The notes beneath the pieces are model-generated. The model was not told the origin of the DNA and made no database searches. It saw nothing but the letters and a program-made list of their open reading frames with translations. A DNA stretch of 64,000 bases. It comes from Escherichia phage HP3. The first letter of the stretch is position 1. Each line of letters opens with the position of its first letter. Positions 1 through 64,000 of this stretch are shown piece by piece. Location of the stretch: sequence record NC_041919.1. The stretch is one strand, 5' to 3'. The translations under genes were made by a program, and so were the position numbers.

Positions 1-54
1 ATTTTTAAAAGCTCGTAAAGCTAAAGTATGTCCTGTTATTGAATATAAGGCTGA

Positions 55-1068
55 ATGATGAAAACAGTAATGAAAAGCTATTTTGGTAGTCATCTTTATG
101 GAACTTCTACCCCAGAATCTGATGTAGATTTTAAAGAAATCTTTGTTCCTCCTGCTCGTGATATTCTTATCGGAAATGTTAAAGAGCACATGAGTAAAAA
201 CACTAACAACACATCATCTAAAAACACTAAAGATGATATTGACCATGAACTATACAGTCTTAAATATTTCTTTAAATTAGCAGCAGATGGTGAAACTGTA
301 GCGTTAGATATGCTTCACACTCCACCTGAACTAGTGGTTAAATCTGATTTGCCTGATGTGTGGAAGTTTATTCAAGACAACCGTTCTCGTTTTTATACGA
401 CTAACATGAAATCCTATTTAGGATATGTCCGTAAGCAAGCTTCTAAATACGGCGTTAAGGGTTCTCGTTTGGCTGCATTACGTGATGTATTGAAAGTAGT
501 TAATCAAATCCCTGAGCAATGGGTTGATTACCAAGAAGATGGTTCTATTAAGCAGCGTCGTACTAAAGTTGAAGATATTAAGCATCGTCTTCCAGAAAAC
601 GAATTCTGTGAATGGGTGTTCCATAATCATGAGAAAACAGGCCCACAGACGTTCTACACAGTGTTGGGTCGTAAATATCAGACAACGCTTTCTCTTATTG
701 AGCTTAAGCAGTCACTGAACAAATTAGATGCTGAATACGGTGAACGTGCTCGTAAGGCCGAAGCCAATGAAGGTATTGACTGGAAAGCTATGAGTCATGC
801 TTGCCGTGGTGGACTCCAACTATTGGAAATTTACAAAACTGGTGACTTGGTTTATCCACTCCAAGATGCTCCATTTATTCTCGACGTGAAGTTGGGTAAA
901 CATCCATTTAAAACGGTTCAAGAGTTTTTGGAAGATGTGGTCGATCAAGTAGAAGCAGCATCTACTGAAGCTTCTAAGAACGGTATGCAGCAAAAAGTAG
1001 ACATGGGTTTTTGGGATGACTTCCTTGAGAGGGTTTATCTTGAAAACCACCGAAGTTATTATAAATGA
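55..1068 (+). CDS. hypothetical protein, nucleotidyltransferase-fold candidate
   Basis: 337-aa ORF; N-terminal GSHLYGTSTPESDVD resembles the G[SG]..D.D minimal nucleotidyltransferase motif; AAGG RBS 6-9 nt upstream; hairpin terminator after stop. Confidence 0.6.
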   Translation: MMKTVMKSYFGSHLYGTSTPESDVDFKEIFVPPARDILIGNVKEHMSKNTNNTSSKNTKDDIDHELYSLKYFFKLAADGETVALDMLHTPPELVVKSDLPDVWKFIQDNRSRFYTTNMKSYLGYVRKQASKYGVKGSRLAALRDVLKVVNQIPEQWVDYQEDGSIKQRRTKVEDIKHRLPENEFCEWVFHNHEKTGPQTFYTVLGRKYQTTLSLIELKQSLNKLDAEYGERARKAEANEGIDWKAMSHACRGGLQLLEIYKTGDLVYPLQDAPFILDVKLGKHPFKTVQEFLEDVVDQVEAASTEASKNGMQQKVDMGFWDDFLERVYLENHRSYYK

Positions 1069-1070
1069 TA

Positions 1071-1098
1071 GGGAGCCTTCGGGCTCCCTTTTTTTATT
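1071..1098 (+). terminator. rho-independent terminator (GGGAGCC-TTCG-GGCTCCC + T8)
   Basis: 7-bp GC stem with UUCG tetraloop followed by T-run, directly after stop at 1068. Confidence 0.75.
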
Positions 1099-1119
1099 TC
1101 AAAAATTTTTCACAAAATT

Positions 1120-1149
1120 GTTTACAAGCATAAAGCTTTATGGTACTAT
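1120..1149 (+). promoter_or_regulatory. T4-type early (sigma70) promoter
   Basis: GTTTAC -35 at 1120-1125, 18-nt spacer, TGGTACTAT -10 at 1144-1149, A/T-rich upstream tract. Confidence 0.7.
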
Positions 1150-1186
1150 ACAACTATCAACTGATACGGATTTGGAGAATAAAATG
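1142..1186 (+). repeat. 45-nt conserved leader cassette (copy 1 of 3)
   Basis: GGTACTATACAACTATCAACTGATACGGATTTGGAGAATAAAATG; near-identical at 28211-28258 and 56072-56116. Confidence 0.85.
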
Positions 1187-2152
1187 AAAACTGTAACTAT
1201 CAATAAGGGTATCTACTTCGGTAAAGAAATCTCTGGAACTTTTGAGCTCTTAGGTGAATGGTTCCCAGATAATGCTCCGGTAGATGCACAAGGAGATGGT
1301 AAAGTTTTTGTTGAAATTGACGGTAAGCGTCGCGGTGTTTGGGTTTACAAATCAGACATTTCATATGATGGTGTAAAAGTTGAAGAAGTTAAAGAATCGT
1401 ATGAAGATATGAAAACCCGCATTAATAAAAGATTTAATGTTATGGGAATGATGACGAATGGTATTATTAACGGAAACATTCGTTCATTAATTATCTCTGG
1501 TGCGGCGGGTATTGGTAAAACGTATTCTTTAGATAAAGCTTTAAATAAAGCAAATGATATTGGATACATTGAATATAAAAGCATTAATGGTAAAATCTCT
1601 GGTATTGGTCTTTATGAGCAGCTTTGGAATAATCGTGAAGAGAATTCTGTACTTTTGATTGATGATGTGGATGTTTTCTCTGATATGGACATTCTTAATC
1701 TTCTGAAAGCTGCTCTGGACACCGGAGAGACCCGCAAAGTCTGCTGGAGCACTGCATCTTCTTACTTAGAAGAAAAAGGCATTGAGCGTGAGTTTGAATT
1801 TAAAGGAACGATTGTTTTTATCACAAACGTTGACATTGACCGCGAATTAGACCGTGGTACTAAACTTGCTCCACATTTACAAGCATTAGTTTCCCGCTCG
1901 GTTTATTTAGATTTGGGTGTTCACACTAATGAAGAAATTATGGTCAGGGTTGAAGATGTTATTCTTTCAACTGACATGATGCAAAAACGCGGTCTTTCTG
2001 ATGAAGAAACTTATAAAGCATTATCATGGATGAAAGTCAATGTTAATCGTTTACGCAATGTTTCACTGCGTACTGCACTTTATCTTGCTGACTTTATTAT
2101 GACCGACAAAAACGGTTGGGAAGAAATCGCTGAGGTTACTCTTCTGAAATAA
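1184..2152 (+). CDS. P-loop NTPase (AAA-like), hypothetical
   Basis: ATG at 1184 with GGAG RBS (track ORF 1016 is an upstream extension through the promoter); Walker A GAAGIGKT and Walker B LLIDDVD. Confidence 0.7.
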   Translation: MKTVTINKGIYFGKEISGTFELLGEWFPDNAPVDAQGDGKVFVEIDGKRRGVWVYKSDISYDGVKVEEVKESYEDMKTRINKRFNVMGMMTNGIINGNIRSLIISGAAGIGKTYSLDKALNKANDIGYIEYKSINGKISGIGLYEQLWNNREENSVLLIDDVDVFSDMDILNLLKAALDTGETRKVCWSTASSYLEEKGIEREFEFKGTIVFITNVDIDRELDRGTKLAPHLQALVSRSVYLDLGVHTNEEIMVRVEDVILSTDMMQKRGLSDEETYKALSWMKVNVNRLRNVSLRTALYLADFIMTDKNGWEEIAEVTLLK

Positions 2153-2253
2153 TTCATAAGAGGCCTTCTATGACAAAAAGGCAGTTCAGAAATAGATTAT
2201 ATGGACTGCCATCAAAAAGATGATTAGAATTAAACTGGTAAATGGAGGTAGTG

Positions 2254-2556
2254 ATGTTATACTCAAAGGCTCGTGAAATTTACGAAACTAAAATTAAAGA
2301 CGCGGTTCATCAGTTCGCAACGACAATGCGTTGGACAAATGACTGGGAATACTCCAAGAATCATAAGAAGCCCTTGGTGACAAGAAAGGCTCATATGTTA
2401 GTGTTAATAGACCGTGAGCAGATTAAAGCCCGAGAAGCCCTCCAGAATCATAAAAAGGCTGCCTTTGAATGGTTTATGGATAACACTGCTCCTGAGACTA
2501 AGAAAGCGGTAAGCGCATGGTTCAGTGGAAAAAATTGTGAAAGAAGTTTCTTTTAG
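2254..2556 (+). CDS. hypothetical protein (100 aa)
   Basis: second ATG of track ORF 2242, preceded by GGAGGT RBS. Confidence 0.5.
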   Translation: MLYSKAREIYETKIKDAVHQFATTMRWTNDWEYSKNHKKPLVTRKAHMLVLIDREQIKAREALQNHKKAAFEWFMDNTAPETKKAVSAWFSGKNCERSFF

Positions 2557-2558
2557 TG

Positions 2559-2588
2559 GTTTACAAGACTGTTCCTCTGTGGTACTAT
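2559..2588 (+). promoter_or_regulatory. T4-type early promoter within stem-loop cassette
   Basis: GTTTAC 2559-2564, TACTAT 2583-2588; inverted repeat TGTTCCTC (2570-2577) / GAGGAACA (2605-2612) brackets the -10. Confidence 0.65.
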
Positions 2589-2616
2589 ACAACTATCAAC
2601 TACGGAGGAACACAAA

Positions 2617-3144
2617 ATGAACGCTAAAGATATTTTCAACCTGGTAAATTACAACGATGGTAAATTTAAATCTGAAGCACAAAGCAAGTTCTTTAATGAC
2701 ATCTCAATCGGAGGTGAAATCACGGTTGACGGAGGACAAATTTACAAATCTCGTTGGAATTGGATCGTTATTATCGATGAGATTGGTATTGTAGAAATTT
2801 ACAAGAATACGAATAAAAATCGTACATTACACTGGTCTCGTGATACTAACGAACAGTACAAAAAGGATAAAGCATCTAAATTATCTCGTGTAACTCAAGA
2901 AGATATTGAGTTCATCAAGAAAGATATTTTGATGTATGATAACTTAATTGCTGAAGAGCAAGCTGTTATTGATAAATTTGATGAGATTAAAGCTTCTCGT
3001 GAAATTCCTGATTTTATGAAAGAATCAGTAAATGAACGATACACTCTCATTTCAGAGCGTATTGAAACTTACAAAAAGCAAAGAGCTGAACGCCAAAATA
3101 CTCTTCGGAAGTTTGAAGAACGGTTAAAGACGGTACTCGCATAA
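2617..3144 (+). CDS. hypothetical protein (175 aa)
   Basis: ORF with GGAGGAAC RBS upstream. Confidence 0.6.
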   Translation: MNAKDIFNLVNYNDGKFKSEAQSKFFNDISIGGEITVDGGQIYKSRWNWIVIIDEIGIVEIYKNTNKNRTLHWSRDTNEQYKKDKASKLSRVTQEDIEFIKKDILMYDNLIAEEQAVIDKFDEIKASREIPDFMKESVNERYTLISERIETYKKQRAERQNTLRKFEERLKTVLA

Positions 3145-3199
3145 CCGCTTTATACCAAGGATGGTATAATGGTTCTAAGCCCTTTTAATTGAGATTATT

Positions 3200-3607
3200 A
3201 TGAAACAGTTGATAATTAAAAGATTGAATTTATTGATATGTTGTTTATGTGTAGTAGTTGCATATGGTTATTACGCAATTAATGATTATATGCATTATAA
3301 AGATTATGATGTTACTGTAGTTAATACCTTTACAGGAACTCAAGGAAAGGGGTCTAGTTTATCGTTTATTGCTGTATATGAACTCAAAGACGGTTATAGA
3401 TTTAGCGAATATATTTCACCAGAGATGTATTCATCAATAGAAAAAGGCGATAATATTACTGTAAGTTTACGTCCTTTCGACGTAAAACAGACATTGTTTG
3501 ATAATATTGTTTGGTTCTTTGGAATGGTATTAGTTCAATCTGTGTGTGGTGCTTATATAGTCTGTTCCATCTTATTCTGTATATTTAGTAAAATTGAAAT
3601 TGAGTGA
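3200..3607 (+). CDS. hypothetical membrane protein (135 aa)
   Basis: ORF with hydrophobic N- and C-terminal segments. Confidence 0.5.
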   Translation: MKQLIIKRLNLLICCLCVVVAYGYYAINDYMHYKDYDVTVVNTFTGTQGKGSSLSFIAVYELKDGYRFSEYISPEMYSSIEKGDNITVSLRPFDVKQTLFDNIVWFFGMVLVQSVCGAYIVCSILFCIFSKIEIE

Positions 3608-3614
3608 GGAAAAT

Positions 3615-4502
3615 ATGTCAGTAGTAATTAATAATGTCAATGCAGTAATTAAATCTTTAGTTAATAAAAAATTGAATGAATGGACTGTACTTCGTCGTGG
3701 AGAGCCAGATAAATTTTTTCATAGATTTAACCCAACTTTGGATTTGAATGTTATTGACAGAGATGTTCATGCTGAAATTTTAGATAAATTTAAAGTTGAT
3801 ATTGGGTTTGGATTAGATAAACATTTACAACGAACAAACGGGTCTGGAATGGGTTTATCTAATCGCATCATGAAAGCCCTTAATAAAATTGGAGCGTTGT
3901 CTCGTATTAATGCGAGTGAAATCCTTCGCAATTATAATAAAGGATATGACCTTTATGGTCGATTAATGCCGAAATTATCATTTGACCAAATGATCGCAGA
4001 TTTGTGGGAAAATCAACGACGATTATTAGCATTAGGCGCTCGATTAGCTAAAGGTCTAGATAAACAAATGATTTTTAAGACCAATAATACAGAAGACCTT
4101 AAATGCTTTAAATTTAGTATTCGTGGCGATGATTATTATATCAGAGCTCACTCTACAGATTATGTTAATATGGGGCATCATCTCTGTTTAGCTTTTGAAG
4201 TTTTAAAAGAAGCCGGAACATTAGAATATTCATCTGGTGCAAAATGCCCTATTGGTTCAAGTTGTATTTTAATTTATCGCCCGGATGAATCCAGTTCAAC
4301 TAAATTGCCTACAAAACCTGTACCAGTTCGTAGTAATGAAAAACATTCTGAGCAAATTGATTATTTTAATAAGCAAATTGAAGAGCTGAATATTTCTATT
4401 CAACAATATGATGATGAAATTTTCAGACTATCTGGACTGAGTAGTAAAGCTAAATCTGAGCGTGAAAAGTTAATTAAAATTATCGATTTACTTAAATCTT
4501 AA
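3615..4502 (+). CDS. hypothetical protein, coiled-coil C-terminus (paralog family member)
   Basis: ATG 3615 after GAGGAAAATATG; track ORF 3594 starts at an upstream TTG. Confidence 0.6.
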   Translation: MSVVINNVNAVIKSLVNKKLNEWTVLRRGEPDKFFHRFNPTLDLNVIDRDVHAEILDKFKVDIGFGLDKHLQRTNGSGMGLSNRIMKALNKIGALSRINASEILRNYNKGYDLYGRLMPKLSFDQMIADLWENQRRLLALGARLAKGLDKQMIFKTNNTEDLKCFKFSIRGDDYYIRAHSTDYVNMGHHLCLAFEVLKEAGTLEYSSGAKCPIGSSCILIYRPDESSSTKLPTKPVPVRSNEKHSEQIDYFNKQIEELNISIQQYDDEIFRLSGLSSKAKSEREKLIKIIDLLKS

Positions 4503-4510
4503 GGAACACC

Positions 4511-5533
4511 ATGAAAACTCGTTCTCAAATTGAAGATATGGTTCGTAATGCCAGCTATACTCGTGATGCTATGACATTTTTGTGCGAAAATAATTTAGAC
4601 CTTGGTAAAGTTAATTGTTCCATTCACGCCTTTAAACATCTGAACAGCAGTGAATGGGTGCGTAATTTTAATGAAGCTGGGTATATTACTCAAATGACTG
4701 CTCGTGAACAGCTCACCGATTTCTGTAAAACTATTGATTATAAAAATCCTCTATTTGTTCAAGGTGTTGGTCAGAGTAAGGTCGATTTATCATCTGGATT
4801 TTTCAATCCAAATCATTATCGTATTGAATGGAGATTTATTGCTCTATTCCGTAAACAATTAAAGCAAATTTTGTCTACTGCTAGTCGATTAAAAGGTTCT
4901 GATATTAACTTAAAGAATCTGAAATTTGATGGTTATACTCTTCAGATGGAAGTAAGACCATTAAAAGAAAATAACAGAACTGCACGAATTAGCTTTAAAC
5001 CTAATACAAAAAATTCTCTTTCAATTTGTGAATGCCTTAAATCACAGTTGACAGAAGCATTTAAGTATATGGATGTAGTTGCCGCGGTTCAGTCTAAGAT
5101 TTTACCTCATTTTGAGCGAAATTGGGAACATACAACAACGTATGAACTTGATATGATCGTTTCATTTAAATACGATTTTTTGAGAAAGGACGAAGTCCCG
5201 CAAGAGAAAAAGCAGGAAGTGCAAGATATCTTAAATTTATCCAATTACTCATCAAACGATCCTAAATTTTGGATGTATAGTTCAGGTAATAAAGATACAT
5301 GGAAATTCAATAAAGTGAATTTTCTTCCTGTTGAAAATCCGAGTCTTAAACCTGTTGAAAAATGGCACGCGGATGCGATTGAGAAGTCTATCAAGGCAGT
5401 AGATGATGAACTCGTTAAAGCAACTAATGAAGTGTTAGAAGCTGAAAAGATGCTAGAAAAAGCTCAAGAAAAAGTCAAAAATCTTACGAAGCAACGTTCT
5501 AAACTGAACAACGCACTAAATGCACTAAACTAG
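4511..5533 (+). CDS. hypothetical protein, paralog family (340 aa)
   Basis: shares WRFIALFRKQLKQILSTASRL-type motif with the next ORF; coiled-coil C-terminus. Confidence 0.6.
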   Translation: MKTRSQIEDMVRNASYTRDAMTFLCENNLDLGKVNCSIHAFKHLNSSEWVRNFNEAGYITQMTAREQLTDFCKTIDYKNPLFVQGVGQSKVDLSSGFFNPNHYRIEWRFIALFRKQLKQILSTASRLKGSDINLKNLKFDGYTLQMEVRPLKENNRTARISFKPNTKNSLSICECLKSQLTEAFKYMDVVAAVQSKILPHFERNWEHTTTYELDMIVSFKYDFLRKDEVPQEKKQEVQDILNLSNYSSNDPKFWMYSSGNKDTWKFNKVNFLPVENPSLKPVEKWHADAIEKSIKAVDDELVKATNEVLEAEKMLEKAQEKVKNLTKQRSKLNNALNALN

Positions 5534-5562
5534 TTTACTTTGCCACAAGGATGTGGTATAAT
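5533..5562 (+). promoter_or_regulatory. T4-type early promoter
   Basis: GTTTAC 5533-5538, TATAAT 5557-5562; CCACA..TGTGG inverted repeat in spacer; near-identical to promoter at 51770. Confidence 0.65.
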
Positions 5563-5590
5563 GTTCTTACTTTCTACTGAGGAGATTAAT

Positions 5591-6592
5591 ATGACTCGTA
5601 ACGAATATATCAAATCATTCAATAGCGTTATTGATGATAAAGTTAAACCTGTGTTTAGTCAGAATAGTGTTATTTCCATTATCAATCAATGGCTCAATAA
5701 TATTGATGCAAGTATTGTTTCTTCAAGCAAATTTATTCATGAAGTTCATAAAATTTCTAGTCGCGAATATAAAGATGATATTAAGGAAACTTTTAAAGGT
5801 TCTCGTCTTCTTTCATATTTAGTTAATCAAGATATTCTTGGTAAATTTGGGAAAGAAATTAAACGAACTAAAGATGTAGTAGGATACAGTTGGTTCGGTG
5901 ATGTTAATTCTTATCATCTTAATAATAAAGAAGACCCTGAGAATATTTTTACTCGTCGTTGGATTAGTAATTTTAGACTTTTCAAGAAGCAAATTCTAAA
6001 ATCAGCTTCTAAATTATGCTATGGTGATTATCGTCAAATCCATCCTTGGGCTTCTGATATGATTATCATAAAAGAATATGAGCTTGATAAAAATAAAGCA
6101 GCTATTTTTGTGAATTATGAATTTTTTACACCAGAAGCTAATCAAAAGAACATTAATAAATTTTTCTCAATTGCTAGCGATATAACTCGTCAGTTAGAGA
6201 CCGCATTACTTTGTATGGAAACAGTAGAAAATATTCATACTTATCCTTTTAAGAATATATGCGGTTGGGAAGGATATAAAATTGTAGTTAGTCTCCGTGA
6301 AGTAAAGTGTGCGTACTCACCGACTGATAAAGAAATTTACCAACAAAAATGTGATGAAATTGTGAATACTCCTAAAGAAGAAACTACCCTTGAGGAACTA
6401 ATGGAATGTCTTGACGATTCGCCTGAACCAGTAGAAATTCGTCCAGAAGTTATTGCACTAGAAAAAGCTTATAAAGAAGTTCTAGAAATTTCTAATAAAG
6501 CGCAGAAAGAATATGAGCAGGCTAAAAAGATTTGGGAAGAATCCGTTAATCGTCTTGATCGTCTTGAACAAGCTTTACAGTTAATTAAGTAA
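5591..6592 (+). CDS. hypothetical protein, paralog family (333 aa)
   Basis: ATG 5591 after GAGGAGATTAAT; track ORF 5540 start lies inside the promoter. Confidence 0.6.
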   Translation: MTRNEYIKSFNSVIDDKVKPVFSQNSVISIINQWLNNIDASIVSSSKFIHEVHKISSREYKDDIKETFKGSRLLSYLVNQDILGKFGKEIKRTKDVVGYSWFGDVNSYHLNNKEDPENIFTRRWISNFRLFKKQILKSASKLCYGDYRQIHPWASDMIIIKEYELDKNKAAIFVNYEFFTPEANQKNINKFFSIASDITRQLETALLCMETVENIHTYPFKNICGWEGYKIVVSLREVKCAYSPTDKEIYQQKCDEIVNTPKEETTLEELMECLDDSPEPVEIRPEVIALEKAYKEVLEISNKAQKEYEQAKKIWEESVNRLDRLEQALQLIK

Positions 6593-6644
6593 TTTAAAGC
6601 CAAGGATGGCTCGGAGTATAAACCATTAACCAAGTGAGAAGAAT

Positions 6645-7574
6645 ATGAAAACTCGTAAACATTATATTGATTATTTTGACAGTCTTATTACTAAACACCG
6701 TAATTATCAGATCGGGCACAGAGCAGTAATCAATAATATTCTTCGTGATTTCCTTCAATATGTTGGTCAGGAAAATCATATCTGTAAAGATACTCAAAAC
6801 GCTTATTCTCATTCGTTAGGCAATTTGCTTGAATGGTTTAAACGTTCTCGTATGTTATCTTCTACTGTAGCTCATGAGAACATTAAAAACTTTATGAAGC
6901 CGAGCTTCATTAAATCTGAGACATCTATAACCGATTTGGTTGAATTTACTATTGTTAATGATGTTAAAAAGACTCATTTGGCTGATTGGTTTTCTACCAT
7001 TCCTGAAACTAAATTTGCTGATAAATTTGCTTGTCAATTCAATGACCAAGTGAATATGCTTTTTAAGCATGCTCGCAAACTATTTACCGCGGGCGATGAC
7101 CGTACAAATACAGTTCATGTTAAGGACTGGGTTATTGCTGATGAAGTAACACACAAGCCAGGTGGTTCATCAGTATTAATTAATATCCAGGTTCCTTATT
7201 ATTACTCACGTAATCTTGGCACCATGACAGCTAAAGAAATTAATAAGCACAACAAAACTATTCGTTCGTTGTCTTATAAACTCCGCATGATGTTAAAAAT
7301 TATGGACGTAGTGGAAATGTATGACGAAACCGAAGATAATGGTTCAATGTTATACAGTTCACGCATTCTAATTAAACTGAAGAACCCTAATACATATAAG
7401 ACAGTTGTAAAAGAGCCTAAAGTAGAAAAGGTTGATAATCTGAGTGAAGAACGTGAATATCTCAATGCCCGTTTGATTGAAGTTGAAGCCCAAATTGCAG
7501 AACACACCAAATTGTTAAAAGCTCTTAATGCAAAAGCAAATGGTTTACGTAATGCTATTGAGGTATTGAAATGA
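6645..7574 (+). CDS. hypothetical protein, coiled-coil C-terminus (309 aa)
   Basis: ORF, similar architecture to the three upstream ORFs. Confidence 0.6.
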   Translation: MKTRKHYIDYFDSLITKHRNYQIGHRAVINNILRDFLQYVGQENHICKDTQNAYSHSLGNLLEWFKRSRMLSSTVAHENIKNFMKPSFIKSETSITDLVEFTIVNDVKKTHLADWFSTIPETKFADKFACQFNDQVNMLFKHARKLFTAGDDRTNTVHVKDWVIADEVTHKPGGSSVLINIQVPYYYSRNLGTMTAKEINKHNKTIRSLSYKLRMMLKIMDVVEMYDETEDNGSMLYSSRILIKLKNPNTYKTVVKEPKVEKVDNLSEEREYLNARLIEVEAQIAEHTKLLKALNAKANGLRNAIEVLK

Positions 7575-7960
7575 AAAAGCGTTTATTAGAAGACATTGCA
7601 GCTTCAAGTAATTCCAGTTTAATTAAAATTATTATGGCTGGTGAGGAAGATGATATGGAAATGCGTGGAAAGATTCACGGCTGCGACGATTTAGATTTTA
7701 AACCTCCAGCATGGGATGCTATTATGGCTATGGTTGAACGACGTGAAAGAGCTTCTAAAAACGTTCCTAATTGCCCTGAATGCGGTACTGAACAAGTTCA
7801 GTTGATTAACTGGCGTAAACCAGAGCTTGAATATAAATGCCGTCAATGTAAACATAAATTCAGTAAGCATGCTCCGGAAATGGTTAAATTGCCTGACTCT
7901 ACTGAGTTCTTTAAAGAACTTGTGAGTGTTCAACCAATGCCTAATAATATTTTGGATTAA
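7571..7960 (+). CDS. hypothetical zinc-ribbon protein (129 aa)
   Basis: CPECG...CRQCKH Cys pairs; ATGA overlap with upstream stop. Confidence 0.55.
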
Positions 7961-7962
7961 AA

Positions 7963-8205
7963 ATGACCAAGCGTAAAGAATATATGGAGGCTGCTGAAAA
8001 GGCAGTCCGTGAATTAGCAATAGCTTATTATAATGAACACGGTAAATTTCCTGATAGATACAGCGTGCTTAAATCTGCTTTAACTCGTTCATATAAAAAT
8101 ATGCTATCAGAAGTAAGTGATATTATATACAAACATAAAGAACAAACGGGCCAAAGTCTTGATTACGACGAGACTTTTAAACAAGTACTAGGAATTAAGG
8201 AATAA
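7963..8205 (+). CDS. hypothetical protein (80 aa)
   Basis: ORF tightly packed between neighbours. Confidence 0.5.
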
Positions 8206-8206
8206 T

Positions 8207-8470
8207 ATGTTTAAAGTATATGGTTATGATAGCAACATTCATAAATGCGTGTATTGCGATAATGCAAAACGTCTTTTGACTGTGAAGAAACAGCCGTTTG
8301 AATTTATCAACATTATGCCGGAAAAAGGTGTTTTTGATGATGAGAAAATCGCTGAGCTTCTGACTAAACTAGGTCGTGATACTCAAATCGGCTTGACAAT
8401 GCCTCAGGTATTTGCTCCTGATGGAAGTCATATTGGTGGATTTGACCAACTGCGAGAATATTTTAAATGA
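8207..8470 (+). CDS. nrdC: phage thioredoxin/glutaredoxin NrdC
   Basis: 87 aa, MFKVYGYDSNIHKCVYCDNAKRLL with CxxC; matches remembered T4 NrdC sequence and length. Confidence 0.9.
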   Translation: MFKVYGYDSNIHKCVYCDNAKRLLTVKKQPFEFINIMPEKGVFDDEKIAELLTKLGRDTQIGLTMPQVFAPDGSHIGGFDQLREYFK

Positions 8471-8682
8471 TGCTCGAAGGAACTGACTATATTCATGATT
8501 ACCGCGGAAGCGCGGTATATGTAGGTGATGAAGTTGCAGTTTATTATGGGTATGGAACTTTGATGACAGCCAAGGTTATTCAAATTAAAAATAATCGTGC
8601 TAAACTCGAAGTTTATTATTCTAATGGCGAAAAGTCTATTTCTAAGTGGAAATACGGCGATTGCATGGTCAAACTGGGGTAA
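8467..8682 (+). CDS. hypothetical protein (71 aa)
   Basis: ORF with ATGA overlap with nrdC stop. Confidence 0.5.
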   Translation: MMLEGTDYIHDYRGSAVYVGDEVAVYYGYGTLMTAKVIQIKNNRAKLEVYYSNGEKSISKWKYGDCMVKLG

Positions 8683-8684
8683 AT

Positions 8685-8855
8685 ATGATTTACGATATTA
8701 ATGTATCACGAGCTCCGTCAATGGTTACTATTCCAGCCGAAGAACTAGATCGTCTTCAGAAAATTGAAGAACTTCTTTGGGAAATTGAATGTGACCTGCC
8801 ATCAGGACTAGAATCTTGGATTGATTATGAAGAACTTAATAAGCTTCGGGGTTAA
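8685..8855 (+). CDS. hypothetical protein (56 aa)
   Basis: ATG 8685 (internal Met of track ORF 8646) after GGGGTAAAT. Confidence 0.4.
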   Translation: MIYDINVSRAPSMVTIPAEELDRLQKIEELLWEIECDLPSGLESWIDYEELNKLRG

Positions 8856-8977
8856 ACCTTGGTGGGCGGCTAGATGGGAAACTGTAGAGCCAGAGCCGGA
8901 AGAACCGGTTTACACTGATGAAGAAACAATATATAATGAACCAACGATAAATGACTTAATTGATATGGAGATGGGAC

Positions 8978-9463
8978 ATGATTACAGTAGATAAGTGGTT
9001 TAGAATTAATCGTGCTGATACAGGGCTGTGTAATTACTGGCCGGAACTTAGTGCAGGTACTGTCTTTAAAGTTCGTGAACTTGCAAAAGAATGTGAAGAT
9101 GATATAGAGCCTGATACTGGAATTATTGAAATTGAACTTTCCGACGGAAAGATTATTAACATCTACGATAAGCCAATTACGTATTGGTGCTTGTGGAATA
9201 CTGAATCCATTGAAAATGGCGAAATTGAAGAAGTTGTAGAGCGAACTAATCAAGTTGTTCAGAAGCCTAAAGCCGATTTTCAAGGTGAACGTATTTCATA
9301 CGCATTAGCTAAATTAGCTGCACAAGAAAATAACGATGGCTATGAAGGAAATTTGATGCAAGCTGCGGCAGAATATATTGAATGGCTTGAAACCCAAATT
9401 TCTTTTTCTGACCAAAAGATTCGGCAATATAAGCGATTGAATCAAATGTTTTACAATACTTGA
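8978..9463 (+). CDS. pin: protease-inhibitor Pin-like protein (161 aa)
   Basis: ATG 8978 after GGAG; length and position between nrdC and gene 49 fit T4 pin; identity by synteny only. Confidence 0.5.
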   Translation: MITVDKWFRINRADTGLCNYWPELSAGTVFKVRELAKECEDDIEPDTGIIEIELSDGKIINIYDKPITYWCLWNTESIENGEIEEVVERTNQVVQKPKADFQGERISYALAKLAAQENNDGYEGNLMQAAAEYIEWLETQISFSDQKIRQYKRLNQMFYNT

Positions 9464-9466
9464 AAA

Positions 9467-9504
9467 TAATAAATACCCTTATCTATTTAAGGTAAGGGTT
9501 TATT
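9467..9504 (+). promoter_or_regulatory. hairpin over gene 49 translation-initiation region
   Basis: ACCCTTA (9475-9481) pairs with TAAGGGT (9493-9499), extendable with a bulge; encloses the AAGG RBS just before ATG 9505. Confidence 0.5.
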
Positions 9505-9978
9505 ATGTTATTGACTGGCAAATTATACAAAGAAGAAAAACAGAAATTTTATAATGCACAAAACGGTAAATGCTTAATTTGCCAACGAGAACTAAATCCT
9601 GATGTTCAAGCTAATCACCTTGACCATGATCATGAATTAAATGGACCAAAAGCAGGAAAGGTACGTGGATTGCTTTGTAATCTCTGCAATGCCGCAGAAG
9701 GTCAAATGAAGCATAAATTTAATCGTTCTGGCTTAAAGGGACAAGGTGTTGATTATCTTGAATGGTTAGAAAATTTACTTACTTATTTAAAATCCGATTA
9801 CACCCAAAATAATATTCACCCTAACTTTATTGGAGATAAATCAAAGGAATTTTCTCGTTTAGGAAAAGAGGAAATGATGGCTGAGATGCTTCAAAGAGGA
9901 TTTGAATATAATGAATCTGACACTAAAACACAGTTAATAGCTTCATTTAAGAAGCAGCTTAGAAAGAGTTTAAAATGA
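9505..9978 (+). CDS. 49: endonuclease VII (Holliday-junction resolvase)
   Basis: 157 aa, CLICQ..HLDHDHE..CNLCN zinc/His motifs; size and sequence fit T4 gp49. Confidence 0.85.
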   Translation: MLLTGKLYKEEKQKFYNAQNGKCLICQRELNPDVQANHLDHDHELNGPKAGKVRGLLCNLCNAAEGQMKHKFNRSGLKGQGVDYLEWLENLLTYLKSDYTQNNIHPNFIGDKSKEFSRLGKEEMMAEMLQRGFEYNESDTKTQLIASFKKQLRKSLK

Positions 9979-11792
9979 CAATTGAAAAAGAAATTGAAGG
10001 ATTGATTCATAAAACTAATAAAGACCTTTTGAACGAGAATGCTAATAAAGATTCTCGTGTTTTTCCAACTCAACGGGACCTTATGGCTGGTATTGTGTCT
10101 AAACACATTGCCAAAAATATGGTCCCGTCTTTTATTATGAAAGCGCATGAAAGCGGAATTATTCATTTCCATGATATTGATTATTCCCCTGCTCTTCCAT
10201 TTACTAATTGTTGTTTAGTAGATTTAAAAGGAATGCTTGAGAACGGATTTAAGCTTGGTAATGCGCAGATTGAAACTCCTAAATCAATCGGTGTTGCTAC
10301 TGCAATTATGGCACAAATTACTGCACAGGTTGCTTCCCATCAATATGGCGGAACGACTTTTGCGAATGTAGATAAAGTACTTTCTCCTTATGTTAAACGC
10401 ACATATGCAAAACATATTGAGGATGCAGAAAAATGGCAAATCGCTGATGCGTTGAATTATGCTCAATCTAAAACAGAAAAAGACGTATACGATGCATTCC
10501 AAGCTTATGAATATGAAGTAAATACTCTCTTTAGTTCAAACGGACAAACACCTTTTGTAACAATTACATTTGGTACGGGAACTGACTGGACTGAACGAAT
10601 GATTCAGAAAGCAATTCTGAAAAATCGTATTAAAGGTCTTGGTCGTGATGGGATAACTCCTATTTTCCCTAAGCTTGTTATGTTTGTTGAAGAAGGTGTT
10701 AATCTTTATAAAGACGATCCGAACTATGATATTAAGCAGCTTGCTCTAGAGTGTGCAAGCAAAAGGATGTATCCTGATATTATTTCAGCTAAGAACAATA
10801 AAGCTATCACTGGTTCATCTGTTCCTGTTTCTCCAATGGGTTGCCGTAGTTTCTTGAGCGTATGGAAAGATTCGACTGGTAATGAAATTCTTGATGGACG
10901 TAATAATCTTGGTGTTGTAACACTGAATCTTCCTCGTATTGCGTTGGATTCTTATATTGGAACACAGTTCAATGAACAGAAATTTGTTAAATTATTCAAT
11001 GAGCGAATGGATTTATGTTTTGAAGCTTTGATGTGTAGAATTAGTTCCTTAAAAGGAGTTAAAGCGACTGTTGCTCCTATTCTTTACCAAGAAGGTGCAT
11101 TCGGGGTTCGTCTTAAACCTGATGACGATATAATTGAGTTATTTAAAAATGGTAGAAGTTCAGTGTCTTTAGGATACATTGGTATTCACGAATTGAATAT
11201 TCTTGTCGGTCGTGATATTGGACAGGAAATTTTAACTAAAATGAATGCTCGTCTTAAACAGTGGACTGAAAGAACTGGGTTTGCTTTTAGCTTGTATTCT
11301 ACTCCTGCTGAAAACCTTTGCTATCGCTTCTGTAAACTTGATACAGAAAAATATGGAAGTGTAAAGGATGTTACTGATAAAGGCTGGTACACTAACAGTT
11401 TCCATGTTTCAGTAGAAGAAAATATTACTCCGTTTGAAAAGATTTCTCGCGAAGCCCCGTATCATTTCATTGCAACAGGTGGTCACATTTCTTATGTTGA
11501 ACTTCCTGATATGAAAAATAACTTAAAAGGTCTTGAGGCTGTATGGGATTATGCTGCACAACATTTAGATTATTTTGGTGTTAATATGCCAGTAGATAAA
11601 TGTTTTACGTGTGGAAGTACCCATGAAATGACTCCTACTGAAAACGGGTTTGTTTGTTCTATTTGTGGAGAAACTGATCCTAAAAAGATGAACACAATAA
11701 GAAGAACATGCGGTTATTTGGGAAACCCGAACGAACGCGGATTTAATCTCGGTAAAAATAAAGAAATCATGCATAGGGTTAAACACCAATGA
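9975..11792 (+). CDS. nrdD: anaerobic ribonucleoside-triphosphate reductase NrdD
   Basis: 605 aa, C-terminal glycyl-radical motif RRTCGYLG and Cys cluster CFTCGS..CSICG; uninterrupted frame. Confidence 0.95.
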   Translation: MTIEKEIEGLIHKTNKDLLNENANKDSRVFPTQRDLMAGIVSKHIAKNMVPSFIMKAHESGIIHFHDIDYSPALPFTNCCLVDLKGMLENGFKLGNAQIETPKSIGVATAIMAQITAQVASHQYGGTTFANVDKVLSPYVKRTYAKHIEDAEKWQIADALNYAQSKTEKDVYDAFQAYEYEVNTLFSSNGQTPFVTITFGTGTDWTERMIQKAILKNRIKGLGRDGITPIFPKLVMFVEEGVNLYKDDPNYDIKQLALECASKRMYPDIISAKNNKAITGSSVPVSPMGCRSFLSVWKDSTGNEILDGRNNLGVVTLNLPRIALDSYIGTQFNEQKFVKLFNERMDLCFEALMCRISSLKGVKATVAPILYQEGAFGVRLKPDDDIIELFKNGRSSVSLGYIGIHELNILVGRDIGQEILTKMNARLKQWTERTGFAFSLYSTPAENLCYRFCKLDTEKYGSVKDVTDKGWYTNSFHVSVEENITPFEKISREAPYHFIATGGHISYVELPDMKNNLKGLEAVWDYAAQHLDYFGVNMPVDKCFTCGSTHEMTPTENGFVCSICGETDPKKMNTIRRTCGYLGNPNERGFNLGKNKEIMHRVKHQ

Positions 11793-12421
11793 ATTATGAC
11801 AGAATCTATTCAAATCTAGTTAATTCTGCTGAACACCCATCTAAGCCCCGTCAAACTAAAGCCGGGTATGAACTTCATCATATAATTCCAAGAAGTATGG
11901 GTGGTTCAGATGATTTAGACAACTTAGTATTTTTAACTTATAAGGCCCACTATACTGCTCACCATTTATTGGCTAAAATATATGGTGGAAAGATGTATGA
12001 TGCATATTGGATAATGAGTAATAGTAAGCATAGAAAAGTTACTTCTTCACAATACGCGTATGCAAAAGCTAAGAAATTTGAAAATCAGCGTGGCGCAAAA
12101 AGAAGCGATAAAACTAAGAAGCTAATGAGCATAGCTAGGTCTAAAGTAACTCTTCCTGATGATTTTGGAAAAAGGATATCTGATGGGCTAACAGGAAGAA
12201 CTTTGTCTACTAGTCATAAAGAGCATATCAAAAATAGTTCTAGAAATCGCTTTAACACCAAAACGGTTATTGGCTATTCACCAGACGGAAATACAATAGA
12301 ACTAACTGGAGCAACTGAAATAAGAAATGCAGGATTTTTTCATTCTGCTGTTTATAAATGTTGCAAAGGAATTCAATCTATTCATAAGGGATATACTTGG
12401 AAATATAAAGATGAATTATGA
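11789..12421 (+). CDS. mobC: HNH homing-endonuclease-like protein (mobC-like)
   Basis: 210 aa with HHIIPRSMGGSDDLDNLVFL..HYTAHH HNH motif; sits between nrdD and nrdG; starts with the same seven residues as nrdG. Confidence 0.8.
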   Translation: MNYDRIYSNLVNSAEHPSKPRQTKAGYELHHIIPRSMGGSDDLDNLVFLTYKAHYTAHHLLAKIYGGKMYDAYWIMSNSKHRKVTSSQYAYAKAKKFENQRGAKRSDKTKKLMSIARSKVTLPDDFGKRISDGLTGRTLSTSHKEHIKNSSRNRFNTKTVIGYSPDGNTIELTGATEIRNAGFFHSAVYKCCKGIQSIHKGYTWKYKDEL

Positions 12422-12433
12422 TAGAATTTATCC
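11789..12433 (+). mobile_element. HNH endonuclease insertion flanked by 23-nt near-duplicate of the nrdG 5' end
   Basis: ATGAATTATGACAGAATCTATTC (11789-11811) vs ATGAATTATGATAGAATTTATCC (12411-12433), 20/23 identical. Confidence 0.6.
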
Positions 12434-12881
12434 ATGCGATTTCGTTAACGGCCCTGGATGTAGGGTCGTTCTCTTCGTCACTGGATGTTTGCATAAATGC
12501 GAAGGTTGTTATAATCGTAGTACTTGGAATGCTCGTAACGGACAGTTATTCACTATGAATACCGTTAAAGAACTTGCGTCCCATTTAAGCAAATCGTATA
12601 TCCAAGGCCTTACCTTAACCGGTGGTGACCCACTTTATCCACAGAACCGAGAAGAGATTTCAAATTTAGTTTCTTGGGTTAAAGCAAGATTTCCTGAGAA
12701 AGACATTTGGTTGTGGACAGGATATAAGTTTGAAGATATTAAACAACTAGAAATGCTTAAATATGTTGATGTTATTATTGATGGGAAGTATGAGAAAAAT
12801 CTTCCGACCAAAAAGCTGTGGCGAGGATCAGATAATCAGCGACTTTGGTCAAATACCGATGGGGTGTGGACACATGATTAA
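12411..12881 (+). CDS. nrdG: anaerobic RNR activating protein NrdG (radical SAM)
   Basis: 156 aa from ATG 12411; CxxxCxxC cluster (CLHKCEGC); overlaps mobC stop. Confidence 0.9.
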   Translation: MNYDRIYPCDFVNGPGCRVVLFVTGCLHKCEGCYNRSTWNARNGQLFTMNTVKELASHLSKSYIQGLTLTGGDPLYPQNREEISNLVSWVKARFPEKDIWLWTGYKFEDIKQLEMLKYVDVIIDGKYEKNLPTKKLWRGSDNQRLWSNTDGVWTHD

Positions 12882-12996
12882 ATTGAATTACATTATGGAT
12901 ACTATAAATGATATGATTTTTCATTTTGGTCCAGAATTTTATTCGCAGTATAGTTTAGTGCTTATCAATGCTTGGTTAATCAATTAAGGGTAAAAT

Positions 12997-13212
12997 ATGT
13001 ATAAATTTCGTAAAGGTTTAGCTGATTTTCTTACAACTGTAACGTTCTTTCTGTTTATGGCAGTTGGAGCTATTTTCCTTATTCCTTTTATTGCTATATT
13101 TTTCGTGATTAGTTTGATTTCTCCAGAAAAGAGTTTATCTTCTAGCGAGTTCAATGAGCGTCTGGATAAAATTACTAACAAGCTGAATTCTGTTCTTGAT
13201 AAAAAGGCTTAA
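12997..13212 (+). CDS. hypothetical membrane protein (71 aa)
   Basis: ORF with central hydrophobic segment. Confidence 0.45.
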   Translation: MYKFRKGLADFLTTVTFFLFMAVGAIFLIPFIAIFFVISLISPEKSLSSSEFNERLDKITNKLNSVLDKKA

Positions 13213-13214
13213 TT

Positions 13215-13526
13215 ATGATTAGTTTTGAGCGGTATGTGGTAGAGAGTTGGAAGGGTTTTGATATGTTCGGTAATGACTATTATTTTTACGAATGTAGTCT
13301 AAATCCTAGTTTTTGGGCTGGACGTGAACGAGATCTCGAAGAAATTAATGCTCGTGCCGAATTGTTAGGTGAACTGCCTACGGTTTATTTTACCTTTGAT
13401 GCATCTGGATTTGTTATCCAGGTTTATTTTCCTGAAGAAAACTCTGGTGAGGATTCTGTTAACCCGCCATACTGGGCTTATCAAGGAATTATTTCTCGTG
13501 GAACAAAACTCGAACTTAAAGAATAA
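13215..13526 (+). CDS. hypothetical protein (103 aa)
   Basis: ORF; stop TAA abuts the glutaredoxin-like frame. Confidence 0.5.
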   Translation: MISFERYVVESWKGFDMFGNDYYFYECSLNPSFWAGRERDLEEINARAELLGELPTVYFTFDASGFVIQVYFPEENSGEDSVNPPYWAYQGIISRGTKLELKE

Positions 13527-13527
13527 G

Positions 13528-13821
13528 ATTGAAATCTATGGCATCCCCGAAGAAGTAGGTCGTTGTCCTGGATGTCAATCAGTTACAAAACTTCTAAAGG
13601 AGCTCAATGCTCCTTTTACTTTCTATAAAGTTCTTACAAATAATGGTAAGATTGAGTATGATCGTCCACTGATTGTATCTCTTGCTAAACGTGCTGGATT
13701 CACATCTCTTAACATTCGTTATCCAGTCATTTTCATTAATGATTCTAGACAAAAGAACATTAAACACTTCAAAGAAACTCTCATTTCACTTGGATATGAT
13801 AGAGATATCATAGAAGATTAA
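13528..13821 (+). CDS. nrdH: glutaredoxin-like protein (NrdH-like), start codon unresolved
   Basis: about 98 codons encoding KIEIYGIPEEVGRCPGCQ...; CPGC redox motif; no ATG/GTG/TTG in frame between 13369 and the end, so 13528 (ATT) is a placeholder start. Confidence 0.45.
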   Translation: MEIYGIPEEVGRCPGCQSVTKLLKELNAPFTFYKVLTNNGKIEYDRPLIVSLAKRAGFTSLNIRYPVIFINDSRQKNIKHFKETLISLGYDRDIIED

Positions 13822-13824
13822 GAC

Positions 13825-13848
13825 GGGCCCTCTGGGCCTTTCTTTCTC
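13825..13848 (+). terminator. rho-independent terminator
   Basis: GGCCC-TCT-GGGCC hairpin followed by TTTCTTTCTC. Confidence 0.55.
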
Positions 13849-13919
13849 ACATTCTGTATATTACCATTCTAAGTTATCGTTCCCTTCTTATCATTCCCTA
13901 AAATATTTTTCACAAAGTT

Positions 13920-13949
13920 GTTTACAACAAGTTCAAACCGTGGTATTAT
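13920..13949 (+). promoter_or_regulatory. T4-type early promoter
   Basis: GTTTAC 13920-13925, TGGTATTAT -10 at 13944-13949, A/T-rich upstream tract. Confidence 0.65.
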
Positions 13950-13979
13950 TAACATATGAATTGCCTTTGAGGAATTGAT

Positions 13980-14156
13980 ATGGTTGATAAAGAGATTAAA
14001 AGAGATCAGTATTATCGTGTTAATGGACATATCGTTATTGTTACAGCAGTAGATGATTTTGAGGTTCACTATACTTTACTTAAATGGAATAAACGCTTGA
14101 TTTGCGATCGTGCTGCATTTAGTTCAGTTGCTAAGGAAATTAAACTCCATGGGTAA
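13980..14156 (+). CDS. hypothetical protein (58 aa)
   Basis: ATG 13980 after GAGGAATTGAT; below the 60-aa ORF-track cutoff. Confidence 0.4.
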   Translation: MVDKEIKRDQYYRVNGHIVIVTAVDDFEVHYTLLKWNKRLICDRAAFSSVAKEIKLHG

Positions 14157-14442
14157 AACGTATCGTCGTAAAGACTTGAAAGTTCGTGATTATGACTATT
14201 TCGGAAAGCGTAAAGCTCCTGATGGTGTAAGTCATAAAGATATGGTTGAAAACATTTTTCGCTCAGATAAATGGCGTAGAATGAAAGGTATTGATTCAGA
14301 AGTTAAAGATGAGTTAAATCGTCAATTACGCGGTGAAGTAAGAAAGTTGAAAAAATCAGTTTACATTGACGATGATTTTGATTATAATACTTCTCAACGA
14401 GTTGCTAAACGTAAATCAAACGAGTGTTATCGTTATAGCTGA
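14149..14442 (+). CDS. hypothetical basic protein (97 aa)
   Basis: ATG 14149 (internal Met of track ORF 14110); Lys/Arg-rich. Confidence 0.5.
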   Translation: MGKTYRRKDLKVRDYDYFGKRKAPDGVSHKDMVENIFRSDKWRRMKGIDSEVKDELNRQLRGEVRKLKKSVYIDDDFDYNTSQRVAKRKSNECYRYS

Positions 14443-14449
14443 GGAAAAT

Positions 14450-14581
14450 ATGAATATCAAACGAATGCTTTTTAAGCAGGGGTTATATACTTTAAATGTT
14501 ACTCCAAAAGGCGATACAACTAAGTGGTCAGTAAATGACTGGATTAAATTTATTGATGAAAATGGCAATTGGGAAATTTAA
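14450..14581 (+). CDS. hypothetical small protein (43 aa)
   Basis: ATG 14450 after GAGGAAAATATG. Confidence 0.35.
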   Translation: MNIKRMLFKQGLYTLNVTPKGDTTKWSVNDWIKFIDENGNWEI

Positions 14582-14782
14582 ATGAATCCTGAATCTAAAT
14601 TATCGCAGCGAATTGCTGAAGAACGCGCCAAATTTTTCCAGAACATGAAACACAATGGTATTGAGGATGAAGTTTTTCTAAATTGGTTCTGGAATAATAA
14701 GTACACAGCATGTGAAGGAGCTTTGTCATTGTCAGTCGCAATGATGTACGAAGGCTGGAAGGGTGCCAAAAAGTTTAGCTAA
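14582..14782 (+). CDS. hypothetical protein (66 aa)
   Basis: ORF with TAAATG stop-start junction; terminator follows. Confidence 0.45.
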   Translation: MNPESKLSQRIAEERAKFFQNMKHNGIEDEVFLNWFWNNKYTACEGALSLSVAMMYEGWKGAKKFS

Positions 14783-14800
14783 GGGCTTCGGCCCTTTTTT
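14781..14800 (+). terminator. rho-independent terminator (GGGC-TTCG-GCCC + T6)
   Basis: UUCG hairpin followed by TTTTTT. Confidence 0.7.
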
Positions 14801-14835
14801 GGATAATAAAATTTTAACGTAATTGAGGATAATGT

Positions 14836-15162
14836 ATGACTATTCAAATTAAAAACGCCATCAATTCTTACGCATATGATAAAGTAGTTTCTTTGCTAGA
14901 AAAAGGCGATATTGTAACTCCTCAAATTTTGGATAAATGGGAAAAAGAGCTTCATCAGACGATGAAACAGAATGATCAGAAGATTGGACGCAATACTGTC
15001 CGTGAATTGTTGGTTCAATATATCTTGTCAGAATTTGATGTTAAAGCTTTTGGTGTAGAATCTAAAGCTTATCAAAAGCATGAAATTTCCGATAAAACTA
15101 TTCGTCGCATGAAAAATCAACGCAAGAAAAAATTTGCTGACCTGAAAATTACTAAGGCATAA
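14836..15162 (+). CDS. hypothetical protein (108 aa)
   Basis: ORF with GAGGATAATGTATG RBS. Confidence 0.55.
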   Translation: MTIQIKNAINSYAYDKVVSLLEKGDIVTPQILDKWEKELHQTMKQNDQKIGRNTVRELLVQYILSEFDVKAFGVESKAYQKHEISDKTIRRMKNQRKKKFADLKITKA

Positions 15163-15164
15163 TT

Positions 15165-15380
15165 ATGAATGAAGCTCTTATTAACGATTTACGTCTTGCT
15201 GGGTATGAAGTAAATACAAACGGCAGTGGTTTAACTCAAATTGAAGGAAATGGATTCATTCTTGAGTATGAATTTAGCCAATGGTGGTTATATGCCAATT
15301 ACGGCGAATTGATTGAATATGTTGACCAATTTGATTCACTAGATGCAGCTCTTGAAGCGGCTAAGTTGATGAATGTATGA
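15165..15380 (+). CDS. hypothetical protein (71 aa)
   Basis: ORF. Confidence 0.5.
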   Translation: MNEALINDLRLAGYEVNTNGSGLTQIEGNGFILEYEFSQWWLYANYGELIEYVDQFDSLDAALEAAKLMNV

Positions 15381-15646
15381 AATTTATTAATATTTCTATT
15401 ACTATTGAAAATTATGGCATTTTCTATGTTGACCAATACATGAAAATTTCATTTTTCCCAAATAAGACTGGTGTTGGATATTGGGAAAGCCATGTTTCTG
15501 AATTAAATGAAAGTGAATATGTTAGTACACATGAAAAGTTTTTAGACTTTTTATATCATGCTGATCTAACTAGTCATTATATAGATATTCATGAATTTAA
15601 AAAGATGATGGAGAAAGTATTCCAAGCATACTGCTTACTTAGATAA
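15377..15646 (+). CDS. hypothetical protein (89 aa)
   Basis: ORF with ATGA overlap. Confidence 0.5.
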   Translation: MKFINISITIENYGIFYVDQYMKISFFPNKTGVGYWESHVSELNESEYVSTHEKFLDFLYHADLTSHYIDIHEFKKMMEKVFQAYCLLR

Positions 15647-15724
15647 CTGATATCCTCTATGCTTTAAGATAGATCTTCAAATATTATGATATAATAGATC
15701 TATGAATTGAGCTAAGAGGTGAAA

Positions 15725-16282
15725 ATGTCAGAAACTAAGCCTAAATATAATTACGTAAACAATAAAGAGCTTTTACAAGCTATTATTGATTGGAAAACAG
15801 AATTAGCAAATAATAAAGACCCAAATAAAGTAGTTCGTCAGAATGATACTATCGGATTAGCCATTATGCTTATTGCAGAAGGCTTATCTAAACGTTTCAA
15901 CTTTTCAGGATACACCCAGTCTTGGAAACAAGAAATGATTGCAGATGGTATAGAAGCTTCTATTAAGGGGCTTCACAATTTTGATGAAACGAAATATAAA
16001 AACCCGCATGCATATATAACTCAAGCTTGTTTTAATGCATTCGTCCAACGTATTAAAAAAGAACGTAAGGAAGTTGCAAAGAAATACAGTTACTTCGTTC
16101 ACAATGTCTATGACAGTCGTGACGACGATATGGTTGCGTTAGTAGATGAAACTTTTATTCAAGACATCTACGATAAAATGACGCATTACGAAGAATCAAC
16201 CTATAGAACACCGGGGGCTGAAAAGAAAAGTGTTGTAGACGATTCTCCTAGTTTGGATTTTTTATATGAGGCTAACGATTAA
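15725..16282 (+). CDS. 55: late-transcription sigma factor gp55
   Basis: 185 aa from ATG 15725 ([24 protein letters not shown]); matches remembered T4 gp55 N-terminus and length; track ORF begins at GTG 15719. Confidence 0.9.
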
Positions 16283-16484
16283 CCTCTCCGGATTCTTGGA
16301 AGAAATACCTGAAGTTGAAGCTATTCCCTATTTACTTAAAATGTATCTCAGGGAAGTTTTAGCTCTTGACATTGATATTGATCCAGAAAATCCGTATGAT
16401 ACCGCTTTTAAATCTAATGGTGTAGAATTAAACTATCGGTATCATTTAACAGATGATGATTTTTATTTTATATTAGAGAAATAA
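16266..16484 (+). CDS. hypothetical protein (72 aa)
   Basis: ORF overlapping gene 55 end. Confidence 0.5.
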
Positions 16485-16485
16485 T

Positions 16486-16803
16486 ATGACTGATAAACCC
16501 GAAATTAATGATGAAGTGAAAAAGCTTATTTCTTCTATTGAAGAAAAGAACCGTCTTGAAGCAGAAAGAAAAGCAAATAAGTTATTGTCTAAAAATAAAC
16601 GCGAACTGAATCGTCTTTATAAGCACGCTCAGATCGCAGCTGAAAATAATAATTTTGCTCAATACGAATATGCTATCAAGAAAAGTCGGGATATTCTAAA
16701 ACAGCCATATAACGATGAACTCATCAGTATTCTTTGGAAGACTACTAGATCGCAGATTGAGGATATGATTGATGCTTACACACGTAAAATTCAAGCGTCT
16801 TAA
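16486..16803 (+). CDS. hypothetical protein (105 aa)
   Basis: ORF. Confidence 0.5.
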   Translation: MTDKPEINDEVKKLISSIEEKNRLEAERKANKLLSKNKRELNRLYKHAQIAAENNNFAQYEYAIKKSRDILKQPYNDELISILWKTTRSQIEDMIDAYTRKIQAS

Positions 16804-16975
16804 AATTAATGCAGGATTTACTGAATCTTTGAATGGTCATCTTTGTGTGAAAATTTCTGAAAAAGAATACCATGATAGTTCAATTAAAGAAGTTAATCCT
16901 CCTATTGTAAGAGCAGACCCTAATATGAAAGTGTGGGTTGATTCTTATCAAGTCAAAAAATGGTGGCAGTTATGA
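16772..16975 (+). CDS. hypothetical protein (67 aa)
   Basis: ATG 16772 after GAGGAT; overlaps previous ORF. Confidence 0.4.
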   Translation: MLTHVKFKRLKINAGFTESLNGHLCVKISEKEYHDSSIKEVNPPIVRADPNMKVWVDSYQVKKWWQL

Positions 16976-17151
16976 AAGATGAACACCCAGACTTCTGAAA
17001 TAGATTATAATAAAATTCGTTCCTCTAAAGTAGAAATGATGAGACGCTTTAAAGAGTCTTACGATAAAGCTAAAGCAGAAGGAACTATAACATATAGGCG
17101 CAGAAAATTTAGAAGCTCTAATGAGCCTTTGTATGGCGTATTATGTGGATA

Positions 17152-17165
17152 GGAGCTTCGGCTCC
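17152..17165 (+). other. UUCG-tetraloop hairpin without T-run
   Basis: GGAGC-TTCG-GCTCC. Confidence 0.5.
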
Positions 17166-17168
17166 TAT

Positions 17169-17194
17169 ATTGCTTTATAAATTTTTGGTAAAAT
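17169..17194 (+). promoter_or_regulatory. MotA-dependent middle promoter candidate (alpha-gt)
   Basis: MotA box TTGCTTTA (17170-17177), 11-nt spacer, TAAAAT -10 (17189-17194). Confidence 0.55.
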
Positions 17195-17218
17195 AAACCA
17201 AAACAAAGAGGATATTAA

Positions 17219-18421
17219 ATGAAAGTATGTATTTTTATGGCTCGAGGTCTTGAAGGTTGTGGTGTAACAAAATTCTCACTCGAGCAACGTGATTGGTTTA
17301 TTAAGAATGGTCATGAAGTAACTTTGGTTTATGCTAAAGATAAATCATTTACTCGTACAAGTTCTCATGACCACAAATCATTTTCAATTCCAGTTATTTT
17401 AGCTAAAGAATACGATAAAGCACTTAAGCTGGTAAATGATTGTGATATTCTAATTATTAATTCTGTTCCTGCTACTTCCGTTCAAGAAGCCACGATTAAT
17501 AACTATAAAAAACTTTTAGATAATATTAAACCTTCTATTCGTGTTGTAGTTTATCAGCATGATCATTCTGTTCTTTCTTTGCGTCGAAATTTGGGATTAG
17601 AAGAAACTGTTCGTCGAGCTGATGTTATTTTTAGTCATTCTGATAATGGCGATTTTAATAAAGTTCTGATGAAAGAATGGTATCCAGAAACTGTTTCTCT
17701 GTTTGATGATATTGAAGAAGCACCAACAGTATATAATTTTCAGCCTCCTATGGATATTGCGAAAGTTCGATCAACCTACTGGAAAGATGTTTCTGAAATT
17801 AACATGAATATCAATCGTTGGATTGGTCGTACGACTACATGGAAAGGTTTTTACCAGATGTTTGATTTTCACGAAAAATTCTTAAAACCTGCTGGTAAAT
17901 CCACTGTAATGGAAGGTCTTGAACGTTCCCCTGCTTTTATTGCAATTAAGGAAAAAGGTATTCCGTATGAATATTACGGTAATCGTGAGATCGATAAAAT
18001 GAATCTCACGCCGAATCAACCGGCACAAATCCTAGATTGTTATATTAATAGTGAAATGCTTGAACGAATGAGTAAATCTGGCTTTGGATATCAGTTGAGT
18101 AAACTTAACCAGAAATACTTACAACGCTCACTAGAATATACTCATCTTGAATTAGGTGCTTGCGGTACAATTCCTGTTTTCTGGAAATCTACTGGCGAAA
18201 ATTTAAAATTCCGTGTTGATAATACTCCTTTGACCTCGCATGATAGCGGTATCATTTGGTTTGATGAAAATGACATGGAATCAACATTCGAGCGTATTAA
18301 AGAACTGTCATCTGACCGAGCTCTTTATGACCGTGAGCGAGAAAAAGCATATGAATTTTTGTATCAGCATCAAGATTCAAGCTTCTGCTTTAAAGAACAG
18401 TTTGACATTATTACAAAATAA
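17219..18421 (+). CDS. agt: DNA alpha-glucosyltransferase
   Basis: 400 aa; sequence (MKVCIFMARGLEGCGVTKFSLEQRDWFIKNGHEVTLVY...) matches remembered T4 alpha-gt. Confidence 0.9.
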   Translation: MKVCIFMARGLEGCGVTKFSLEQRDWFIKNGHEVTLVYAKDKSFTRTSSHDHKSFSIPVILAKEYDKALKLVNDCDILIINSVPATSVQEATINNYKKLLDNIKPSIRVVVYQHDHSVLSLRRNLGLEETVRRADVIFSHSDNGDFNKVLMKEWYPETVSLFDDIEEAPTVYNFQPPMDIAKVRSTYWKDVSEINMNINRWIGRTTTWKGFYQMFDFHEKFLKPAGKSTVMEGLERSPAFIAIKEKGIPYEYYGNREIDKMNLTPNQPAQILDCYINSEMLERMSKSGFGYQLSKLNQKYLQRSLEYTHLELGACGTIPVFWKSTGENLKFRVDNTPLTSHDSGIIWFDENDMESTFERIKELSSDRALYDREREKAYEFLYQHQDSSFCFKEQFDIITK

Positions 18422-18422
18422 A

Positions 18423-18462
18423 GGGCTTCGGCCCTTTAGCTTTATACGGAGTTTGATATAAT
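18423..18462 (+). promoter_or_regulatory. UUCG hairpin fused to MotA-box middle promoter
   Basis: GGGC-TTCG-GCCC then TTTAGCTTTA (18435-18444), 12-nt spacer, TATAAT (18457-18462); same module at 49885-49925. Confidence 0.55.
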
Positions 18463-18601
18463 GATATTTCTTGGATATGTGATACTTTTTCTCGCGTTTT
18501 ATCTATTCACTAGAGCATGTTGGATTGGGTTCTTTAGCACTCCAGATGGATTTATTTCAATAATTTTATTTTGCATTTCAATGACGGTTCTTGATATATG
18601 A
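18461..18601 (+). CDS. hypothetical small membrane protein (46 aa)
   Basis: ATG 18461, hydrophobic; stop overlaps gene 47 start (ATGA); the -10 above overlaps its start, so expression is uncertain. Confidence 0.35.
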   Translation: MIFLGYVILFLAFYLFTRACWIGFFSTPDGFISIILFCISMTVLDI

Positions 18602-19617
18602 AAATTTTAAATTTAGGTGATTGGCATTTAGGTGTTAAAGCTGATGATGAATGGATTCGCGGTATTCAAATTGATGGAATTAAGCAAGCGATAGAATATT
18701 CTAAGAAAAATGGAATTACTGTATGGATTCAATACGGTGATATTTTTGATGTACGAAAAGCGATCACGCATAAAACTATGGAGTTTGCCCGTGAAATAGT
18801 TCAAATGCTTGATGACGCTGGAATCACATTACATACTATTGTAGGAAATCACGATCTCCACTACAAAAATGTAATGCATCCAAATGCCTCTACTGAGCTT
18901 TTGGCTAAATATCCTAATGTTAAAGTATATGATAAGCCTACTACAGTAGATTTTGACGGATGTTTAATTGATTTAATTCCTTGGATGTGTGAAGAAAATA
19001 CTGGTGAAATTCTTGAGCACATCAAAACTTCATCTGCTTCTTTTTGTGTTGGTCACTGGGAACTGAATGGATTTTATTTTTATAAAGGAATGAAATCTCA
19101 TGGTCTTGAACCTGATTTCCTTAAGACTTATAAAGAAGTGTGGTCTGGTCACTTCCATACTATCTCTGAGGCTGCTAACGTCAGATATATTGGGACACCA
19201 TGGACACTAACTGCAGGTGACGAGAATGACCCTCGCGGGTTCTGGATGTTTGATACAGAAACAGAACGAATGGAATTTATTCCAAACAATACTACCTGGC
19301 ATCGTAGAATTCATTATCCATTTAAAGGAAAAATTGACTATAAAGATTTTACAAATCTATCAGTACGTGTTATAGTAACTGAAGTAGACAAAAATCTAAC
19401 GAAGTTCGAATCTGAACTAGAAAAAGTTGTGCATTCATTACGAGTTGTGTCAAAGATTGATAACTCTGTCGAGTCAGATGACAGTGAAGAAGTTGAAGTC
19501 CAATCGCTTCAGACATTAATGGAAGAGTATATTAATGCAATTCCAGACATCACTGATTCTGACCGTGAAGCACTTATTCAATATGCAAATCAGCTATATG
19601 TAGAGGCAACACAATGA
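18598..19617 (+). CDS. 47: recombination endonuclease subunit gp47 (Mre11-like)
   Basis: 339 aa; phosphoesterase motifs GDWH, GDIFD, GNHD, GHFH. Confidence 0.9.
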   Translation: MKILNLGDWHLGVKADDEWIRGIQIDGIKQAIEYSKKNGITVWIQYGDIFDVRKAITHKTMEFAREIVQMLDDAGITLHTIVGNHDLHYKNVMHPNASTELLAKYPNVKVYDKPTTVDFDGCLIDLIPWMCEENTGEILEHIKTSSASFCVGHWELNGFYFYKGMKSHGLEPDFLKTYKEVWSGHFHTISEAANVRYIGTPWTLTAGDENDPRGFWMFDTETERMEFIPNNTTWHRRIHYPFKGKIDYKDFTNLSVRVIVTEVDKNLTKFESELEKVVHSLRVVSKIDNSVESDDSEEVEVQSLQTLMEEYINAIPDITDSDREALIQYANQLYVEATQ

Positions 19618-19877
19618 CTTTTGATGAATTTAAAAATGTTATGATGAGTCAGCATTTTGAATGCGAAGTAAAAGATGATATTGGGCATAAAGAAATTATT
19701 GAATATTGGTTTGAACCGTTAGAGGTTGAAGATAATTGTATTAAAAAGGTTACAGTCTGCACTGACTGGGCTGTATCTTTTAACTTCAACATTTTAGATA
19801 ATGACACACCTAAATCATTACGAGATATGGCCGTATCTTGTATTAAGGATGCATACTGTGAAGTTTTCGACATTTGA
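19614..19877 (+). CDS. hypothetical protein (87 aa)
   Basis: ORF with ATGA overlap with gene 47. Confidence 0.5.
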   Translation: MTFDEFKNVMMSQHFECEVKDDIGHKEIIEYWFEPLEVEDNCIKKVTVCTDWAVSFNFNILDNDTPKSLRDMAVSCIKDAYCEVFDI

Positions 19878-20064
19878 CATTAATGATGAATTCATAGCAA
19901 ACATTGATTATACCGAAGAAGATTCTAGATATGTTGGAATAATTTATATTACATCGAAAACAGCACAAGGCGTTGTTTGCATGGCTGAATTTGATGAATA
20001 CTTTTTAGATTATGATGATATGATAGAATGGTCTAAAAGATACATTAAAAGGAATCTTTTGTGA
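19849..20064 (+). CDS. hypothetical protein (about 71 aa), start uncertain
   Basis: in-frame ATG 19849 or GTG 19858 inside track ORF 19801; AAGGA RBS. Confidence 0.4.
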   Translation: MHTVKFSTFDINDEFIANIDYTEEDSRYVGIIYITSKTAQGVVCMAEFDEYFLDYDDMIEWSKRYIKRNLL

Positions 20065-21743
20065 AGAATTTTAAACTAAACCGAGTTAGGTATCAAAATA
20101 TAATGTCAGTAGGTGGAAATCCTATTGACATTCAACTAGATAAGGTTCAAAAAACTCTTATTACTGGACGAAATGGCGGTGGTAAGTCTACTATGTTAGA
20201 AGCCATCACATTTGGGCTTTTTGGCAAGCCATTTCGTGATGTAAAGAAAGGTCAATTAATAAACAGCACAAATAAGAAAGAACTTTTAGTTGAACTGTGG
20301 ATGGAATATGATGAGAAAAAGTACTATATCAAAAGAGGACAAAAACCAAACGTTTTCGAAATCACCGTTAACGGTACACGTCTTAATGAATCTGCCAGCA
20401 GTAAAGATTTCCAAGCAGAATTTGAACAGCTTATCGGAATGTCATATGCCAGTTTCAAGCAGATTGTTGTCCTTGGTACAGCAGGGTATACCCCTTTCAT
20501 GGGTTTGTCGACCCCTGCGCGAAGAAAGCTTGTGGAAGACCTGCTTGAGGTAGGAACATTAGCTGAAATGGATAAGCTTAATAAAGCACTAATACGTGAA
20601 TTAAATTCACAAAACCAAGTGCTTGATGTTAAAAAAGATAGTATTATCCAACAAATTAAAATATATAATGATAACGTTGAACGCCAGAAAAAATTAACGG
20701 GTGACAACCTTACTCGTCTACAAAATATGTATGATGATTTGGCAAAAGAAGCTAGAACGCTAAAATCGGAAATAGAAGAAGCTAATGAAAGATTAGTTAA
20801 TATTGTTTTAGATGAAGACCCGACTGATGCATTTAATAAAATCGGTCAAGAAGCAGTTTTAATTAAATCAAAAATTGACTCGTATAATAAAGTCATTAAT
20901 ATGTATCACGAAGGTGGATTATGTCCAACCTGTTTGTCACAATTAAGTTCCGGTGATAAAGTTGTTTCTAAAATTAAAGATAAAGTTTCTGAATGTACGC
21001 ATTCGTTTGAACAGCTTTCAACGCACCGTGATAATTTAAAAGTTCTTGTTGATGAATACCGAGATAATATTAAAACCCAGCAGTCGTTGGCAAATGATAT
21101 TCGCAATAAAAAGCAATCTCTAATCACGACAGTAGATAAAGCTAAAAAAGTTAAAGCAGCTATAGAAAAAGCATCATCCGAGTTTATTGACCATGCTGAT
21201 GAAATAGCACTGCTTCAAGAAGAACTTGATAAAATTGTTAAGACAAAAACTAATTTAGTAATGGAAAAATACCACCGAGGAATTTTGACTGATATGCTCA
21301 AAGATTCTGGTATTAAAGGTGCTATTATTAAAAAGTACATTCCATTATTTAATAAGCAGATTAACCATTATCTTAAAATAATGGAAGCGGATTATGTGTT
21401 TACATTAGATGAAGAATTTAATGAGACAATTAAATCCCGTGGTCGTGAAGATTTTAGTTATGCTTCATTTAGTGAAGGTGAAAAGGCACGAATTGATATT
21501 GCTCTTTTATTTACTTGGCGTGATATTGCTTCTATCGTATCTGGTGTTAGTATTAGTACATTAATTCTTGATGAAGTGTTTGATGGGTCATTTGATGCCG
21601 AAGGTATTAAAGGTGTAGCTAATATTATAAATTCAATGAAAAACACTAATGTTTTTATAATTTCGCATAAAGACCATGACCCGCAAGAATATGGTCAGCA
21701 TCTTCAAATGAAGAAAGTTGGTCGATTTACTGTAATGGTTTAA
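20061..21743 (+). CDS. 46: recombination endonuclease subunit gp46 (Rad50-like ATPase)
   Basis: 560 aa; Walker A GRNGGGKST; coiled-coil middle with CPTC zinc hook; GTG start overlapping upstream stop. Confidence 0.9.
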   Translation: MKNFKLNRVRYQNIMSVGGNPIDIQLDKVQKTLITGRNGGGKSTMLEAITFGLFGKPFRDVKKGQLINSTNKKELLVELWMEYDEKKYYIKRGQKPNVFEITVNGTRLNESASSKDFQAEFEQLIGMSYASFKQIVVLGTAGYTPFMGLSTPARRKLVEDLLEVGTLAEMDKLNKALIRELNSQNQVLDVKKDSIIQQIKIYNDNVERQKKLTGDNLTRLQNMYDDLAKEARTLKSEIEEANERLVNIVLDEDPTDAFNKIGQEAVLIKSKIDSYNKVINMYHEGGLCPTCLSQLSSGDKVVSKIKDKVSECTHSFEQLSTHRDNLKVLVDEYRDNIKTQQSLANDIRNKKQSLITTVDKAKKVKAAIEKASSEFIDHADEIALLQEELDKIVKTKTNLVMEKYHRGILTDMLKDSGIKGAIIKKYIPLFNKQINHYLKIMEADYVFTLDEEFNETIKSRGREDFSYASFSEGEKARIDIALLFTWRDIASIVSGVSISTLILDEVFDGSFDAEGIKGVANIINSMKNTNVFIISHKDHDPQEYGQHLQMKKVGRFTVMV

Positions 21744-21798
21744 TTTATAAGAGATTATGCTTTAATTTATTAGAGTATAATCTCTATGGAGGAAAAAC

Positions 21799-21987
21799 AT
21801 GGAATATTCAACTGGACAGCATTTATTAACTTTTCCTGAAATAAAACGATATATTCTGAGAAATAATTTTTCTAATGAAGAGCATATAGTTACTGAATCT
21901 ATGCTTAGGAATGCATTTAAAGCAGAATATACAAAAATAATGTCCAATAGAAATGAAGCTTGGACTGTTACTGATTATTATGACTAA
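21799..21987 (+). CDS. hypothetical protein (62 aa)
   Basis: ORF with GGAGGAAAAAC RBS. Confidence 0.45.
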   Translation: MEYSTGQHLLTFPEIKRYILRNNFSNEEHIVTESMLRNAFKAEYTKIMSNRNEAWTVTDYYD

Positions 21988-21996
21988 AGGTGTATT

Positions 21997-22386
21997 ATGA
22001 CTAAAATTACTGTGAATTATACTGTTGATGTAAAAGATATTCAGCCAAAACACGTGCGTTCTGAATCAAATCCACAAAACCAAAATAAAATTCGTCGAGC
22101 ATGGGTTTTGTCTCTTTCTGATAACGCAATGGAAGTTATTCAGAACAAAATTAAATCTGCACCTGCTCGTCATGCGTATTATGAAGCTATCGATCGTGAA
22201 GTAAGTAATAAATGGATTGAACTAATGCGCAAACATACTACAGAATCCCTAAACGCCGGTGCTAAATTTATTATGACTTCATGTGGTGAACGCCTTGAAG
22301 ATGATTATTGTGGTAATGCAGATGAACGTCTGATTGTTGCTGCACAAATTGTTGCCGAAACAATCGCAACTGATTTTAATCGTTAA
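21997..22386 (+). CDS. rpbA: RNA polymerase binding protein RpbA-like
   Basis: 129 aa; size and position between 46 and 45 fit T4 rpbA; identity by synteny. Confidence 0.65.
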
Positions 22387-22412
22387 TTGCTTTATTAAAT
22401 TAGTTATAAAAT
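22386..22412 (+). promoter_or_regulatory. MotA-dependent middle promoter (gene 45)
   Basis: MotA box TTGCTTTA (22387-22394), 12-nt spacer, TAAAAT (22407-22412). Confidence 0.65.
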
Positions 22413-22441
22413 TAAATCTCATTTGAATTGAAGGAAATTAC

Positions 22442-23128
22442 ATGAAACTGTCTAAAGATACACTGAATATTTTGAAAAATTTCGCTACTATTAACTCTGG
22501 CATTATGCTTAAATCCGGTCAATTTATTATGACTCGCGCAGTTAATGGTACAACTTACGCGGAAGCAAATATTTCTGACGTTATTGATTTTGATGTAGCA
22601 ATTTACGATTTGAACGGTTTTCTCGGTATTCTGTCGCTAGTTAATGATGATGCAGAAATTTCCCAGTCAGAAGATGGAAATATTAAAATTGCTGATGCTC
22701 GTTCAACAATTTTTTGGCCAGCAGCCGATCCGAGTACAGTAGTTGCTCCTAATAAACCAATTCCATTTCCGGTAGCATCTGTTGTTACTGAAATTAAAGC
22801 TGAAGACCTTCAACAACTGTTGCGTGTATCTCGTGGTCTGCAAATTGATACAATTGCTATCACGGTAAAAGAAGGTAAAATCGTAATTAACGGTTTTAAT
22901 AAAGTAGAAGATTCTGCTCTGACCCGTGTTAAATATTCTTTGACTCTTGGTGATTATGATGGTGAAAATACATTTAATTTCATTATCAATATGGCAAATA
23001 TGAAAATGCAACCAGGAAATTATAAACTTCTGCTCTGGGCAAAAGGTAAACAAGGTGCTGCTAAATTTGAAGGTGAACACGCGAATTATGTGGTAGCTCT
23101 TGAAGCTGATTCTACCCACGATTTTTAA
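22442..23128 (+). CDS. 45: sliding clamp gp45
   Basis: 228 aa; sequence matches remembered T4 gp45. Confidence 0.95.
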   Translation: MKLSKDTLNILKNFATINSGIMLKSGQFIMTRAVNGTTYAEANISDVIDFDVAIYDLNGFLGILSLVNDDAEISQSEDGNIKIADARSTIFWPAADPSTVVAPNKPIPFPVASVVTEIKAEDLQQLLRVSRGLQIDTIAITVKEGKIVINGFNKVEDSALTRVKYSLTLGDYDGENTFNFIINMANMKMQPGNYKLLLWAKGKQGAAKFEGEHANYVVALEADSTHDF

Positions 23129-23131
23129 TAA

Positions 23132-23146
23132 AGGGCTTCGGCCCTT
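23132..23146 (+). terminator. UUCG hairpin (GGGC-TTCG-GCCC) with short T tract
   Basis: immediately after gene 45 stop. Confidence 0.5.
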
Positions 23147-23179
23147 TATAATTTACACTAAAACTTGAATGAGGAAATT

Positions 23180-24139
23180 ATGATTACCGTAAATGAAAAA
23201 GAACACATTCTTGAACAGAAATATCGTCCATCTACTATCGATGAATGTATTCTTCCCGCCTTTGATAAAGAAACCTTTAAATCTATTACAAGTAAAGGTA
23301 AGATTCCACATATTATTCTTCATTCTCCTTCTCCAGGAACAGGTAAAACAACTGTAGCAAAAGCATTGTGTCATGATGTAAATGCTGATATGATGTTTGT
23401 GAATGGATCAGATTGTAAAATTGATTTCGTTCGCGGTCCTTTGACTAATTTTGCCAGCGCCGCTTCATTTGATGGTCGTCAAAAAGTAATCGTTATTGAT
23501 GAATTTGACCGCTCAGGATTAGCAGAGTCTCAGCGACATCTTCGTTCCTTTATGGAAGCTTATAGTTCAAACTGTAGTATTATTATTACTGCTAACAATA
23601 TTGATGGTATTATTAAACCACTTCAGTCACGCTGCCGAGTTATTACGTTCGGTCAACCGACCGATGAAGATAAAATTGAAATGATGAAGCAGATGATTCG
23701 TCGATTGACTGAAATCTGTAAGCATGAAGGAATTGCTATAGCTGATATGAAAGTTGTAGCAGCTTTGGTTAAAAAGAATTTTCCTGATTTTCGTAAAACT
23801 ATTGGCGAGCTCGATAGTTATTCATCTAAAGGTGTTTTGGATGCTGGTATTTTATCACTGGTTACTAACGATCGTGGTGCTATTGATGATGTTCTTGAGT
23901 CTCTCAAAAATAAAGATGTTAAACAACTCAGAGCTTTAGCACCAAAATATGCAGCTGATTATTCGTGGTTCGTAGGTAAACTTGCCGAAGAAATCTATTC
24001 ACGTGTAACTCCGCAGAGTATTATTCGTATGTACGAAATTGTCGGCGAAAATAATCAGTATCATGGTATTGCAGCTAATACTGAATTGCATTTAGCTTAT
24101 CTTTTCATTCAGTTAGCATGTGAAATGCAGTGGAAGTGA
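23180..24139 (+). CDS. 44: clamp-loader large subunit gp44 (AAA+)
   Basis: 319 aa from ATG 23180 ([17 protein letters not shown]); Walker [10 protein letters not shown]; GAGGAAA RBS. Confidence 0.95.
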
Positions 24140-24140
24140 T

Positions 24141-24704
24141 ATGAGCTTATTTGAAGATGATATTCAATTAAACGAGCATCAAGTTGCTTGGTATTCAAAA
24201 GATTGGACAGCTGTCCAATCCGCTGCTGATTCTTTTAAAGAAAAAGCTGAAAATGAGTTTTTTGAAATAATTGGAGCTATTAATAATAAAACTAAATGCT
24301 CTATTGCTCAAAAAGATTATTCAAAATACATGGTTGAGAATGCATTATCACAATTTCCAGAGTGCATGCCAGCTGTATATGCTATGAATTTAATCGGTTC
24401 TGGATTAAGTGATGAAGCTCATTTTAATTATCTGATGGCTGCTGTTCCTCGGGGTAAAAGATATGGTAAATGGGCAAAACTGGTTGAAGATTCCACCGAA
24501 GTATTGATTATTAAGTTACTTGCTAAGCGGTATCAAGTTAATACAAATGATGCAATTAACTATAAATCAATTCTTACTAAAAATGGAAAACTATCTTTAG
24601 TATTAAAAGAACTAAAAGGTTTAGTCACGGATGATTTTTTGAAAGAAGTGACTAAGAACGTAAAAGAACAGAAACAACTCAAAAAACTAGCATTGGAATG
24701 GTAA
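24141..24704 (+). CDS. 62: clamp-loader small subunit gp62
   Basis: 187 aa from ATG 24141; adjacent to gene 44 stop. Confidence 0.9.
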
Positions 24705-24705
24705 A

Positions 24706-25074
24706 ATGATTGAAATTACTCTTAAAAAACCTGAAGATTTTCTGAAAGTAAAAGAAACTTTGACTCGTATGGGAATTGCTAATAATAAAGATAAAGTTCT
24801 GTATCAGTCCTGTCATATTCTTCAGAAAAAAGGACTATACTATATCGTTCATTTTAAAGAAATGCTTCGTATGGATGGTCGCCAAGTTGAAATGACAGAA
24901 GAAGATGAAGTTCGTCGTGATTCGATTGCATGGCTGTTAGAAGATTGGGGACTGATTGAAATCGTTCCTGGTCAAAGAACTTTTATGAAAGATTTAACTA
25001 ATAATTTCCGAGTTATTTCTTTTAAACAAAAACATGAATGGAAACTCGTTCCTAAATATACGATTGGTAATTAA
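24706..25074 (+). CDS. regA: translational repressor RegA
   Basis: 122 aa; sequence matches remembered T4 RegA. Confidence 0.9.
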   Translation: MIEITLKKPEDFLKVKETLTRMGIANNKDKVLYQSCHILQKKGLYYIVHFKEMLRMDGRQVEMTEEDEVRRDSIAWLLEDWGLIEIVPGQRTFMKDLTNNFRVISFKQKHEWKLVPKYTIGN

Positions 25075-25075
25075 T

Positions 25076-25297
25076 ATGACTGCTATAACTCCGCAAGAAT
25101 ACATGGCGTCTCTTAAAGAAAAATATAATCTTTCTGCAACAGAAACACTTTTCGATTTACCAGAAAACCTTCAACTAAAATTTCAGGTAGAATTTCAAAA
25201 ATTAATTCACCCAGAACAAAAACACTTTACTGCAGTCGTTAAGTCAATTAATGCAGATGGAATGACAATTTTTCACCGACAAATAGTACTAATTTAA
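25076..25297 (+). CDS. hypothetical protein (73 aa)
   Basis: ATG 25076 (internal Met of track ORF 25034), TAATATG junction with regA. Confidence 0.45.
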   Translation: MTAITPQEYMASLKEKYNLSATETLFDLPENLQLKFQVEFQKLIHPEQKHFTAVVKSINADGMTIFHRQIVLI

Positions 25298-25301
25298 GCA
25301 A

Positions 25302-25320
25302 GGGGCTTCGGCCCCTTATT
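25302..25320 (+). terminator. UUCG hairpin (GGGGC-TTCG-GCCCC) with TTATTT
   Basis: follows ORF end at 25297. Confidence 0.55.
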
Positions 25321-25339
25321 TGGAGTATAATATATCAAG

Positions 25340-25375
25340 AGCCTAATAACTCGGGCTATAAACTAAGGAATATCT
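25340..25375 (+). promoter_or_regulatory. candidate gene 43 translational operator
   Basis: short hairpin AGCC..GGCT (25340-25357) then AAGGAA RBS before ATG 25376; T4 gp43 autoregulates via a hairpin at this position. Confidence 0.4.
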
Positions 25376-28072
25376 ATGAAAGAATTTTATATCTCTATTG
25401 AAACAGTCGGAAATAACATTGTTGAACGTTATATTGATGAAAACGGAAAGGAACGTACTCGTGAAGTAGAATATCTTCCGACTATGTTTAGGCATTGTAA
25501 GGAAGAGTCAAAATACAAAGACATCTATGGTAAAAACTGCGCTCCTCAAAAATTTCCATCAATGAAAGATGCTCGAGATTGGATGAAACGAATGGAAGAC
25601 ATCGGTCTCGAAGCTCTCGGTATGAACGATTTTAAACTCGCTTATATCAGTGATACATATGGTTCAGAAATTGTTTATGACCGAAAATTTGTTCGTGTAG
25701 CTAACTGTGACATTGAGGTTACTGGTGATAAATTTCCTGACCCAATGAAAGCAGAATATGAAATTGATGCTATTACTCATTATGATTCAATTGATGATCG
25801 TTTTTATGTTTTCGACCTTTTGAATTCAATGTACGGTTCAGTATCAAAATGGGATGCAAAGTTAGCTGCTAAGCTTGACTGTGAAGGTGGTGATGAAGTT
25901 CCTCAAGAAATTCTTGACCGAGTAATTTATATGCCATTCGATAATGAGCGTGATATGCTCATGGAATATATCAATCTCTGGGAACAGAAACGACCTGCTA
26001 TTTTTACTGGTTGGAATATTGAGGGATTTGACGTTCCGTATATCATGAATCGTGTTAAAATGGTTCTCGGTGAACGTAGTATGAAACGCTTCTCTCCAAT
26101 CGGTCGAGTAAAATCTAAACTAATTCAAAATATGTACGGTAGCAAAGAAATTTATTCTATTGATGGCGTATCTATTCTTGATTATTTAGATTTGTACAAG
26201 AAATTCGCTTTTACTAATTTGCCGTCATTCTCTTTGGAATCAGTTGCTCAACATGAAACCAAAAAAGGTAAATTACCGTATGATGGTCCTATTAATAAAC
26301 TTCGTGAGACTAATCATCAACGATACATTAGTTATAACATCATTGACGTAGAATCAGTTCAAGCAATTGATAAAATTCGCGGGTTTATCGATCTAGTTTT
26401 AAGTATGTCTTATTATGCTAAAATGCCTTTTTCTGGTGTAATGAGTCCTATTAAAACTTGGGATGCTATTATTTTTAACTCATTGAAAGGTGAACATAAG
26501 GTTATTCCTCAACAAGGTTCGCATGTTAAACAGAGTTTTCCGGGTGCATTTGTGTTTGAACCTAAACCAATTGCTCGTCGATATATTATGAGTTTTGACT
26601 TGACGTCTCTGTATCCGAGCATTATTCGTCAGGTTAACATTAGTCCTGAGACTATTCGTGGACAATTTAAAGTTCATCCAATTCATGAATATATCGCAGG
26701 AACAGCTCCTAAGCCAAGTGAAGAATATTCTTGTTCTCCGAATGGATGGATGTATGATAAGCATCAAGAAGGTATCATTCCAAAGGAAATCGCTAAAGTA
26801 TTTTTCCAGCGTAAAGACTGGAAAAAGAAAATGTTCGCTGAAGAAATGAATGCCGAAGCTATTAAAAAGATTATTATGAAAGGCGCAGGGTCTTGTTCAA
26901 CTAAACCAGAAGTTGAACGATATGTTAAGTTCAGTGATGATTTCTTAAATGAACTGTCGAATTATACTGAATCTGTTCTCAATAGTTTGATTGAAGAATG
27001 TGAAAAAGCTGCTACACTTGCTAACACAAATCAGCTGAACCGTAAAATTCTCATTAACAGTCTTTATGGTGCTCTTGGTAATATTCATTTCCGTTACTAT
27101 GATTTGCGAAATGCTACTGCTATCACAATTTTTGGCCAAGTTGGTATTCAGTGGATTGCTCGTAAAATTAATGAATATCTGAATAAAGTATGCGGAACTA
27201 ATGGCGAAGATTTCATTGCAGCAGGTGATACTGATTCGGTATATGTTTGTGTAGATAAAGTTATTGAAAAAGTTGGTCTTGACCGATTCAAAGAGCAGAA
27301 CGATTTGGTTGAATTTATGAATCAGTTCGGTAAGAAAAAGATGGAACCTATGATTGATGTTGCATATCGTGAGTTATGTGATTATATGAATAACCGCGAG
27401 CATCTGATGCATATGGACCGTGAAGCTATTTCTTGCCCTCCACTTGGTTCAAAGGGTATTGGTGGATTTTGGAAAGCGAAAAAGCGTTATGCTCTGAACG
27501 TTTATGATATGGAAGATAAACGATTTGCTGAACCGCATCTAAAAATCATGGGTATGGAAACTCAGCAGAGTTCAACACCAAAAGCAGTACAAGAAGCTCT
27601 CGAAGAAAGTATTCGTCGTATTCTTCAGGAAGGTGAAGAGTCTGTCCAAGAATATTACAAGAACTTCGAGAAAGAATATCGTCAACTCGACTATAAAGTT
27701 ATTGCTGAAGTAAAAACTGCGAACGATATAGCGAAATATGATGATAAAGGTTGGCCAGGATTTAAATGTCCGTTCCATATTCGTGGTGTGCTAACTTATC
27801 GTCGAGCTGTTAGCGGTTTAGGTGTAGCTCCAATTTTGGATGGAAATAAAGTAATGGTTCTTCCATTGCGTGAAGGAAATCCATTTGGTGACAAATGCAT
27901 TGCTTGGCCGTCGGGTACAGAACTTCCAAAAGAAATTCGTTCTGACGTACTGTCTTGGATTGACTACTCAACTTTGTTCCAAAAATCGTTTGTTAAACCG
28001 CTTGCGGGCATGTGTGAATCGGCTGGTATGGACTATGAAGAAAAAGCTTCGTTAGACTTCCTGTTTGGCTGA
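25376..28072 (+). CDS. 43: DNA polymerase gp43 (family B)
   Basis: 898 aa; exonuclease and polymerase motifs (DIE, YGDTDS). Confidence 0.97.
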   Translation: MKEFYISIETVGNNIVERYIDENGKERTREVEYLPTMFRHCKEESKYKDIYGKNCAPQKFPSMKDARDWMKRMEDIGLEALGMNDFKLAYISDTYGSEIVYDRKFVRVANCDIEVTGDKFPDPMKAEYEIDAITHYDSIDDRFYVFDLLNSMYGSVSKWDAKLAAKLDCEGGDEVPQEILDRVIYMPFDNERDMLMEYINLWEQKRPAIFTGWNIEGFDVPYIMNRVKMVLGERSMKRFSPIGRVKSKLIQNMYGSKEIYSIDGVSILDYLDLYKKFAFTNLPSFSLESVAQHETKKGKLPYDGPINKLRETNHQRYISYNIIDVESVQAIDKIRGFIDLVLSMSYYAKMPFSGVMSPIKTWDAIIFNSLKGEHKVIPQQGSHVKQSFPGAFVFEPKPIARRYIMSFDLTSLYPSIIRQVNISPETIRGQFKVHPIHEYIAGTAPKPSEEYSCSPNGWMYDKHQEGIIPKEIAKVFFQRKDWKKKMFAEEMNAEAIKKIIMKGAGSCSTKPEVERYVKFSDDFLNELSNYTESVLNSLIEECEKAATLANTNQLNRKILINSLYGALGNIHFRYYDLRNATAITIFGQVGIQWIARKINEYLNKVCGTNGEDFIAAGDTDSVYVCVDKVIEKVGLDRFKEQNDLVEFMNQFGKKKMEPMIDVAYRELCDYMNNREHLMHMDREAISCPPLGSKGIGGFWKAKKRYALNVYDMEDKRFAEPHLKIMGMETQQSSTPKAVQEALEESIRRILQEGEESVQEYYKNFEKEYRQLDYKVIAEVKTANDIAKYDDKGWPGFKCPFHIRGVLTYRRAVSGLGVAPILDGNKVMVLPLREGNPFGDKCIAWPSGTELPKEIRSDVLSWIDYSTLFQKSFVKPLAGMCESAGMDYEEKASLDFLFG

Positions 28073-28085
28073 TAGAATAAATCTA

Positions 28086-28106
28086 GGGACCTCCGGGTCC
28101 CTTTTT
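28086..28106 (+). terminator. rho-independent terminator (GGGACC-TCCG-GGTCCC + T5)
   Basis: hairpin plus T-run after gene 43. Confidence 0.7.
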
Positions 28107-28188
28107 CATACAAGTAATATAAATCTATACTTATGAAAAACAGATGATTCTGGACATTTAGAATTCCCTAAAAAATTTTCACAAAACT

Positions 28189-28218
28189 GTTTACATCTCT
28201 GTTCTTCCATGGTACTAT
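28189..28218 (+). promoter_or_regulatory. T4-type early promoter
   Basis: GTTTAC 28189-28194, TACTAT 28213-28218, A/T-rich upstream tract. Confidence 0.7.
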
Positions 28219-28258
28219 ACAACTATCAACTACTGATACGGATTTGGAGAATAAAATG
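28211..28258 (+). repeat. conserved leader cassette (copy 2 of 3)
   Basis: same as 1142-1186 with a 3-nt insertion; ends in ATG of the downstream ORF. Confidence 0.85.
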
Positions 28259-28492
28259 AAAATTGTTATGGGTTGCTTAGCAGTTTGTTTAGTTGCATTA
28301 GCAGCAGTTCCATTTGTTAGTGTTGAAAATGATACTCAACCTGTGATTGAATCTAGCACTGTTATTCACACTAATGGTAAAATATCAGTTAAAATTGATG
28401 ATAATCTTCATGTGAATACAAATGGATCTTTAGGTGTGCAAATGGGTAATACCTGCATAAGCACTACTGGAGTAATTACTACTTGTATTTGA
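28256..28492 (+). CDS. hypothetical secreted/membrane protein (78 aa)
   Basis: ATG 28256; N-terminal signal-like segment MKIVMGCLAVCLVALAAVPF. Confidence 0.5.
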   Translation: MKIVMGCLAVCLVALAAVPFVSVENDTQPVIESSTVIHTNGKISVKIDDNLHVNTNGSLGVQMGNTCISTTGVITTCI

Positions 28493-28502
28493 GGAAATTA
28501 TT

Positions 28503-28883
28503 ATGAAAATCGCTATTTTGGTTATTGCATTAGGTCTTACTGGTTGTGTAGCTCAAGGACCGGTAGTAAATCAGTCTGATGTAGGAAAAATTGTAAACTG
28601 TTCAAGCAAATTTTATAATCCTAATGTCAAGTGTTATAAAGAAGCTCCAAAACAGACAGTAGAACAAATGCAGGCGAATTTTGACGAGGCTATTCGTCCA
28701 GATGAATCTGCTCAAGCATATCGTAATTCGGATGTAATTACACGCGAAGAAAAAATTGAAAACTACTGCGCCGAGCTTTGGGCTAATTGGGCCAATAATT
28801 ACCAATGGCGTACTGGTAAAAATGCTCCGATGGAGTATGTAGTGAATTCTTATAATTCATGTGTAAAAAATTTGACTAAGTGA
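28503..28883 (+). CDS. putative lipoprotein (126 aa)
   Basis: signal peptide with lipobox LTGC; Cys-containing mature part. Confidence 0.55.
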   Translation: MKIAILVIALGLTGCVAQGPVVNQSDVGKIVNCSSKFYNPNVKCYKEAPKQTVEQMQANFDEAIRPDESAQAYRNSDVITREEKIENYCAELWANWANNYQWRTGKNAPMEYVVNSYNSCVKNLTK

Positions 28884-28890
28884 GGAAAAT

Positions 28891-29142
28891 ATGGAAACTT
28901 TAGTAACAGGTTCAATTTTTATGGTTTTAGTTTCAGGTGTGTTGGCTATTATTATATACATGCTTCCATGGTTTATCGCCTTGATGCGTGGGTCAAAATC
29001 GACAGTAGGAATCTTTTTCACATCTTTACTGTTTAACTGGTCAATTATTGGTTGGTTTATTACATTTATTTGGTCAATTGCGGGTGAAACTAAAAAGTCT
29101 GCACAGCCAAATCAAGTAATTATCATCAGAGAGAAGGAATGA
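28891..29142 (+). CDS. imm: immunity to superinfection membrane protein
   Basis: 83 aa, two hydrophobic segments; size and position between 43 and 42 fit T4 imm. Confidence 0.65.
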   Translation: METLVTGSIFMVLVSGVLAIIIYMLPWFIALMRGSKSTVGIFFTSLLFNWSIIGWFITFIWSIAGETKKSAQPNQVIIIREKE

Positions 29143-29288
29143 AAAGCAAAATTATAGCAGTGTTGCTTTTAATCTTGATGATTATAATAAGTATATACTA
29201 TAGTGTAACGGTTCCTCTTATGATTCCAACTATTATTTTAGGTTGGAGTTTATTACTGTTACAAGTTAAATATGAATGTATCAATTGA
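29139..29288 (+). CDS. hypothetical small membrane protein (49 aa)
   Basis: ATG 29139 overlapping imm stop (ATGA); strongly hydrophobic. Confidence 0.3.
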   Translation: MKSKIIAVLLLILMIIISIYYSVTVPLMIPTIILGWSLLLLQVKYECIN

Positions 29289-29295
29289 GGTTTAA

Positions 29296-30036
29296 ATGAT
29301 TAGTGACTCTATGACAGTTGAAGAAATCCGTCTTCATTTGGGGCTTGCATTAAAAGAAAAAGATTTCGTAGTTGATAAAACTGGTGTTAAAACTATTGAA
29401 ATTATTGGCGCATCATTTGTAGCAGATGAACCGTTTATTTTTGGCGCTCTTAATGATGAATACATTCAGCGTGAACTTGAATGGTATAAATCTAAGAGTT
29501 TGTTTGTTAAAGATATTCCAGGTGAAACACCAAAGATTTGGCAGCAGGTAGCATCTTCTAAAGGCGAAATTAACTCGAATTATGGTTGGGCTATTTGGTC
29601 AGAAGATAACTATGCCCAGTATGATATGTGTTTAGCTGAACTTGGTCAAAATCCTGATTCTCGACGTGGTATCATGATTTATACTCGTCCATCTATGCAG
29701 TTTGACTACAATAAAGATGGTATGTCAGATTTCATGTGTACTAATACAGTACAGTACTTGATTCGTGATAAGAAAGTCAATGCGGTAGTAAGCATGCGCT
29801 CAAATGACGTGGTCTTCGGATTCCGTAATGATTATGCATGGCAAAAATACGTATTAGATAAATTAGTATCTGATTTGAATGCAGGCGATTCAACTCGTCA
29901 GTATAAAGCAGGTTCTATTATATGGAATGTTGGAAGTCTTCATGTATATTCTCGTCATTTTTATTTGGTTGATCATTGGTGGAATACTGGCGAAACTCAT
30001 ATTGTGAAAAAAGACTATAAAGGTGAGTGGAAATGA
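29296..30036 (+). CDS. 42: dCMP hydroxymethylase gp42
   Basis: 246 aa; thymidylate-synthase-like fold sequence matching remembered T4 gp42. Confidence 0.95.
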   Translation: MISDSMTVEEIRLHLGLALKEKDFVVDKTGVKTIEIIGASFVADEPFIFGALNDEYIQRELEWYKSKSLFVKDIPGETPKIWQQVASSKGEINSNYGWAIWSEDNYAQYDMCLAELGQNPDSRRGIMIYTRPSMQFDYNKDGMSDFMCTNTVQYLIRDKKVNAVVSMRSNDVVFGFRNDYAWQKYVLDKLVSDLNAGDSTRQYKAGSIIWNVGSLHVYSRHFYLVDHWWNTGETHIVKKDYKGEWK

Positions 30037-30875
30037 TTCAATTCGTAATTCCAAGTTATCAACGTGTCGGGGCAGTTTCTGCCCTTAATATGTTTCCGAC
30101 TGATTATGAACCCCATATTGTGGTGCGTGAACACGAAGAAAAAGCTTATTATGATGCTTATGGGTCTAGAGCTAAAATTGTAACTATTCCTGATGATGTT
30201 AATGGAATTGCCGGTACTCGTAAAGCAATTACTGATATGTATGCAGGTCAACGAATCTGGATGATTGATGATGATACTACTATTCGTATGAGTTCAATAC
30301 GAAAGAGAGACGATAAACGGCGTGTAGATAAAATTAATCAATTAACTCGTGAACAGTTCTATGAATTAATTCAATACGTTGAAGATGCCATGGATTGCGG
30401 GTATTATCACGGTCATGCTCGTCTACCAATTTTTAAAATTACTTCATCTTGGGGCAATTATCGTGAAAACTCATATGGATTCACGAATACATGGTATGAC
30501 CTCGGAAAACTTACGACAGAACAAATTGGGTATGGAAAAATTGATTTATGCGAAGATATGTATGCATTTCTCAATTTAATTAATCAAGGTTATCCGCATT
30601 TGGCCTTGTTCAAATATCTAGTTGTATCTGGAAAATCACACGCTCCCGGTGGGTGTAGTTCAATTCGTAGTAATTCTAAACATAATAGAGCGCTTGAGCA
30701 AATCAATAGAGAGTTTCCAGAGCAAGCTCGTTGGAAAACATCGAATATTGAAAAACGAAAATCGTTGGGTGAAGAAGACGAGCCATTAAAGGTTCTTCGC
30801 ATGTGTGTTTCGCGTAAAGAAAAATCAGAAGCATTTCATAAGTTTAATGCTATTCATCCAATAGCAGTTGATTAA
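30033..30875 (+). CDS. glycosyltransferase at the beta-gt locus (candidate beta-glucosyl-HMC-alpha-glucosyltransferase)
   Basis: 280 aa from ATG 30033 (ATGA overlap with gene 42); DxD-like WMIDDDTT motif; unrelated to remembered T4 beta-gt sequence (351 aa). Confidence 0.65.
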   Translation: MIQFVIPSYQRVGAVSALNMFPTDYEPHIVVREHEEKAYYDAYGSRAKIVTIPDDVNGIAGTRKAITDMYAGQRIWMIDDDTTIRMSSIRKRDDKRRVDKINQLTREQFYELIQYVEDAMDCGYYHGHARLPIFKITSSWGNYRENSYGFTNTWYDLGKLTTEQIGYGKIDLCEDMYAFLNLINQGYPHLALFKYLVVSGKSHAPGGCSSIRSNSKHNRALEQINREFPEQARWKTSNIEKRKSLGEEDEPLKVLRMCVSRKEKSEAFHKFNAIHPIAVD

Positions 30876-30899
30876 TGCCTAAATTTATTGTGTTATAAT
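30874..30899 (+). promoter_or_regulatory. possible middle promoter upstream of uvsX
   Basis: imperfect MotA box ATGCCTAAA (30875-30883), 10-nt spacer, TATAAT (30894-30899). Confidence 0.3.
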
Positions 30900-30952
30900 T
30901 ACTATATCTTTAACCAGTGAGGAAAATATAATGATGCCTATGGAAAAAATGA

Positions 30953-32134
30953 ATGTCTATTGCAGATTTAAAATCCCGTTTGATTAAAGCTTCCACTTCT
31001 AAAATGACTGCTGAACTGACTACATCTAAATTCTTTAATGAAAAGGATGTAATTCGTACAAAAATTCCAATGCTTAATATCGCTATTTCTGGTGCGATTG
31101 ATGGCGGTATGCAGTCTGGTTTAACTATTTTTGCAGGGCCTTCTAAACACTTTAAATCAAATATGTCTTTGACTATGGTTGCGGCATATTTGAACAAATA
31201 TCCTGACGCGGTTTGTCTATTCTATGATAGCGAATTTGGTATTACTCCAGCTTATTTGCGATCCATGGGAGTTGACCCGGAACGTGTAATTCATACGCCA
31301 ATTCAATCAGTTGAACAGCTGAAAATTGATATGGTGAATCAGCTTGAAGCTATTGAGCGTGGTGAAAAAGTTATTGTATTCATCGATTCAATTGGTAATA
31401 TGGCTTCTAAGAAAGAAACTGAAGATGCCTTGAATGAAAAATCTGTGGCAGATATGACTCGTGCTAAATCACTGAAGTCATTATTCCGTATCGTTACTCC
31501 TTATTTTAGCATTAAAAATATTCCATGCGTTGCGGTTAACCATACAATTGAAACAATTGAAATGTTTAGTAAAACCGTGATGACAGGTGGTACAGGCGTA
31601 ATGTATTCGGCTGATACCGTATTCATTATCGGTAAGCGTCAGATTAAAGATGGTTCTGATCTTCAGGGGTATCAATTTGTTCTAAATGTAGAAAAATCTC
31701 GTACCGTTAAAGAAAAAAGTAAATTCTTTATTGATGTTAAATTTGACGGTGGTATCGATCCTTATTCTGGATTGTTAGATATGGCTCTAGAATTAGGATT
31801 TGTAGTAAAACCTAAGAATGGTTGGTATGCTCGTGAATTTCTTGACGAAGAAACCGGCGAGATGATTCGCGAAGAAAAATCTTGGCGTGCAAAAGATACT
31901 AACTGCACTACATTCTGGGGTCCTTTATTTAAGCATCAACCATTCCGAGATGCTATTAAACGTGCTTATCAGTTAGGTGCTATTGATAGTAATGAAATTG
32001 TTGAAGCTGAAGTTGATGAATTGATTAACTCAAAGGTTGAAAAATTTAAATCTCCAGAAAGTAAAAGTAAATCAGCTGCTGATTTAGAAACTGACCTCGA
32101 ACAGTTAAGTGATATGGAAGAATTTAATGAATAA
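30953..32134 (+). CDS. uvsX: recombinase UvsX (RecA-like)
   Basis: 393 aa; Walker A GPSKHFKS; matches remembered T4 UvsX. Confidence 0.95.
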   Translation: MSIADLKSRLIKASTSKMTAELTTSKFFNEKDVIRTKIPMLNIAISGAIDGGMQSGLTIFAGPSKHFKSNMSLTMVAAYLNKYPDAVCLFYDSEFGITPAYLRSMGVDPERVIHTPIQSVEQLKIDMVNQLEAIERGEKVIVFIDSIGNMASKKETEDALNEKSVADMTRAKSLKSLFRIVTPYFSIKNIPCVAVNHTIETIEMFSKTVMTGGTGVMYSADTVFIIGKRQIKDGSDLQGYQFVLNVEKSRTVKEKSKFFIDVKFDGGIDPYSGLLDMALELGFVVKPKNGWYAREFLDEETGEMIREEKSWRAKDTNCTTFWGPLFKHQPFRDAIKRAYQLGAIDSNEIVEAEVDELINSKVEKFKSPESKSKSAADLETDLEQLSDMEEFNE

Positions 32135-32471
32135 AGATGATTTAGACTTAGATCTAGAAATTATCGATGAATCCCCCTCTTCGGAGGGGGAAGAAGAAAG
32201 AAAAGAACGTCTTTTTAATGAGTCTCTTAAGATAATTAAATCCGCTATGGAAAATGTTATCCAGGAGATTGTCATTAAACTAGAAGATGGTTCTACACAC
32301 ATTGTGTATGTGACAAAATTAGATTGGGTTGATGGAAAAGTCGTAATGGACTTTGCTGTTCTTGACCAAGAAAGAAAAGCTGAGTTAGCTCCTCATGTAG
32401 AAAAATGTATTACAATGCAACTACAAGATGCATTTAATAAAAGGTCAAAGAAAAAGTTTAAATTCTTTTAA
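32127..32471 (+). CDS. 40: head vertex assembly chaperone gp40-like
   Basis: 114 aa from ATG 32127, overlapping uvsX stop; position between uvsX and 41. Confidence 0.65.
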   Translation: MNKDDLDLDLEIIDESPSSEGEEERKERLFNESLKIIKSAMENVIQEIVIKLEDGSTHIVYVTKLDWVDGKVVMDFAVLDQERKAELAPHVEKCITMQLQDAFNKRSKKKFKFF

Positions 32472-32480
32472 GGAGTAAGT

Positions 32481-33908
32481 GTGGTAGAAATTATTCTTTC
32501 TCATCTCATATTTGATCAAGCTTATTTTTCAAAAGTTTGGCCATATATGGATTCAGAATATTTTGAAAGTGGTCCAGCTAAAAATACATTCAAATTAATT
32601 AAATCTCATGTCAATGAGTATCATAGCGTTCCATCTATTAATGCGTTAAATGTTGCATTAGAAAATAGTTCATTTACTGAAACAGAATATTCTGGTGTAA
32701 AAACACTTATTTCAAAACTGGCTGATTCTCCGGAAGACCACAGCTGGTTAGTAAAAGAAACAGAAAAATATGTTCAGCAAAGGGCGATGTTTAATGCTAC
32801 GTCTAAAATAATCGAAATTCAAACTAATGCTGAGCTTCCTCCGGAAAAACGAAATAAGAAAATGCCAGATGTAGGTGCTATTCCTGACATCATGCGCCAA
32901 GCATTATCAATTTCATTTGATAGCTACGTTGGTCATGATTGGATGGATGACTATGAAGCGCGTTGGCTATCTTATATGAATAAAGCTCGTAAGGTTCCAT
33001 TTAAACTCAGAATTCTAAACAAAATTACTAAAGGCGGAGCTGAAACTGGAACACTGAACGTTTTAATGGCTGGTGTTAACGTTGGTAAGTCATTAGGACT
33101 TTGTTCATTAGCAGCAGATTATTTGCAGCTTGGTCATAACGTTCTTTATATCTCCATGGAAATGGCAGAAGAAGTCTGTGCTAAACGTATTGATGCTAAT
33201 ATGCTTGATGTTTCTCTTGATGACATTGATGACGGGCATATTTCTTACGCTGAGTATAAAGGAAAAATGGAAAAATGGCGCGAGAAATCTACTCTCGGTC
33301 GTTTAATCGTTAAACAGTATCCTACTGGTGGAGCAGACGCTAATACATTTCGATCACTTTTAAACGAATTGAAGCTCAAGAAGAATTTTGTTCCAACAAT
33401 CATTATTGTCGACTATCTAGGTATTTGTAAATCTTGTCGCATCCGAGTTTATTCAGAAAATAGTTACACAACTGTTAAAGCTATTGCAGAGGAATTGCGT
33501 GCTCTGGCTGTTGAAACCGAAACTGTTCTTTGGACTGCAGCACAGGTTGGTAAACAAGCTTGGGATTCTTCTGATGTTAACATGAGTGATATCGCAGAAT
33601 CTGCCGGTCTTCCAGCAACAGCTGATTTTATGCTTGCGGTCATTGAAACCGAGGAGTTAGCAGCTGCTGAACAACAACTTATTAAGCAAATCAAATCACG
33701 ATATGGTGATAAGAATAAATGGAATAAGTTTTTGATGGGTGTTCAAAAAGGAAATCAGAAATGGGTAGAAATTGAACAAGATTCTACTCCAACTGAAGTG
33801 AGTGAGGTAGCAGGTTCACAACAGATACAAGCTGAGCAGAATCGCTATCAAAGAAACGAATCGACTCGAGCTCAGTTAGATGCTTTGGCAAATGAATTAA
33901 AATTTTAG
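32481..33908 (+). CDS. 41: replicative DNA helicase gp41 (DnaB-like)
   Basis: 475 aa; Walker A GVNVGKS; GTG start after AAGGAG RBS. Confidence 0.95.
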   Translation: MVEIILSHLIFDQAYFSKVWPYMDSEYFESGPAKNTFKLIKSHVNEYHSVPSINALNVALENSSFTETEYSGVKTLISKLADSPEDHSWLVKETEKYVQQRAMFNATSKIIEIQTNAELPPEKRNKKMPDVGAIPDIMRQALSISFDSYVGHDWMDDYEARWLSYMNKARKVPFKLRILNKITKGGAETGTLNVLMAGVNVGKSLGLCSLAADYLQLGHNVLYISMEMAEEVCAKRIDANMLDVSLDDIDDGHISYAEYKGKMEKWREKSTLGRLIVKQYPTGGADANTFRSLLNELKLKKNFVPTIIIVDYLGICKSCRIRVYSENSYTTVKAIAEELRALAVETETVLWTAAQVGKQAWDSSDVNMSDIAESAGLPATADFMLAVIETEELAAAEQQLIKQIKSRYGDKNKWNKFLMGVQKGNQKWVEIEQDSTPTEVSEVAGSQQIQAEQNRYQRNESTRAQLDALANELKF

Positions 33909-33944
33909 TTTACAAGCTGACAAGACTATGGTATAGTAGTCTTG
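33908..33944 (+). promoter_or_regulatory. T4-type early promoter with inverted repeat around -10
   Basis: GTTTAC 33908-33913 (overlaps gene 41 stop), TATAGT 33932-33937; CAAGACTA (33921-33928) / TAGTCTTG (33937-33944). Confidence 0.65.
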
Positions 33945-33966
33945 TTGGTTAAATGAGGAGATTGTT

Positions 33967-34149
33967 ATGGAATTGGTAAAGGTAGTTTTTATGGGGTGGT
34001 TTAAGAATGAAAGCATGTTTACTAAAGAGATCACAATGATGAAAGATGACGTTCAATGGGCTACTACTCAATATGCTGAAGTTAATAAAGCACTAGTTAA
34101 AGCTTTCATTGATGACAAGAAGGTATGTGAAGTGGATTGCCGAGGATAA
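33967..34149 (+). CDS. dmd: Dmd-like protein (antitoxin against host RnlA/LsoA in T4)
   Basis: 60 aa, immediately downstream of gene 41 as in T4. Confidence 0.6.
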   Translation: MELVKVVFMGWFKNESMFTKEITMMKDDVQWATTQYAEVNKALVKAFIDDKKVCEVDCRG

Positions 34150-34150
34150 T

Positions 34151-34408
34151 ATGCATATCGTTTTATTTAAACCTACTCCGTATAATGTCAGGAAAAATAC
34201 TCAATTCAAAGCACTTATTGCAGATACGTGGGAATTAGTATTAGATATTCCGGCAGAAGAAAGCCCTCCATTTGGTCGAGTGGAATTTATTAAGTTTGCT
34301 GTGCGCCCTACAAAGCGACAGATTCGTCAATGCAAAAGATACTTTCGTAAAATCGCCAAGTTAGAGAAACAGTTTGTAACATGTGATTACGCAAAAGTTT
34401 TAAAATAA
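34151..34408 (+). CDS. hypothetical protein (85 aa)
   Basis: ATG 34151 after GAGGA; track ORF 34109 is an upstream extension. Confidence 0.45.
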   Translation: MHIVLFKPTPYNVRKNTQFKALIADTWELVLDIPAEESPPFGRVEFIKFAVRPTKRQIRQCKRYFRKIAKLEKQFVTCDYAKVLK

Positions 34409-34410
34409 CT

Positions 34411-34440
34411 GTTTACTTTTATTGGAAATTGAGATACTAT
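34411..34440 (+). promoter_or_regulatory. T4-type early promoter
   Basis: GTTTAC 34411-34416, TACTAT 34435-34440. Confidence 0.6.
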
Positions 34441-34468
34441 ATAAACATAAACTACTGAGGAGATTATC

Positions 34469-34762
34469 ATGAAAAAATTTATCTTTGCTGCAATTTTTGC
34501 TTTATCTTCTTGCGCTGCTCAGCCTGCTATGGCGGGTTATGACAAAGATTTGTGCGAATGGTCTATGACTGCGGATCAGACTGAAGTTGAAACTCAAATT
34601 GAAGCAGATATTATGAATATCGTTGAACGTGATCGTCCTGAAATGAAAGCTGAAGTGCAAAAACAGCTTAAGTCTGGTGGTGTAATGCAGTATAATTATG
34701 TTCTGTATTGCGATAAAAACTTTAATAATAAAAATATCATCGCTGAAGTGGTAGGTGAATAA
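34469..34762 (+). CDS. sp: spackle-like periplasmic protein
   Basis: 97 aa with signal peptide MKKFIFAAIFALSSCAAQPAMA; size and position fit T4 sp. Confidence 0.65.
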   Translation: MKKFIFAAIFALSSCAAQPAMAGYDKDLCEWSMTADQTEVETQIEADIMNIVERDRPEMKAEVQKQLKSGGVMQYNYVLYCDKNFNNKNIIAEVVGE

Positions 34763-35388
34763 TGCTTTATCAAATGCACAAGTGTAAAGACACGTACAAA
34801 TATAAAGGTGCCCAGTGTTATATCATTAATCGTGAAAACGCAGGTCCAGGCCATTCGCATCAATCACGGTTTGTATTCGTTAAAAATAATGAAATTATAG
34901 CAGTTGCTAATTATATGCTTGTGACCAATGATGTTAATCCGGTGCCTTTCACATATGACAATCTAATGGACTTGGCATATGATTATAATTGGTTTAATCA
35001 TGACAATTTAGTTCATATTGAAGGCGTAGGATTTGACATCTCTTATTCTAGTTATTCGTTGTGCCCTATGAGCCGAGCTCATAAAGAGCCTGAATATTTT
35101 TCATTTCGTCGGCGTGTAGACTTTAAACGCAGTACAGAGTATGTCGGTGGAATCTTTGTTAAAGATAATCGAATTACTCGCATTATTTATCCTTTGGGCT
35201 TTGGTCAAAAAGATATTGATGTTGATTTAGACTTTACTGAAAGCAGCATTAATCATATTGCTTCTGTGTATTTTGATATTGATCACAAAATTGTAATATG
35301 TGGATATGAATTACCATCCGAAAAACAGTCTAAAGTAAATGTTTCTATTGATGACCAAATTTTTAATGCTTTTATGAATAGAGGTTAA
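34762..35388 (+). CDS. hypothetical protein (208 aa)
   Basis: ORF with TAATG junction. Confidence 0.55.
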   Translation: MLYQMHKCKDTYKYKGAQCYIINRENAGPGHSHQSRFVFVKNNEIIAVANYMLVTNDVNPVPFTYDNLMDLAYDYNWFNHDNLVHIEGVGFDISYSSYSLCPMSRAHKEPEYFSFRRRVDFKRSTEYVGGIFVKDNRITRIIYPLGFGQKDIDVDLDFTESSINHIASVYFDIDHKIVICGYELPSEKQSKVNVSIDDQIFNAFMNRG

Positions 35389-35389
35389 T

Positions 35390-35554
35390 ATGAAAACATT
35401 TAAAGAATTTATTAAAGAAGATATGGTCGCTGGAGATTCAGGTGGTAATCCTGAAAATATCTCTACTGGAACAACATCAGGCGCTGTAGTAAATAAAGGT
35501 CCTGAACAGATTCCTAAAAAGAAAAAAGAGGAATCTAAAGAAAAAGAAGAGTAA
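35390..35554 (+). CDS. hypothetical small protein (54 aa)
   Basis: ATG 35390 after AGAGG; Lys/Glu-rich tail. Confidence 0.4.
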   Translation: MKTFKEFIKEDMVAGDSGGNPENISTGTTSGAVVNKGPEQIPKKKKEESKEKEE

Positions 35555-35556
35555 AA

Positions 35557-36585
35557 ATGTCATCAATACCTTGGATTGATAATGAGTTTGCGTATCGTGC
35601 ATTAGCTCATTTACCTAAATTCACACAAGTAAATAATAGTTCAACTTTTAAATTACGGTTTAGATGCCCAGTGTGTGGAGATTCAAAAACCGACCAAAAT
35701 AAAGCCCGTGGATGGTATTATGGTGATAATAATGAAGGAAATATTCATTGTTATAACTGTAACTATCATGCACCAATCGGAATATATTTAAAGGAGTTTG
35801 AACCTGATTTATATCGTGAGTATATCTTTGAAATAAGAAAAGAAAAAGGTAAAAGTCGTCCAGTAGAAAAACCTAAAGAACTTCCTAAACAACCTGAGAA
35901 GAAAATAATTAAATCTCTTCCGTCATGCGTTAGATTAGATAAACTGGCGGAAGACCATCCAATTATAAAATATGTAAAAGCTCGTTGTATTCCAAATGAT
36001 AAATGGAAATATCTTTGGTTTACAACCGAATGGCCTAAATTAGTTAATAGCATAGCACCAGGAACATACAAAAAGGAAATTTCTGAGCCTCGTCTTGTTA
36101 TTCCAATTTATAATGCTAATGGAAAAGCTGAGTCTTTTCAAGGACGTGCATTAAAGAAAGATGCTCCTCAAAAATATATCACCATTAAAGCTTATCCTGA
36201 GGCAACAAAAATATATGGAGTCGAACGAGTTAAAGATGGTGATGTATATGTTCTAGAAGGACCTATAGATTCACTTTTTATTGAAAATGGTATAGCTATT
36301 ACGGGTGGTCAATTAGACCTAGAAGTTGTTCCATTTAAAGATAGACGAGTGTGGGTTTTAGATAATGAACCTCGTCACCCTGACACTATCAAACGAATGA
36401 CTAAATTAGTTGATGCAGGAGAAAGAGTTATGTTTTGGGATAAATCTCCCTGGAAATCAAAAGATGTTAATGATATGATTAGAAAGGAAGGTGCAACCCC
36501 TGAACAAATTATGGAATATATGAAAAATAATATTGCCCAAGGGTTGATGGCTAAAATGCGGTTATCTAAATATGCCAAGATTTAA
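35557..36585 (+). CDS. 61: DNA primase gp61
   Basis: 342 aa; zinc ribbon CPVCGDS..CYNC; matches remembered T4 gp61 N-terminus. Confidence 0.95.
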   Translation: MSSIPWIDNEFAYRALAHLPKFTQVNNSSTFKLRFRCPVCGDSKTDQNKARGWYYGDNNEGNIHCYNCNYHAPIGIYLKEFEPDLYREYIFEIRKEKGKSRPVEKPKELPKQPEKKIIKSLPSCVRLDKLAEDHPIIKYVKARCIPNDKWKYLWFTTEWPKLVNSIAPGTYKKEISEPRLVIPIYNANGKAESFQGRALKKDAPQKYITIKAYPEATKIYGVERVKDGDVYVLEGPIDSLFIENGIAITGGQLDLEVVPFKDRRVWVLDNEPRHPDTIKRMTKLVDAGERVMFWDKSPWKSKDVNDMIRKEGATPEQIMEYMKNNIAQGLMAKMRLSKYAKI

Positions 36586-36782
36586 ATTAACCCAACTAAA
36601 GCAAATGCTAGATCTACGAATGTATCAAGAGTAATTACTGGAATATTAACACCATGAGCAATAGCAATTGGTGATAAAACAAAATTCCAGAGTAAAATTC
36701 CTACCATAGCAGAAATAGTAAAAGCTATACGTTTTTTATTACCTTTTATGGCATTAACAAGTGCCATTAATTTTTGTGCCAT
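36582..36782 (-). CDS. hypothetical small membrane protein (66 aa), convergent with gene 61
   Basis: ATG with strong AGGAGG RBS on - strand; two hydrophobic segments; no competing + strand ORF. Confidence 0.4.
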   Translation of the reverse strand: MAQKLMALVNAIKGNKKRIAFTISAMVGILLWNFVLSPIAIAHGVNIPVITLDTFVDLAFALVGLI

Positions 36783-36809
36783 ATGTCCTCCTTTAAATTA
36801 ATATTTATC

Positions 36810-36828
36810 ACAAATTTCATAAATTTGT
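36810..36828. repeat. perfect palindrome ACAAATTT-CAT-AAATTTGT
   Basis: 8-bp inverted repeat with 3-nt centre, abutting the -35 of the promoter at 36827. Confidence 0.9.
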
Positions 36829-36856
36829 TTACTTTCTCAGCTTGTTATGGTATTAT
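36827..36856 (+). promoter_or_regulatory. T4-type early promoter
   Basis: GTTTAC 36827-36832, TGGTATTAT -10 at 36851-36856. Confidence 0.65.
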
Positions 36857-36881
36857 AAAATAAATTGCTGAGGATGATATA

Positions 36882-38221
<1,340 letters not shown>

Positions 38222-38281
38222 TTGCTTACATACTCAAATGATATAATTATTTAACTTATTAATGAATTGAAAGGAAAAATA

Positions 38282-38800
38282 ATGGCTTACTTTAACGAAT
38301 GTAGTCAACTGATCGAAGGCGCTGATAAAGCTCAAAATGAATACTGGGATATTCTCGGTGATGAAAAAGACCCGCTGCAAGTTATGCTTGATATGCAGAA
38401 ATCTTTGCAGGTTCGTTTAGCTAAAGATAAACCTGAATATAACCGTCATCCTGATGATTTGGCTACTGCAGGCGAAGTTGTCGATTGGCTGCGTAATCAG
38501 AAAGATTACATTGATGATGAATTCCGCGAACTATTGACTTCTCTTGGTGGTATGAGCAATGGTGAAAAAGATGCATCTGCTGTATGGAAGCCTTGGAAGT
38601 CGCAGCATGGTGAACGTCGTGAAACTCTAATTACTGATTTGTCACCACAAGACCAATTGGAAATTAAATTCGAAATGATTGATATTCTTCATTTCGTTCT
38701 GAACATGTTCCAAGGTCTCGGTCTTACGGCTGAAGAAATCTTTAAACTTTATTATCTGAAAAATGCTGAAAACTTCGCTCGTCAAGACCGAGGTTATTAA
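38282..38800 (+). CDS. 56: dCTPase/dUTPase gp56 (MazG-like)
   Basis: 172 aa from ATG 38282; position next to dam. Confidence 0.8.
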   Translation: MAYFNECSQLIEGADKAQNEYWDILGDEKDPLQVMLDMQKSLQVRLAKDKPEYNRHPDDLATAGEVVDWLRNQKDYIDDEFRELLTSLGGMSNGEKDASAVWKPWKSQHGERRETLITDLSPQDQLEIKFEMIDILHFVLNMFQGLGLTAEEIFKLYYLKNAENFARQDRGY

Positions 38801-39000
38801 TGGCTCGTTTAAATAAACGCCAGCTTAAGAAAGCCCACAAGAAACGTATTGACCAGCTATTTAAAAATTATGACAAGGAGCTCACATACGAGCTCCTATC
38901 TAATCAGCTCCACAAAGCTTACACAATTAAAACTGGACATATACAATTAGGTAAGGTGCATGAAGAAGCCTTAAAATTAATTATAGAGCATTCAAAATGA
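38800..39000 (+). CDS. hypothetical basic protein (66 aa)
   Basis: ORF with TAATG overlap with gene 56. Confidence 0.5.
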   Translation: MARLNKRQLKKAHKKRIDQLFKNYDKELTYELLSNQLHKAYTIKTGHIQLGKVHEEALKLIIEHSK

Positions 39001-39020
39001 AATTTGATTTTTATGCATGG

Positions 39021-39046
39021 CAAAAAGCCGGGAGACCGGCTTTTTG
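39021..39046 (+). terminator. rho-independent terminator
   Basis: AAAAAGCCGG-GAGA-CCGGCTTTTT, symmetric A/T flanks. Confidence 0.6.
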
Positions 39047-39184
39047 AGCATTTGGTTCTGATGGATATAATATTAGAGCTCATTGGAAGTTTAATGCTCC
39101 AGCCGATTATTCTCCGGTAATTATTAACGGTGATGTTGTTATATTAACTAAAATTGGGTATTTTAACGTTCCGCAAGAATTTAT

Positions 39185-39192
39185 TATAAATA
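39185..39192 (+). promoter_or_regulatory. late promoter (TATAAATA) for soc
   Basis: exact TATAAATA about 30 nt upstream of soc ATG. Confidence 0.7.
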
Positions 39193-39221
39193 GTCATGTA
39201 ATTTAAATAAAGGAGAATTAC

Positions 39222-39467
39222 ATGACTAGTACTCGCGGTTATGTTAATATTAAAACATTTGAGCAAAAATTAGATGGAAATAAGAAAATTGAAGGAAAGG
39301 AAATTTCTGTAGCTTTCCCTCTTTATTCTGACGTTCACAAAATTTCTGGCGCTCATTATCAGATATTCCCTTCAGAAAAAGCAGCATATTCTACAGTATA
39401 TGAAGAAAATCAACGTACTGAATGGATTACTGCAAACGAAGATTTGTGGAAAGTAACTGGTGAATAA
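39222..39467 (+). CDS. soc: small outer capsid protein Soc
   Basis: 81 aa; MTSTRGYVNIKTFEQKLDGNKKIEG matches remembered T4 Soc. Confidence 0.9.
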   Translation: MTSTRGYVNIKTFEQKLDGNKKIEGKEISVAFPLYSDVHKISGAHYQIFPSEKAAYSTVYEENQRTEWITANEDLWKVTGE

Positions 39468-39473
39468 ATTCAA

Positions 39474-39497
39474 GGACTCCTTCGGGAGTCCTTTTTT
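39474..39497 (+). terminator. rho-independent terminator (GGACTCC-TTCG-GGAGTCC + T6)
   Basis: 7-bp stem, UUCG loop, T-run. Confidence 0.75.
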
Positions 39498-39507
39498 CAT
39501 TTTACCG

Positions 39508-39538
39508 GTTTACTTTCCAAAATGAGTATGGTATAATA
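39508..39538 (+). promoter_or_regulatory. T4-type early promoter
   Basis: GTTTAC 39508-39513, TGGTATAAT -10 at 39533-39538. Confidence 0.65.
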
Positions 39539-39563
39539 AAATTATCTTATAGAGGAGAGCACT

Positions 39564-39776
39564 ATGTTAAATCGCTGGATTAAACCAAATGAAGACCTCC
39601 AGAAGGTTCTTGATAAAGCTATCTCTGATAAATGGGGTATGAAAAGCTGGGATTGTGATATCGTCACGCATTCATTCATGATGCATGCAGATGGTTCAGT
39701 CGAGTTCAATGCTGAAATGCGATACACTGATTGGGGTGGATTTCAAAGAGTCGAATTTCAAAGAGGCTTTTTGTAA
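39564..39776 (+). CDS. hypothetical protein (70 aa)
   Basis: ORF with GAGGAGAG RBS. Confidence 0.5.
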   Translation: MLNRWIKPNEDLQKVLDKAISDKWGMKSWDCDIVTHSFMMHADGSVEFNAEMRYTDWGGFQRVEFQRGFL

Positions 39777-40114
39777 TGTTTATCTTTAATTGGTTTAAAA
39801 GTTTCTTTACGGATTTTTTCTCTACAACTCCCGGAGAAGGTGTAGTTCCTATTTCAAATGACTACCTTCCTTTAACTGTAGTTGAATATGTTTATATGGG
39901 AGATGGAACAGTAGAAGCGGTTACTATGACTTATGAAGAAGCCCAGGAATATTATAAAAATCCTTGGCGTTGGTCAACACCTACATCATCTAATACGCAG
40001 AATACACAGTCTAGTTCTGATTCATATGATACTAATGTTCCTGTTCATGTGTGGACGGGCGATTCATGTGGAAGTTCTTGTGATTCTAGTTGTTCATCTA
40101 CATCTTGTGATTGA
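39776..40114 (+). CDS. hypothetical protein with Cys/Ser-rich C-terminal tail (112 aa)
   Basis: ATG 39776 (TAATG junction); tail [18 protein letters not shown]. Confidence 0.5.
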
Positions 40115-40122
40115 GGAAAATT

Positions 40123-40608
40123 ATGGAAGCGATTTTGTTTGAAATGTATATTAGCAGTAATAGTTTGTCATTTGCTAAAGATGTTCCAATTACTGTAGCA
40201 GTAATGATTGATAAGGGTTATTGTGACCCAATGTATCTCGTAGAAAATTTCGTTTCAATGCCAGTTCCAGAAGATGCTGAAATAAAACTTAAAAAGATTG
40301 GTATTATTGAAACTGTACCAAATATTCCATTTAGAGCAATTGAAGCATTTACTAAATCCGAATACATTAATGTTAGCGCAGAACAATATAATGATAAGCC
40401 TTTATCTTTTTATTCGTACGATTCACTATATAGTTGGAAAATAGATAAAGGAAATAAATTTATAATTGCAAGTGAAGATGCGTTATCATACTTTATTTCT
40501 TCTGTATGGAATAGTTTACATCCAAATTTGCTAAAAATTCATGAATTTGATGATGCTCCTACTGTTGTTTTAGGTAAAACAAATGAAAGTTCTGAAGAAA
40601 ATGTTTGA
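40123..40608 (+). CDS. hypothetical protein (161 aa)
   Basis: ATG 40123 after GAGGAAAATT. Confidence 0.5.
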
Positions 40609-40786
40609 ATGGTTCAATAGACCAAACTCAATGTATATTGATGATGGCTGGGTTGAACAAGCAAATAAAGAAATGCAGAACGAATCGGAAGAATGGATGA
40701 AATCAATGATTAGTGCTGAGAAAGAAAAGAAATTAGAACGCTCAGCGCTTAAATTGATGAGAGACATCTATGGTGATAAATCATGA
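40583..40786 (+). CDS. hypothetical protein (67 aa), start uncertain
   Basis: ORF overlapping previous gene end. Confidence 0.35.
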
Positions 40787-40947
40787 ACAAAGATATGACG
40801 TTAGAAGAGGCCAAGGCTAAAGCAAATGAAGCACTGGATTTGCTTCTTAAAATTGGCAGTAAAATGATGGAAGAAAATGAGAAATATATCCAGGAAAACA
40901 AAATTCCTGACGGCCCATTAGTAGGCAAAAGGAAATCACATGATTGA
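40783..40947 (+). CDS. hypothetical small protein (54 aa)
   Basis: ATG 40783 overlapping upstream stop (ATGA); below track cutoff. Confidence 0.3.
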
Positions 40948-41422
40948 AGTAGCAAAACATTATTCAATAGAATTTATGTCTAAAGAAGGTAAATCAGTAA
41001 ATGCACTTGATAAAAAATGCTCATTAATTATTCCTTTAGCAGAAAATCCGGATCTTTTAATTAAAGATATAAAAGAAAGAAAATATCCAGAAAATGTTAT
41101 TCTAATTATAAAGCATACTGAAGATATTTTACAGAATACTGATTCACCGTTTTCTTCTTCTGAAGCTTTAACTATTAAAGGCTATAAAAGAGCTCATGAA
41201 TATGGTCTTTTTGCCCTGTTTGAAGACGATAAAGTTAAATTAGCACTTAATTTAGCAGGTCAACCTTCTAAAAGTAAAACATTCATTATTGAAGATATTA
41301 AAGATATAAATGCATTTGTTAAGATGGTCTGGGCTCATTTTGATGTTGGACTACGCTGGAGAATGTCCGAAGAAGAAAGAAAGATTATTGAAGCTAATCG
41401 TCATTTTGGTTTTTATCGCTAG
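40940..41422 (+). CDS. hypothetical protein (160 aa)
   Basis: ORF. Confidence 0.55.
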
Positions 41423-41430
41423 GAATTAAT

Positions 41431-41613
41431 ATGGATTTATTTGAGATGTTAGAAGATAATCATTCTACGAATAACCAGAATGATTCTAGTGATTATAAGA
41501 AAGAGTACCGTATAGTATTACAGAATTATGGAATTGAAGCCCCAGATGCTCTTCTAGAAGAACTAGCTTCATACCATCTTGACCCTCCGCCCTGGGCTCC
41601 CTGGGCAAAATAA
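41431..41613 (+). CDS. hypothetical protein (60 aa)
   Basis: ORF. Confidence 0.4.
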   Translation: MDLFEMLEDNHSTNNQNDSSDYKKEYRIVLQNYGIEAPDALLEELASYHLDPPPWAPWAK

Positions 41614-41624
41614 TTCAAAAAGTT

Positions 41625-41654
41625 GTTTACTTTCCTTTCTAACGATGATATGAT
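41625..41654 (+). promoter_or_regulatory. T4-type early promoter
   Basis: GTTTAC 41625-41630, TATGAT 41649-41654. Confidence 0.6.
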
Positions 41655-41681
41655 AGCTTCTGAAGTATACGGGAGGCTATC

Positions 41682-42305
41682 ATGATTATTAATCTCGCAG
41701 ATGTTGAACAGTTATCTATAAAAGCTGAAAGCGTTGATTTTCAATATGATATGTATAAAAAGGTCTGTGAAAAATTTACTGACTTTGAACAGTCAATTCT
41801 TTGGCAATGTATGGAAGCCAAAAAGAATGAAGCTCTTCATAGGCAGTTGAATAAAATCGTTAAAAAGCATTTAACTAAATCGCCTTATCAGCTATATCGT
41901 GGTATATCAAAATCGACAAAAGAACTCATTAAAGATTTACAAGTCGGAGAAGTGTTTTCAACGAACAGAGTAGATTCATTTACTACTAGTTTGCACACAG
42001 CATGTGGTTTTTCTTATGTTGAGTATTTCACTGAAATAATATTTCGCTTAAAAACTGATAAAGCTTTTAATTATTCTGACCATATCAGCGATATTATACT
42101 TTCTTCTCCTAATACTGAATTTAAGTATACATATGAAGATACTGATGGATTAGATTCAGAGCGTACTGATAACTTAATGATGATTGTGCGTGAACAAGAA
42201 TGGATGATTCCAATTGGAAAGTATAGAATAACTTCTATTTCAAAAGAAAAATTACACGATTCATTTGGAACATTTAAAGTTTATGATATTGAGGTAGTTG
42301 AATGA
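41682..42305 (+). CDS. modB: ADP-ribosyltransferase ModB
   Basis: 207 aa; R (YRG), STN and QEW (REQEW) ADP-ribosyltransferase triad. Confidence 0.75.
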   Translation: MIINLADVEQLSIKAESVDFQYDMYKKVCEKFTDFEQSILWQCMEAKKNEALHRQLNKIVKKHLTKSPYQLYRGISKSTKELIKDLQVGEVFSTNRVDSFTTSLHTACGFSYVEYFTEIIFRLKTDKAFNYSDHISDIILSSPNTEFKYTYEDTDGLDSERTDNLMMIVREQEWMIPIGKYRITSISKEKLHDSFGTFKVYDIEVVE

Positions 42306-42904
42306 AATATTCAGCAATGCAATTAAAAGATTTTAAAATCAAATCAATGGATGCATCTGTGCGTGCTTCTATTCGTGAAGAATTACTTTCTGAAGGATTT
42401 AATTTATCTGAAATTGAACTTTTAATTCATTGTATTACTAATAAACCAGACGATCATTCTTGGTTAAATGAAATAGTCAAATCTCGTTTGGAACCAAACG
42501 ATAAACCTCTTTGGAGAGGTGTTCCAGCTGAGACTAAGCAGGTGTTAAATCAAGGAATTGATATTATTACATTTGATAAAGTCGTATCAGCTTCATATGA
42601 TAAAAATATAGCTCTACATTTTGCTTCTGGATTAGAATACAACACACAAGTTATTTTTGAATTCAAAGCTCCTATGGTGTTTAATTTCCAGGAGTATGCT
42701 ATAAAAGCTTTACGTTGTAAAGAATATAGTCCGAGTTTTAAGTTTCCGGATAGCCATCGCTATCGTAATATGGAATTAGTTTCAGATGAACAAGAAGTAA
42801 TGATACCAGCTGGAAGTGTATTTAGAATTGCGGATAGATACGAGTATAAAAAGTATTCAACATACACTATCTATACTCTTGATTTTGAAGGATTTAATCT
42901 ATAA
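42302..42904 (+). CDS. modA: ADP-ribosyltransferase ModA
   Basis: 200 aa paralog of the preceding ORF (LWRGV, SASYD, EQEVMIP). Confidence 0.75.
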   Translation: MKYSAMQLKDFKIKSMDASVRASIREELLSEGFNLSEIELLIHCITNKPDDHSWLNEIVKSRLEPNDKPLWRGVPAETKQVLNQGIDIITFDKVVSASYDKNIALHFASGLEYNTQVIFEFKAPMVFNFQEYAIKALRCKEYSPSFKFPDSHRYRNMELVSDEQEVMIPAGSVFRIADRYEYKKYSTYTIYTLDFEGFNL

Positions 42905-42960
42905 TGGAAGGACTTAGATTCATTATACCATGAAAGTTTTAAAGCATTTTTCATAAAGTT

Positions 42961-42990
42961 GTTTACAAGCTGAAGTAAAAATGTTATAGT
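42961..42990 (+). promoter_or_regulatory. T4-type early promoter
   Basis: GTTTAC 42961-42966, TATAGT 42985-42990. Confidence 0.65.
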
Positions 42991-43020
42991 ATAAGTAGTT
43001 AACCCGTCCGTGAGAAAAAT

Positions 43021-43767
43021 ATGAAACTGTCTAAAAATCAAATTCGTAAAATTACACGTCGTCTAGAGCATACTCAGGCATCTGCTAAAAGACGTTCTAA
43101 AGATTTTAACTTAGACTTCAATTACATTAAGAACATTTTAGATCAGAAAGTTTGCGCTTACTCAGGAGAACCTTTTGATAATCGTATTGAAGGAGAGAAA
43201 TTATCATTAGAACGTTTTGATAATAACGTTGGATACATTAAAGGGAATGTTATTGCAGTAAAGAAAAAGTACAATACATTTCGTTCTGATTATACTTTAG
43301 AAGAGTTGATTGAAAAGCGTGATTTATTTGCTTTGCGAATTGGTCGTTCATCTGCGAAAAAAGTTCATAAACTAAATTTAGATGAAAAGAAATGGGCTAA
43401 AATCAAAAAGACTTATAATCAAATTAAAGCTATACAGAAAAAACGTGAAAACCGAATTGAACACATTTCTCAGCTTTCTAAATCAAAACAGACCTCTGAC
43501 ATTAAGCTAAGGATTATAGCACTTAAAGCACGTATTGATGGTTCTCGCATAGCAGAAGGCGCTGAAGTTGTTAAATTGAACGTTCTTCTTAAAGGCTCGG
43601 ATTGGAAAATTGTGAAAAAGCTGTCAGAAGCAGAAATGCAATATGATATGTGTGATAAAATTATTCAAGGTGTAGAGCGGTATCAAAATTTGTCTTTTAT
43701 TGATAAACTTAAACTGAAAAGAGGATACCCGCTAAATTGTTCAATTTTTAAACTTATCCGAGGATAA
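43021..43767 (+). CDS. hypothetical protein (248 aa); position corresponds to T4 srd
   Basis: ORF between modA and dda.1/dda; identity by synteny only. Confidence 0.45.
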   Translation: MKLSKNQIRKITRRLEHTQASAKRRSKDFNLDFNYIKNILDQKVCAYSGEPFDNRIEGEKLSLERFDNNVGYIKGNVIAVKKKYNTFRSDYTLEELIEKRDLFALRIGRSSAKKVHKLNLDEKKWAKIKKTYNQIKAIQKKRENRIEHISQLSKSKQTSDIKLRIIALKARIDGSRIAEGAEVVKLNVLLKGSDWKIVKKLSEAEMQYDMCDKIIQGVERYQNLSFIDKLKLKRGYPLNCSIFKLIRG

Positions 43768-43768
43768 T

Positions 43769-44080
43769 ATGGTTTATGTATATGCGATAGTTTACCGAGA
43801 CAAAGACGGATTTACGGCGCCAGTTCCACTTGATGAACATCGTCCTGCTGTATTTTTTGAAAGGGAGATTGCTGATAAAGTATTTACTACTCTTAAAGAG
43901 CAGTATCGACTAGCTTTAGGTAAAGGAATTCCAAGATTAGTTGAGACTCCACGTAAATTTTGGTTTAATAAAATAGAAGTTAAACATGTTAAGCCTGATG
44001 TAGATACACAAAGATTATATCAACGAATTCTAGATACTGGGCGTATTGTTAGTATTCCAATTGCAGGGACTTTCCGATGA
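43769..44080 (+). CDS. hypothetical protein (103 aa)
   Basis: ORF immediately upstream of dda. Confidence 0.5.
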   Translation: MVYVYAIVYRDKDGFTAPVPLDEHRPAVFFEREIADKVFTTLKEQYRLALGKGIPRLVETPRKFWFNKIEVKHVKPDVDTQRLYQRILDTGRIVSIPIAGTFR

Positions 44081-45396
44081 CATTTGATGATTTGACAGAA
44101 GGCCAGAAAAATGCCTTTAACATCGTTATGAGGGCTATTAAAGAAAAGAAACATCATGTAACTATTAATGGACCTGCTGGTACCGGTAAGACTACTCTTA
44201 CTAAGTTCATCATTGAAGCTTTAATATCTACGGGTGAAACTGGTATTATTTTAGCAGCTCCTACTCATGCAGCTAAAAAGATTCTTTCAAAACTATCAGG
44301 GAAAGAAGCAAGTACTATTCATAGCATTCTTAAAATTAACCCAGTAACATATGAAGAAAACGTTCTTTTTGAACAAAAAGAAGTACCGGATTTAGCTAAA
44401 TGCAGAGTATTAATCTGCGACGAAGTGTCAATGTATGATAGAAAGCTATTTAAAATTCTGCTTTCAACTATCCCGCCGTGGTGTACTATAATTGGAATAG
44501 GTGATAATAAGCAGATTAGACCTGTTGACCCAGGAGAAAACACTGCTTATATCAGTCCATTCTTTACACACAAAGATTTTTATCAGTGTGAACTTACTGA
44601 AGTTAAACGCAGTAATGCTCCTATTATTGATGTAGCTACTGACGTTCGTAACGGTAAGTGGATTTATGATAAAATTGTTGACGGGCATGGAGTACGTGGA
44701 TTTACAGGTGATACCGCTTTACGCGATTTTATGGTAAATTATTTTTCAATCGTAAAATCACTAGATGATTTGTTTGAAAATCGCGTAATGGCATTTACGA
44801 ATAAATCTGTTGACAAGTTAAATAGCATTATTCGTAAAAAGATTTTTGAAACTGATAAAGATTTTATTGTCGGTGAAATTATTGTAATGCAGGAACCATT
44901 AATTAAAACATATAAAATTGATGGAAAGCCTGTGCCAGAAATTATTTTTAATAACGGACAATTAGTTCGTATTATAGAAGCAGAGTATACATCGACGTTT
45001 GTTAAAGCTCGTGGTGTTCCTGGAGAATACTTAATTCGTCATTGGGATTTAACAGTAGAAACTTATGGCGATGATGAATATTATCGTGAAAAGATTAAAA
45101 TAATTTCATCTGATGAAGAACTGTATAAGTTTAACCTATTTTTAGGTAAAACGGCAGAAACTTATAAAAATTGGAACAAAGGCGGAAAAGCTCCATGGAG
45201 TGATTTTTGGGATGCTAAATCACAGTTTAGTAAAGTGAAAGCACTTCCTGCATCAACATTCCATAAAGCACAGGGCATGTCTGTAGACCGTGCTTTCATT
45301 TATACGCCTTGTATTCATTATGCAGATGCTGAATTGGCTCAACAACTTCTTTATGTTGGTGTTACCCGTGGTCGTTATGATGTGTTTTATGTATGA
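44077..45396 (+). CDS. dda: DNA helicase Dda (SF1B)
   Basis: 439 aa; Walker A GPAGTGKTT; matches remembered T4 Dda N-terminus. Confidence 0.95.
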   Translation: MTFDDLTEGQKNAFNIVMRAIKEKKHHVTINGPAGTGKTTLTKFIIEALISTGETGIILAAPTHAAKKILSKLSGKEASTIHSILKINPVTYEENVLFEQKEVPDLAKCRVLICDEVSMYDRKLFKILLSTIPPWCTIIGIGDNKQIRPVDPGENTAYISPFFTHKDFYQCELTEVKRSNAPIIDVATDVRNGKWIYDKIVDGHGVRGFTGDTALRDFMVNYFSIVKSLDDLFENRVMAFTNKSVDKLNSIIRKKIFETDKDFIVGEIIVMQEPLIKTYKIDGKPVPEIIFNNGQLVRIIEAEYTSTFVKARGVPGEYLIRHWDLTVETYGDDEYYREKIKIISSDEELYKFNLFLGKTAETYKNWNKGGKAPWSDFWDAKSQFSKVKALPASTFHKAQGMSVDRAFIYTPCIHYADAELAQQLLYVGVTRGRYDVFYV

Positions 45397-45417
45397 TTAA
45401 ATTTGAGGAAGCTATTC

Positions 45418-45663
45418 GTGGAAATAACTAAAGATCAGTTTTATCTTCTTCAAGATAAAGTAAGCGAAATTTATGAAATTGCTTATAGCAAAAATCGTGA
45501 AACTGTAAAAATAGAATCTAGTAAGTTGATGCTTCAATTAGAAGAAATTGAACGAGATTTAATTGCGTTAGAATTCTTTTGTGGTGAAGTGAAAACTGTT
45601 ACAATCAATGATTATATTTTAGGCGAAATTAGCTATCTTTATAAGGCGATTATTAATGATTGA
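45418..45663 (+). CDS. hypothetical protein (81 aa)
   Basis: probable GTG start 45418 after GAGGAAG. Confidence 0.45.
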   Translation: MEITKDQFYLLQDKVSEIYEIAYSKNRETVKIESSKLMLQLEEIERDLIALEFFCGEVKTVTINDYILGEISYLYKAIIND

Positions 45664-45898
45664 ATTGAGTTGGTACCAGTTTAAATCTCTTATGACAAAT
45701 GTTAAAACTGTCATTGAAGAAAATCAGGGTCCTGAAAATATTACTATTCGCGAAAAAGCTTTAAAGATAGTATACAGTCTTGAAGAAATACAAAAAGATA
45801 TTGAATCTATGGCAAAATTTATTGATGAACCTATTAATAAAGTTTATATTCAAGATTATACTGTAGGTCAAATTCGCGATTTAGCAAGGAAAATTTAA
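45656..45898 (+). CDS. hypothetical protein (80 aa), paralog of preceding ORF
   Basis: shared E(I/L)..(I/L)E.D(I/L)..(M/L)..F pattern with 45418 ORF. Confidence 0.5.
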   Translation: MIELSWYQFKSLMTNVKTVIEENQGPENITIREKALKIVYSLEEIQKDIESMAKFIDEPINKVYIQDYTVGQIRDLARKI

Positions 45899-46581
45899 TG
45901 TTTGATTTTATTATAGATTTTGAAACAATGGGAAGTGGTGAAAAAGCAGCTGTTATTGATTTAGCTGTAATTGCTTTTGACCCTAATCCAGAAGTAGTTG
46001 AAACATTTGATGAATTAGTTTCACGCGGCATTAAAATCAAGTTTGATTTAAAAAGCCAAAAAGGACATCGTCTTTTTACTAAAAGCACTATCGAATGGTG
46101 GAAGAATCAATCTCCTGAAGCTCGAAAAAATATTGCACCATCAGATGAAGATGTAAGCACTATCGATGGTATTGCAAAATTTAATGATTACATCAATGCA
46201 CATAATATCGATCCTTGGAAATCTCAAGGCTGGTGCCGTGGAATGTCGTTTGATTTTCCAATTTTAGTCGATCTTATTCGTGATATTCAACGTTTTAATG
46301 GTGTTTCTGAGAATGAGCTTGACACATTTAAGTTAGAACCATGTAAATTCTGGAATCAGCGTGATATTCGTACCAGAATTGAAGCACTTCTGCTTGTTCG
46401 TGATATGACCACGTGTCCTCTTCCAAAAGGAACTTTAGATGGATTCGTTGCGCATGATTCTATTCATGACTGTGCGAAAGACATCCTGATGATGAAGTAC
46501 GCTTTGCGATATGCTATGGGTCTTGAAGATGCTCCATCAGAGGAAGATTGCGATCCTCTATCTCTTCCAACAAAACGATAA
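45898..46581 (+). CDS. dexA: exonuclease A (DEDD 3'-5' exonuclease)
   Basis: 227 aa; N-terminal DFETMG exonuclease motif; position after dda. Confidence 0.85.
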   Translation: MFDFIIDFETMGSGEKAAVIDLAVIAFDPNPEVVETFDELVSRGIKIKFDLKSQKGHRLFTKSTIEWWKNQSPEARKNIAPSDEDVSTIDGIAKFNDYINAHNIDPWKSQGWCRGMSFDFPILVDLIRDIQRFNGVSENELDTFKLEPCKFWNQRDIRTRIEALLLVRDMTTCPLPKGTLDGFVAHDSIHDCAKDILMMKYALRYAMGLEDAPSEEDCDPLSLPTKR

Positions 46582-46587
46582 AAAGTT

Positions 46588-46617
46588 GTTTACTTCCTCG
46601 GTTAGTTGTGGTATTAT
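46588..46617 (+). promoter_or_regulatory. T4-type early promoter
   Basis: GTTTAC 46588-46593, TGGTATTAT -10 at 46612-46617. Confidence 0.65.
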
Positions 46618-46644
46618 AACACCATAGCTACTGAGGATAATAAA

Positions 46645-47145
46645 ATGAAAATTTATCGTGTTGAATCATCGTTTAGTATTCTTGATTATGAAGATGCTAT
46701 AACAATACGTCGAAATCTTTGTGTTCAAATAACGCCGTACAGGAGTATAATAGATTCATGGAGCGAAGAGTGGCTATTACACGTAGGTTATGACAGACCT
46801 AATTTTATGCATCATAGCGATAATAATAAAAGAATTCCTTTACCACACGAAGATAAACTATTAGTTAAAAACGCTAATATAGTAATTAATACTAAGTTCA
46901 AGAAAGATTATGTTGGAGTAGAATATCATATTCCAGGATGGTTTATAGGTCTTTATCATTTTGCTTTCGCTAGTGAATATGATATGATGAGATGGTTCAC
47001 ACGAGAAGAGCGTGAAGAATTAGCTTCGAAAGGATTTTATCTTGCTGTATACGAAGTACCAGATGACCAAGTTATCATTGGCGGGCATCAAGTAATGTTC
47101 CGTAAATCCCATGCTGAACTTGTAGATTTTATTGAAATGAGATAA
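46645..47145 (+). CDS. hypothetical protein (166 aa)
   Basis: ATG 46645 after GAGGATAAT. Confidence 0.5.
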   Translation: MKIYRVESSFSILDYEDAITIRRNLCVQITPYRSIIDSWSEEWLLHVGYDRPNFMHHSDNNKRIPLPHEDKLLVKNANIVINTKFKKDYVGVEYHIPGWFIGLYHFAFASEYDMMRWFTREEREELASKGFYLAVYEVPDDQVIIGGHQVMFRKSHAELVDFIEMR

Positions 47146-47147
47146 TT

Positions 47148-47693
47148 ATGAAATTTAATTATAATCCTGAATACACACCGAATCCGGCAGCTAAACTGAT
47201 TGATTTTGACGTTGTAAGTACTTATGTATGCCCTGTTAAACCACTGGAAATTAAGGAACCTACTATGACTACCGCTATTGAAATCGGCAAAACCTACAAA
47301 CTGGTTGAACCTAAAATTAAAACTAATGCCTTGATTTCTGGTCATAAAACTCTGACTGATGTTTTTGGCGAAGGCGAATTTATTGTTGAAGAATTTGCCA
47401 AAAGTGAGTGGTTTGACAAATCTTACGTCATCCACGGTCGCCGGTTAGATAATAACAAAATAAAGAAAAACCTGGTTTATGAAGATGAGTTCATCCTGTT
47501 CCAAGAAGTTGAAGAACAAGACCCTACAGACCTGTTGTGTGCTGCTGTGTCTATCCGTCGTCCTTTTGATAATCCTATCTGTGGTTGGGTAACAGACCAG
47601 TGGATTGAAGATGGTGTTGAGCTTCTGAACGTTGTCCATGCAGGAGATTTTAGTGTAGTACCTCGTAGTGCGGTGGTAGCTATTTTGAATTAA
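47148..47693 (+). CDS. hypothetical protein (181 aa), tandem paralog A
   Basis: C-terminal TDQWIEDGVEL shared with next ORF. Confidence 0.55.
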   Translation: MKFNYNPEYTPNPAAKLIDFDVVSTYVCPVKPLEIKEPTMTTAIEIGKTYKLVEPKIKTNALISGHKTLTDVFGEGEFIVEEFAKSEWFDKSYVIHGRRLDNNKIKKNLVYEDEFILFQEVEEQDPTDLLCAAVSIRRPFDNPICGWVTDQWIEDGVELLNVVHAGDFSVVPRSAVVAILN

Positions 47694-47695
47694 TA

Positions 47696-47730
47696 GTTTA
47701 CAAACTCTTGGGACCAGAGTATAATGGTCC
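47696..47730 (+). promoter_or_regulatory. T4-type early promoter with inverted repeat around -10
   Basis: GTTTAC 47696-47701, TATAAT 47720-47725; GGACCA (47711-47716) / TGGTCC (47725-47730). Confidence 0.65.
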
Positions 47731-47769
47731 TGTGGAGTATAAAATCTTTTTAACAAGTGAGAGATAACT

Positions 47770-48261
47770 ATGATTATTAATATTGGTGAAATTGCTCGTG
47801 TATCTGATAAATCCCGTTCTAAAGCAGCAGGAAAATTGGTCGAAATTGTAAGCATTCAGCTTAAACACGGCGTTAAAGATGAAGATTCTGAAGTAAAAGT
47901 GCGTATCATTCCTAAAGATGGAAAGTCTAAACCTCAGTTTGGTTATGTTCGCGCGAAATTTCTTGAATCTGCGTTTTTGAAAGCTGTTCCCGCTAAAGGA
48001 ATTGAAACGATTGATACTTCGCATGTAGGTGTAGACTTTAAGTGGAAACTCGGTCAAGCTATTAAGTTCATTGCTCCTTATGAGTTTGAATTTATCGAAG
48101 GTGGACAACCACTTCCTCGGCGTACTCGCGCTATGTGCGCATACATTACTGATCAATGGGTAGAAGATGGCGTTAAGTTATACAACGCGGTATTTTTAGG
48201 AACATACAAAGTCATTCCTGAAAGTTGGATTAAACACTACAGCAAAGCTCGCTATGCATAA
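47770..48261 (+). CDS. hypothetical protein (163 aa), tandem paralog B
   Basis: C-terminal TDQWVEDGVKL. Confidence 0.55.
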   Translation: MIINIGEIARVSDKSRSKAAGKLVEIVSIQLKHGVKDEDSEVKVRIIPKDGKSKPQFGYVRAKFLESAFLKAVPAKGIETIDTSHVGVDFKWKLGQAIKFIAPYEFEFIEGGQPLPRRTRAMCAYITDQWVEDGVKLYNAVFLGTYKVIPESWIKHYSKARYA

Positions 48262-48291
48262 AGTTTAAAATTTTTTCATAAAACTATATAC

Positions 48292-48334
48292 ATCAGTAGT
48301 TGATTATGGTACTATATCAATATCAACTACTGAT
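48292..48334. repeat. perfect 13-bp inverted repeat enclosing a -10-like element
   Basis: ATCAGTAGTTGAT (48292-48304), 17-nt loop TATGGTACTATATCAAT, ATCAACTACTGAT (48322-48334). Confidence 0.9.
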
Positions 48335-48432
48335 ACAGAAAACAACTTGGAGAATAAAATGGATAATTCGTTAAAGGTGCGCTGATACTCTTCTGAAACG
48401 CATCGCTCCAATGTTCAATTAATGAGGAAATT

Positions 48433-48651
48433 ATGATGAAACGTAAAATTATTCAGAATTGCACTAATGATGAATTTGAAGATGTGTTATTCGATCCAGA
48501 TTTGGTAGTAGTTCAAAAGGAACACACTGCTAAGTTTACTCACTTGACTTCGGTTTATGTGTATGAAAAGGTTGGGGATAAACAACCAATTTACGGTGTA
48601 TTTCGTGAAATCACTGAAGATGGTACAACTTACTGGAAGGAAATTTATTAA
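48433..48651 (+). CDS. hypothetical protein (72 aa)
   Basis: ORF after GAGGAAATT. Confidence 0.5.
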
Positions 48652-49064
48652 TGGCTATTAAATTTGAAGTTAATAAATGGTATCAATTTAAAAATAAACA
48701 AGCTCAAGAAAATTTTATTAAAGACCATACTGATAACGGAATCTATGCACGCCGTTTAGGTATGCATCCTTTTAAAATTTTAGATGTGGATGCTCTTGGG
48801 CGTCCTATTAAAATTATGTCATTTGCTGGAAATTTAGTACTATCTTCTGGTAAAGATATTTTGGATGAAGATTTTATTTGGCTTTCATCGAATGAAGCTG
48901 AATTCTTTAATGAAGTTGAAAATCCATACCAGGCAGCTGAAGAGCAGGAAGAATCTGCACCGATAATTGATCAATCTAAATTCCCTGTAATGAAAGTTAC
49001 TATTGAAAATGATGAACAGGCATGGTCCTTGTATCAGATGTTGAAAGCTCACTTTAAGGAATAA
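48651..49064 (+). CDS. hypothetical acidic protein (137 aa)
   Basis: ORF with TAATG junction. Confidence 0.55.
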
Positions 49065-49066
49065 TT

Positions 49067-49243
49067 ATGCCGCTTTATGATTATAAATGTCAATCAAAAG
49101 ACTGCGCAAAAGAATACGAAAAAATCAAGAAAATTTCTGAAAGAGATACTGATGTATGTCCTGATTGTCATCGGATTGCTGTTCGGTTAGTTTCCGCTCC
49201 TAGACATGTGAATGGTGGTTTTTACGACTTGCTTAAAGGGTGA
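49067..49243 (+). CDS. small zinc-ribbon protein (58 aa)
   Basis: CQSKDC...CPDC Cys pairs; below track cutoff. Confidence 0.45.
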   Translation: MPLYDYKCQSKDCAKEYEKIKKISERDTDVCPDCHRIAVRLVSAPRHVNGGFYDLLKG

Positions 49244-49245
49244 TT

Positions 49246-49617
49246 ATGTTTAAAATCGGTAAGAAATATCGCATTCGCGAAGGTGAAGAAAAGAAATATC
49301 TATTTTCTGCTATTTATAGGAATGGTTCTATTAGTAATGTAATATCTACAAGCGAATTTATCGTTGAAGATATGAAAGGTAATAACGTTACAATGATTAG
49401 TACAGCATCTGGAAATGACGGAAAAATTCTTCACAGTTTTCAGAGTAATGTTCTAATATATGATGAAGAATTTAATCTATTCGAAGAAGTTCCCGAAGAT
49501 TTTGATTTTGAATGCACTATCACTATGAAATCTGGTGACCCTCTTTCTTTTACAGTTAAAGATGAAAGAAGCCGCTTGAGAGTTATTAGTCTTCTTCAAG
49601 CCATTAAATTTAAGTGA
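49246..49617 (+). CDS. hypothetical protein (123 aa)
   Basis: ATG 49246 inside track ORF 49240. Confidence 0.5.
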   Translation: MFKIGKKYRIREGEEKKYLFSAIYRNGSISNVISTSEFIVEDMKGNNVTMISTASGNDGKILHSFQSNVLIYDEEFNLFEEVPEDFDFECTITMKSGDPLSFTVKDERSRLRVISLLQAIKFK

Positions 49618-49622
49618 AAATT

Positions 49623-49883
49623 ATGAAATATATTAATCGTTCTATCGCAGCATTAGTATTAGCAGTGTCTTTAATAGGATGTACTGATGCTGATAATGCA
49701 ACCAAAGTTTTGTCTTCAAGTGGTTTTACTAATATTGAAATCACTGGATATAATTGGTTCGGTTGCTCTGAAAATGATTTCCAGCATACTGGATTTCGTG
49801 CTATTGGACCTACTGGGCAGAAAGTAGAAGGAACAGTATGTTCTGGACTATTCTTCAAGGATTCGACTATTCGTTTTAAATAA
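49623..49883 (+). CDS. putative lipoprotein (86 aa)
   Basis: ATG 49623; signal peptide with lipobox LIGC. Confidence 0.5.
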   Translation: MKYINRSIAALVLAVSLIGCTDADNATKVLSSSGFTNIEITGYNWFGCSENDFQHTGFRAIGPTGQKVEGTVCSGLFFKDSTIRFK

Positions 49884-49884
49884 A

Positions 49885-49925
49885 AGGCCTTCGGGCCTTT
49901 AGCTTTATGATTACCGGAGTATAAT
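49885..49925 (+). promoter_or_regulatory. UUCG hairpin fused to MotA-box middle promoter (gene 39)
   Basis: AGGCC-TTCG-GGCCT then TTTAGCTTTA (49898-49907), 12-nt spacer, TATAAT (49920-49925). Confidence 0.55.
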
Positions 49926-49952
49926 ATTCCCGAAACCAAACGAGGATAAGTG

Positions 49953-51770
49953 ATGATTAAGAATGAAATTAAAATTCTGAGCGATATTGAACATATCAAA
50001 AAGCGTAGCGGCATGTATATTGGCTCTTCTGCTAATGAAATGCATGAGCGCTTTCTGTTTGGTAAATGGGAAAGTGTTCAGTATGTACCTGGTCTTGTTA
50101 AGCTTATTGATGAAATTATCGATAACTCAGTAGATGAAGGTATTCGTACTAAGTTTAAATTCGCAAATAAAATTAATGTTACTATTAAAAACAATCAAGT
50201 AACAGTTGAAGATAACGGTCGCGGTATTCCACAAGCGATGGTCAAAACACCTACCGGTGAAGAAATTCCTGGTCCTGTTGCTGCATGGACTATTCCAAAA
50301 GCAGGTGGTAACTTTGGTGATGATAAAGAACGTGTCACCGGTGGTATGAATGGTGTTGGTTCTAGTTTGACAAACATTTTTTCTGTGATGTTTGTCGGTG
50401 AAACTGGTGATGGTCAAAATAATATTGTAGTTCGTTGTTCAAATGGCATGGAAAATAAATCATGGGAAGATATTCCTGGAAAATGGAAAGGAACTCGTGT
50501 TACTTTCATTCCTGATTTTATGTCATTTGAAACTAATGAGCTGTCTCAGGTTTATCTTGACATTACACTGGACCGTCTCCAGACACTCGCAGTAGTTTAT
50601 CCTGATATTCAATTTACCTTTAATGGTAAAAAGGTTCAGGGCAATTTTAAGAAATATGCACGCCAATATGATGAGCATGCTATTGTTCAAGAACAAGAAA
50701 ATTGTTCTATTGCGGTTGGTCGTTCACCGGATGGTTTTCGTCAATTAACATACGTTAATAACATTCATACTAAGAATGGTGGCCATCACATTGACTGTGT
50801 TATGGATGATATTTGTGAAGACCTTATTCCACAAATCAAACGTAAGTTCAAAATTGATGTGACTAAAGCACGCGTTAAAGAATGTTTGACTATCGTTATG
50901 TTTGTCCGTGATATGAAAAACATGCGATTTGATTCTCAAACTAAAGAGCGTTTGACTTCTCCATTTGGTGAAATCCGTAGTCATATTCAACTTGATGCTA
51001 AAAAGATTTCACGTGCTATTCTAAATAATGAAGCAATTCTAATGCCGATTATTGAAGCTGCTTTGGCTCGTAAATTGGCGGCAGAAAAAGCAGCAGAAAC
51101 TAAAGCAGCTAAAAAGGCTTCTAAAGCTAAGGTTCATAAACATATCAAAGCGAATCTTTGTGGTAAAGATGCTGACACTACTCTTTTCTTGACTGAGGGT
51201 GATTCGGCTATCGGATATCTTATTGATGTTCGTGATAAAGAACTTCATGGTGGTTATCCATTGCGCGGTAAAGTTCTCAACAGTTGGGGTATGTCATATG
51301 CTGATATGCTTAAAAACAAAGAATTGTTTGATATTTGCGCAATCACTGGATTAGTTCTCGGTGAAAAAGCTGAAAACTTGAATTATCATAATATCGCTAT
51401 TATGACTGATGCTGACCATGATGGTCTAGGAAGCATTTATCCTTCTCTGCTCGGGTTTTTTAGTAATTGGCCAGAACTGTTTGAGCAAGGAAGAATTCGT
51501 TTTGTCAAAACTCCTGTAATCATCGCTCAGGTCGGTAAAAAACAAGAATGGTTTTATACAGTCGCTGAATATGAGAGTGCTAAAGATGCTCTACCTAAAC
51601 ATAGCATCCGTTATATTAAAGGACTTGGCTCTTTGGAAAAATCTGAATATCGTGAGATGATTCAAAATCCAGTATATGATGTTGTTAAACTTCCTGAGAA
51701 CTGGAAAGAGCTTTTTGAAATGCTCATGGGAGATAATGCTGACCTTCGTAAAGAATGGATGAGCCAGTAG
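49953..51770 (+). CDS. 39: DNA topoisomerase II large subunit gp39 (GyrB-like), unsplit
   Basis: 605 aa from ATG 49953; GHKL ATPase and Toprim (EGDSA) motifs in one frame. Confidence 0.95.
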   Translation: MIKNEIKILSDIEHIKKRSGMYIGSSANEMHERFLFGKWESVQYVPGLVKLIDEIIDNSVDEGIRTKFKFANKINVTIKNNQVTVEDNGRGIPQAMVKTPTGEEIPGPVAAWTIPKAGGNFGDDKERVTGGMNGVGSSLTNIFSVMFVGETGDGQNNIVVRCSNGMENKSWEDIPGKWKGTRVTFIPDFMSFETNELSQVYLDITLDRLQTLAVVYPDIQFTFNGKKVQGNFKKYARQYDEHAIVQEQENCSIAVGRSPDGFRQLTYVNNIHTKNGGHHIDCVMDDICEDLIPQIKRKFKIDVTKARVKECLTIVMFVRDMKNMRFDSQTKERLTSPFGEIRSHIQLDAKKISRAILNNEAILMPIIEAALARKLAAEKAAETKAAKKASKAKVHKHIKANLCGKDADTTLFLTEGDSAIGYLIDVRDKELHGGYPLRGKVLNSWGMSYADMLKNKELFDICAITGLVLGEKAENLNYHNIAIMTDADHDGLGSIYPSLLGFFSNWPELFEQGRIRFVKTPVIIAQVGKKQEWFYTVAEYESAKDALPKHSIRYIKGLGSLEKSEYREMIQNPVYDVVKLPENWKELFEMLMGDNADLRKEWMSQ

Positions 51771-51799
51771 TTTACTTTACCACAAGGATGTGGTATAAT
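51770..51799 (+). promoter_or_regulatory. T4-type early promoter
   Basis: GTTTAC 51770-51775 (overlaps gene 39 stop), TATAAT 51794-51799; 31/33 identical to promoter at 5533. Confidence 0.65.
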
Positions 51800-51824
51800 T
51801 AATTGGGCAAATGAGGATATTGAA

Positions 51825-52028
51825 ATGAAATCATATAAAGTAAATTTAGAACTTTTTGATAAAGCAGTTCATCGAGAATATAGAATCATTCAACGCTTTT
51901 TCGATATGGGAGAAGCCGAAGAATTTAAAAACCGCTTTAAAGATATTAGAGATAAAATTCAATCCGACACTGCAACTAAAGATGAATTACTAGAAGTTGC
52001 TGAAGTTATTAAGCGTAATATGAATTAA
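51825..52028 (+). CDS. hypothetical protein (67 aa)
   Basis: ORF between gene 39 and rIIA. Confidence 0.5.
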
Positions 52029-52038
52029 TGAGGAAATT

Positions 52039-54216
52039 ATGATTATCACCACTGAAAAAGAAACAATTCTTGGCAATGGTTCTAAATCAAAAGCATTTAG
52101 CATCACAGCATCTCCTAAAGTATTTAAAATTCTGTCATCTGATTTGTATACAAACAAGATTCGTGCAGTAGTCCGTGAATTAATTACTAATATGATTGAT
52201 GCCCATGCACTTAATGGAAATCCTGAAAAATTTATCATACAAGTTCCAGGACGATTAGATCCGCGATTTGTTTGTCGAGATTTTGGTCCGGGTATGAGTG
52301 ATTTTGATATTCAGGGTGATGATAATTCTCCTGGGTTATATAATTCATACTTCAGTTCATCTAAGGCTGAATCTAATGACTTTATTGGCGGGTTTGGTTT
52401 AGGTTCTAAATCTCCGTTTAGTTATACTGATACATTTAGTATTACTTCGTATCATAAAGGTGAAATTCGTGGTTATGTAGCTTACATGGATGGTGATGGT
52501 CCACAGATTAAACCTACATTCGTAAAAGAAATGGGTCCAGATGATAAAACTGGTATTGAAATCGTAGTTCCAGTTGAAGAAAAAGACTTTAGAAACTTTG
52601 CTTATGAAGTTTCTTATATCATGCGACCATTCAAAGATTTGGCTATCATTAATGGTCTTGACCGCGAAATTGATTATTTTCCGGATTTTGATGACTATTA
52701 CGGTGTAAATCCAGAAAGATACTGGCCTGATCGTGGTGGATTATATGCTATCTATGGCGGTATTGTTTATCCTATCGATGGTGTTATTAGAGACCGTAAC
52801 TGGCTAAGCATTCGCAATGAAGTGAATTACATTAAGTTTCCAATGGGTTCACTTGATATTGCTCCATCTCGCGAGGCTCTTTCACTGGATGATCGTACTC
52901 GTAAAAATATTATTGAACGAGTTAAAGAACTCAGTGAGAAAGCATTTAATGAAGATGTAAAACGATTTAAAGAATCCACATCTCCCCGTCATACATATCG
53001 TGAATTGATGAAGATGGGATATTCTGCTCGAGATTATATGATTAGTAATTCAGTCAAATTTACGACTAAAAATCTGTCATATAAGAAGATGCAAAGCATG
53101 TTTGAACCTGATAGTAAGTTATGCAATGCAGGAGTTGTGTATGAAGTAAATCTTGACCCTCGACTGAAGCGCATTAAGCAAAGTCATGAAACTTCAGCCG
53201 TTGCATCAAGTTATCGTCTGTTTGGTATTAATGCAACAAAAATTAATATCGTTATTGATAATATTAAAAATCGTGTTAATATTGTCCGTGGATTAGCACA
53301 TGCGTTAGATGATAGTGAATTTAATAACACTTTGAATATTCATCACAACGAACGCCTTCTGTTTATTAATCCAGAAGTAGAATCGCAGATTGATTTGCTT
53401 CCTGATATTATGGCGATGTTTGAAAGTGATGAAGTTAACATTCATTATTTGTCAGAAATCGAAGCTTTAGTTAAAAGCTATATTCCAAAGGTAGTTAAAA
53501 GTAAAGCTCCTCGTCCTAAAGCTGCTACAGCATTTAAGTTTGAAATTAAAGACGGGCGCTGGGAAAAAGAGGAATTATTTACGCTCACATCAGAAGCAGA
53601 TGAAATTACTGGGTATGTAGCGTATATGCATCGTTCTGATATTTTCTCTATGGATGGTACTACATCTCTTTGTCATCCATCTATGAATATTTTGATTCGT
53701 ATGGCTAATCTTATTGGCATTAATGAGTTTTATGTTATTCGTCCGCTTTTGCAGAAAAAGGTAAAAGAACTCGGTCAGTGCCAATGTATTTTTGAAACTC
53801 TGCGTGATTTATATGTAGATGCTTTTGATGATGTAGATTATGATAAGTACGTAGGTTATTCAAGTTCAGCTCAACGATATATTGATAAAATTATCAAGTA
53901 TCCTGAACTAGATTTTATGATGAAGTACTTCAGTACAGATGAAGTTTCTGAAGAATATACACGACTCGCTAATATAGTTAGTTCATTGCGCGGTGTATAT
54001 TTTAATGGTGGAAAAGATACCATCGGTCATGACATCTGGACAGTAACTAATCTCTTTGATGAATTATCACGTAATGCTTCAAAAAATAGTGATAAAATGG
54101 TTGCTGAGTTTACCAAGAAATTCCGTATTGTTTCCGACTTCATCGGTTATCGTAACTCTTTGAGTGATGATGAAGTTTCCCAAATCGCTAAAACTATGAA
54201 GGCCCTTGCGGCCTAA
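52039..54216 (+). CDS. rIIA: rIIA protein
   Basis: 725 aa; GHKL-like ATPase N-terminus; size and position fit T4 rIIA. Confidence 0.95.
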
Positions 54217-54227
54217 TAAGGAAAATT

Positions 54228-55166
54228 ATGTACAATATTAAATGCCTGACCAAAAACGAACAAGCTGAAATTGTTAAGCTGTATTCAAGTGGTAATTACA
54301 CCCAACAGGAATTGGCTGATTGGCAAGGTGTATCGGTTGACACAATCCGTCGTGTTTTGAAAAATGCTGAAGAAGCTAAACGCTCTAAAGTTACTATTAG
54401 CGGTGATATTACAGTTAAAGTTAATAGCGATGTAGCTATTGCTCCAGTTGCTAAATCTGACATTATTTGGAATGCATCTAAAAAATTCATTTCAATTACT
54501 GTTGACGGTGTAACTTATAACGCAACTCCTAATACTCATTCAAACTTCCAGGAAATTCTTAATCTGCTTGTAGCGGATAAGTTGGAAGAAGCGGCACAAA
54601 AAATTAATGTTCGTCGCGCTGTTGAAAAATATATTTCTGGTGATGTTCGAATTGAAGGCGGAAGCTTGTTCTATCAAAATATCGAATTACGGTCTGGTCT
54701 GGTTGATCGTATTCTCGATTCGATGGAAAAAGGTGAAAACTTTGAATTTTATTTTCCGTTCTTGGAAAATCTGCTGGAAAACCCAAGCCAAAAAGCGGTA
54801 TCTCGACTCTTTGATTTCTTGGTAGCAAATGATATTGAAATTACAGAAGATGGTTACTTCTATGCTTGGAAAGTAGTTCGTGACAACTACTTTGACTGTC
54901 ACTCAAACACCTTTGATAACAGTCCGGGTAAAGTAGTTAAAATGCCACGTACTCGTGTGAATGACGATGATACACAAACTTGTTCTCGTGGTCTGCATGT
55001 GTGTTCTAAATCTTATATTCGTCACTTTGGCAGTTCAACTAGTCGAGTTGTAAAAGTTAAAGTACATCCGCGTGATGTAGTATCAATTCCGATTGATTAC
55101 AACGATGCTAAAATGCGTACCTGCCAATACGAAGTAGTTGAAGACGTTACTGAACAATTTAAATAA
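54228..55166 (+). CDS. rIIB: rIIB protein
   Basis: 312 aa immediately downstream of rIIA. Confidence 0.95.
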   Translation: MYNIKCLTKNEQAEIVKLYSSGNYTQQELADWQGVSVDTIRRVLKNAEEAKRSKVTISGDITVKVNSDVAIAPVAKSDIIWNASKKFISITVDGVTYNATPNTHSNFQEILNLLVADKLEEAAQKINVRRAVEKYISGDVRIEGGSLFYQNIELRSGLVDRILDSMEKGENFEFYFPFLENLLENPSQKAVSRLFDFLVANDIEITEDGYFYAWKVVRDNYFDCHSNTFDNSPGKVVKMPRTRVNDDDTQTCSRGLHVCSKSYIRHFGSSTSRVVKVKVHPRDVVSIPIDYNDAKMRTCQYEVVEDVTEQFK

Positions 55167-55178
55167 GGGCTTCGGCCC
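55167..55178 (+). other. UUCG hairpin (GGGC-TTCG-GCCC) without T-run
   Basis: immediately after rIIB stop. Confidence 0.5.
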
Positions 55179-55194
55179 TTAACTAAGGAAAATT

Positions 55195-55389
55195 ATGTTA
55201 GGTTATCAAGCACGAGTAAAAGAAGAATACGATCAATTAATGCTCAAAATTAATGCACTGAGCAAATTTTTAGAAAGCGCAAAGTTTCTAACAGTTAATG
55301 CAGTTGAGCAAGAACTGTTACTTTCGCAGTTTATCTCAATGAAATCTTATGCTGAATGTCTAGAGAAAAGAATTGCACAATTCAAATAA
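55195..55389 (+). CDS. hypothetical protein (64 aa)
   Basis: ORF after AAGGAAAATT. Confidence 0.5.
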   Translation: MLGYQARVKEEYDQLMLKINALSKFLESAKFLTVNAVEQELLLSQFISMKSYAECLEKRIAQFK

Positions 55390-55394
55390 AATAA

Positions 55395-55415
55395 GGGCTT
55401 CGGCCCTTTTGTTTT
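55395..55415 (+). terminator. rho-independent terminator (GGGC-TTCG-GCCC + TTTTGTTTT)
   Basis: hairpin plus U-run. Confidence 0.7.
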
Positions 55416-55475
55416 AAGAGAAATTATGATTTATTATATGAATACTAGTGATTCAGACATAAAAGGAAAGTTTAA

Positions 55476-56033
55476 ATGCAGAAAACGAATCCGGGGTTAC
55501 AGAGACTATTTCAGATTCCGACATTTACCCTATCGAACAGTGACTTGACTAGTGAAATGAAGGTCAAAATTGTTGATACTGCAAGATACTCTTTAAAACA
55601 AAACCCAAATCAGGATAAGGCAGAAGTTATCGAAAGATGCCGTATCGCTGTGTACGCAGAGTTTTTTGTAGCAGATTGGCTGAGCGGGTATGTTAACAAA
55701 GGTCAAGAAGATGTCGATGATCCGTACACATATGCATGGGATGTATTGGCGCATCCAAGATACTGCGGGCTTCGTGTAGAAGTTAAGACACATCAAACTG
55801 ACTCACGTTGGATTTCGGTGACAACAGGATGCAGTGGAGAGTATCCATATGGTTCTGGAATAAATCTAGGGCCCATTCTAAATCATCAAGTCGCTGACTG
55901 TATAATTATATTCAACACTAAAGAAATTCATCCAGGTGTCATCCAATACACTCCGAAGTTCATCGGTGATAGAGAAGACCTTCGTAAGGTTGTAAGAAAA
56001 AGCAACTACAGCGGATGGTATCTTTCCATTTAA
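55476..56033 (+). CDS. denB: endonuclease IV DenB-like
   Basis: 185 aa; size and position downstream of rIIB fit T4 denB. Confidence 0.7.
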   Translation: MQKTNPGLQRLFQIPTFTLSNSDLTSEMKVKIVDTARYSLKQNPNQDKAEVIERCRIAVYAEFFVADWLSGYVNKGQEDVDDPYTYAWDVLAHPRYCGLRVEVKTHQTDSRWISVTTGCSGEYPYGSGINLGPILNHQVADCIIIFNTKEIHPGVIQYTPKFIGDREDLRKVVRKSNYSGWYLSI

Positions 56034-56049
56034 AAAATTTCACAAAATG

Positions 56050-56079
56050 GTTTACATACCACAAGGACCGTGGTACTAT
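56050..56079 (+). promoter_or_regulatory. T4-type early promoter
   Basis: GTTTAC 56050-56055, TACTAT 56074-56079. Confidence 0.7.
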
Positions 56080-56116
56080 ACAACTATCAACTGATACGGA
56101 TTTGGAGAGTAAAATG
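56072..56116 (+). repeat. conserved leader cassette (copy 3 of 3)
   Basis: 44/45 identical to 1142-1186, including RBS and ATG. Confidence 0.85.
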
Positions 56117-56377
56117 AAATTTAAATTTTATTATGCTAAGCATAAAATAACTGATGAGTTTGTGTCAGTTGAATATTCTAGCGATGATGAAGGCATGATT
56201 TATACTCGCTTAGGATTATCGCATTGGGAGTCCGATCAGCCTTATTTTTCAACTCCTGAAGAAATTACACGCTTAGTTAATGGTCATATGAATGACCACT
56301 GGAATGTAATTCTTTCAGATAGTCTTAAAGAGGCTATTAATAGTAATGAAATGAAAATCGTTGAGATTGAACTATGA
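56114..56377 (+). CDS. hypothetical protein (87 aa)
   Basis: ATG 56114 inside track ORF 56015. Confidence 0.5.
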   Translation: MKFKFYYAKHKITDEFVSVEYSSDDEGMIYTRLGLSHWESDQPYFSTPEEITRLVNGHMNDHWNVILSDSLKEAINSNEMKIVEIEL

Positions 56378-56562
56378 GTTCATTATGGTGGTGTTTTGTT
56401 TGGTTAATTAGTATTCCAGTAATTTGTTTAACATTTACTTTTGTGATGAGGTTATTATGAAAATTTTGAATTCTGTACTTATTGCTTGTGCGTGGTGGGT
56501 TGCACAGGTTTCAGCGGTAGTAGTTGGTATTCACATTTATTACGAATATTTTTAAAAAAGTT

Positions 56563-56592
56563 GTTTACAAGACTGTTCTTCCGTGGTACTAT
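56563..56592 (+). promoter_or_regulatory. T4-type early promoter within stem-loop cassette
   Basis: GTTTAC 56563-56568, TACTAT 56587-56592; TGTTCTTCC (56574-56582) / GGAGGAACA (56608-56616). Confidence 0.65.
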
Positions 56593-56620
56593 TACCCTAT
56601 CAACTACGGAGGAACAGAAA

Positions 56621-56734
56621 ATGAAAAAGATTATTAAAGCTATATGGAATGTAGTTATAATACTAATAGTTTTGAGTATATTCCCAATCGTTTTAATGAT
56701 TGATGTATTAAACGTTTACTTTGGATTTATGTGA
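56621..56734 (+). CDS. hypothetical small membrane peptide (37 aa)
   Basis: ATG 56621 after GGAGGAAC; hydrophobic. Confidence 0.35.
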   Translation: MKKIIKAIWNVVIILIVLSIFPIVLMIDVLNVYFGFM

Positions 56735-56741
56735 GGAAAAT

Positions 56742-56939
56742 ATGAAACGTAAACGCAATGCTTTTACATTTATTGAATGGTTTTTCGATAATATTTTTCC
56801 GGCTTTATTCATTTTCATGCTGATTTTTGCCTTAGGTTCAGTTGTAGTTGGAATCTATTTGATGACAGTAGTCGGAATTGATATTCATCAAAATGGTTTA
56901 AAATCCGTAGTTGAAACAATTTGGAATGGTGTAAAATGA
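56742..56939 (+). CDS. hypothetical membrane protein (65 aa)
   Basis: ATG 56742 after GAGGAAAATATG. Confidence 0.45.
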   Translation: MKRKRNAFTFIEWFFDNIFPALFIFMLIFALGSVVVGIYLMTVVGIDIHQNGLKSVVETIWNGVK

Positions 56940-57054
56940 TGAATTTGCTGAGCGGTTGGTTTTATATTCTCATGTTTTACATTGGTGCAAATTTCCCATA
57001 TTGGATGGGATGGTCAACAACTGCATTCGGATTTTATATTCCTTGAGGTGAATT

Positions 57055-57270
57055 ATGAAAATTTTTAAAGATGTAAAAGTTGGTGAAATTTTTTGTTTAG
57101 ATAACGGTGATCAGTTAATTCGTATTTCACCTCTTAAGAGCACTAGCGAGAAACCGACAGTTAATGCTACTTTAGCAAATAACAGTAATGAACGTTTCTG
57201 TATTGAAAATGATACTGAAACTTATACCGTAGAAGAGTTTTGGGAATTGAGCGTCGACTGCGACGATTAA
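57055..57270 (+). CDS. hypothetical protein (71 aa)
   Basis: ORF after GAGGTGAATT. Confidence 0.45.
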
Positions 57271-57328
57271 TTTAATGGCCGCGTATTCATGCGGCCTTGG
57301 AGTAGAAAATAATTTAGAGGAAATTAAT

Positions 57329-57787
57329 ATGAAATACATGACTGTTACTGATCTGAATAATGCAGGCGCTACTGTTATTGGTACAATCAAGGGTGGTGAG
57401 TGGTTTTTGGGAACTCCGCATAAAGATATTTTATCTAAACCTGGATTTTATTTTTTAGTAAGTAAATTAAATGGTCGTCCATTTAGTAATCCATGTGTGT
57501 CTGCACGATTTTATGTAGGTAATCAGCGTTCTAAGCAAGGATTCAGTGCAGTTCTAAGTCATATTCGTCAACGTCGGTCTCAGCTTGCACGTACTATTGC
57601 AAATAACAATATGGTATACACAGTATTTTATCTGCCTGCTTCTAAGATGAAACCTCTGACGACGGGATTTGGAAAAGGACAGTTAGCTTTAGCGTTTACT
57701 CGTAATCATCATTCTGAGTATCAAACACTTGAAGAAATGAACCGTATGTTGGCTGATAATTTTAAATTCGTTTTGCAGGCATATTAA
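57329..57787 (+). CDS. ndd: nucleoid disruption protein Ndd
   Basis: 152 aa from ATG 57329; matches remembered T4 Ndd. Confidence 0.75.
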
Positions 57788-57846
57788 TGAGTAATTTCCA
57801 CAACGAACACGTGATGCAGTTCTATCGTAATAATCTTAAAACTAAA

Positions 57847-57862
57847 GGCGTCTTCGGACGCC
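57847..57862 (+). other. UUCG hairpin (GGCGTC-TTCG-GACGCC) upstream of an RBS
   Basis: 6-bp GC stem, no T-run. Confidence 0.5.
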
Positions 57863-57874
57863 AGTGAGGAAAAT

Positions 57875-58033
57875 ATGAATATCGCAAAATTATTAGGAGT
57901 TATTTCATTTATTTGTTGGATAGTAGCATGTGTTTTAACTATCTGTATCGATGCTAGCAGTGTGTTTTCACAAGCTTTAGCCCAGGGTATGTGTGCATAT
58001 TTAACATTTGTGTTGTTATCTACTAATGATTAA
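57875..58033 (+). CDS. hypothetical small membrane protein (52 aa)
   Basis: ATG 57875 after GAGGAAAATATG; hydrophobic. Confidence 0.35.
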   Translation: MNIAKLLGVISFICWIVACVLTICIDASSVFSQALAQGMCAYLTFVLLSTND

Positions 58034-58166
58034 GAAAATCTTGGGCTATTCATTAGCCCTTGCTATTTTATTGATAGCATTATATTACGGAATAATGTTC
58101 GGATTAATTCAAGTCGTGCTTTTCATTTCTGATGTTATTATGGCACTACATTCACTAGTATGGTAA
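58026..58166 (+). CDS. hypothetical small membrane protein (46 aa)
   Basis: ATG 58026 overlapping upstream stop; ends 4 nt before gene 52. Confidence 0.3.
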   Translation: MIKKILGYSLALAILLIALYYGIMFGLIQVVLFISDVIMALHSLVW

Positions 58167-58170
58167 ATTT

Positions 58171-59499
58171 ATGCAACTGAATAATCGTGATTTAAAAAGT
58201 ATCATTGATAATGAAGCATTGGCTTATGCTATGTACACGGTTGAAAATCGTGCCATTCCAAATATGATTGACGGATTTAAGCCAGTTCAACGATTTGTTA
58301 TTGCTCGAGCTCTTGATTTGGCACGAGGAAATAAAGATAAGTTTCACAAACTCGCTTCTATCGCAGGCGGTGTAGCGGACCTTGGATATCATCATGGTGA
58401 AAACTCTGCGCAAGACGCAGGTGCTTTGATGGCTAACACTTGGAATAATAACTTTCCTCTGTTAGACGGTCAAGGAAACTTCGGTTCTCGTACTGTCCAA
58501 AAGGCAGCAGCAAGTCGTTATATTTTTGCTCGTGTAAGTAAAAATTTCTATAACGTATATAAAGATACTGAATATGCTCCGGTACATCAAGATAAAGAAC
58601 ACATTCCGCCTGCTTTCTATTTGCCTGTTATTCCTACTGTTCTTCTTAATGGCGTTTCCGGTATTGCAACTGGTTATGCAACTTACATTCTTCCTCATAG
58701 TGTTTCTTCTGTCAAGAAAGCTGTACTGCAAGCTCTTCAAGGAAAGAAAGTAACTAAACCGAAGGTAGAATTCCCAGAATTTCGTGGTGAAGTCGTTGAA
58801 ATTGATGGGCAATATGAAATTCGTGGAACATATAAGTTTACTTCACGAACTCAAATGCATATCACTGAGATTCCATATAAGTATGATCGTGAAACTTACG
58901 TGAGTAAAATCTTAGACCCACTTGAAGATAAAGGCTTCATTACATGGGATGATGCTTGTGGTGAGCATGGCTTTGGCTTCAAAGTTAAATTCCGAAAAGA
59001 ATACTCTTTGAGCGATAATGAAGAAGAACGCCATGCAAAAATTATGAAAGACTTCGGACTGATTGAGCGTCGTTCTCAGAATATTACAGTCATTAATGAG
59101 AAAGGAAAGCTGCAAGTTTACGATAACGTAGTTGATTTAATCAAAGACTTCGTTGAAGTTCGTAAAACTTATGTCCAAAAACGAATTGATAACAAAATCA
59201 AAGAAACTGAATCAGCATTTCGTTTAGCTTTTGCCAAGGCACATTTCATTAAGAAAGTAATTTCAGGTGAAATTGTTGTACAAGGTAAAACTCGCAAAGA
59301 ACTGACCGAAGAACTTTCTAAAATTGATATGTATTCTTCTTATGTTGATAAACTAGTTGGAATGAACATTTTTCATATGACTTCCGACGAAGCAAAGAAA
59401 CTTGCTGAAGAAGCTAAAGCCAAAAAAGAAGAAAACGAATATTGGAAAACTACTGATGTAGTTACAGAATACACCAAAGATTTAGAGGAAATCAAATGA
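58171..59499 (+). CDS. 52: DNA topoisomerase II medium subunit gp52 (GyrA-like)
   Basis: 442 aa; size and sequence fit T4 gp52. Confidence 0.95.
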   Translation: MQLNNRDLKSIIDNEALAYAMYTVENRAIPNMIDGFKPVQRFVIARALDLARGNKDKFHKLASIAGGVADLGYHHGENSAQDAGALMANTWNNNFPLLDGQGNFGSRTVQKAAASRYIFARVSKNFYNVYKDTEYAPVHQDKEHIPPAFYLPVIPTVLLNGVSGIATGYATYILPHSVSSVKKAVLQALQGKKVTKPKVEFPEFRGEVVEIDGQYEIRGTYKFTSRTQMHITEIPYKYDRETYVSKILDPLEDKGFITWDDACGEHGFGFKVKFRKEYSLSDNEEERHAKIMKDFGLIERRSQNITVINEKGKLQVYDNVVDLIKDFVEVRKTYVQKRIDNKIKETESAFRLAFAKAHFIKKVISGEIVVQGKTRKELTEELSKIDMYSSYVDKLVGMNIFHMTSDEAKKLAEEAKAKKEENEYWKTTDVVTEYTKDLEEIK

Positions 59500-59645
59500 G
59501 TCCATTCATTGGTATCACAAGCGCTGCATTAGTATCTGGTGGCATTTTACTGGCGGGTTTAGGTGTTGTTCCTGCCGTAGCAGGAGGTCTTCTTGCGTTC
59601 GGAATTCAACGTGTTATCATGACAGTTATCACAGTCATGCAGTAA
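59496..59645 (+). CDS. hypothetical small membrane protein (49 aa)
   Basis: ATG 59496 overlapping gene 52 stop (ATGA); Gly/Ala-rich hydrophobic. Confidence 0.35.
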   Translation: MSPFIGITSAALVSGGILLAGLGVVPAVAGGLLAFGIQRVIMTVITVMQ

Positions 59646-59650
59646 TTTTA

Positions 59651-59680
59651 GGGAGAGCCGAGGCTCTCCCTTTTTTATTT
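59651..59680 (+). terminator. rho-independent terminator (GGGAGAGCC-GA-GGCTCTCCC + T6)
   Basis: 9-bp stem plus T-run. Confidence 0.75.
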
Positions 59681-59701
59681 CAAAAATTTTTTCACAAAAC
59701 G

Positions 59702-59731
59702 GTTTACAACCAAAGCATACTGTGGTACTAT
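59702..59731 (+). promoter_or_regulatory. T4-type early promoter
   Basis: GTTTAC 59702-59707, TACTAT 59726-59731. Confidence 0.7.
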
Positions 59732-59780
59732 ACAACTATCAAATAAATGAACTGAAACAAACAACCCGGAGATACAAAAA

Positions 59781-60008
59781 ATGAAATTTAAAATCGAAAA
59801 CGAAATCGTTAAAGCTAAAAATGCTCTGACTGCTAACAAACTGGTTGTAGATGGTATTGAATATGATATCTGTGGAGTTCGTGAAGAAAAACCTGGTGTT
59901 CTGACTTTCTTCACAATGATTTTTAAATTTAAAGGTGACACAGAATTCAAACAGTTTGATTTTGCCCATGAAGACGAAATCGAAGTTCGTAATCTGAACA
60001 TTAAGTAA
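59781..60008 (+). CDS. hypothetical protein (75 aa)
   Basis: ORF after CCGGAGATAC. Confidence 0.5.
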   Translation: MKFKIENEIVKAKNALTANKLVVDGIEYDICGVREEKPGVLTFFTMIFKFKGDTEFKQFDFAHEDEIEVRNLNIK

Positions 60009-60047
60009 GTACTTTATTAGAGCTCTTGAAAAAGAGTGCAAAAAAGT

Positions 60048-60076
60048 GTTTACTTCTGCTTTAAACATGATACTAT
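60048..60076 (+). promoter_or_regulatory. T4-type early promoter (motA)
   Basis: GTTTAC 60048-60053, TACTAT 60071-60076. Confidence 0.65.
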
Positions 60077-60113
60077 AGACCTATCAAATAAATGAACTGA
60101 AACGGAGATTAAA

Positions 60114-60749
60114 ATGTCTAAAGTAACTTACATCATCAAAGCTTCTAACGATGTTCTGAATGAAAAAACTGCTGCGATTTTAATTACCATTGCTAAGAAA
60201 GATTTCATTACAGCCGCAGAAGTTCGTGAGGTGCATCCAGATTTAGGTAATGCAGTAGTTAATAGTAATATTGGGGTATTGATTAAAAAAGGCCTGGTGG
60301 AGAAATCTGGTGATGGATTAATCATTACTGGTGAAGCTCAGGATATTATTTCAAATGCAGCAACTTTATACGCACAGGAAAACGCTCCGGAACTGCTGAA
60401 AAAACGAGCAACTCGTAAAGCTCGTGAGATTACTTCTGATATGGAAGAAGATAAAGACTTCATGTTAAAACTTTTAGATGAAAATGGATTTGTTCTTAAA
60501 AAGGTTGAAACTTACCGCAGTAACTATCTCGCTATTTTAGAAAAACGCACTCACGGAATTCGTAATTTTGAAATTAACAACAATGGAAATATGCGAATTT
60601 TTGGATACAAAATGATGGAACATCATATTCAGAAATTTACTGACATCGGAATGTCATGTAAAATCGCTAAAAACGGTAATGTGTATCTTGACATTAAACG
60701 CTCGGCAGAAAACATTGAAGCTGTAATCACTGTAGCATCTGAACTGTGA
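60114..60749 (+). CDS. motA: middle-transcription activator MotA
   Basis: 211 aa; matches remembered T4 MotA. Confidence 0.9.
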   Translation: MSKVTYIIKASNDVLNEKTAAILITIAKKDFITAAEVREVHPDLGNAVVNSNIGVLIKKGLVEKSGDGLIITGEAQDIISNAATLYAQENAPELLKKRATRKAREITSDMEEDKDFMLKLLDENGFVLKKVETYRSNYLAILEKRTHGIRNFEINNNGNMRIFGYKMMEHHIQKFTDIGMSCKIAKNGNVYLDIKRSAENIEAVITVASEL

Positions 60750-60759
60750 GGAATAAATA

Positions 60760-61089
60760 ATGAACAAGTTAGAAATTGTTAATGAACTTCGTCGTTGTGC
60801 AGAACCTACTCAAGAGGGTTGGGATATTTGGTACCATGGAGCTTATCTTGGAACTATTGTAAAGATTAAGACTGGTAAATACATGATTATTCGTGAAAGT
60901 AAAGATGCTCCAGTAGGTATTCGCAATAATTTTATGGCAGCGATAAGTTCATTTACGGATGCAGCTTACGAAATTTACCTTGCTGATTATAAAGAATTCC
61001 AGGAATCTCAACCAGTTATTCGTTCAATTGGTGTTAACAAAGCTCAACAGAAAACTTTATGGCAACGTATTAAAGGATGGTTTAAATGA
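60760..61089 (+). CDS. hypothetical protein (109 aa)
   Basis: ORF. Confidence 0.5.
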   Translation: MNKLEIVNELRRCAEPTQEGWDIWYHGAYLGTIVKIKTGKYMIIRESKDAPVGIRNNFMAAISSFTDAAYEIYLADYKEFQESQPVIRSIGVNKAQQKTLWQRIKGWFK

Positions 61090-61237
61090 AAACATTTAAA
61101 ATTGTCGTAGAATTTTATAACGGCGAAGGTGTAGTCCATCTTAAAGCGGCCAACCAGTTTGATGCGGTAAGAGTATATTGTCAATGCTTTGAAAGTTCTA
61201 AACAAGCTATAAAAATTAAAAGTGTTGAGGAAACCAA

Positions 61238-61705
61238 ATGAAAACCTTCAAAGAGCGTCTTGAATTATTAGACCTAGCTTTATTACGTGAAACTCCAGAA
61301 AGTCTAGCAGCTAAATTACAGGCCTATGGCGACTACACCGAATATACGGAAGAGGATGTTTTAGAAGAGGTTCCTGAAATCTGTTGGCAAGTAGCTCATT
61401 GGAACAATAATGAAAAATATCAACGTCGAATTGTGTGTGCAGCCAACCGCTTTAAGTTAAAAGATGGTGGGACTCTGGTTATTCCTGGTGCTCGTCATTA
61501 TTCTAAAGATATGGCTGAAGTTCTTGACCAGGTAAGTGATAAACTTGTATCAGACCATGTTTGTGGTGAAGACCAAGGATTTATTGACCAGTATAGCAAT
61601 TACTGGACACGTGAAGAAGCAATGATTATTGCAACTTACGCTGGACAAGTGCGTATTGAACGTGGTGGTAGTGAAAAAGAACTTTACTCTGAGGACCTTT
61701 ACTAA
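61238..61705 (+). CDS. hypothetical protein (155 aa)
   Basis: ORF. Confidence 0.5.
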
Positions 61706-62001
61706 TGAATATTAAAAAGTTTCAAATTGATGGAATTAAGAATCAAATCCAGGCGTTGGAATATGCCAATAAAATGATGTCAACTAATTGGGGAATTTAT
61801 GCCAATGAACCGGCATTTCAGTTCTGTGATATGGAATTCACCAAAAAGCTCGTAGGAAAAGATTATGTATGTCCATTTAGTTCTCCAGTAAATGGAATGT
61901 TAAAACCTGCTTTACGCGATCTTTATATTGCGATGAACGAAGAAATGATAAAAGAACTAAAACGTCAACTGAAGGTGATTCAATTTGGCCAGGGAAATTA
62001 A
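61705..62001 (+). CDS. hypothetical protein (98 aa)
   Basis: ORF with TAATG junction. Confidence 0.5.
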   Translation: MNIKKFQIDGIKNQIQALEYANKMMSTNWGIYANEPAFQFCDMEFTKKLVGKDYVCPFSSPVNGMLKPALRDLYIAMNEEMIKELKRQLKVIQFGQGN

Positions 62002-62203
62002 TTCAAAATCTGATTATTTTAATTCTCTCAATGATAAAGATAAAAATCTAATAAGGCATTTTATTGTTGAGATGGGATATACTGATACACGTGATTTAAG
62101 AGAACATATATTTGAATGTGGTGTAGCTAAAAAGTTTTCATTCACATGCAAATGTTTAAGAGAGGTAATTCAGCACTATGAACAATTTAGTCGCAAAGCA
62201 TAA
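61985..62203 (+). CDS. hypothetical protein (72 aa), start uncertain
   Basis: ORF overlapping previous gene end. Confidence 0.35.
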   Translation: MAREINSKSDYFNSLNDKDKNLIRHFIVEMGYTDTRDLREHIFECGVAKKFSFTCKCLREVIQHYEQFSRKA

Positions 62204-62286
62204 TTTTAATAAAGCTTCTGTTCATAAGGATAAGAAGAAAGCGTTTAAAGAATCTAATCGCAAACAGAAACATAAGGGGAAGGTCT

Positions 62287-62565
62287 ATGATTATTGATTC
62301 TCAGTCTGTGGTTCAATACACAATCAAAATTGATATTCTAGAAAAGCTATATAAGTTTCTACCAAACCTATACCATTCAATTGTCAATGAATTAGTTGAA
62401 GAGTTACATCTTGAGAATAATGATTTCTTGATTGGAACTTATAAAGACCTCTCAAAAGCAGGATATTTTTACGTAATTCCAGCTCCAGGAAAAAGTATTG
62501 ATGATGTATTAAAAACTATAATGATTTATGTCCATGATTACGAAATTGAAGATTATTTCGAATGA
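62287..62565 (+). CDS. arn: Arn-like anti-restriction protein
   Basis: 92 aa acidic protein next to asiA, matching T4 arn in size and position. Confidence 0.55.
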   Translation: MIIDSQSVVQYTIKIDILEKLYKFLPNLYHSIVNELVEELHLENNDFLIGTYKDLSKAGYFYVIPAPGKSIDDVLKTIMIYVHDYEIEDYFE

Positions 62566-62726
62566 GTCATAATCTTGAAATGGTAATCGAGCATAATGTA
62601 GCTCAGGAACGCGAGTCGTTCAAGGAATTCGTAGAAAAAATTTTTGAAGAAAATAACACAGACCAGTTTACAAATCAAGCGTCTGATGATATTATAACAA
62701 AGTCAACTAATTGAGTGGTATAGTTA

Positions 62727-62999
62727 ATGAATAAAAACATTGATACAGTTCGTGAAATTATTACTGTTGCATCTATTTTGATTAAATTTTCCAGAGAAGA
62801 TATTGTTGAGAATCGTGCTAATTTTATTGCATTTCTTAATGAGATTGGAGTAACGCATGAAGGTAGAAAGTTAAATCAGAATTCATTTCGTAAAATTGTT
62901 TCTGAATTAACTCAAGAAGATAAGAAAACCCTCATCGATGAATTCAACGAGGGTTTTGAGGGTGTATATCGATATCTAGAAATGTATACGAACAAATAA
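62727..62999 (+). CDS. asiA: anti-sigma70 factor AsiA
   Basis: 90 aa; MNKNIDTVREIITVASILIKFSREDIVENRANFIAFLNEIG matches remembered T4 AsiA. Confidence 0.9.
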   Translation: MNKNIDTVREIITVASILIKFSREDIVENRANFIAFLNEIGVTHEGRKLNQNSFRKIVSELTQEDKKTLIDEFNEGFEGVYRYLEMYTNK

Positions 63000-63656
63000 T
63001 TATTTAGCCCTTCCTAATATTCTGGCCGCCTGAGCACATATTGATTCAAGGCGGTCATTACTTATATGATCATTTCTATACCAGTACATGGTTATCGTTC
63101 CAGCATAGATATTATCCAAATTAAAATATGGACAACTGTACATGTAGTTTATTTCGGGAGTAGGCTTTTTAGTTGGTAAAAAAGCAAATTTTGAGTCGGA
63201 ATAATAATGACGTCCATTTAAATGAACTGCATATTCATCCATAGTTTTATCAACAGGATATCCTCCAAGTGATTTTTCGCTTATTGTTGAAGGTAATTTT
63301 CCTTCGTATGCTATAATATCAACAAAATAGTTTAAGTTTTTAGGGCGGAAAGAATATACCGCACTAAAGTCTGCCTCAGATGATATATGAACTATCTGGA
63401 GTTGTTCCAGGGCGACAGATTCAAAGCGTGCATTTCTTTCCTTTTCAATAATTTCGCTGTATGTTTCATACTTTGATTGCTTATAGTACTCAAAGAAACT
63501 ATCTCCCCTATACCAAACAATCGCCATCATAAATAAAAGAATTACGACAGCTACCCGGGAAGCAAGAACATTCCCGGTAGCGTTATCTTTGAACAAGCGA
63601 TCTAGAACACCCAACAGAATATCAGAGGGCGAAAATGATATTCTAGGTGCTGCCAT
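63000..63656 (-). CDS. t: holin T
   Basis: 218 aa on - strand, single N-terminal transmembrane segment; size and sequence fit T4 holin; AAGGAGG RBS. Confidence 0.9.
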   Translation of the reverse strand: MAAPRISFSPSDILLGVLDRLFKDNATGNVLASRVAVVILLFMMAIVWYRGDSFFEYYKQSKYETYSEIIEKERNARFESVALEQLQIVHISSEADFSAVYSFRPKNLNYFVDIIAYEGKLPSTISEKSLGGYPVDKTMDEYAVHLNGRHYYSDSKFAFLPTKKPTPEINYMYSCPYFNLDNIYAGTITMYWYRNDHISNDRLESICAQAARILGRAK

Positions 63657-63686
63657 AGACCCTCCTTTTAAGGATATTTATTCAAA

Positions 63687-64000
63687 TTATACTCTTGGAC
63701 CATATATTGCTCCAACGTTTTGCCATGTCGGCGTAGACCCTATGACGGCATAACCGGCAGCTCCGCCATCGTATTCATATCCTTGACCACGAATATTACA
63801 TCTACCTCCCGCTGAACCTACTTCACCGCCGTTTCCACCATTATATATACCATTCACGGATCCTGAGCCAGGTGCAGAAATAGTACCGCCAGTCGCGCCT
63901 GATTGCATATCAATAGATCCGCCTGGCGCACCAAAAGGACGACCGCCACCGCCGCCAAAGGTCAATCTCATTTGTGAAAAAGGAGAATAATATCCGCCGC
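63687..64000 (-). CDS. 38: gene 38 product, 3' portion (adhesin-type, glycine-rich); truncated by window end
   Basis: - strand frame with poly-Gly tracts (GGGGGRPFGAPGG, GGNGGEVGSAGG) upstream of holin t; N-terminus lies beyond 64000. Confidence 0.65.
   Translation of the reverse strand, partial: GGYYSPFSQMRLTFGGGGGRPFGAPGGSIDMQSGATGGTISAPGSGSVNGIYNGGNGGEVGSAGGRCNIRGQGYEYDGGAAGYAVIGSTPTWQNVGAIYGPRV

Follow-up and report, generated by a model that had tools for sequence, protein, structure and literature searches.

Middle promoters matching P47 and P39 of T4 overlap C(UUCG)G hairpins upstream of genes 47 and 39 in Escherichia phage HP3

The middle genes of phage T4 receive RNA that reads through from early promoters as well as RNA from middle promoters of their own, whose MotA box follows the consensus (a/t)(a/t)(a/t)TGCTT(t/c)A and is centred near -30 (Hinton 2010, PMC2988021). 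Table 1 of that paper gives the start of promoter P47 as T4 position 36576, citing Guild 1988 and Hsu and Karam 1990, and that of P39 as 5349, citing Guild 1988. According to the account in PMC4371310, hairpins of the C(UUCG)G type were discovered in T4 mRNA in 1988, and stem-loops have been described together with promoters in phages and in bacteria. The PeSL elements of T4-type phages are composite promoter/stem-loop cassettes that mediate recombination and for which attenuation has been proposed (Arbiol 2010, PMC2839356; Comeau 2014, PMC4122927); they lie in short intergenic spaces, carry sigma-70 early promoters, usually with the stem-loop between -35 and -10 or over the -10, and form recombining repeats of about 100 bp around ORFans in hyperplastic regions. 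The terminator of mobE, a T4 hairpin with a short U-tract, terminates about 30% of transcription, and 50% late in infection, and the middle promoter of nrdB further downstream is said to compensate (Wilson and Edgell 2009, PMC2790892). In bacteria, termination increases through polymerase collision when a promoter is coupled to the terminator within 35 bp or less (Fletcher et al. 2026, bioRxiv 10.64898/2026.08.19.745784); in these bacterial cases a hairpin lies between tandem genes within 35 bp of a start on the same strand, and the DNA is used twice, the stem-loop serving as the -35 and the T-tract lying just before the -10, at a modal distance of about 10 bp. The promoters, the hairpin class and the idea of a terminator-promoter cassette in T4-type phages are all published already, and it is against these systems that we compare two sites in the genome of Escherichia phage HP3.

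The window analysed here is a stretch of 64,000 nucleotides of this phage (NC_041919.1). Over the 600 bases surrounding each site, identity is 100% with Escherichia phage HP3.1 and 95-99% with hundreds of other Tequatrovirus genomes, and with T4 it is 98% at site 1 (among the matches listed). The window is about 98% identical to T4 and by this measure is the DNA of a T4-type phage. At both sites the sequence of T4 (AF158101) is identical from the hairpin to past the start site. An earlier note on this DNA had described near-identical modules at the two loci, each made of a hairpin, the box TTTAGCTTTA, a 12-nt spacer and TATAAT, and this composition was confirmed to the base (Table 1). The note had also expected starts 7-8 nt past the TATAAT elements, and the published starts of P47 and P39 in T4 lie exactly 7 nt downstream. 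The element that it had called MotA-box-like is one, with a single deviation from the consensus, A in place of T before GCTT, which falls within the tolerated range. The 12-bp spacer is inside the 11-13 bp of MotA/AsiA-dependent promoters, and a sigma-70 scan found no -35/-10 pair, and no -35 element, at either site. Genes for MotA, the activator that recognises MotA boxes, and for its partner AsiA are also present in the window. Because of the identity with T4, the position of the published starts and the presence of both proteins, we regard the two promoters as real and already known: to judge from their sequence, they are the mapped MotA-dependent T4 middle promoters P47 and P39, from which they do not differ in any element, the starts having been mapped in T4 and placed here by identity. 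The GenBank records of T4 have no promoter or terminator features annotated, and record X01804 annotates the site 1 hairpin as 'dyad symmetry'.

Table 1. Positions in the window of the hairpin-linked middle promoters, of the reading frames next to them and of the genes for MotA and AsiA
Feature	Position	Strand	Remarks
PmobB hairpin, ATAGGAGC-TTCG-GCTCCTAT	17149-17168	+	Module upstream of a-gt
PmobB MotA box, TATTGCTTTA	17168-17177	+	Canonical
PmobB -10 element, TAAAAT	17189-17194	+	Third module of the same build; equals T4 PmobB
Site 1 hairpin, TAAAGGGC-TTCG-GCCCTTTA	18419-18438	+	8-bp stem; GC core 18423-18434
P47 MotA box, TTTAGCTTTA	18435-18444	+	First 3-4 nt shared with the hairpin's 3' arm
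Site 1 spacer, TACGGAGTTTGA	18445-18456	+	12 nt
GGAG in P47 spacer	18448-18451	+	Shine-Dalgarno of 47.1 (annotated RBS); candidate RegB motif
P47 -10 element, TATAAT	18457-18462	+	Overlaps ATG of 47.1 (18461-18463)
ORF 47.1	18461-18601	+	Predicted membrane protein, 46 aa; conserved in relatives
P47 transcription start	18469	+	By identity with T4 36576; 7 nt past -10, 8 nt inside 47.1
Gene 47	18598-19617	+	Recombination endonuclease subunit; first large gene served by P47
P43 module	25300-25331	+	Hairpin AAGGGGC-TTCG-GCCCCTT at 25300-25317
P43 GGAG	25322-25325	+	
P43 TATAAT	25326-25331	+	
Site 2 hairpin, AAAGGCC-TTCG-GGCCTTT	49883-49900	+	7-bp stem; GC core 49886-49897
P39 MotA box, TTTAGCTTTA	49898-49907	+	Overlaps 3' arm of the hairpin by 3 nt
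Site 2 spacer, TGATTACCGGAG	49908-49919	+	12 nt
GGAG just 5' of P39 -10	49916-49919	+	Candidate RegB site; Shine-Dalgarno of no gene
P39 -10 element, TATAAT	49920-49925	+	
P39 transcription start	49932	+	By identity with T4 5349; 7 nt past -10, 21 nt before ATG of gene 39 (49953)
Gene 39	49953-51770	+	Topoisomerase II large subunit
motA	60114-60749	+	Activator reading MotA boxes; Pfam MotA_activ and MotCF, E = 5e-61 and 9e-67
asiA	62727-62999	+	Co-activator and anti-sigma factor; Pfam AsiA, E = 1e-42

Both modules occupy intergenic gaps of 40-70 nt between genes that are all on the + strand, and their hairpins, of the C(UUCG)G type, form the 3' ends of the genes a-gt (site 1) and 39.1 (site 2). 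The stop codon TAA of a-gt (18419-18421) lies within the 5' arm of the first hairpin, and that of 39.1 is at 49881-49883. Site 2 directly precedes gene 39, as had been claimed; site 1 had been assigned to gene 47 in the same way, but it is the 46-codon ORF 47.1 that comes directly next, with an overlap onto gene 47, which itself begins only at 18598. The GC parts of the stems, GGGC-UUCG-GCCC at site 1 and GGCC-UUCG-GGCC at site 2, are lengthened by A-U pairs, and both hairpins fold as drawn, with minimum free energies of -12.7 and -10.8 kcal/mol for the 48-nt stretches of sites 1 and 2, respectively. The contact between stem and MotA box that had been pointed out exists, but it is closer than an abutment, the stem overlapping the box by 3-4 nt, and as RNA the P47 box is the U-rich tail of the site 1 hairpin. 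The 26-nt cores of the two sites (AAAGGSCTTCGGSCCTTTAGCTTTAT) match at 24 positions, the two differences amounting, in an alignment judged by eye, to a single compensatory swap of G:C to C:G in the stem, and the flanks are no more alike than chance would make them (identity at 11/37 and 12/41 positions). These flanks, together with the fact that the two modules are unlike each other within other phages, rule out an origin by duplication. The composite pattern of hairpin, box, spacer and TATAAT has two occurrences in the window, and 100 dinucleotide-preserving shuffles did not produce it once. An Rfam scan of 17000-18700 returned no family at E <= 1.

As members of a class, both hairpins qualify as T4 C(UUCG)G intercistronic hairpins on the mRNA strand, sharing with the described ones the UUCG loop, the C-G closure, the short GC stem and the restriction to the transcribed strand; they differ in that their 3' arm and tail double as promoter DNA. 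Counting UUCG loops with a C-G closing pair and at least six stem pairs, we found 12 such hairpins in the window, all on the transcribed + strand, the only match on the - strand being a weak A/T-rich stem. Most of the other copies have a T-run, a ribosome-binding site or an early promoter behind them: the hairpins at 1070 and 39472 lead into a long T-run and an early-type promoter, and those at 23128, 55164 and 57847 into a ribosome-binding site. Middle promoters follow the hairpins at 17149, 18419 and 49883, and the hairpin at 25300 takes the position of a MotA box, so that the window holds two more hairpin-linked middle promoters, PmobB (17149-17194) and P43 (25300-25331), besides the pair described in the earlier note. 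At P43 the GCTTC of stem and loop is the sole box-like core. Regarding the surroundings of these two, the PmobB module (17149-17221) lies directly before a-gt in this phage, in which the homing-endonuclease gene mobB, situated in T4 between PmobB and a-gt, is absent, and the gp43 operator hairpin, with a UAAC loop, starts a few bases past the P43 start site (25300-25336). At 1070-1130 and 39472-39537 the CUUCGG hairpins have long T-runs, with early-type promoters (GTTTAC ... TATAAT, one with TG) about 15-40 nt further on, and for that reason the packing of a terminator followed by a promoter is found with early promoters as well. On its - strand, the palindrome of site 1 is followed by TTTTGTAATA, and the scan calls a terminator-like structure there; antisense (late) transcription might be halted by the palindrome as well.

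The layout is real and conserved and not due to chance. In the assembled T4 genome we took the 68 strong hairpins on the transcribed strand and determined the distance from each to the next mapped middle-promoter start. The smallest distances were 19 (P43), 31 (P47), 32 (P39) and 33 nt (PmobB), the next ones being 57, 136 and 275 nt; four starts thus lie in the first 40 nt past a hairpin, against about 0.5 per 40 nt further out. Since only three or four of the 56 mapped T4 middle promoters carry the arrangement, hairpin-linked promoters are a small class and not the rule. Relatives were represented by the loci of gp47 and gp39 homologues from viral contigs, with protein identities of 61-100%, and the divergent ones (61-82% protein identity) show the layout again in front of genes 47 and 39. 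Upstream of 47 or 47.1, they keep the order of hairpin, T-run, GCTT, 11-13 nt and -10, and wherever both elements are present the T-run of the hairpin merges into the GCTT of the MotA box. The stems themselves change: seven were found over the two loci (GGGC, GGCC, GGGCC, GGACC, GGAGC, GGAGCC and GGAAGC), all perfectly complemented, with UUCG, UUAG, UACG, GCAA and CUAGU as loops. Formal covariation was weak when 17 modules were aligned with MAFFT and RNAalifold, stems of unequal length falling out of register, and stem conservation was judged instead by the perfect stem of each sequence. Nearly all relatives retain the gene-39 promoter, at about -50 relative to the ATG. The gene-39 hairpin is present in some lineages, and several others lack it, their stop codon leading into the box as TAATGCTTTA. 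Hairpin and promoter are therefore separable.

The T4-type modules differ from those of relatives in one base of the box. Both carry TTTAGCTTTA, which on the transcribed strand of T4 occurs only at the P47 and P39 sites, and the relatives have TTTTGCTTTA or TTCTGCTTTC at both loci (L012-L056). This change from T to A, common to two unlinked modules, lowers both the match to the MotA box and the score of the hairpin as a terminator; parallel selection and gene conversion are the options that may be named for it.

Both hairpins had been taken for terminators of early transcripts. A GC-rich hairpin is indeed present at each site, but the T4-type versions look weak as terminators. Their tail, UUUAGCUUUA, is a poor U-tract next to the U-rich tract of 7-9 nt expected of an intrinsic terminator, and a simple terminator scan called neither hairpin on the + strand. 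On a discriminant of the d'Aubenton-Carafa type, which with the modern energies used here is a rough guide only, they score about -13, below the threshold, against +12 to +57 for the T-run hairpins of the window. The orthologous modules of relatives, whose tail is TTTTTGCTTTA, a canonical MotA box, score +3 to +43; the MotA box is a respectable U-tract in most relatives, and the T-to-A change weakens it in the T4-type versions. The mobE hairpin likewise has a short U-tract, terminates about 30-50% of transcription and is followed by a middle promoter, differing from the present sites in that hundreds of bases separate its terminator from the promoter, with no overlap between them.

Little or no drop in RNA is seen across the hairpins in published RNA-seq of T4 at 5 min, for which we computed reads per nucleotide from Table S1 of Patterson-West 2018 (PMC6024815). 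Gene 39 has a value of 32.3 in wild type and 47.0 in the motA-amber infection, compared with 26.7 and 49.5, respectively, for 39.1, and there is no loss across the gene-39 hairpin in wild type at the level of these gene counts. Gene 47 has 30.0 in wild type and 5.1 in motA-amber, compared with 49.5 and 8.8 for a-gt, a loss of about 40% that is alike with and without MotA (ratios of 0.61 and 0.57), which is a weak test of coupling. The counts are crude and gene-level, the short genes 39.1 and 47.1 are under-counted, and RNA stability is not separable from synthesis; with this proviso, P39 supplies roughly 20-25% of gene 39 RNA. The motA amber is moreover leaky, and the promoters upstream of a-gt are themselves MotA-dependent. 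For genes 46 and 47, the text of the same paper describes near wild-type levels in motA-amber, in conflict with the fold changes of 0.20 and 0.15 in Table S1, and given this conflict only the table was used. The authors of these data state that the 3' ends mapped in T4 are regarded as belonging to stable RNA and not as sites of termination (PMC6024815), and our literature search found no T4 Term-seq or Cappable-seq paper and no nucleotide-resolution ends for these T4 hairpins. At 49725-49754, inside 39.1 or at its start, there is a sigma-70-like TTTACT-18-TATAAT, perhaps an early promoter and a source of the RNA that passes the gene-39 hairpin.

The reading frame at site 1 bears on the same question. 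Because P47 starts inside 47.1, and the GGAG that serves this frame as Shine-Dalgarno lies in the promoter spacer, P47 transcripts are unable to encode the protein, whose translation is possible only from RNA that has passed the hairpin. ORF 47.1 is conserved at the protein level in divergent phages, in which the promoter lies upstream of its ribosome-binding site. In T4-type phages 47.1 must thus depend on read-through, which is an argument for a leaky site 1 hairpin.

A GGAG is present in the spacer between box and -10 in three of the four hairpin-linked promoters (P47, P43 and P39) as against 1/52 of the other T4 middle promoters. This concentration is a post-hoc observation, and over the spacers of all 56 T4 middle promoters the frequency of GGAG (4/56, P = 0.05) is not significant. 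P39 and P43 have the 12-mer GGAGTATAATAT in common, and GGAG recurs in the spacers of relatives (L012-L015, L021, L025, L031 and L056). The motif would be confined to read-through RNA, so the spacer GGAGs are candidate sites for RegB, whose processing has been reported to stimulate gp43 synthesis (PMC3014915).

The explanation that we consider probable is that the known promoters P47 and P39 have each been fused, by compaction, to a leaky hairpin that ends the upstream cistron. The very stable C(UUCG)G hairpin with which a-gt or 39.1 ends would act on incoming RNA as a leaky attenuator, and also as a barrier to 3' exonucleases, rather than as an efficient terminator, and P47 and P39, starting 7 nt past TATAAT, would add transcripts for genes 47-46 and 39 to the read-through. 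The T-rich tail of a hairpin and the T/A-rich 5' half of a MotA box (TTTTGCTTTA) can be the same bases, which is why the two elements always touch, and genome compaction would therefore fuse them. From these considerations we infer that the hairpins attenuate or stabilise RNA and that no special coupling mechanism is at work. Two observations sit less well with this explanation: the constant spacing of 31-33 nt and the shared T-to-A change are tighter than compaction would simply require, and the modules of relatives reach the score of a good terminator, with attenuation that may be strong in those phages.

A different reading, which we hold to be rather improbable, is that each module is a phage version of the promoter-coupled terminators of bacteria. 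Polymerase held at the middle promoter by MotA and AsiA would block or pause the early polymerases arriving from upstream and so bring about termination at an otherwise weak hairpin, the MotA box serving as U-tract; once MotA appears, MotA-driven initiation would replace early read-through. Taken together with the GGAG motifs as marks that expose read-through RNA to RegB, this would make up a handover of genes 47, 39 and 43 from early read-through to middle initiation, a combined scheme to which we give the same low credence. The predicted release points, 7-9 nt past the GC core, are about 26-28 bp before the starts and thus within the range of 35 bp or less, the spacing from hairpin to start is fixed at 31-33 nt at three T4 promoters, and the abutment of hairpin and box is conserved in relatives. 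P43 even has the modal geometry of the preprint, with the stem-loop at -35 and a T-run just before the -10. However, P43 is the only one that fits the bacterial geometry, the T-tract of sites 1 and 2 being the MotA site at a longer predicted distance, and the preprint of Fletcher et al. mentions neither phages nor activator-dependent promoters. Also speaking against this mechanism are the almost equal ratio of a-gt to gene 47 RNA with and without functional MotA, weak as that test is, the absence of any drop from 39.1 to 39 in wild type, the dependence of 47.1 on read-through and the lineages in which the gene-39 promoter has no hairpin.

We think it very unlikely that the modules are recombination cassettes, a middle-promoter counterpart of the PeSL elements that would be homogenised and would mark module boundaries for gene shuffling. 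PeSLs do mediate recombination in T4-type phages, the neighbours upstream of the modules vary from phage to phage, the module and genes 47 and 39 being constant, and both T4-type modules share the unusual A in TTTAGCTTTA. Nevertheless, the similarity of the two sites extends over 26 nt and the -10 only, not over about 100 bp, the promoters are middle and not early, and the two modules of one genome are unlike in other phages (L017 as compared with L041). Recombination between the two copies would, in addition, be lethal, because these direct repeats, 31 kb apart, flank essential replication genes. Membership of the PeSL elements proper is ruled out by the promoter class, the repeat length and the location beside the core genes 47 and 39. 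Finally, that both kinds of element are merely confined to a few intergenic gaps and adjoin there to no consequence, as the rarity of the arrangement among mapped T4 middle promoters and the many CUUCGG hairpins followed by ribosome-binding sites or early promoters might suggest, is hardly credible in view of the sharp enrichment of hairpin ends 19-33 nt before mapped starts, the persistence of the layout with changed stems at two orthologous positions in divergent phages, and the empty shuffles.

With two textbook T4 promoters and classic UUCG hairpins re-discovered, the finding adds little to what is known of either. What it does contribute is that the MotA box is the tail of a hairpin at conserved positions and that the T4-type versions share a weakening substitution: three or four loci use one set of bases as both T-run and MotA box, and divergent T4-like phages retain this while their stems change. 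Were the occupancy of the promoter to control read-through, T4 would be the first phage, and its middle promoters the first activator-dependent ones, with coupling of promoter and terminator, and this would bear on the old question of the balance between 'delayed-early' read-through and middle promoters.

What the first reader, a model, noticed from the sequence alone, without database searches (positions are those of the whole stretch)
28256..29288. Cluster of secreted, lipoprotein and membrane ORFs between genes 43 and 42
Four adjacent small ORFs: a signal-peptide protein (28256-28492), a lipobox lipoprotein (28503-28883, LTGC), imm (28891-29142) and a 49-aa hydrophobic peptide (29139-29288). 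With imm known to block superinfecting DNA entry, the neighbours are candidate additional envelope-acting exclusion factors. A second lipoprotein lies at 49623-49883.
Basis: partly seen in the sequence, partly recalled or inferred. Interest (0 to 1): 0.4.

Follow-up and report, generated by a model that had tools for sequence, protein, structure and literature searches.

The report
T-even imm.1–imm envelope gene cluster
These four small genes between the DNA polymerase and dCMP hydroxymethylase genes of a T4-like phage are already catalogued envelope proteins (an accessory secreted protein, the Imm.1 lipoprotein, the Imm exclusion protein and the tiny membrane peptide gp42.1); only Imm has a proven role, and only Imm.1 shows gene-order evidence of working with it.

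Summary
The window is Escherichia phage HP3.1, a Tequatrovirus (100% identity). The four ORFs sit at the stated coordinates, packed behind one early-type promoter.

- ORF1 (28256-28492) belongs to phrog_4189. It is an accessory exported protein found in about 60% of Tequatroviruses and absent from T4.
- ORF2 (28503-28883) is Imm.1 (Pfam DUF5481, phrog_1754).
- ORF3 (28891-29142) is Imm.
- ORF4 (29139-29288) is gp42.1. It is present but unannotated in both the T4 RefSeq record and the HP3.1 record.

A run of four consecutive envelope-targeted genes is unlikely by chance (about 0.03 expected in this window). All four ORFs evolve under purifying selection.

The Imm.1 lipobox is kept in 11 of 12 lineages sampled. 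Imm.1 lies beside imm in most genera, and in RB69-like phages the pair moved together to sit next to spackle. However, Imm.1-like genes persist in Karamvirus and Winklervirus with no imm in the interval. Imm homologues occur alone in unrelated phages, and published work shows Imm works alone from a plasmid. A published T4 knock-down screen scored imm.1 as having no fitness effect. ORF1 is a variable insert. gp42.1 keeps its genome position rather than following imm.

Nothing here is structurally new. Imm.1 as a third exclusion factor remains an untested hypothesis.

The parts
28085..28102 (+). Terminator-like hairpin plus T-run directly after the gene 43 stop codon
   Evidence: Consensus scan found a 7-bp stem with 5 G-C pairs, followed by TTTTT. 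The sequence is conserved in T4.
28190..28218 (+). Early-type sigma-70 promoter-like site (TTTACA, 17-nt spacer, TACTAT, with TG extension) upstream of ORF1
   Evidence: Consensus scan. The same sequence lies upstream of imm.1 in T4. T4 imm.1 is classed as early RNA and early protein (PMC9697503 supplements). This is a consensus match only, with no mapping data for this phage.
28256..28492 (+). ORF1, 78 aa, HP31_0154, phrog_4189: accessory exported protein (Sec signal peptide or signal anchor, then a beta-rich domain of about 60 aa)
   Evidence: - ORF confirmed; phrog_4189 at 4e-30 and no Pfam hit.
- Found in 324 phage records, nearly all named for hosts of Tequatrovirus-type phages.
- Absent from T4 through a 247-bp indel bounded by ATGAAAAT.
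- pN/pS of 0.36-0.47 in comparisons with diverged relatives.
- Variants carry in-frame 7-aa duplications in the hydrophobic core.
- AF2 model is low confidence (pLDDT 53.8): helix 4-16 plus six short strands.
28503..28883 (+). imm.1, 126 aa: predicted outer-membrane lipoprotein (lipobox L12-T-G-C15, Val at +2)
   Evidence: - Pfam DUF5481 at 239 bits; phrog_1754 at 5e-44.
- 99% identical to T4 Imm.1.
- Lipobox Cys kept in 11 of 12 lineages; C89 and C120 invariant.
- pN/pS 0-0.07.
- Detected as an early protein in T4.
- Knock-down scored 'Not Fit' in T4.
28891..29142 (+). imm, 83 aa: inner-membrane superinfection immunity protein
   Evidence: Pfam PF14373 at 58.1 bits; phrog_1039. It carries R33 and W50, the residues whose mutation weakened exclusion in the T4 study (residues counted from the translation). 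Its Shine-Dalgarno sequence GAGG overlaps the imm.1 stop codon.
29139..29288 (+). gp42.1, 49 aa: two-segment hydrophobic inner-membrane micro-protein, translationally coupled to imm by an ATGA overlap
   Evidence: - phrog_3610 at 9.5e-26.
- Annotated as gp42.1 in RB14 and RB51.
- Present with one amino-acid difference, but unannotated, in T4 NC_000866 and unannotated in the HP3.1 record.
- Found in 746 phage records, including Mosigvirus and Winklervirus at 45-60% identity.
- pN/pS of 0.17-0.45 in the more diverged comparisons.
29296..30036 (+). Gene 42 (dCMP hydroxymethylase): downstream context. Its Shine-Dalgarno sequence overlaps the 42.1 stop codon, so it lies in the same transcription unit.
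   Evidence: Pfam Thymidylat_synt; near-identical to T4 gp42.
49623..49883 (+). The 'second lipoprotein': a gp39.1 homologue, 86 aa, with lipobox L-I-G-C, upstream of gene 39. It is not part of the cluster.
   Evidence: ORF confirmed; phrog_902 at 1.4e-36; 1069 phage records across many genera, named 39.1 in CC31, RB43 and PEi26. T4's own 39.1 is a 65-aa form lacking the signal peptide.

Best explanation
This is the standard T-even 'envelope cassette' in the gene 43 to gene 42 interval of a Tequatrovirus (phage HP3.1).

Expression. One early promoter, just after the gene 43 terminator, drives a tightly packed, translationally coupled string: ORF1, imm.1, imm, 42.1, 42 and the glucosyltransferase gene.

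Predicted locations.
- ORF1 is exported to the periplasm by a Sec signal peptide or signal anchor.
- Imm.1 is lipidated at Cys15. Because it has no Asp at +2, the Lol pathway should send it to the inner face of the outer membrane. Its mature part is disulfide-bonded.
- Imm inserts in the inner membrane.
- gp42.1 is a two-segment inner-membrane micro-protein.

Functions. Imm is the only established exclusion factor. It binds the tape-measure protein gp29 of a superinfecting phage and blocks DNA translocation. Imm.1 is a conserved, non-essential early lipoprotein of Tevenvirinae. It most likely acts on the envelope in the same anti-superinfection or envelope-protection context as Imm and Spackle, as an accessory and not as an obligate Imm subunit. 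ORF1 is an independent accessory insert in a variable slot. gp42.1 is a position-conserved membrane peptide with no demonstrated tie to Imm.

Shown versus inferred. Shown here or in the cited papers: the gene identities, the conservation, the gene-order patterns, early expression and the dispensability of imm.1. Inferred: lipidation, outer-membrane sorting, disulfides and any exclusion role for Imm.1.
For: Identity.
- 100% DNA identity to HP3.1.
- Pfam and PHROG assignments.
- T4 and RB14 annotations.

Operon layout.
- Terminator and promoter consensus sites.
- Gaps of 7-10 nt and an ATGA overlap read directly from the sequence.

Real genes.
- Purifying selection in all four ORFs: pN/pS 0-0.07 for imm.1, 0.04-0.2 for imm, 0.36-0.47 for ORF1 and 0.17-0.45 for 42.1 in the more diverged comparisons.

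Imm.1 as a lipoprotein.
- Across 12 lineages from 8 named genera plus metagenomes, the invariant positions are M1, K2, the lipobox Gly, Y38 and two Cys. The lipobox Cys is kept in 11 of 12.
- The one exception has a clean A-H-A|S signal-peptidase I site instead, so export is still preserved.
- By my reading of the sequences, the mature part always has an even number of Cys and the +2 residue is never Asp.

Linkage of imm.1 to imm.
- Adjacent in Tequatrovirus, three metagenomic lineages, Gelderlandvirus, Moonvirus and Jiaodavirus.
- The pair relocated together beside sp in Mosigvirus.
- PHROG places the 147-aa neighbours of imm in the same family as Imm.1, with full-length matches.

Expression and dispensability.
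- Early RNA and early protein in T4.
- 'Not Fit' in the CRISPRi-ART screen.

Imm mechanism.
- Preprint 10.64898/2026.03.06.709160.
Against: - There is no experimental evidence for any function of Imm.1, ORF1 or gp42.1. I found no paper that addresses them.
- Imm.1-like genes exist with no imm in the interval in Karamvirus and Winklervirus.
- Imm homologues are widespread without any Imm.1, including in mycobacteriophages.
- Imm alone suffices for exclusion from a plasmid.
- Structure prediction gave only low-confidence models (pLDDT 55.7 and 53.8) and no fold match, so no mechanism can be read from structure.
- Lipidation rests on pattern rules that also match Spackle.
Confidence: 0.6

Rival explanations
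1. One reading: ORF1, Imm.1 and gp42.1 are each additional superinfection-exclusion factors acting on the envelope alongside Imm.
For: - All four are envelope-targeted and share one early transcription unit.
- The cluster is non-random, with about 0.03 such runs expected.
- imm.1 and imm move together in Mosigvirus.
- gp42.1 is translationally coupled to imm in five lineages.
- An unrelated Acinetobacter phage also has a tiny hydrophobic ORF overlapping the end of its imm homologue.
Against: - ORF1 is missing from about 40% of Tequatroviruses, including T4 and RB14, whose exclusion is the classical reference.
- In Mosigvirus and Winklervirus gp42.1 stays beside the arabinose-modification genes, away from imm. 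It is absent where imm abuts gene 42.
- From my own knowledge of T4 genetics, exclusion is attributed to imm and sp only.
Confidence: 0.1
2. Imm.1 is an Imm-independent outer-membrane lipoprotein with its own envelope job. It might mask or alter a conserved outer-membrane or peptidoglycan component, as T5 Llp does for FhuA, so as to stop adsorption or protect progeny from debris. Alternatively it might stabilise the envelope during infection. Its position next to imm would then be historical.
For: - The family is retained in Karamvirus and Winklervirus with no imm in the interval.
- In Dhakavirus and Gaprivervirus it is separated from imm by 42.1.
- It is predicted to be outer-membrane-sorted, whereas Imm is in the inner membrane.
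- It is early-expressed and dispensable in the laboratory, like Llp.
- T5 Llp is a precedent for a lytic-phage lipoprotein used in exclusion (PMC9586334, listed).
Against: - Imm.1 is at least 95% identical across about 500 Tequatrovirus records from phages of Escherichia, Shigella, Yersinia, Salmonella and Citrobacter. From my own knowledge these phages use different receptors, so a receptor-specific blocker is unlikely.
- It has no Pfam or PADLOC match to any known exclusion lipoprotein.
- The joint relocation of imm.1 and imm in Mosigvirus is hard to explain if the two are unrelated.
Confidence: 0.22
3. The clustering has no functional meaning. The 43-42 interval is simply a tolerant slot where small membrane-protein genes of unrelated or no function accumulate.
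For: - The slot upstream of imm.1 is variable: empty in T4, RB14 and two metagenomic lineages, ORF1 in HP3.1, a Frd3-like gene in L018, and a rearranged fragment in CT01.
- ORF1 and gp42.1 evolve faster than their neighbours.
- T4-like genomes hold other runs of tiny membrane ORFs, such as 56457-56939.
Against: - Imm.1 is under very strong purifying selection: 15 of 16 differences are at third codon positions in the most diverged Tequatrovirus pair.
- The family spans at least 8 genera with its lipobox intact, which rules out a functionless gene.
- gp42.1 keeps an invariant P-x-M-I-P-T core, Trp and C-terminal Cys across genera.
Confidence: 0.08

Closest known systems
T4 Imm.1 (NP_049661, UniProt P18057; Pfam DUF5481 / PF17578; phrog_1754)
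   Same: ORF2 is this protein. It is 99% identical to the T4 copy, sits in the same position upstream of imm, and has the same lipobox (L-A-G-C in T4, L-T-G-C here).
   Different: One residue longer at the C-terminus because of a 1-nt indel. The RefSeq product name 'iduronate sulfatase' has no support: no sulfatase domain was found and the protein is only 126 aa.
T4 Imm (Pfam Imm_superinfect, PF14373)
   Same: ORF3 is Imm. It is 83 aa and carries R33 and W50. Its mechanism is taken from the T4 study, in which Imm binds the tape-measure protein gp29.
   Different: The 94-aa extended reading frame used for cryo-EM in T4 does not exist here. The upstream ATG at 28859 is in another frame and meets a stop codon after six codons.
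gp42.1 of RB14, RB51 and VR26 (phrog_3610)
   Same: ORF4 is this micro-protein. It is 86% identical to the RB14 copy, has the same ATGA overlap with imm, and has the same conserved P-x-M-I-P-T...W...C-x-N core.
   Different: It is not annotated in the HP3.1 GenBank record or in T4 NC_000866, although the ORF is intact in both.
T5 Llp, the outer-membrane lipoprotein used for superinfection exclusion by a lytic phage
   Same: Like Llp, Imm.1 is a small, early, dispensable predicted outer-membrane lipoprotein of a virulent coliphage. This is the nearest functional precedent for what Imm.1 might do (PMC9586334, listed).
   Different: No sequence or family relationship was detected. Imm.1 is not next to a receptor-binding protein gene. 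It is nearly invariant among phages that, from my own knowledge, use different receptors. No exclusion phenotype is known.
T4 Spackle (Sp, gp61.3), the periplasmic inhibitor of the gp5 tail lysozyme
   Same: Spackle is a small, early, exported protein with a known role in exclusion. In Mosigvirus the order is imm.1, imm, sp, so all three are contiguous. The window's own sp lies at 34469-34762.
   Different: No detectable homology to Imm.1 or ORF1. From my own knowledge of the literature, Spackle is soluble in the periplasm, whereas Imm.1 is predicted to be lipid-anchored.

Membership tests
Bacterial lipoprotein (signal peptidase II substrate), for ORF2 / Imm.1 | A positively charged N-terminal region, then a short hydrophobic core, then a lipobox [LVI][ASTVI][GAS]C within about the first 25 residues | tested here: met
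   The sequence starts M-K, then IAILVIALG, then L-T-G-C15, and a PROSITE-style pattern matches. Across 12 lineages the lipobox Leu and Cys are each kept in 11 of 12 and the Gly in 12 of 12.
Bacterial lipoprotein (signal peptidase II substrate), for ORF2 / Imm.1 | Residue +2 decides sorting: Asp means inner-membrane retention, anything else means Lol transport to the outer membrane | tested here: met
   The +2 residue is Val here and A, G, S, Q or V in relatives, never Asp (my reading). The sorting rule itself comes from established E. coli knowledge, not from a test here.
Bacterial lipoprotein (signal peptidase II substrate), for ORF2 / Imm.1 | Actual acylation and globomycin-sensitive processing | not testable with these tools
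   This needs palmitate labelling or globomycin treatment and a C15A mutant. Note that Spackle also matches the pattern.
Pfam DUF5481 (PF17578) / phrog_1754 | HMM score above the curated cut-off | tested here: met
   239.2 bits against a cut-off of 27, covering profile positions 1-103. phrog_1754 matches at 5e-44 over the full length.
Imm_superinfect (PF14373), for ORF3 | HMM score above the cut-off, and the functionally tested residues R33 and W50 | tested here: met
   58.1 bits against a cut-off of 27.9. R33 and W50 are present in the translation, and their role comes from the T4 preprint.
Sec-type cleavable signal peptide, for ORF1 | N-terminal Lys or Arg, a hydrophobic core, and small residues at -3 and -1 of a cleavage site | tested here: inconclusive
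   K2, a core from I3 to V13 and A14-L15-A16|A17 fit the rule. However, the hydrophobic stretch continues to V23, and variants carry 7-aa duplications that lengthen it. An uncleaved signal anchor is therefore equally possible. No dedicated predictor was available.
Known phage exclusion lipoproteins (T5 Llp, Cor, Ltp) and catalogued defence proteins | Sequence-family membership | tested here: not met
   Pfam returned only DUF5481 above its cut-off. PADLOC gave one sub-threshold chance match (RT_UG34, E = 0.004). Foldseek against the PDB found nothing at E below 3, though the model was of low confidence.
Known phage exclusion lipoproteins (T5 Llp, Cor, Ltp) and catalogued defence proteins | An exclusion phenotype when expressed | not testable with these tools
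   No published test was found. The CRISPRi-ART screen shows only that imm.1 is dispensable for growth.
Sulfatase (the RefSeq product name 'iduronate sulfatase' for Imm.1) | A sulfatase catalytic domain | tested here: not met
   No sulfatase family appears in Pfam or NCBIfam at E up to 0.1, and the protein is only 126 aa. The name is an annotation artefact.
gp42.1 (phrog_3610), for ORF4 | HMM match and the conserved core motif | tested here: met
   phrog_3610 matches at 9.5e-26 over 47 of 47 profile positions. P26, M28, I29, P30, T31, W36, Q42, C47 and N49 are invariant across six sequences from three genera.

The most novel reading that the evidence does not exclude
Imm.1-family lipoproteins are a third, outer-membrane-tethered component of T-even superinfection exclusion. 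The lipid-anchored protein would use its conserved N-terminal segment ((I/V)V-x-x-S-x-VG(K/Q)) and its disulfide-stapled helical domain to reach across the periplasm. There it would engage the incoming tail-tip complex or the periplasmic N-terminus of Imm, positioning or reinforcing the Imm block on the tape-measure protein. gp42.1, co-translated with Imm, could be a further stoichiometric membrane partner.
Probability: 0.25. Interest if true: 0.55.

Novelty: already known. Interest (0 to 1): 0.27.

Why it matters
T4 superinfection exclusion is a textbook system credited to two genes, imm and sp, and the Imm mechanism has only just been described. If the lipoprotein conserved beside imm contributed, the model would gain an outer-membrane component, and about 900 T4-like genomes would gain a functional annotation for a gene now labelled hypothetical or, wrongly, 'iduronate sulfatase'.

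As it stands, the practical value is in annotation:
- gp42.1 is missing from the T4 reference record and from the HP3.1 record.
- Imm.1 should be described as a predicted lipoprotein.
- ORF1 is an accessory gene in a variable slot.

The experiments needed are simple and cheap.

Tried and rejected
- Structure route. The AlphaFold2 model of Imm.1 (4-sequence alignment) had mean pLDDT 55.7, with only the C-terminal helices near 78. The model of ORF1 (13 sequences) had pLDDT 53.8. A Foldseek search of the PDB with the Imm.1 model gave nothing at E below 3. No function can be read from fold.
- Deep homology for Imm.1. A profile search of 1.84 billion representative proteins found only 6 hits, all phage. 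The scan of bacterial genomes found only one 514-bp contig, which I read as contamination. There is no cellular homologue to borrow a function from.
- Direct profile-profile comparison. hhalign of T4-type Imm.1 against the 147-aa lipoproteins of Melville, Moon and KP1079 aligned only the first 30 columns (probability 94%), which could reflect signal-peptide similarity. I accepted homology only after PHROG HMMs matched both groups over their full length.
- Defence and annotation libraries. PADLOC and NCBIfam gave only sub-threshold chance hits.
- Independent support for a 'lipoprotein plus Imm' pair. I looked in unrelated phages (Obolenskvirus and N4-like Moo19). Neither has an adjacent lipoprotein.
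- Literature. No paper in the library treats imm.1, DUF5481 or gp42.1 functionally. The T4 genome review (PMC150520) is not held.
- Rejected readings. ORF1 as a lipoprotein: its V-M-G-C at Cys7 has too short a preceding core, and L-A-V-C has a forbidden -1 residue. The UniRef name 'Lipoprotein' for variant P0019 fits an L-A-A-C created by a 7-aa duplication. Imm.1 as a sulfatase was also rejected.
Full report
**What the window is.** The 1,223 bases between gene 43 and gene 42 are 100% identical to Escherichia phage HP3.1 (OK275722.1, Tequatrovirus). They are 95-99% identical to more than 400 other T4-like records. On the + strand the layout is:
- gene 43: 25376-28072
- ORF1: 28256-28492
- ORF2: 28503-28883
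- ORF3: 28891-29142
- ORF4: 29139-29288
- gene 42: 29296-30036
- a beta-glucosyl-HMC-alpha-glucosyltransferase homologue: 30027-30875
- uvsX

**Observation check.**
- ORF1 starts MKIVMGCLAVCLVALAAVPFVSVEND.
- ORF2 starts MKIAILVIALGLTGC, which contains a canonical lipobox.
- ORF3 is Imm (PF14373, 58 bits).
- ORF4 is a 49-residue peptide with two hydrophobic segments.

I scored the 117 CDS of the window (annotated CDS wholly inside it, plus gp42.1 added by me) with a Kyte-Doolittle 19-residue window at a threshold of 1.6. Fifteen have a hydrophobic segment, and this is the only run of four. About 0.03 such runs would be expected by chance.

The genes are packed like an operon.
- A hairpin plus T-run follows gene 43 at 28085-28102.
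- An early-type promoter consensus (TTTACA, 17 nt, TACTAT, with TG) lies at 28190-28218.
- Intergenic gaps are 10, 7 and 7 nt, and imm and ORF4 overlap by ATGA.
- Shine-Dalgarno sequences (GAGG) overlap the preceding stop codons.

**Coding evidence.** Against diverged relatives, differences fall mainly at third codon positions.
- imm.1: pN/pS 0-0.07, with 15 of 16 changes at the third position against phage JoYop
- imm: 0.04-0.2
- ORF1: 0.36-0.47 in the diverged comparisons
- ORF4: 0.17-0.45 in the more diverged comparisons
- gene 42: 0.04-0.14, for comparison

All four are real genes. ORF1 and ORF4 are less constrained than the other two.

**ORF2 is Imm.1.** It matches Pfam DUF5481 at 239 bits and phrog_1754, and it is 99% identical to T4 Imm.1.

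The family is narrow. A profile search of 1.84 billion representative proteins returned only six proteins, all from phage contigs. A scan of bacterial genomes found only one 514-bp contig, which I read as contamination.

In the phage collection, tblastn found the T4 type in 655 records. About 500 are Tequatrovirus at 95% identity or more, and 155 are Mosigvirus at about 33%, with nothing in between.

PHROG HMMs also place other lipoproteins in phrog_1754 with full-length matches: the roughly 147-aa proteins that sit beside imm in Gelderlandvirus (Melville), Moonvirus (Moon) and Jiaodavirus (KP1079). tblastn with those proteins adds 112 and 148 records. These include Karamvirus at about 34% identity and a partial Dhakavirus match at about 33%. 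The Gaprivervirus (VR26) and Winklervirus (CBH8) members were recognised by position, lipobox and shared motifs.

A 12-lineage alignment has these invariant positions: M1, K2, the lipobox Gly, Y38 and two Cys (C89 and C120). The lipobox Leu and Cys are each kept in 11 of 12. The single exception, P0005, replaces the Cys with Phe but has a clean A-H-A|S signal-peptidase I site, so export is still preserved.

By my reading of the sequences, the +2 residue is never Asp and the mature part always has an even number of Cys. Under the established E. coli sorting and disulfide rules, this fits a protein anchored in the outer membrane, facing the periplasm and disulfide-bonded.

The AF2 model is of low confidence (pLDDT 55.7). 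Residues 1-49 are unstructured and there are helices at 53-63, 68-74, 81-104 and 110-125. It has no match in the PDB.

Published T4 data show two things. Imm.1 is classed as early RNA and early protein (PMC9697503 supplements). Knock-down has no fitness effect in the laboratory: CRISPRi-ART scored it 'Not Fit' at -0.77 (PMC11879866 supplement). In the same screen imm scored 'Fit' at 1.40. I suspect that reflects polarity on the essential gene 42, but this is my inference.

**Linkage of imm.1 to imm.**

For a functional link:
- imm.1 is immediately upstream of imm in Tequatrovirus, in three separate metagenomic lineages (L018, L021, L023), and in Gelderlandvirus, Moonvirus and Jiaodavirus.
- In Mosigvirus (JS09 and an IMG/VR contig) the pair has left the 43-42 interval together. 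It sits as 61.4, imm.1, imm, sp, 61.2, directly beside the other known exclusion gene.

Against an obligate partnership:
- In Dhakavirus and Gaprivervirus the order is imm, 42.1, then the Imm.1-like gene.
- Karamvirus (CC31, KaAlpha) and Winklervirus (CBH8, Gravdalen) keep the lipoprotein right after gene 43 but have no imm in the interval.
- Few Enterobacter phages appear among Imm hits, even with a closer query.
- Imm homologues occur alone in Obolenskvirus, in N4-like Moo19 and in hundreds of other phages, including mycobacteriophages.
- Imm alone excludes T4 from a plasmid and binds the tape-measure protein gp29 directly (preprint 10.64898/2026.03.06.709160).

**ORF1.** It belongs to phrog_4189 and has no Pfam, NCBIfam or PADLOC match. 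It occurs in 324 phage records (295 full length), against about 500 Tequatrovirus records that carry imm.1.

T4 and RB14 lack it. The T4 junction is a 247-bp indel bounded by the 8-bp repeat ATGAAAAT, which is the start of both ORF1 and imm.1. As a result, T4 imm.1 uses the promoter and ribosome-binding site that serve ORF1 here.

The same slot is used differently elsewhere. It holds a Frd3-like cytoplasmic gene in L018. It is empty in L021 and L023. In phage CT01 it holds an ORF1 fragment flanked by a duplicated imm.1 5' end.

Variants carry in-frame 7-residue duplications in the hydrophobic core, and Cys69 is not invariant. The A-L-A|A site fits a cleavable signal peptide, but the long hydrophobic stretch is also compatible with a signal anchor. 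The mature part is predicted, at low confidence, to be a small beta meander.

Nothing ties ORF1 specifically to imm.

**ORF4 is gp42.1.** This is the name used in RB14, RB51 and VR26. It matches phrog_3610.

It is intact in T4 with one amino-acid difference, yet it is not annotated in NC_000866 or in the HP3.1 record.

It is found in 746 records. These include Mosigvirus and Winklervirus at 45-60% identity, with an invariant P-x-M-I-P-T core, Trp36, Gln42 and C-x-N at the C-terminus.

In Mosigvirus and Winklervirus it sits after gene 43 and an arabinose-5-phosphate isomerase gene, again with an ATGA overlap. It lies ahead of the arabinosyl-modification genes, while imm is elsewhere or absent. 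It is missing in the lineages where imm directly abuts gene 42. It therefore follows the locus and not imm.

One curiosity remains. An unrelated Acinetobacter phage has a non-homologous 37-aa hydrophobic ORF overlapping the end of its imm homologue.

**Second lipoprotein.** The ORF at 49623-49883 is a gp39.1 homologue with lipobox L-I-G-C. It belongs to phrog_902 and is present in 1069 records across many genera. T4's own 39.1 is a 65-aa form without the signal peptide. It is unrelated to the cluster.

**Conclusion.** The finding describes a real, non-random cluster, but one that is already catalogued. Imm is the only member with an established mechanism.

The best reading is a co-expressed early envelope cassette with four parts:
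- Imm.1 is a conserved, dispensable, predicted outer-membrane lipoprotein. Gene order links it to imm and sp in many lineages but not all, so it is probably an accessory envelope-defence factor.
- Imm is the established exclusion protein.
- ORF1 is an independent accessory insert.
- gp42.1 is a position-conserved micro-protein.

The exclusion role proposed for the neighbours remains a reasonable hypothesis for Imm.1 only, and simple experiments would test it.

Noticed in passing
window 29139-29288; L001 (T4 NC_000866) 6228-6377, minus strand: The 49-aa gp42.1 ORF is intact in T4 (one amino-acid difference) and in HP3.1, but it is not annotated in either record. RB14, RB51 and VR26 do annotate it.
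   Followed up: yes
window 28503-28883; T4 T4p046: RefSeq names T4 Imm.1 and several orthologues 'iduronate sulfatase', and other records call it 'Phage immunity'. No sulfatase domain is detectable and the protein is only 126 aa, so the name is an annotation artefact.
   Followed up: yes
window 28859-28891, compared with L001 6374-6658: T4 has a 94-aa extended Imm reading frame (MCKKFDLSEEN-METL...), which was used for the published cryo-EM construct. In HP3.1 a 1-nt difference near the imm.1 stop codon puts that upstream ATG out of frame, and it stops after six codons. The extension is therefore not conserved, and the 83-aa start is the shared one.
   Followed up: partly
window 49623-49883; L031 (T4) 3399-3596: The gp39.1 homologue here is 86 aa with a lipobox (SLIGC) and is conserved in 1069 phage records. 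T4's own 39.1 is a 65-aa form that lacks the whole signal peptide.
   Followed up: partly
window 34469-34762: Spackle (MKKFIFAAIFALSSCAAQPAMAGYD...) matches the same lipobox pattern (L-S-S-C) used to call lipoproteins. From my own knowledge it is regarded as a soluble periplasmic protein. This is a caution about rule-based lipoprotein calls.
   Followed up: no
window 56457-56939: A second run of three consecutive tiny hydrophobic ORFs (32, 37 and 65 aa) lies on the + strand downstream of rIIB/denB and just upstream of ndd, i.e. among the small ndd.x ORFs. Their function is unknown.
   Followed up: no
L009 (Shigella phage CT01) 1209-2046: An ORF1 fragment is flanked by a duplicated copy of the imm.1 leader and its first 33 or so codons. 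This produces two chimeric annotated ORFs and points to illegitimate recombination at this slot.
   Followed up: partly
Alignment A9 (ORF1 variants P0013, P0019, P0020): The hydrophobic core of ORF1 varies by in-frame tandem duplications of a 7-residue unit (CLVALAA). In P0019 the duplication creates an L-A-A-C lipobox-like site, which fits that cluster's UniRef name 'Lipoprotein'.
   Followed up: partly
L035 (Acinetobacter phage WCHABP12) 1228-1550: An Imm homologue in an unrelated temperate-type phage is followed by a 37-aa hydrophobic ORF that overlaps its stop codon. It is positionally analogous to gp42.1 but not detectably homologous.
   Followed up: no
window 49950-51770: Gene 39 (topoisomerase II large subunit) is a single 606-aa ORF here, unlike the split 39 + 60 arrangement with the mobA insert in T4.
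   Followed up: no
HP3.1 record OK275722.1, across the whole window: Many product names in the deposited annotation look like propagated errors. Examples are a dozen consecutive 'Thioredoxin, phage-associated' CDS in the region upstream of nrdD, 'Molybdenum ABC transporter ... ModA' for small ORFs downstream of modA/modB, and gene 42 labelled 'hypothetical protein'.
   Followed up: no

Follow-up and report, generated by a model that had tools for sequence, protein, structure and literature searches.

The gene between gene 42 and uvsX of Escherichia phage HP3 as a predicted T2/T6-type beta-glucosyl-HMC-alpha-glucosyltransferase

The interval between gene 42 and uvsX

In T4, the interval between gene 42 and uvsX holds b-gt, the gene for beta-glucosyltransferase (351 aa), and the homing endonuclease gene segA. 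The question raised by the same interval in Escherichia phage HP3 is which enzyme it encodes and which sugars that enzyme would place on the phage DNA. The locus was analysed within a 64-kb window (the whole stretch of 64,000 nucleotides). An ORF of 280 aa had been placed between gene 42 and uvsX by the initial annotation, and it was recovered at 30033-30875 on the + strand (280 codons plus stop), with uvsX at 30953-32134; the CDS, termed ba-gt, ggt or TAGT, was defined by its ORF, by nucleotide and amino acid identity and by Pfam and PHROG matches. In the mechanical ORF list the frame starts 6 nt further upstream at a GTG (30027; 282 aa); in HP3.1, SG1, T2 and the Durham phages, as in every annotated orthologue, the start is the ATG at 30033. 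By sequence reading, the translation start region was placed at 30020-30036 (+), where a Shine-Dalgarno-like element, AAGGTGAG (30020-30027), lies 5 nt 5' of the ba-gt ATG, and this start codon and the gene 42 stop codon (TGA) overlap in ATGA (30033-30036). The same 4-nt overlap is found in T2 and T6, whereas gene 42 and b-gt of T4 are spaced by 23 nt. Judged from the sequence, the ATGA overlap probably couples translation of ba-gt to that of gene 42.

Gene 42 (29296-30036, +) encodes dCMP hydroxymethylase, the enzyme for the hmC precursor, and its match to the thymidylate-synthase family (Pfam PF00303, 1e-15) is the one expected for a dCMP hydroxymethylase. Locally the genes run 43, an 82-aa ORF, imm.1, imm, a 49-aa ORF, 42, ba-gt, uvsX, 40 and 41, and the order 43-imm.1-imm-42-X-uvsX-40-41 is common to this phage, T2, T6 and SG1. 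A promoter scan of positions 28000-31200 gave 17 matches with 14.4 expected, which is not above chance, and the sole match of a terminator scan of the same region was a terminator-like hairpin at 28085-28102, after gene 43; these two scans of 28000-31200 yielded no ba-gt-specific expression signal. Homopolymer 'contingency' runs of at least 6 bases were not found in ba-gt. The 24-kb stretch around the gene is 100% identical to Escherichia phage HP3.1 (OK275722, Tequatrovirus), and the ba-gt nucleotides are 100% identical to HP31_0150 of that phage, annotated as 'glucosyl transferase'. In record OK275722 the source is given as 'in vitro directed evolution'.

For comparison with T4, the beta-gt protein (351 aa, from NC_000866) was used as query. 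The ORF had initially been described as unrelated to T4 beta-gt, and BLASTP agreed, its alignments being no more than chance fragments (lowest E = 4.1, 35 residues); with T4 beta-gt and segA as tblastn queries, the whole 64-kb window gave no significant match. By blastn, gene 42 has 96.6% nucleotide identity to T4 up to position 30018, 18 nt short of the end of the gene, where homology stops; it restarts at 30965 in the first uvsX codons. The segment in between (30019-30964, +) comprises the last 6 codons of gene 42, ba-gt, the intergenic region and the first codons of uvsX, and from these break points it is a 946-bp non-T4 cassette replacing the 1941 bp of b-gt and segA in T4 (T4 25496-23556). 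The C-terminus of gp42 reads ...KKDYKGEWK here, ...KKDYNGEWK in T2 and ...KKDYVGKYA in T4.

Family assignment, predicted fold and conserved residues

Aligned over its full length and with the frame intact, the window protein is identical to the T2 protein at 270 of 280 residues and to the T6 protein at 268 of 280 (96% in both cases), so that ten to twelve substitutions separate it from these enzymes. Megablast found ba-gt in 477 phage records, 475 of them with the full-length gene and all but four at 90-100% identity; about 475 phage records hold a full-length gene at 90-100% nucleotide identity, which excludes a chance reading frame. Orthologues are named 'beta-glucosyl-HMC-alpha-glucosyltransferase' in RefSeq, and the PHROG of the same name (PHROG 842) was matched at 5.9e-88. 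In Pfam, the protein matched PF20691 (TET-associated glycosyltransferase, TAGT) with 40 bits (gathering threshold 27.5 bits, E = 5.4e-10), residues 3-207 covering profile positions 2-205 of 205 and about 70 residues extending beyond the model at the C-terminus. The relatives found by search likewise have PF20691 as their precomputed domain. NCBIfam has no model for the protein.

The partner gene a-gt (17219-18421, +) encodes a DNA alpha-glucosyltransferase, whose product, alpha-glucosyl-hmC, is the ba-gt acceptor; it is identical to T6 a-gt at 398 of 400 residues and matches PF11440 at 5.6e-259. An A6 run lies at nt 289-294 of this gene. Full-length identity, the position between gene 42 and uvsX, the a-gt partner and the absence of b-gt from the 64-kb window place the ORF in the orthologous group of the T2/T6 genes, with which it shares the length of 280 aa, the locus, the 4-nt overlap and the partner. 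A T2/T6-type enzyme had been expected at this position, and the 96% amino acid identity, the gene 42-X-uvsX arrangement and the PHROG 842 match all accord with it. The reading that 30033-30875 encodes the T2/T6-type beta-glucosyl-HMC-alpha-glucosyltransferase (ba-gt, ggt, 'TAGT'; PF20691) is given a probability of roughly 93%. Its activity (glucosyl-DNA beta-glucosyltransferase) is presumably EC 2.4.1.28, and the T2 and T6 genes were reportedly cloned and sequenced by Winkler and Rueger in 1993. Unlike a TAGT that accompanies a TET/JBP dioxygenase, the protein here belongs to the dCMP-hydroxymethylase/a-gt pathway of the T-even phages. The gene at the gene 42-uvsX locus is a textbook T2/T6-type feature, already annotated and published, and is no new occupant; that most Tequatroviruses have it there has been known for a long time and was described again recently.

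Searching 1.84 billion representatives with a profile returned 2159 relatives at E <= 1e-3. An AlphaFold2 model built from a 124-sequence alignment had a mean pLDDT of 94.4 and a pTM of 0.92 and superseded an earlier AlphaFold2 run with a 10-sequence alignment (pLDDT 68.7). The initial annotation had pointed to a GT-A fold from the DxD-like motif WMIDDDTT. Motif and fold were both borne out: WMIDDDTT occupies residues 76-83, its DDD being encoded at 30267-30275, and the model is a single GT-A domain with GT-A structural neighbours. A PDB search with the single protein sequence gave no match, and one with the 124-sequence profile gave chance or borderline matches only (de novo TIM barrels, polycystin and 9jma, the last at E = 0.074); at the level of sequence, no solved structure of the ba-gt family is detectable. 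Inverting GT-A enzymes of GT2 type such as AvpGT (9jma), TarS (5tze), TarP (6h1j), BcsA (4p00) and SpsA (1h7l) have only 8-15% identity to the window protein, which differs from GT2-type enzymes in its acceptor (a sugar on duplex DNA) and in having no membrane or carrier-lipid domain. T6 TAGT modelled with AlphaFold3 was likewise assigned to GT-A, as a sister to GT2 (PMC13216743).

Five residues (R11, D80, D175, G186 and G207) are invariant in 124/124 relatives, and the window protein keeps all family-invariant residues. R11 closes the N-terminal segment I6-P-S-Y-Q-R11 (30048-30065, +), a GT2-like 'IPxYxR' strand and loop for putative nucleotide-sugar binding, in which I6 is conserved in 120/124 and P7 in 118/124 sequences. 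The DxD motif DDD (D79-D81; 30267-30275, +) is encoded by a (GAT)3 repeat, with D79 and D81 each present in 122 of 124 sequences and D80 in all, and in the model it comes immediately after strand 74-78, where the DxD motif is canonically found in GT-A enzymes, at the end of a central beta-strand. E174-D175 (30552-30557, +), an 'ED' motif and candidate catalytic base, lies at the N-terminus of helix 174-184 in the model (D175 in 124/124, E174 in 97/124). The fourth segment, G206-G-C-S-S-I-R212 (30648-30668, +), is a family-specific conserved loop (G206 123/124, G207 124/124, R212 122/124) that possibly binds the acceptor or the diphosphate. In the weak profile alignment with AvpGT (9jma; a GT2 beta-1,3-glucosyltransferase, E = 0.074), IPSYxR fell on IPTYNR and lDDD on LDDDD, and eD fell on EED with a very low score (domain score -2.9).

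Proposed pathway and alternative readings

In the proposed pathway, gene 42 would supply hydroxymethyl-dCMP, and after replication the a-gt product (17219-18421) would attach an alpha-linked glucose to hmC in the DNA. The ba-gt enzyme, predicted from the model to be a small single-domain GT-A protein, would then use UDP-glucose to add a further glucose, beta-linked, at the 6-OH of the first, yielding gentiobiosyl-hmC. By analogy with inverting GT2-type enzymes, DDD (D79-D81) may bind a divalent metal and the UDP diphosphate, and the IPSYQR strand and loop may bind the nucleotide; D175 of the ED motif would probably act as general base on the acceptor hydroxyl, activating it for the formation of a beta-glycoside from UDP-alpha-glucose. 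Such an inverting mechanism fits, since formation of a beta-1,6 linkage from UDP-alpha-glucose requires inversion. Once diglucosylated, the base would no longer be exposed as alpha-glucosyl-hmC to defences that recognise its monoglucosylated form. The product and the deletion phenotype ascribed here to ba-gt are taken by analogy from the literature and not from this sequence.

T2 and T6 carry beta-1,6-glucosyl-alpha-glucosyl (gentiobiosyl) hmC made by homologous ba-gt enzymes (PMC6024577), at levels of 5% in T2 and 72% in T6 (PMC6024577; bioRxiv 10.64898/2026.02.25.707755), and the T2/T6 enzyme has been equated with PF20691 (PMC13216743). T6 delta-ba-gt has alpha-glucosyl-hmC only and is more sensitive to the glycosylase Brig1, which in vitro degrades its DNA, unlike wild-type T6 DNA (PMC11078745); DNA of T6 delta-g-gt becomes a substrate of the glucose-removing protein BapA (bioRxiv 10.64898/2026.02.25.707755). 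Of the phages that have a-gt or b-gt, most also have a TAGT as its partner, the T4 combination of a-gt with b-gt being rare (6/753 genomes; PMC13216743), and in phages of the Durham Collection the TAGT position is syntenic with T4 b-gt (PMC13390438). In that collection of data, HPLC/MS of phages EL, BGP and Geo gave 5-hmdC, alpha-glucosyl-mdC and alpha-gentiobiosyl-mdC at about 1:2:2, and seven other Tequatroviruses had about one third hmC and about two thirds gentiobiosyl (PMC13390438).

The window protein is identical to the TAGT of vB_Eco_EL, Geo and BGP at 279 of 280 residues (sole difference N19D); the locus in these phages is as here, and the phages are different isolates. By analogy with them, the DNA of HP3.1 perhaps carries a mixture of hmC, alpha-glucosyl-hmC and gentiobiosyl-hmC near 1:2:2. 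Among enzymes that are 96-100% identical, diglucosylation ranges from about 5% (T2) through about 40% (EL/Geo/BGP) to about 67-72% (T6/Solly), and because of this wide variation sequence alone has no power to give the sugar ratio.

Three other readings of the gene were weighed against the T2/T6-type assignment. A TAGT-family transferase might have another specificity in this phage, with a different donor, direct glycosylation of hmC or a different acceptor in place of gentiobiosyl-hmC synthesis, as PF20691 is a diverse family with many members (2159 representatives at E <= 1e-3) and as the pairing of TAGT homologues with a-gt or b-gt, or their occurrence alone, implies varied specificities (PMC13216743). 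This is very unlikely given the 96% identity to the characterised T2 and T6 enzymes, the 279/280 identity to enzymes of phages that have gentiobiosyl-hmC in their DNA, and a locus and a-gt partner identical to those of T2/T6. The copy might also look intact and be weakly active or inactive, leaving the DNA essentially monoglucosylated as in T2, whose 96%-identical enzyme is accompanied by only about 5% gentiobiosyl-hmC; ba-gt lesions in laboratory stocks of T6 (MH550421, AP018814) further indicate that the gene is dispensable in culture. Every invariant residue is kept here, however, including the R11 that T2 has lost, and the 279/280-identical EL, Geo and BGP enzymes go with about 40% gentiobiosyl-hmC, so that a defective copy is considered highly improbable.

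A diverged T4 beta-gt homologue (GT-B, GT63) that places beta-glucose directly on hmC has in its favour solely the common position between gene 42 and uvsX, and its probability is negligible. The two enzymes are alike in their equivalent genome position, in UDP-glucose-dependent DNA modification and in the beta linkage; they differ in family and fold, T4 beta-gt being GT63, PF09198 and GT-B and the window protein a predicted GT-A enzyme, and in the acceptor, which is hmC for T4 beta-gt and alpha-glucosyl-hmC for ba-gt. Against homology stand the different length and the lack of sequence similarity (E = 4.1), the predicted GT-A fold with GT-B enzymes absent from the top structural matches, and a Pfam result of PF20691 only, with no b-gt PF09198. 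Membership of the T4 beta-gt family was ruled out by BLASTP, by the structural matches and by the single-domain GT-A model.

Alleles and the degree of diglucosylation

The ba-gt alleles of the window, EL, Geo, BGP, T2, T6, Solly and EH2 were compared, the last two having been obtained by a search with the T6 allele. Seven positions split these sequences into two classes. The window, EL, Geo and BGP have V at position 50, I at 89, K at 95, R at 97, I at 101, S at 202 and H at 203, where T2, T6, Solly and EH2 have I, M, R, C, V, A and Q, respectively. Among the phages with nucleoside data, the gentiobiosyl fraction is about 40% in the EL-type class and about 67-72% in T6, Solly and EH2; these are six phages from two groups of relatives, and the pattern is a lead. 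Within the T6/Solly-type class T2 stands apart, at about 5%.

R11H, together with P251S, is present in the two independent T2 assemblies; position 11 is Arg in 124/124 relatives. A hypomorphic R11H enzyme would be a simple and testable explanation, suggested by the sequence, of the low T2 level. R11H of T2 was not found discussed in the cited literature. In T6 record AP018814 one GAT of the (GAT)3 repeat is lost, which turns DDD into DD; in T6 record MH550421 DDD is complete, codon Q10 is amber and M20 is the annotated start of ggt. With lesions in both T6 assemblies, ba-gt appears to tolerate them in laboratory stocks.

It is tentatively proposed, as an idea more doubtful than probable, that the ba-gt alleles set the degree of diglucosylation, the EL-type giving about 40%, the T6/Solly-type going near completion and T2 being low through R11H; the correlation comes from six phages in two phylogenetic groups, and relatedness confounds it, as do differences that may exist in expression or in a-gt. 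The R11H change of T2, the lesions in T6 stocks and the two allele classes that track diglucosylation are possible additions to the known picture of ba-gt.

That the DNA sugar pattern affects sensitivity to host restriction, as had been stated at the outset for this locus, is documented (PMC11078745, PMC13216743, PMC13390438). For T-even phages, the hmC sugar pattern decides attack by McrBC/McrA, GmrSD/BrxU/TgvAB, the glycosylases Brig1 and BapA, and CRISPR-Cas, and telling the T2/T6-type set (a-gt with ba-gt) from the T4-type set (a-gt with b-gt) is practically useful for therapeutic phages such as HP3.1. If the proposed effect of the alleles is true, the sugar pattern and the sensitivity to Brig1, BapA and GmrSD-type defences would be predictable from ba-gt alone.

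Allele classes and T6 records of ba-gt

The T2/T6-type beta-glucosyl-HMC-alpha-glucosyltransferase gene (ba-gt, window 30033-30875) was compared with the corresponding genes of five other phage loci (L005, L006, L007, L010 and L011). Two allele classes were distinguished, which are set by seven linked substitutions at positions 50, 89, 95, 97, 101, 202 and 203. These classes match the two modification groups measured in the Durham phages (PMC13390438), one at about 1:2:2 and the other about two thirds gentiobiosyl, a correlation of allele and modification that is confounded by phylogeny.

The ba-gt sequence is not the same in the two T6 records. In AP018814 (L004:4135-4974), (GAT)2 stands in place of (GAT)3 and the catalytic motif is reduced to DD; in MH550421 (L009:2138-2980), DDD is kept and codon 10 is changed from CAG to the amber codon TAG. 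The ggt annotation of the latter record begins at M20 and lacks the invariant R11. In a supE host, Gln would be restored at codon 10 of this gene.

Neighbouring ORFs and a terminator-like hairpin

A hydrophobic ORF of 49 aa (MKSKIIAVLLLILMIIISIYYSVTVPLMIPTIILGWSLLLLQVKYECIN; window 29139-29288, + strand) takes up the apparent gap that separates imm from gene 42; its ATG overlaps the stop of imm. It matched PHROG 3610, and its reading frame is unbroken in T4, T2, T6 and SG1, where the amino acid changes are conservative; it carries no annotation in NC_000866, NC_054936 or HP3.1. Between gene 43 and imm.1 lies an ORF of 82 aa with a signal-peptide-like N-terminus (28244-28492, + strand; PHROG 4189), in a segment (about 28270-28502) that T2, SG1 and HP3.1 share and T4 lacks. 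Directly downstream of the stop codon of gene 43, a terminator-like hairpin (28085-28102, + strand) is formed by a perfect, GC-rich 7-bp stem (AGGGACC TCCG GGTCCCT) and followed by a T run.

Immediately upstream of the Dam methyltransferase gene (37442-38221, PF02086), and abutting it, is an ORF of 186 aa (36882-37442, + strand) that falls in PHROG 8706. Its Pfam match to DpnII, a restriction endonuclease of GATC specificity, is weak and falls below the threshold (16.8 bits, where the cutoff is 23 bits; E = 0.0045). This match may be due to chance, but it is curious that the ORF is paired with a gene for a GATC methylase.

Glucosyltransferase variants in T2

The window copy of the DNA alpha-glucosyltransferase gene (a-gt) carries an A6 run at 17507-17512 (nt 289-294 of the gene), whereas the run at the same place in T2 is longer (A7 in AP018813) and has been described as a frameshift-prone contingency locus (PMC12633550). 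Homopolymers of at least 6 bases were also sought in ba-gt, and none was found. Both T2 assemblies (AP018813, L003:4283-5125; MH751506, L012:2286-3128) encode His at residue 11 of ba-gt, a position occupied by Arg in all 124 of the diverse relatives in the family and in each of the other T-even copies examined. A second T2 change is P251S. The His at residue 11 may lie behind the low gentiobiosyl-hmC content of T2 (~5%, vs 72% in T6).

Follow-up and report, generated by a model that had tools for sequence, protein, structure and literature searches.

A conserved start site in the uvsX leader of Escherichia phage HP3 and its relatives suggests an upstream mini-cistron that may tune UvsX synthesis

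In Escherichia phage HP3 a short upstream open reading frame (uORF) precedes and overlaps the recombinase gene uvsX, and most likely serves to tune the synthesis of UvsX, since its start site has been conserved among related phages while the peptide that it specifies has not. A cis-regulatory role for this start site is supported by genome comparison as the most economical reading, and the particular form of it that we favour, with roughly an even chance of being right, is that of a translated leader mini-cistron which would gate initiation at uvsX regardless of the peptide made. In T4-like phages, recombination-dependent replication and repair are driven by UvsX, their central recombinase, so that its dosage matters. 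The uORF is absent from the annotation of every record of relatives examined, and literature searches covering a uORF at uvsX, ribosome profiling in T-even phages, start-site maps and control of uvsX by RegA turned up nothing on this uORF, on its translation or on its effect on UvsX. The analysis concerns a 64-kb stretch of the HP3 genome (the window), which is of the T2/T6 type within Tequatrovirus, and its counterparts in other phages.

The uORF lies, like all features described here, on the + strand, and extends from an ATG at 30931-33 to a TAA at 30985-87 (30931..30987; 18 codons and a stop, MMPMEKMNVYCRFKIPFD), its Shine-Dalgarno (SD) sequence being GAGG at 30919-22, followed by an 8-nt spacer, AAAATATA, before the uORF ATG (uATG). 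The gene uvsX (30953..32134) encodes a RecA-like recombinase of 393 aa with 100% identity to T2 UvsX, which is annotated as uvsX in the T2 record; its ATG at 30953 is located 22 nt 3' of the uATG in a different frame, the uORF being in frame +1 relative to uvsX and overlapping it by 35 nt. An 18-codon ORF starting at 30931 and crossing the uvsX ATG out of frame had been put forward in the original prediction, all coordinates of which check out. Directly 5' of the uvsX ATG stands a TGA in the uvsX frame (30950..30952), which excludes an N-terminally extended UvsX in HP3 and, together with relative frames that vary between lineages, rules out a frameshift fusion of uORF and UvsX; no slippery heptamer of the X XXY YYZ type occurs in the uORF frame, and an in-frame fusion of uORF and uvsX is encountered in L027 only. 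The only SD-like element of uvsX is the GGA (30942-44, 8-nt spacer) of an ATGGAA motif at 30940..30945, the ATGG of which is invariant in alignments across the core leader group. A run of six A residues (30944..30949) varies between A5, A6 and A7 among close relatives (the window versus L006, and L033 versus FL18), and each change in its length flips the frame of the uORF and shifts the SD spacing of uvsX by 1 nt. Alignment with UvsX of the MSDLKS type further reveals an insertion of ATTGCA (Ile-Ala) at uvsX codons 3-4 (30959..30964), which abolishes the TCTGA at which the uORF of JS98 and Mosigvirus terminates, thereby shifting the end of the uORF from +6 to +33.

Upstream of this arrangement, a MotA-box-like element, TAATGCCTAA (30873..30882), shares bases with the stop codon that ends the beta-glucosyl-HMC-alpha-glucosyltransferase gene and is separated by an 11-bp spacer from an extended -10 element, TGtTATAAT (30891..30899), whose TATAAT is kept in most lineages; homologous GCT-containing boxes are present at the same place in other lineages. 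The MotA box has been given the consensus (a/t)(a/t)(a/t)TGCTTtA, with 12 +/- 1 bp separating it from the -10 element (PMC2988021), and positions 30873-99 fit this definition of a MotA-dependent middle promoter, whose predicted activity would start transcription near A30906. A conserved 5' leader block, ATCTTTAACCA (30906..30916; ATC(T/C)TT(T)AAAC in alignments of relatives), is followed by the 17-nt uORF start-site block, GTGAGGAAAATATAATG (30917..30933), which comprises the SD GAGG, the spacer and the uATG. Within the genus, SNPs cluster at 30903/30904 and none fall in 30906-30933, in a set of six genomes that offers too few sites for a test, and homology with Pu-Krd-SF6 starts at about 30907. 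Nowhere else in the window does the 5' leader block recur significantly, on which ground a repeated mobile cassette was rejected.

Taken alone, the HP3 sequence makes a weak case for the uORF, because about four comparable sites per strand are expected by chance. GAGG-N6-9-ATG is found at 32 sites on the coding strand of the window, 28 of them starting ORFs of at least 40 codons, and at four sites on the other strand, the latter count providing the chance expectation; short ORFs begin at exactly four of the coding-strand sites, a number equal to that expectation. The comparison across phages, however, is strong, and it is on this basis that the start site is counted as real. The block, which can be written (G)TGAG.A.AA.AT.ATG, occurs, free of indels, in 15 lineages that represent at least five genera, its carriers being Tequatrovirus, Dhakavirus, Gaprivervirus, Mosigvirus and Marfavirus together with Klebsiella and Citrobacter straboviruses. 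Across these 15 lineages 12 of the 17 columns are invariant, compared with 5.9% of uvsX third codon positions (binomial p = 8e-12), and mean identity reaches 0.883 in the block, compared with 0.515 for third positions of uvsX, 0.608 for the start site of gene 41 and 0.434 over the 17 nt that precede the block; indels occur in the flanks and none inside. The columns that a start site needs are retained (TGAG of the SD in 15 of 15 lineages, the G of the ATG in 14 of 15), and the SD-to-AUG spacer is nearly invariant across lineages. When four matched lineages are considered, start-site conservation amounts to 0.92 for the block, 0.80 for gene 45, 0.66 for gene 44 and 0.56 for gene 41. The start site of gene 40 was unusable as a control, its start not being reliably placeable across lineages. 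A collection scan for the identical 17-mer (GAGG and GAGA forms) returned mostly unrelated gene starts, and in this control set an ORF of 60 codons or more begins at the 17-mer in 55 of the 67 other viral contexts. As judged from these alignments, the 17-nt block is under purifying selection, and the view that the uORF start site resembles working T-even gene starts and has been kept across genera is supported. The block is also retained in L030 and L032, in which the uATG has become ATT, and its conservation exceeds what a start site generically needs, an excess that the start-site model leaves unexplained.

The remainder of the uORF has behaved quite differently. Its peptide is not conserved, its length ranges from 6 to 32 codons and all three frames relative to uvsX occur among lineages; single-A indels flip its frame between near-identical phages, and the within-genus substitutions in its body are both missense. 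The distance from uATG to uvsX, on the other hand, is held at 19-27 nt, mostly 22-24, and the combination of a constrained distance with a free frame, length and peptide is the signature of a uORF that would act through its position and independently of its sequence. Relatives differ chiefly in the position of the uORF stop, which varies from d = +3 to -80: it falls within d = -8 to +3 of the uvsX ATG in 11 of 18 lineages, whereas placement within the range of reinitiation (roughly -10 to +25) is reduced in 3 of the 18 and absent in 4. Most related genera display abutting junctions such as TGAATG, TAATG or TAA-TGA-ATG, and in HP3 the stop is located 33 nt inside uvsX (d = -35), outside the reinitiation range. 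In L037 the ATG of the ATGGAA motif is itself the start of a 3-codon mini-ORF with a UAAAUG junction with uvsX, which looks like a collapsed homologue rather than an independent case. Outside the clade, enrichment of uORFs upstream of uvsX is not significant (3 of 31 against 1.26 expected, p ~0.1), and independent recurrence was rejected accordingly.

With respect to the strength of the two start sites, the proposed contrast between a strong uORF ribosome-binding site and a weak one for uvsX holds in HP3, in which predicted anti-SD pairing is -6.5 kcal/mol for the uORF GAGG and -3.3 kcal/mol for the uvsX GGA. The uORF site had also been called excellent, which is apt for the HP3 lineage with its GAGG but does not extend to most relatives, where the SD is GAGA or GAGT, pairs at -2.2 to -3.6 kcal/mol and is no stronger than that of uvsX; because of this weakness in most lineages, a simple model of a strong decoy or of a strong feeder is not general. 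The uvsX SD consists of GGA only (-3.3 kcal/mol) in 22 of 25 distinct leaders that carry the uORF site, against a median pairing of -5.6 kcal/mol in 34 leaders without it, an association of uORF and weak uvsX SD that is confounded by phylogeny and reflects only about three to four independent transitions. Among leaders that have no uATG, T4, in which segA takes the place of the leader, employs AAGG for uvsX, and L030 and L032 employ TAGGA.

The leader mini-cistron that we favour would be carried by the uvsX middle transcript, with its predicted start near 30906, so that a start site which by sequence is competent lies 3' of the predicted middle promoter; moreover, the two starts fall within one ribosome footprint and the uORF crosses the uvsX AUG out of frame, as in an overlapping uORF. 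The uAUG, whose start site is indistinguishable from those of T-even genes, would be used in vivo, a ribosome initiating at either AUG would cover the other site, and the two starts would be mutually exclusive on one mRNA at any moment because they are only 22 nt apart. In HP3, where the uORF has the stronger SD (GAGG versus GGA), its ribosomes would read across the uvsX start and terminate at +33, too far inside for efficient reinitiation, and the uORF would mainly compete with and occlude the uvsX start, thereby capping UvsX translation, while in relatives with a stop at or beside the uvsX AUG terminating ribosomes could reinitiate as well. That the uAUG is used in vivo, and which way and how far UvsX output is shifted, are in this scheme predictions from sequence comparison.

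It had been suggested that the uORF tunes UvsX by coupling or occlusion, and of these two modes occlusion or competition is favoured in HP3, whereas coupling loses ground here, because the 6-nt insertion places the stop at +33 and d at -35, where reinitiation should be close to zero; coupling is plausible in those relatives in which the stop abuts the uvsX ATG. That coupling nevertheless acts positively in HP3 also, ribosomes ending at 30985-87, scanning back about 33 nt and reinitiating at the weak uvsX start to raise UvsX, appears distinctly unlikely. Post-termination ribosomes can reinitiate in either direction (PMC5972666), and a reach of more than 40 nt both ways is attributed to them in a passage of the same article (Adhin and van Duin 1990, in PMC5972666); the HP3 lineage does combine a weak uvsX SD with a strong uORF SD, and in 11 of 18 relatives the uORF ends right beside the uvsX AUG, to which the UAAAUG junction of L037 can be added. 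However, reinitiation measured in E. coli falls off below d = -10, extrapolates to zero near -28 and is practically zero beyond an overlap of 25-28 nt, and overlaps of 25 nt or more are what the authors advise for eliminating it (PMC4538824); backward-scanning 30S subunits would collide with following ribosomes, the more so with a strong uORF start. In addition, two genera have tolerated the insertion that moves the stop, suggesting that the stop need not sit at an exact position, and the measured reinitiation coefficients, 0.007-0.022 of upstream translation (PMC4538824), are so small that coupling would add little unless the uORF were translated far more than uvsX, a point that also counts against the favoured mini-cistron.

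Other readings of the conserved block dispense with translation of the uORF to varying degrees. The block could chiefly serve as the operator of a translational repressor that binds RNA sequence-specifically, RegA being the obvious candidate, in which case 5'-GUGAGGAAAAUAUAAUGAUGCC-3' would be the candidate target RNA, the AUG part of the recognition site and translation of the uORF incidental or secondary; binding would stop uvsX translation either directly, through the 5' reach of the 30S subunit, or by blocking the mini-ORF. We regard this as rather unlikely in itself, and as compatible with the mini-cistron, not exclusive of it. RegA is conserved in all T4-related phages, and its sites are unstructured stretches rich in A+U that include a 5' poly(A) tract and the AUG, as exemplified by dexA, AAAAUUUAAUGUUU (PMC3014915); the uORF site, AAAAUAUAAUGAUG, fits these descriptors and matches dexA at 11 of 14 positions, its surroundings are free of conserved structure, and the block is conserved at least as well as the start sites of the RegA-controlled genes 45 and 44 (0.92 versus 0.80 and 0.66 in the four lineages) and was kept in L030 and L032 though the ATG was lost. 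A nearly invariant spacer beside an SD that is weak in most lineages likewise hints at an operator such as a RegA site. On the other hand, the descriptors are loose, and a simple similarity score against the uORF site fails to tell known RegA targets apart from other gene starts in T2, so that RegA-likeness was dropped as evidence; the literature searched yielded neither a link between RegA and uvsX nor binding or genetic data, and the constrained spacing between uATG and uvsX and the abutting stops are left unexplained by an operator. Against the mini-cistron, for its part, speak the near invariance of the SD-to-AUG spacer beyond generic start-site need, the block without ATG in L030 and L032, and the fact that T4 manages without the module. 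Both may be joined in a proposal that we advance tentatively and consider doubtful, namely that block and mini-ORF together constitute a dedicated UvsX control module, in which an operator for RegA or another trans-acting repressor is placed on a mini-cistron gating the weak uvsX start; if true, UvsX synthesis would be timed or limited by it across most Tevenvirinae.

Conservation at the level of DNA, with the ATG incidental, is highly improbable, even though a perfect TATAAT at 30927..30932 overlaps the uATG (+22 to +27 of the predicted transcript) and might represent the -10 element of a second promoter, giving a uvsX mRNA with a short leader that starts near A30940, or a promoter-proximal pause site dependent on sigma-70. 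Its only variants, TATTAT, TATGAT and CATTAT, preserve A-11 and T-7, which are critical; at 8-9 nt 3' of the hexamer, where such a start would fall, stands the conserved A of ATGGAA, and a MotA-box-like ATCTTTA or TCCTTTA is present upstream, MotA being tolerant of deviations from its consensus (PMC2988021). Nevertheless, the hexamer has neither a -35 element nor a TGn, the MotA-box-like element has no TG and stands 14-15 bp from the hexamer instead of 12 +/- 1, outside the definition, and a consensus scan finds no + strand promoter at the hexamer; furthermore, the invariant TGAG 5-8 nt before the hexamer and the conserved G after it are left unexplained. As for a functional micro-protein or a regulatory or arrest peptide, the ORF does have a good start site, but the chance of such a product is negligible in view of a sequence, a length and a frame that are not conserved and of the one-base indels and missense changes that split near-identical phages. 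Searches for RNA structure gave a single-sequence fold of z = -0.46, an alignment fold of -0.24 kcal/mol with 0 compensatory pairs and no Rfam match; on these folds and the Rfam scan a split-SD hairpin, a gp43-type hairpin operator and a gp32-type pseudoknot were rejected, as was an attenuator or leader peptide, there being no alternative RNA structures or terminator.

Several known systems resemble the uvsX leader in part. The leader-peptide attenuators and arrest peptides trpL, pheL, ermCL, tnaC and secM resemble it in placing a short ORF within the 5' leader of the gene that is regulated, but the uORF has no conserved peptide, regulatory codons, alternative hairpins or terminator. In T4 genes 38 and 25, which have split SD or hairpin-bridged start sites, a good SD likewise stands about 30 nt ahead of a gene start without a strong SD nearby, whereas the gap at uvsX is not spanned by any hairpin. 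PMC3014915 mentions RNA structures that promote initiation. Termination-reinitiation coupling between cistrons that abut or overlap (with ATGA, TAATG or TGAATG at the junction), which Tian and Salis 2015 (PMC4538824) quantified and to which the scanning model of Adhin and van Duin 1990 applies, involves an upstream ORF on the same mRNA, and the relatives share with coupled cistrons a stop near the downstream AUG (11 of 18), a weak downstream SD and no need for a functional peptide; here, however, the upstream cistron is a mini-ORF of 6-18 codons and not a gene, the overlap in HP3 is 35 nt, and starts 22 nt apart would compete sterically. The RegA operators of T4 and RB69 (genes 44, 45, rIIB, dexA and regA) are similarly unstructured and A+U-rich with a 5' poly(A) leading into the AUG, but the uORF site lies at the start of a mini-ORF and not at that of the regulated gene. 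With inhibitory overlapping uORFs or decoy starts in bacterial leaders the uORF has in common that it is a short, peptide-independent ORF whose translation would alter the access of ribosomes to the main start, and a dependence on position and start-site strength, and it differs from them in the unusual sequence conservation of its start-site block, spacer included; the literature searches turned up no such case in a T-even phage or at a gene for a recombinase. To the same group belongs the synthetic two-cistron design for expression reported by Schoner and colleagues.

If the mini-ORF sets the output of UvsX, most T-even-type phages would hold a layer of control that is missing in the model phage T4, a layer that would cover T2, T6, RB69-like and JS98-like phages and many therapeutic Klebsiella and E. 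coli phages. A dedicated module of this kind would have been missed by sixty years of T4 genetics because segA replaced the leader and supplied a promoter and a conventional SD, and it would offer a concrete case in which insertion of a homing endonuclease (segA) rewires the expression of the targeted gene. The uORF leader is a compact, highly conserved and unannotated element that annotation pipelines have missed and, since relatives differ mainly in the position of the stop, it provides a clean natural system to separate competition by a uORF from reinitiation.

The region 30780-31100 of the window, whose phage is of the T2/T6 type of Tequatrovirus, shows 100% identity to Escherichia phage HP3.1 and 98% to T2, with matches in 573 phage records. 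Gene 42 (dCMP hydroxymethylase, 29296-30036) is followed by the beta-glucosyl-HMC-alpha-glucosyltransferase gene (30027-30875) and uvsX (30953-32134), and then by genes 40 and 41; as listed, the first two overlap by 10 nt (30027-30036), and in the T2 annotation the glucosyltransferase gene begins 6 nt later, giving the 4-nt overlap typical of coupled genes. Re-reading of the window reproduced exactly the upstream ORF (uORF) described in the original prediction, which runs from an ATG at 30931 to a TAA at 30985-30987 and carries a GAGG SD at 30919-30922, with an 8-nt spacer. The uvsX ATG lies 22 nt downstream in another frame and, since a TGA at 30950-30952 closes the uvsX frame directly upstream, 30953 is the sole possible uvsX start. 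The strong uORF ribosome-binding site and weak uvsX site claimed at the outset were also borne out in the window, with predicted anti-SD pairing of -6.5 and -3.3 kcal/mol, respectively, the only SD-like element of uvsX being GGA (30942-30944). None of the GenBank records inspected annotates the small ORF.

Within this single genome, the case for the uORF beyond chance is weak. GAGG-N6-9-ATG occurs at 32 coding-strand sites, 28 of which open ORFs of at least 40 codons, and at only 4 sites on the other strand, and the motif thus predicts real starts well; short ORFs behind coding-strand sites number four, the uORF among them, which equals the background of about four sites per strand. The other three are a basic 17-codon ORF (2170-2223, MTKRQFRNRLYGLPSKR) just past an ORF ending at 2152, a hydrophobic ORF of 37 residues (56621-56734), which probably encodes a genuine small membrane protein, and a 3-codon ORF (63635-63646).

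At the level of sequence, the question of chance is settled by comparison across phages. Among 80 uvsX loci from viral contigs and annotated records of named phages, a 17-nt start-site block (30917-30933; SD, spacer and uORF ATG) of the form (G)TGAG.A.AA(T)AT(A/T)ATG is found at a fixed position ahead of uvsX in 15 distinct lineages; their UvsX shares 67-100% identity with that of the window, and they include Tequatrovirus T2, Dhakavirus JS98, Gaprivervirus RZ, Mosigvirus FL18, Marfavirus Potts1, Klebsiella phage K65_evo5 and Citrobacter phage Ursula. The block was found by regular expression, and independent MAFFT alignments give the same placement. Its mean pairwise identity is 0.883, compared to 0.434 for the 17 nt directly upstream and 0.813, 0.873 and 0.515 for uvsX codon positions 1, 2 and 3; 12 of its 17 columns never vary, compared with an invariant share of 5.9% at third codon positions of uvsX (binomial p = 8e-12) and 63.5% at second ones, and indels are present in both flanks and absent within it. 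No site varies across 30906-30933 in six Tequatrovirus genomes. The block is also more conserved than the gene 41 start site (0.608, 14 lineages), and across four matched lineages the uORF start site reaches an identity of 0.92, above those of gene 45 (0.80), gene 44 (0.66) and gene 41 (0.56). Nearly all near-matches to the block in the window lie at coding-strand gene starts (12 found, 2.4 expected), and of 67 distinct contexts other than uvsX in which viral contigs carry the identical 17-mer, as GAGG or as GAGA, 55 have it ahead of an ORF of 60 codons or more; the block behaves like a true start site. The mini-ORF in the uvsX leader is conserved and almost certainly competent for initiation, and it is a previously unannotated example of a well-known type of element. 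Gene 41 (replicative helicase; window 32481, homologous positions in loci L009-L046) itself has a GTG start in 13 of 14 lineages, followed by a conserved GTAGAAAC.

Judging from the same comparison, the uORF peptide is irrelevant. The distance from the uORF ATG to uvsX is 19-27 nt (mostly 22-24), all three relative frames are found, and the products, which include MMPMEKMNVYCRFKIPFD in the window, MMPMEKYNV, MEINGKY, METYGI, METYGK, MVTNGKY and MFVIFKG, show no conservation across lineages in sequence or frame; a kept distance with varying frame and product marks a uORF that depends on position and not on sequence. A micro-protein or an arrest peptide does not fit this pattern. The A-run at 30944-30949 is A5, A6 or A7 among otherwise near-identical phages; one added A switches the uORF frame (window versus L006, and L033 versus FL18), and each change in length shifts uvsX SD spacing by one base. 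Only two substitutions, both missense (M2L and P3L), affect the uORF body among the six Tequatrovirus genomes, a sample too small for a test. In locus L027 (~1474-1503), the upstream ATG is in frame with uvsX with no stop between (ATGTTTGTCATTTTTAAAGGAACAAAA-ATG), and UvsX could there carry a 9-residue N-terminal extension; its close relative L026 has TAA at this place.

With the AUGs 22 nt apart, a ribosome starting at one site would cover the other, and whether the uORF helps or hinders uvsX would depend on the position of its stop. Tian and Salis define d = x_start - x_stop - 3, here the distance from uORF stop to uvsX start, negative for overlaps; reinitiation is flat for d of 0 to +25, highest at -4, and below -10 drops by 0.0004 per nt from 0.0072 (PMC4538824), which puts zero near d = -28. 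The same authors advise an overlap of 25 nt or more where reinitiation is to be abolished, and they measured small coefficients, 0.7-2% of upstream translation (PMC4538824); in earlier in vivo work, scanning was reported over a radius of more than 40 nt (PMC5972666). The stop adjoins the uvsX ATG (TGAATG, TAATG, TAA-TGA-ATG or TCTGA; d -8 to +3) in 11 of 18 lineages, covering most genera; reduced reinitiation would be expected in three (L011, FL18 and L006; d -13 or -19), and about zero in four (the T2 type of the window, Gaprivervirus, L024 and L029; d -35 or beyond), which for the window favours competition or occlusion by the stronger upstream start. The original prediction had offered coupling or occlusion as ways of tuning UvsX synthesis, which finds partial support: in the window occlusion or competition appears more likely than coupling, reinitiation being a plausible addition in relatives only. 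A 6-nt insertion, ATTGCA (Ile-Ala), at uvsX codons 3-4 (30959-30964) is common to T2-type Tequatrovirus and Gaprivervirus; with it the TCTGA stop is lost and the uORF stop moved to +33, and UvsX begins MSIADLKS instead of MSDLKS (MALADLKS in L019 and L023). It has been reported that SegA cuts inside uvsX (PMC2988022), and one may ask whether this polymorphism affects SegA targeting.

A MotA-box-like TAATGCCTAA (30873-30882), separated by 11 bp from an extended -10 element, TGtTATAAT (30891-30899), matches the definition of middle promoters (PMC2988021); from this predicted promoter transcription would start near A30906, and the uORF would be part of the uvsX transcript. Such a start fits the within-genus SNPs at 30903/30904, the conservation from 30906 on, and homology with a phage of different upstream region that begins at ~30907. 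In Pu-Krd-SF6 (60-197, against window 30860-30952) the uvsX leader is held in common from ~30907, and the upstream sequence is unrelated and lacks the TATAAT middle promoter; the leader here moves with uvsX and the promoter is swappable. The single-sequence fold of the leader is unremarkable (z = -0.46), the consensus fold of 14 sequences reaches -0.24 kcal/mol with zero compensatory pairs, an Rfam scan gave no family match, and no terminator was found at the leader. Fold, alignment and Rfam results rule out structured operators and attenuators, as well as the split-SD hairpin type known from T4 genes 38 and 25; RNA structure plays no part here.

Most lineages have GAGA or GAGT as the uORF SD (-2.2 to -3.6 kcal/mol), not stronger than the uvsX SD; TGAG is nevertheless invariant and the SD-to-AUG spacer nearly so. 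The mini-ORF model does not explain these features, nor a conservation exceeding that of real gene start sites, nor the block without ATG in L030 and L032, and the surplus constraint suggests a reader specific for the sequence. RegA is a candidate: its published operators lack structure, are rich in A+U and have a 5' poly(A) tract that leads into the AUG (PMC3014915), a description that the uORF site fits, and 11 of 14 positions match the dexA operator. Known RegA targets are, however, not told apart from other T2 start sites by a simple similarity score, which makes the RegA link a lead, not a finding; an operator role for the block is a possibility. Read as DNA, the perfect TATAAT at 30927-30932, which takes in the uORF start, could act as an additional promoter or as a pause element for sigma-70, but both a -35 element and a TGn are absent, the closest MotA-box-like element stands 14-15 bp off and lacks TG, and TGAG and the G of the ATG would be left without explanation.

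The presence of the mini-ORF is accompanied by a weak uvsX SD: 22 of 25 distinct leaders with the uORF site have GGA only (-3.3 kcal/mol), against a median pairing of -5.6 in 34 leaders without it, a difference whose nominal Mann-Whitney p = 9e-9 is inflated by shared ancestry, with few informative independent events. Among these is T4, where segA took the place of the leader and the uvsX SD is now AAGG. L030 and L032 have ATT instead of the uORF ATG, a uvsX SD of TAGGA and the rest of the block; L026, L027 and L029 keep the ATG and have stronger uvsX SDs. A 3-codon mini-ORF (AUG-GAA-ACU-UAA) adjoining the uvsX AUG in L037 resembles a homologue of this leader that has collapsed. Beyond the clade there is no enrichment of uORFs ahead of uvsX (3/31, 1.26 expected, p ~0.1), which indicates an element inherited within one clade and not a general property of uvsX.

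In T4, the leader is replaced by the homing-endonuclease gene segA, located between beta-gt and uvsX; uvsX begins 8 nt past the segA stop with the SD AAGG, and its promoter start (23752) is within segA, so that classical work on PuvsX concerned a different leader. Literature searches on a uORF of uvsX, on ribosome profiling in T-even phages, on control of uvsX by RegA and on maps of start sites in relatives found nothing. A small hydrophobic ORF lies immediately before the uvsX promoter in Dhakavirus JS98 (L003, ~655-786, MLGPLLLFIGLLLF...RGIK) and in the same place in Gaprivervirus RZ (L004, 676-804, MIGVLLISLWML...RGFNR); it is annotated in RZ only, truncated in T4 and missing from the window. 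The beta-gt/segA/uvsX junction of T4 (NC_000866, L002, minus strand ~3372-3240, against window 30856-30925) is a mosaic, in which tatctttaaccggtggaataaATG, the 5' half of the uvsX leader of the T2 type, now stands before the truncated hydrophobic ORF (MLGPLLLIIGLGLFAFWDFFCYID, then a stop), and catcgaatagcagttgattaa, just ahead of segA, is left over from the beta-alpha-glucosyltransferase gene of the T2 type, from its 3' end.
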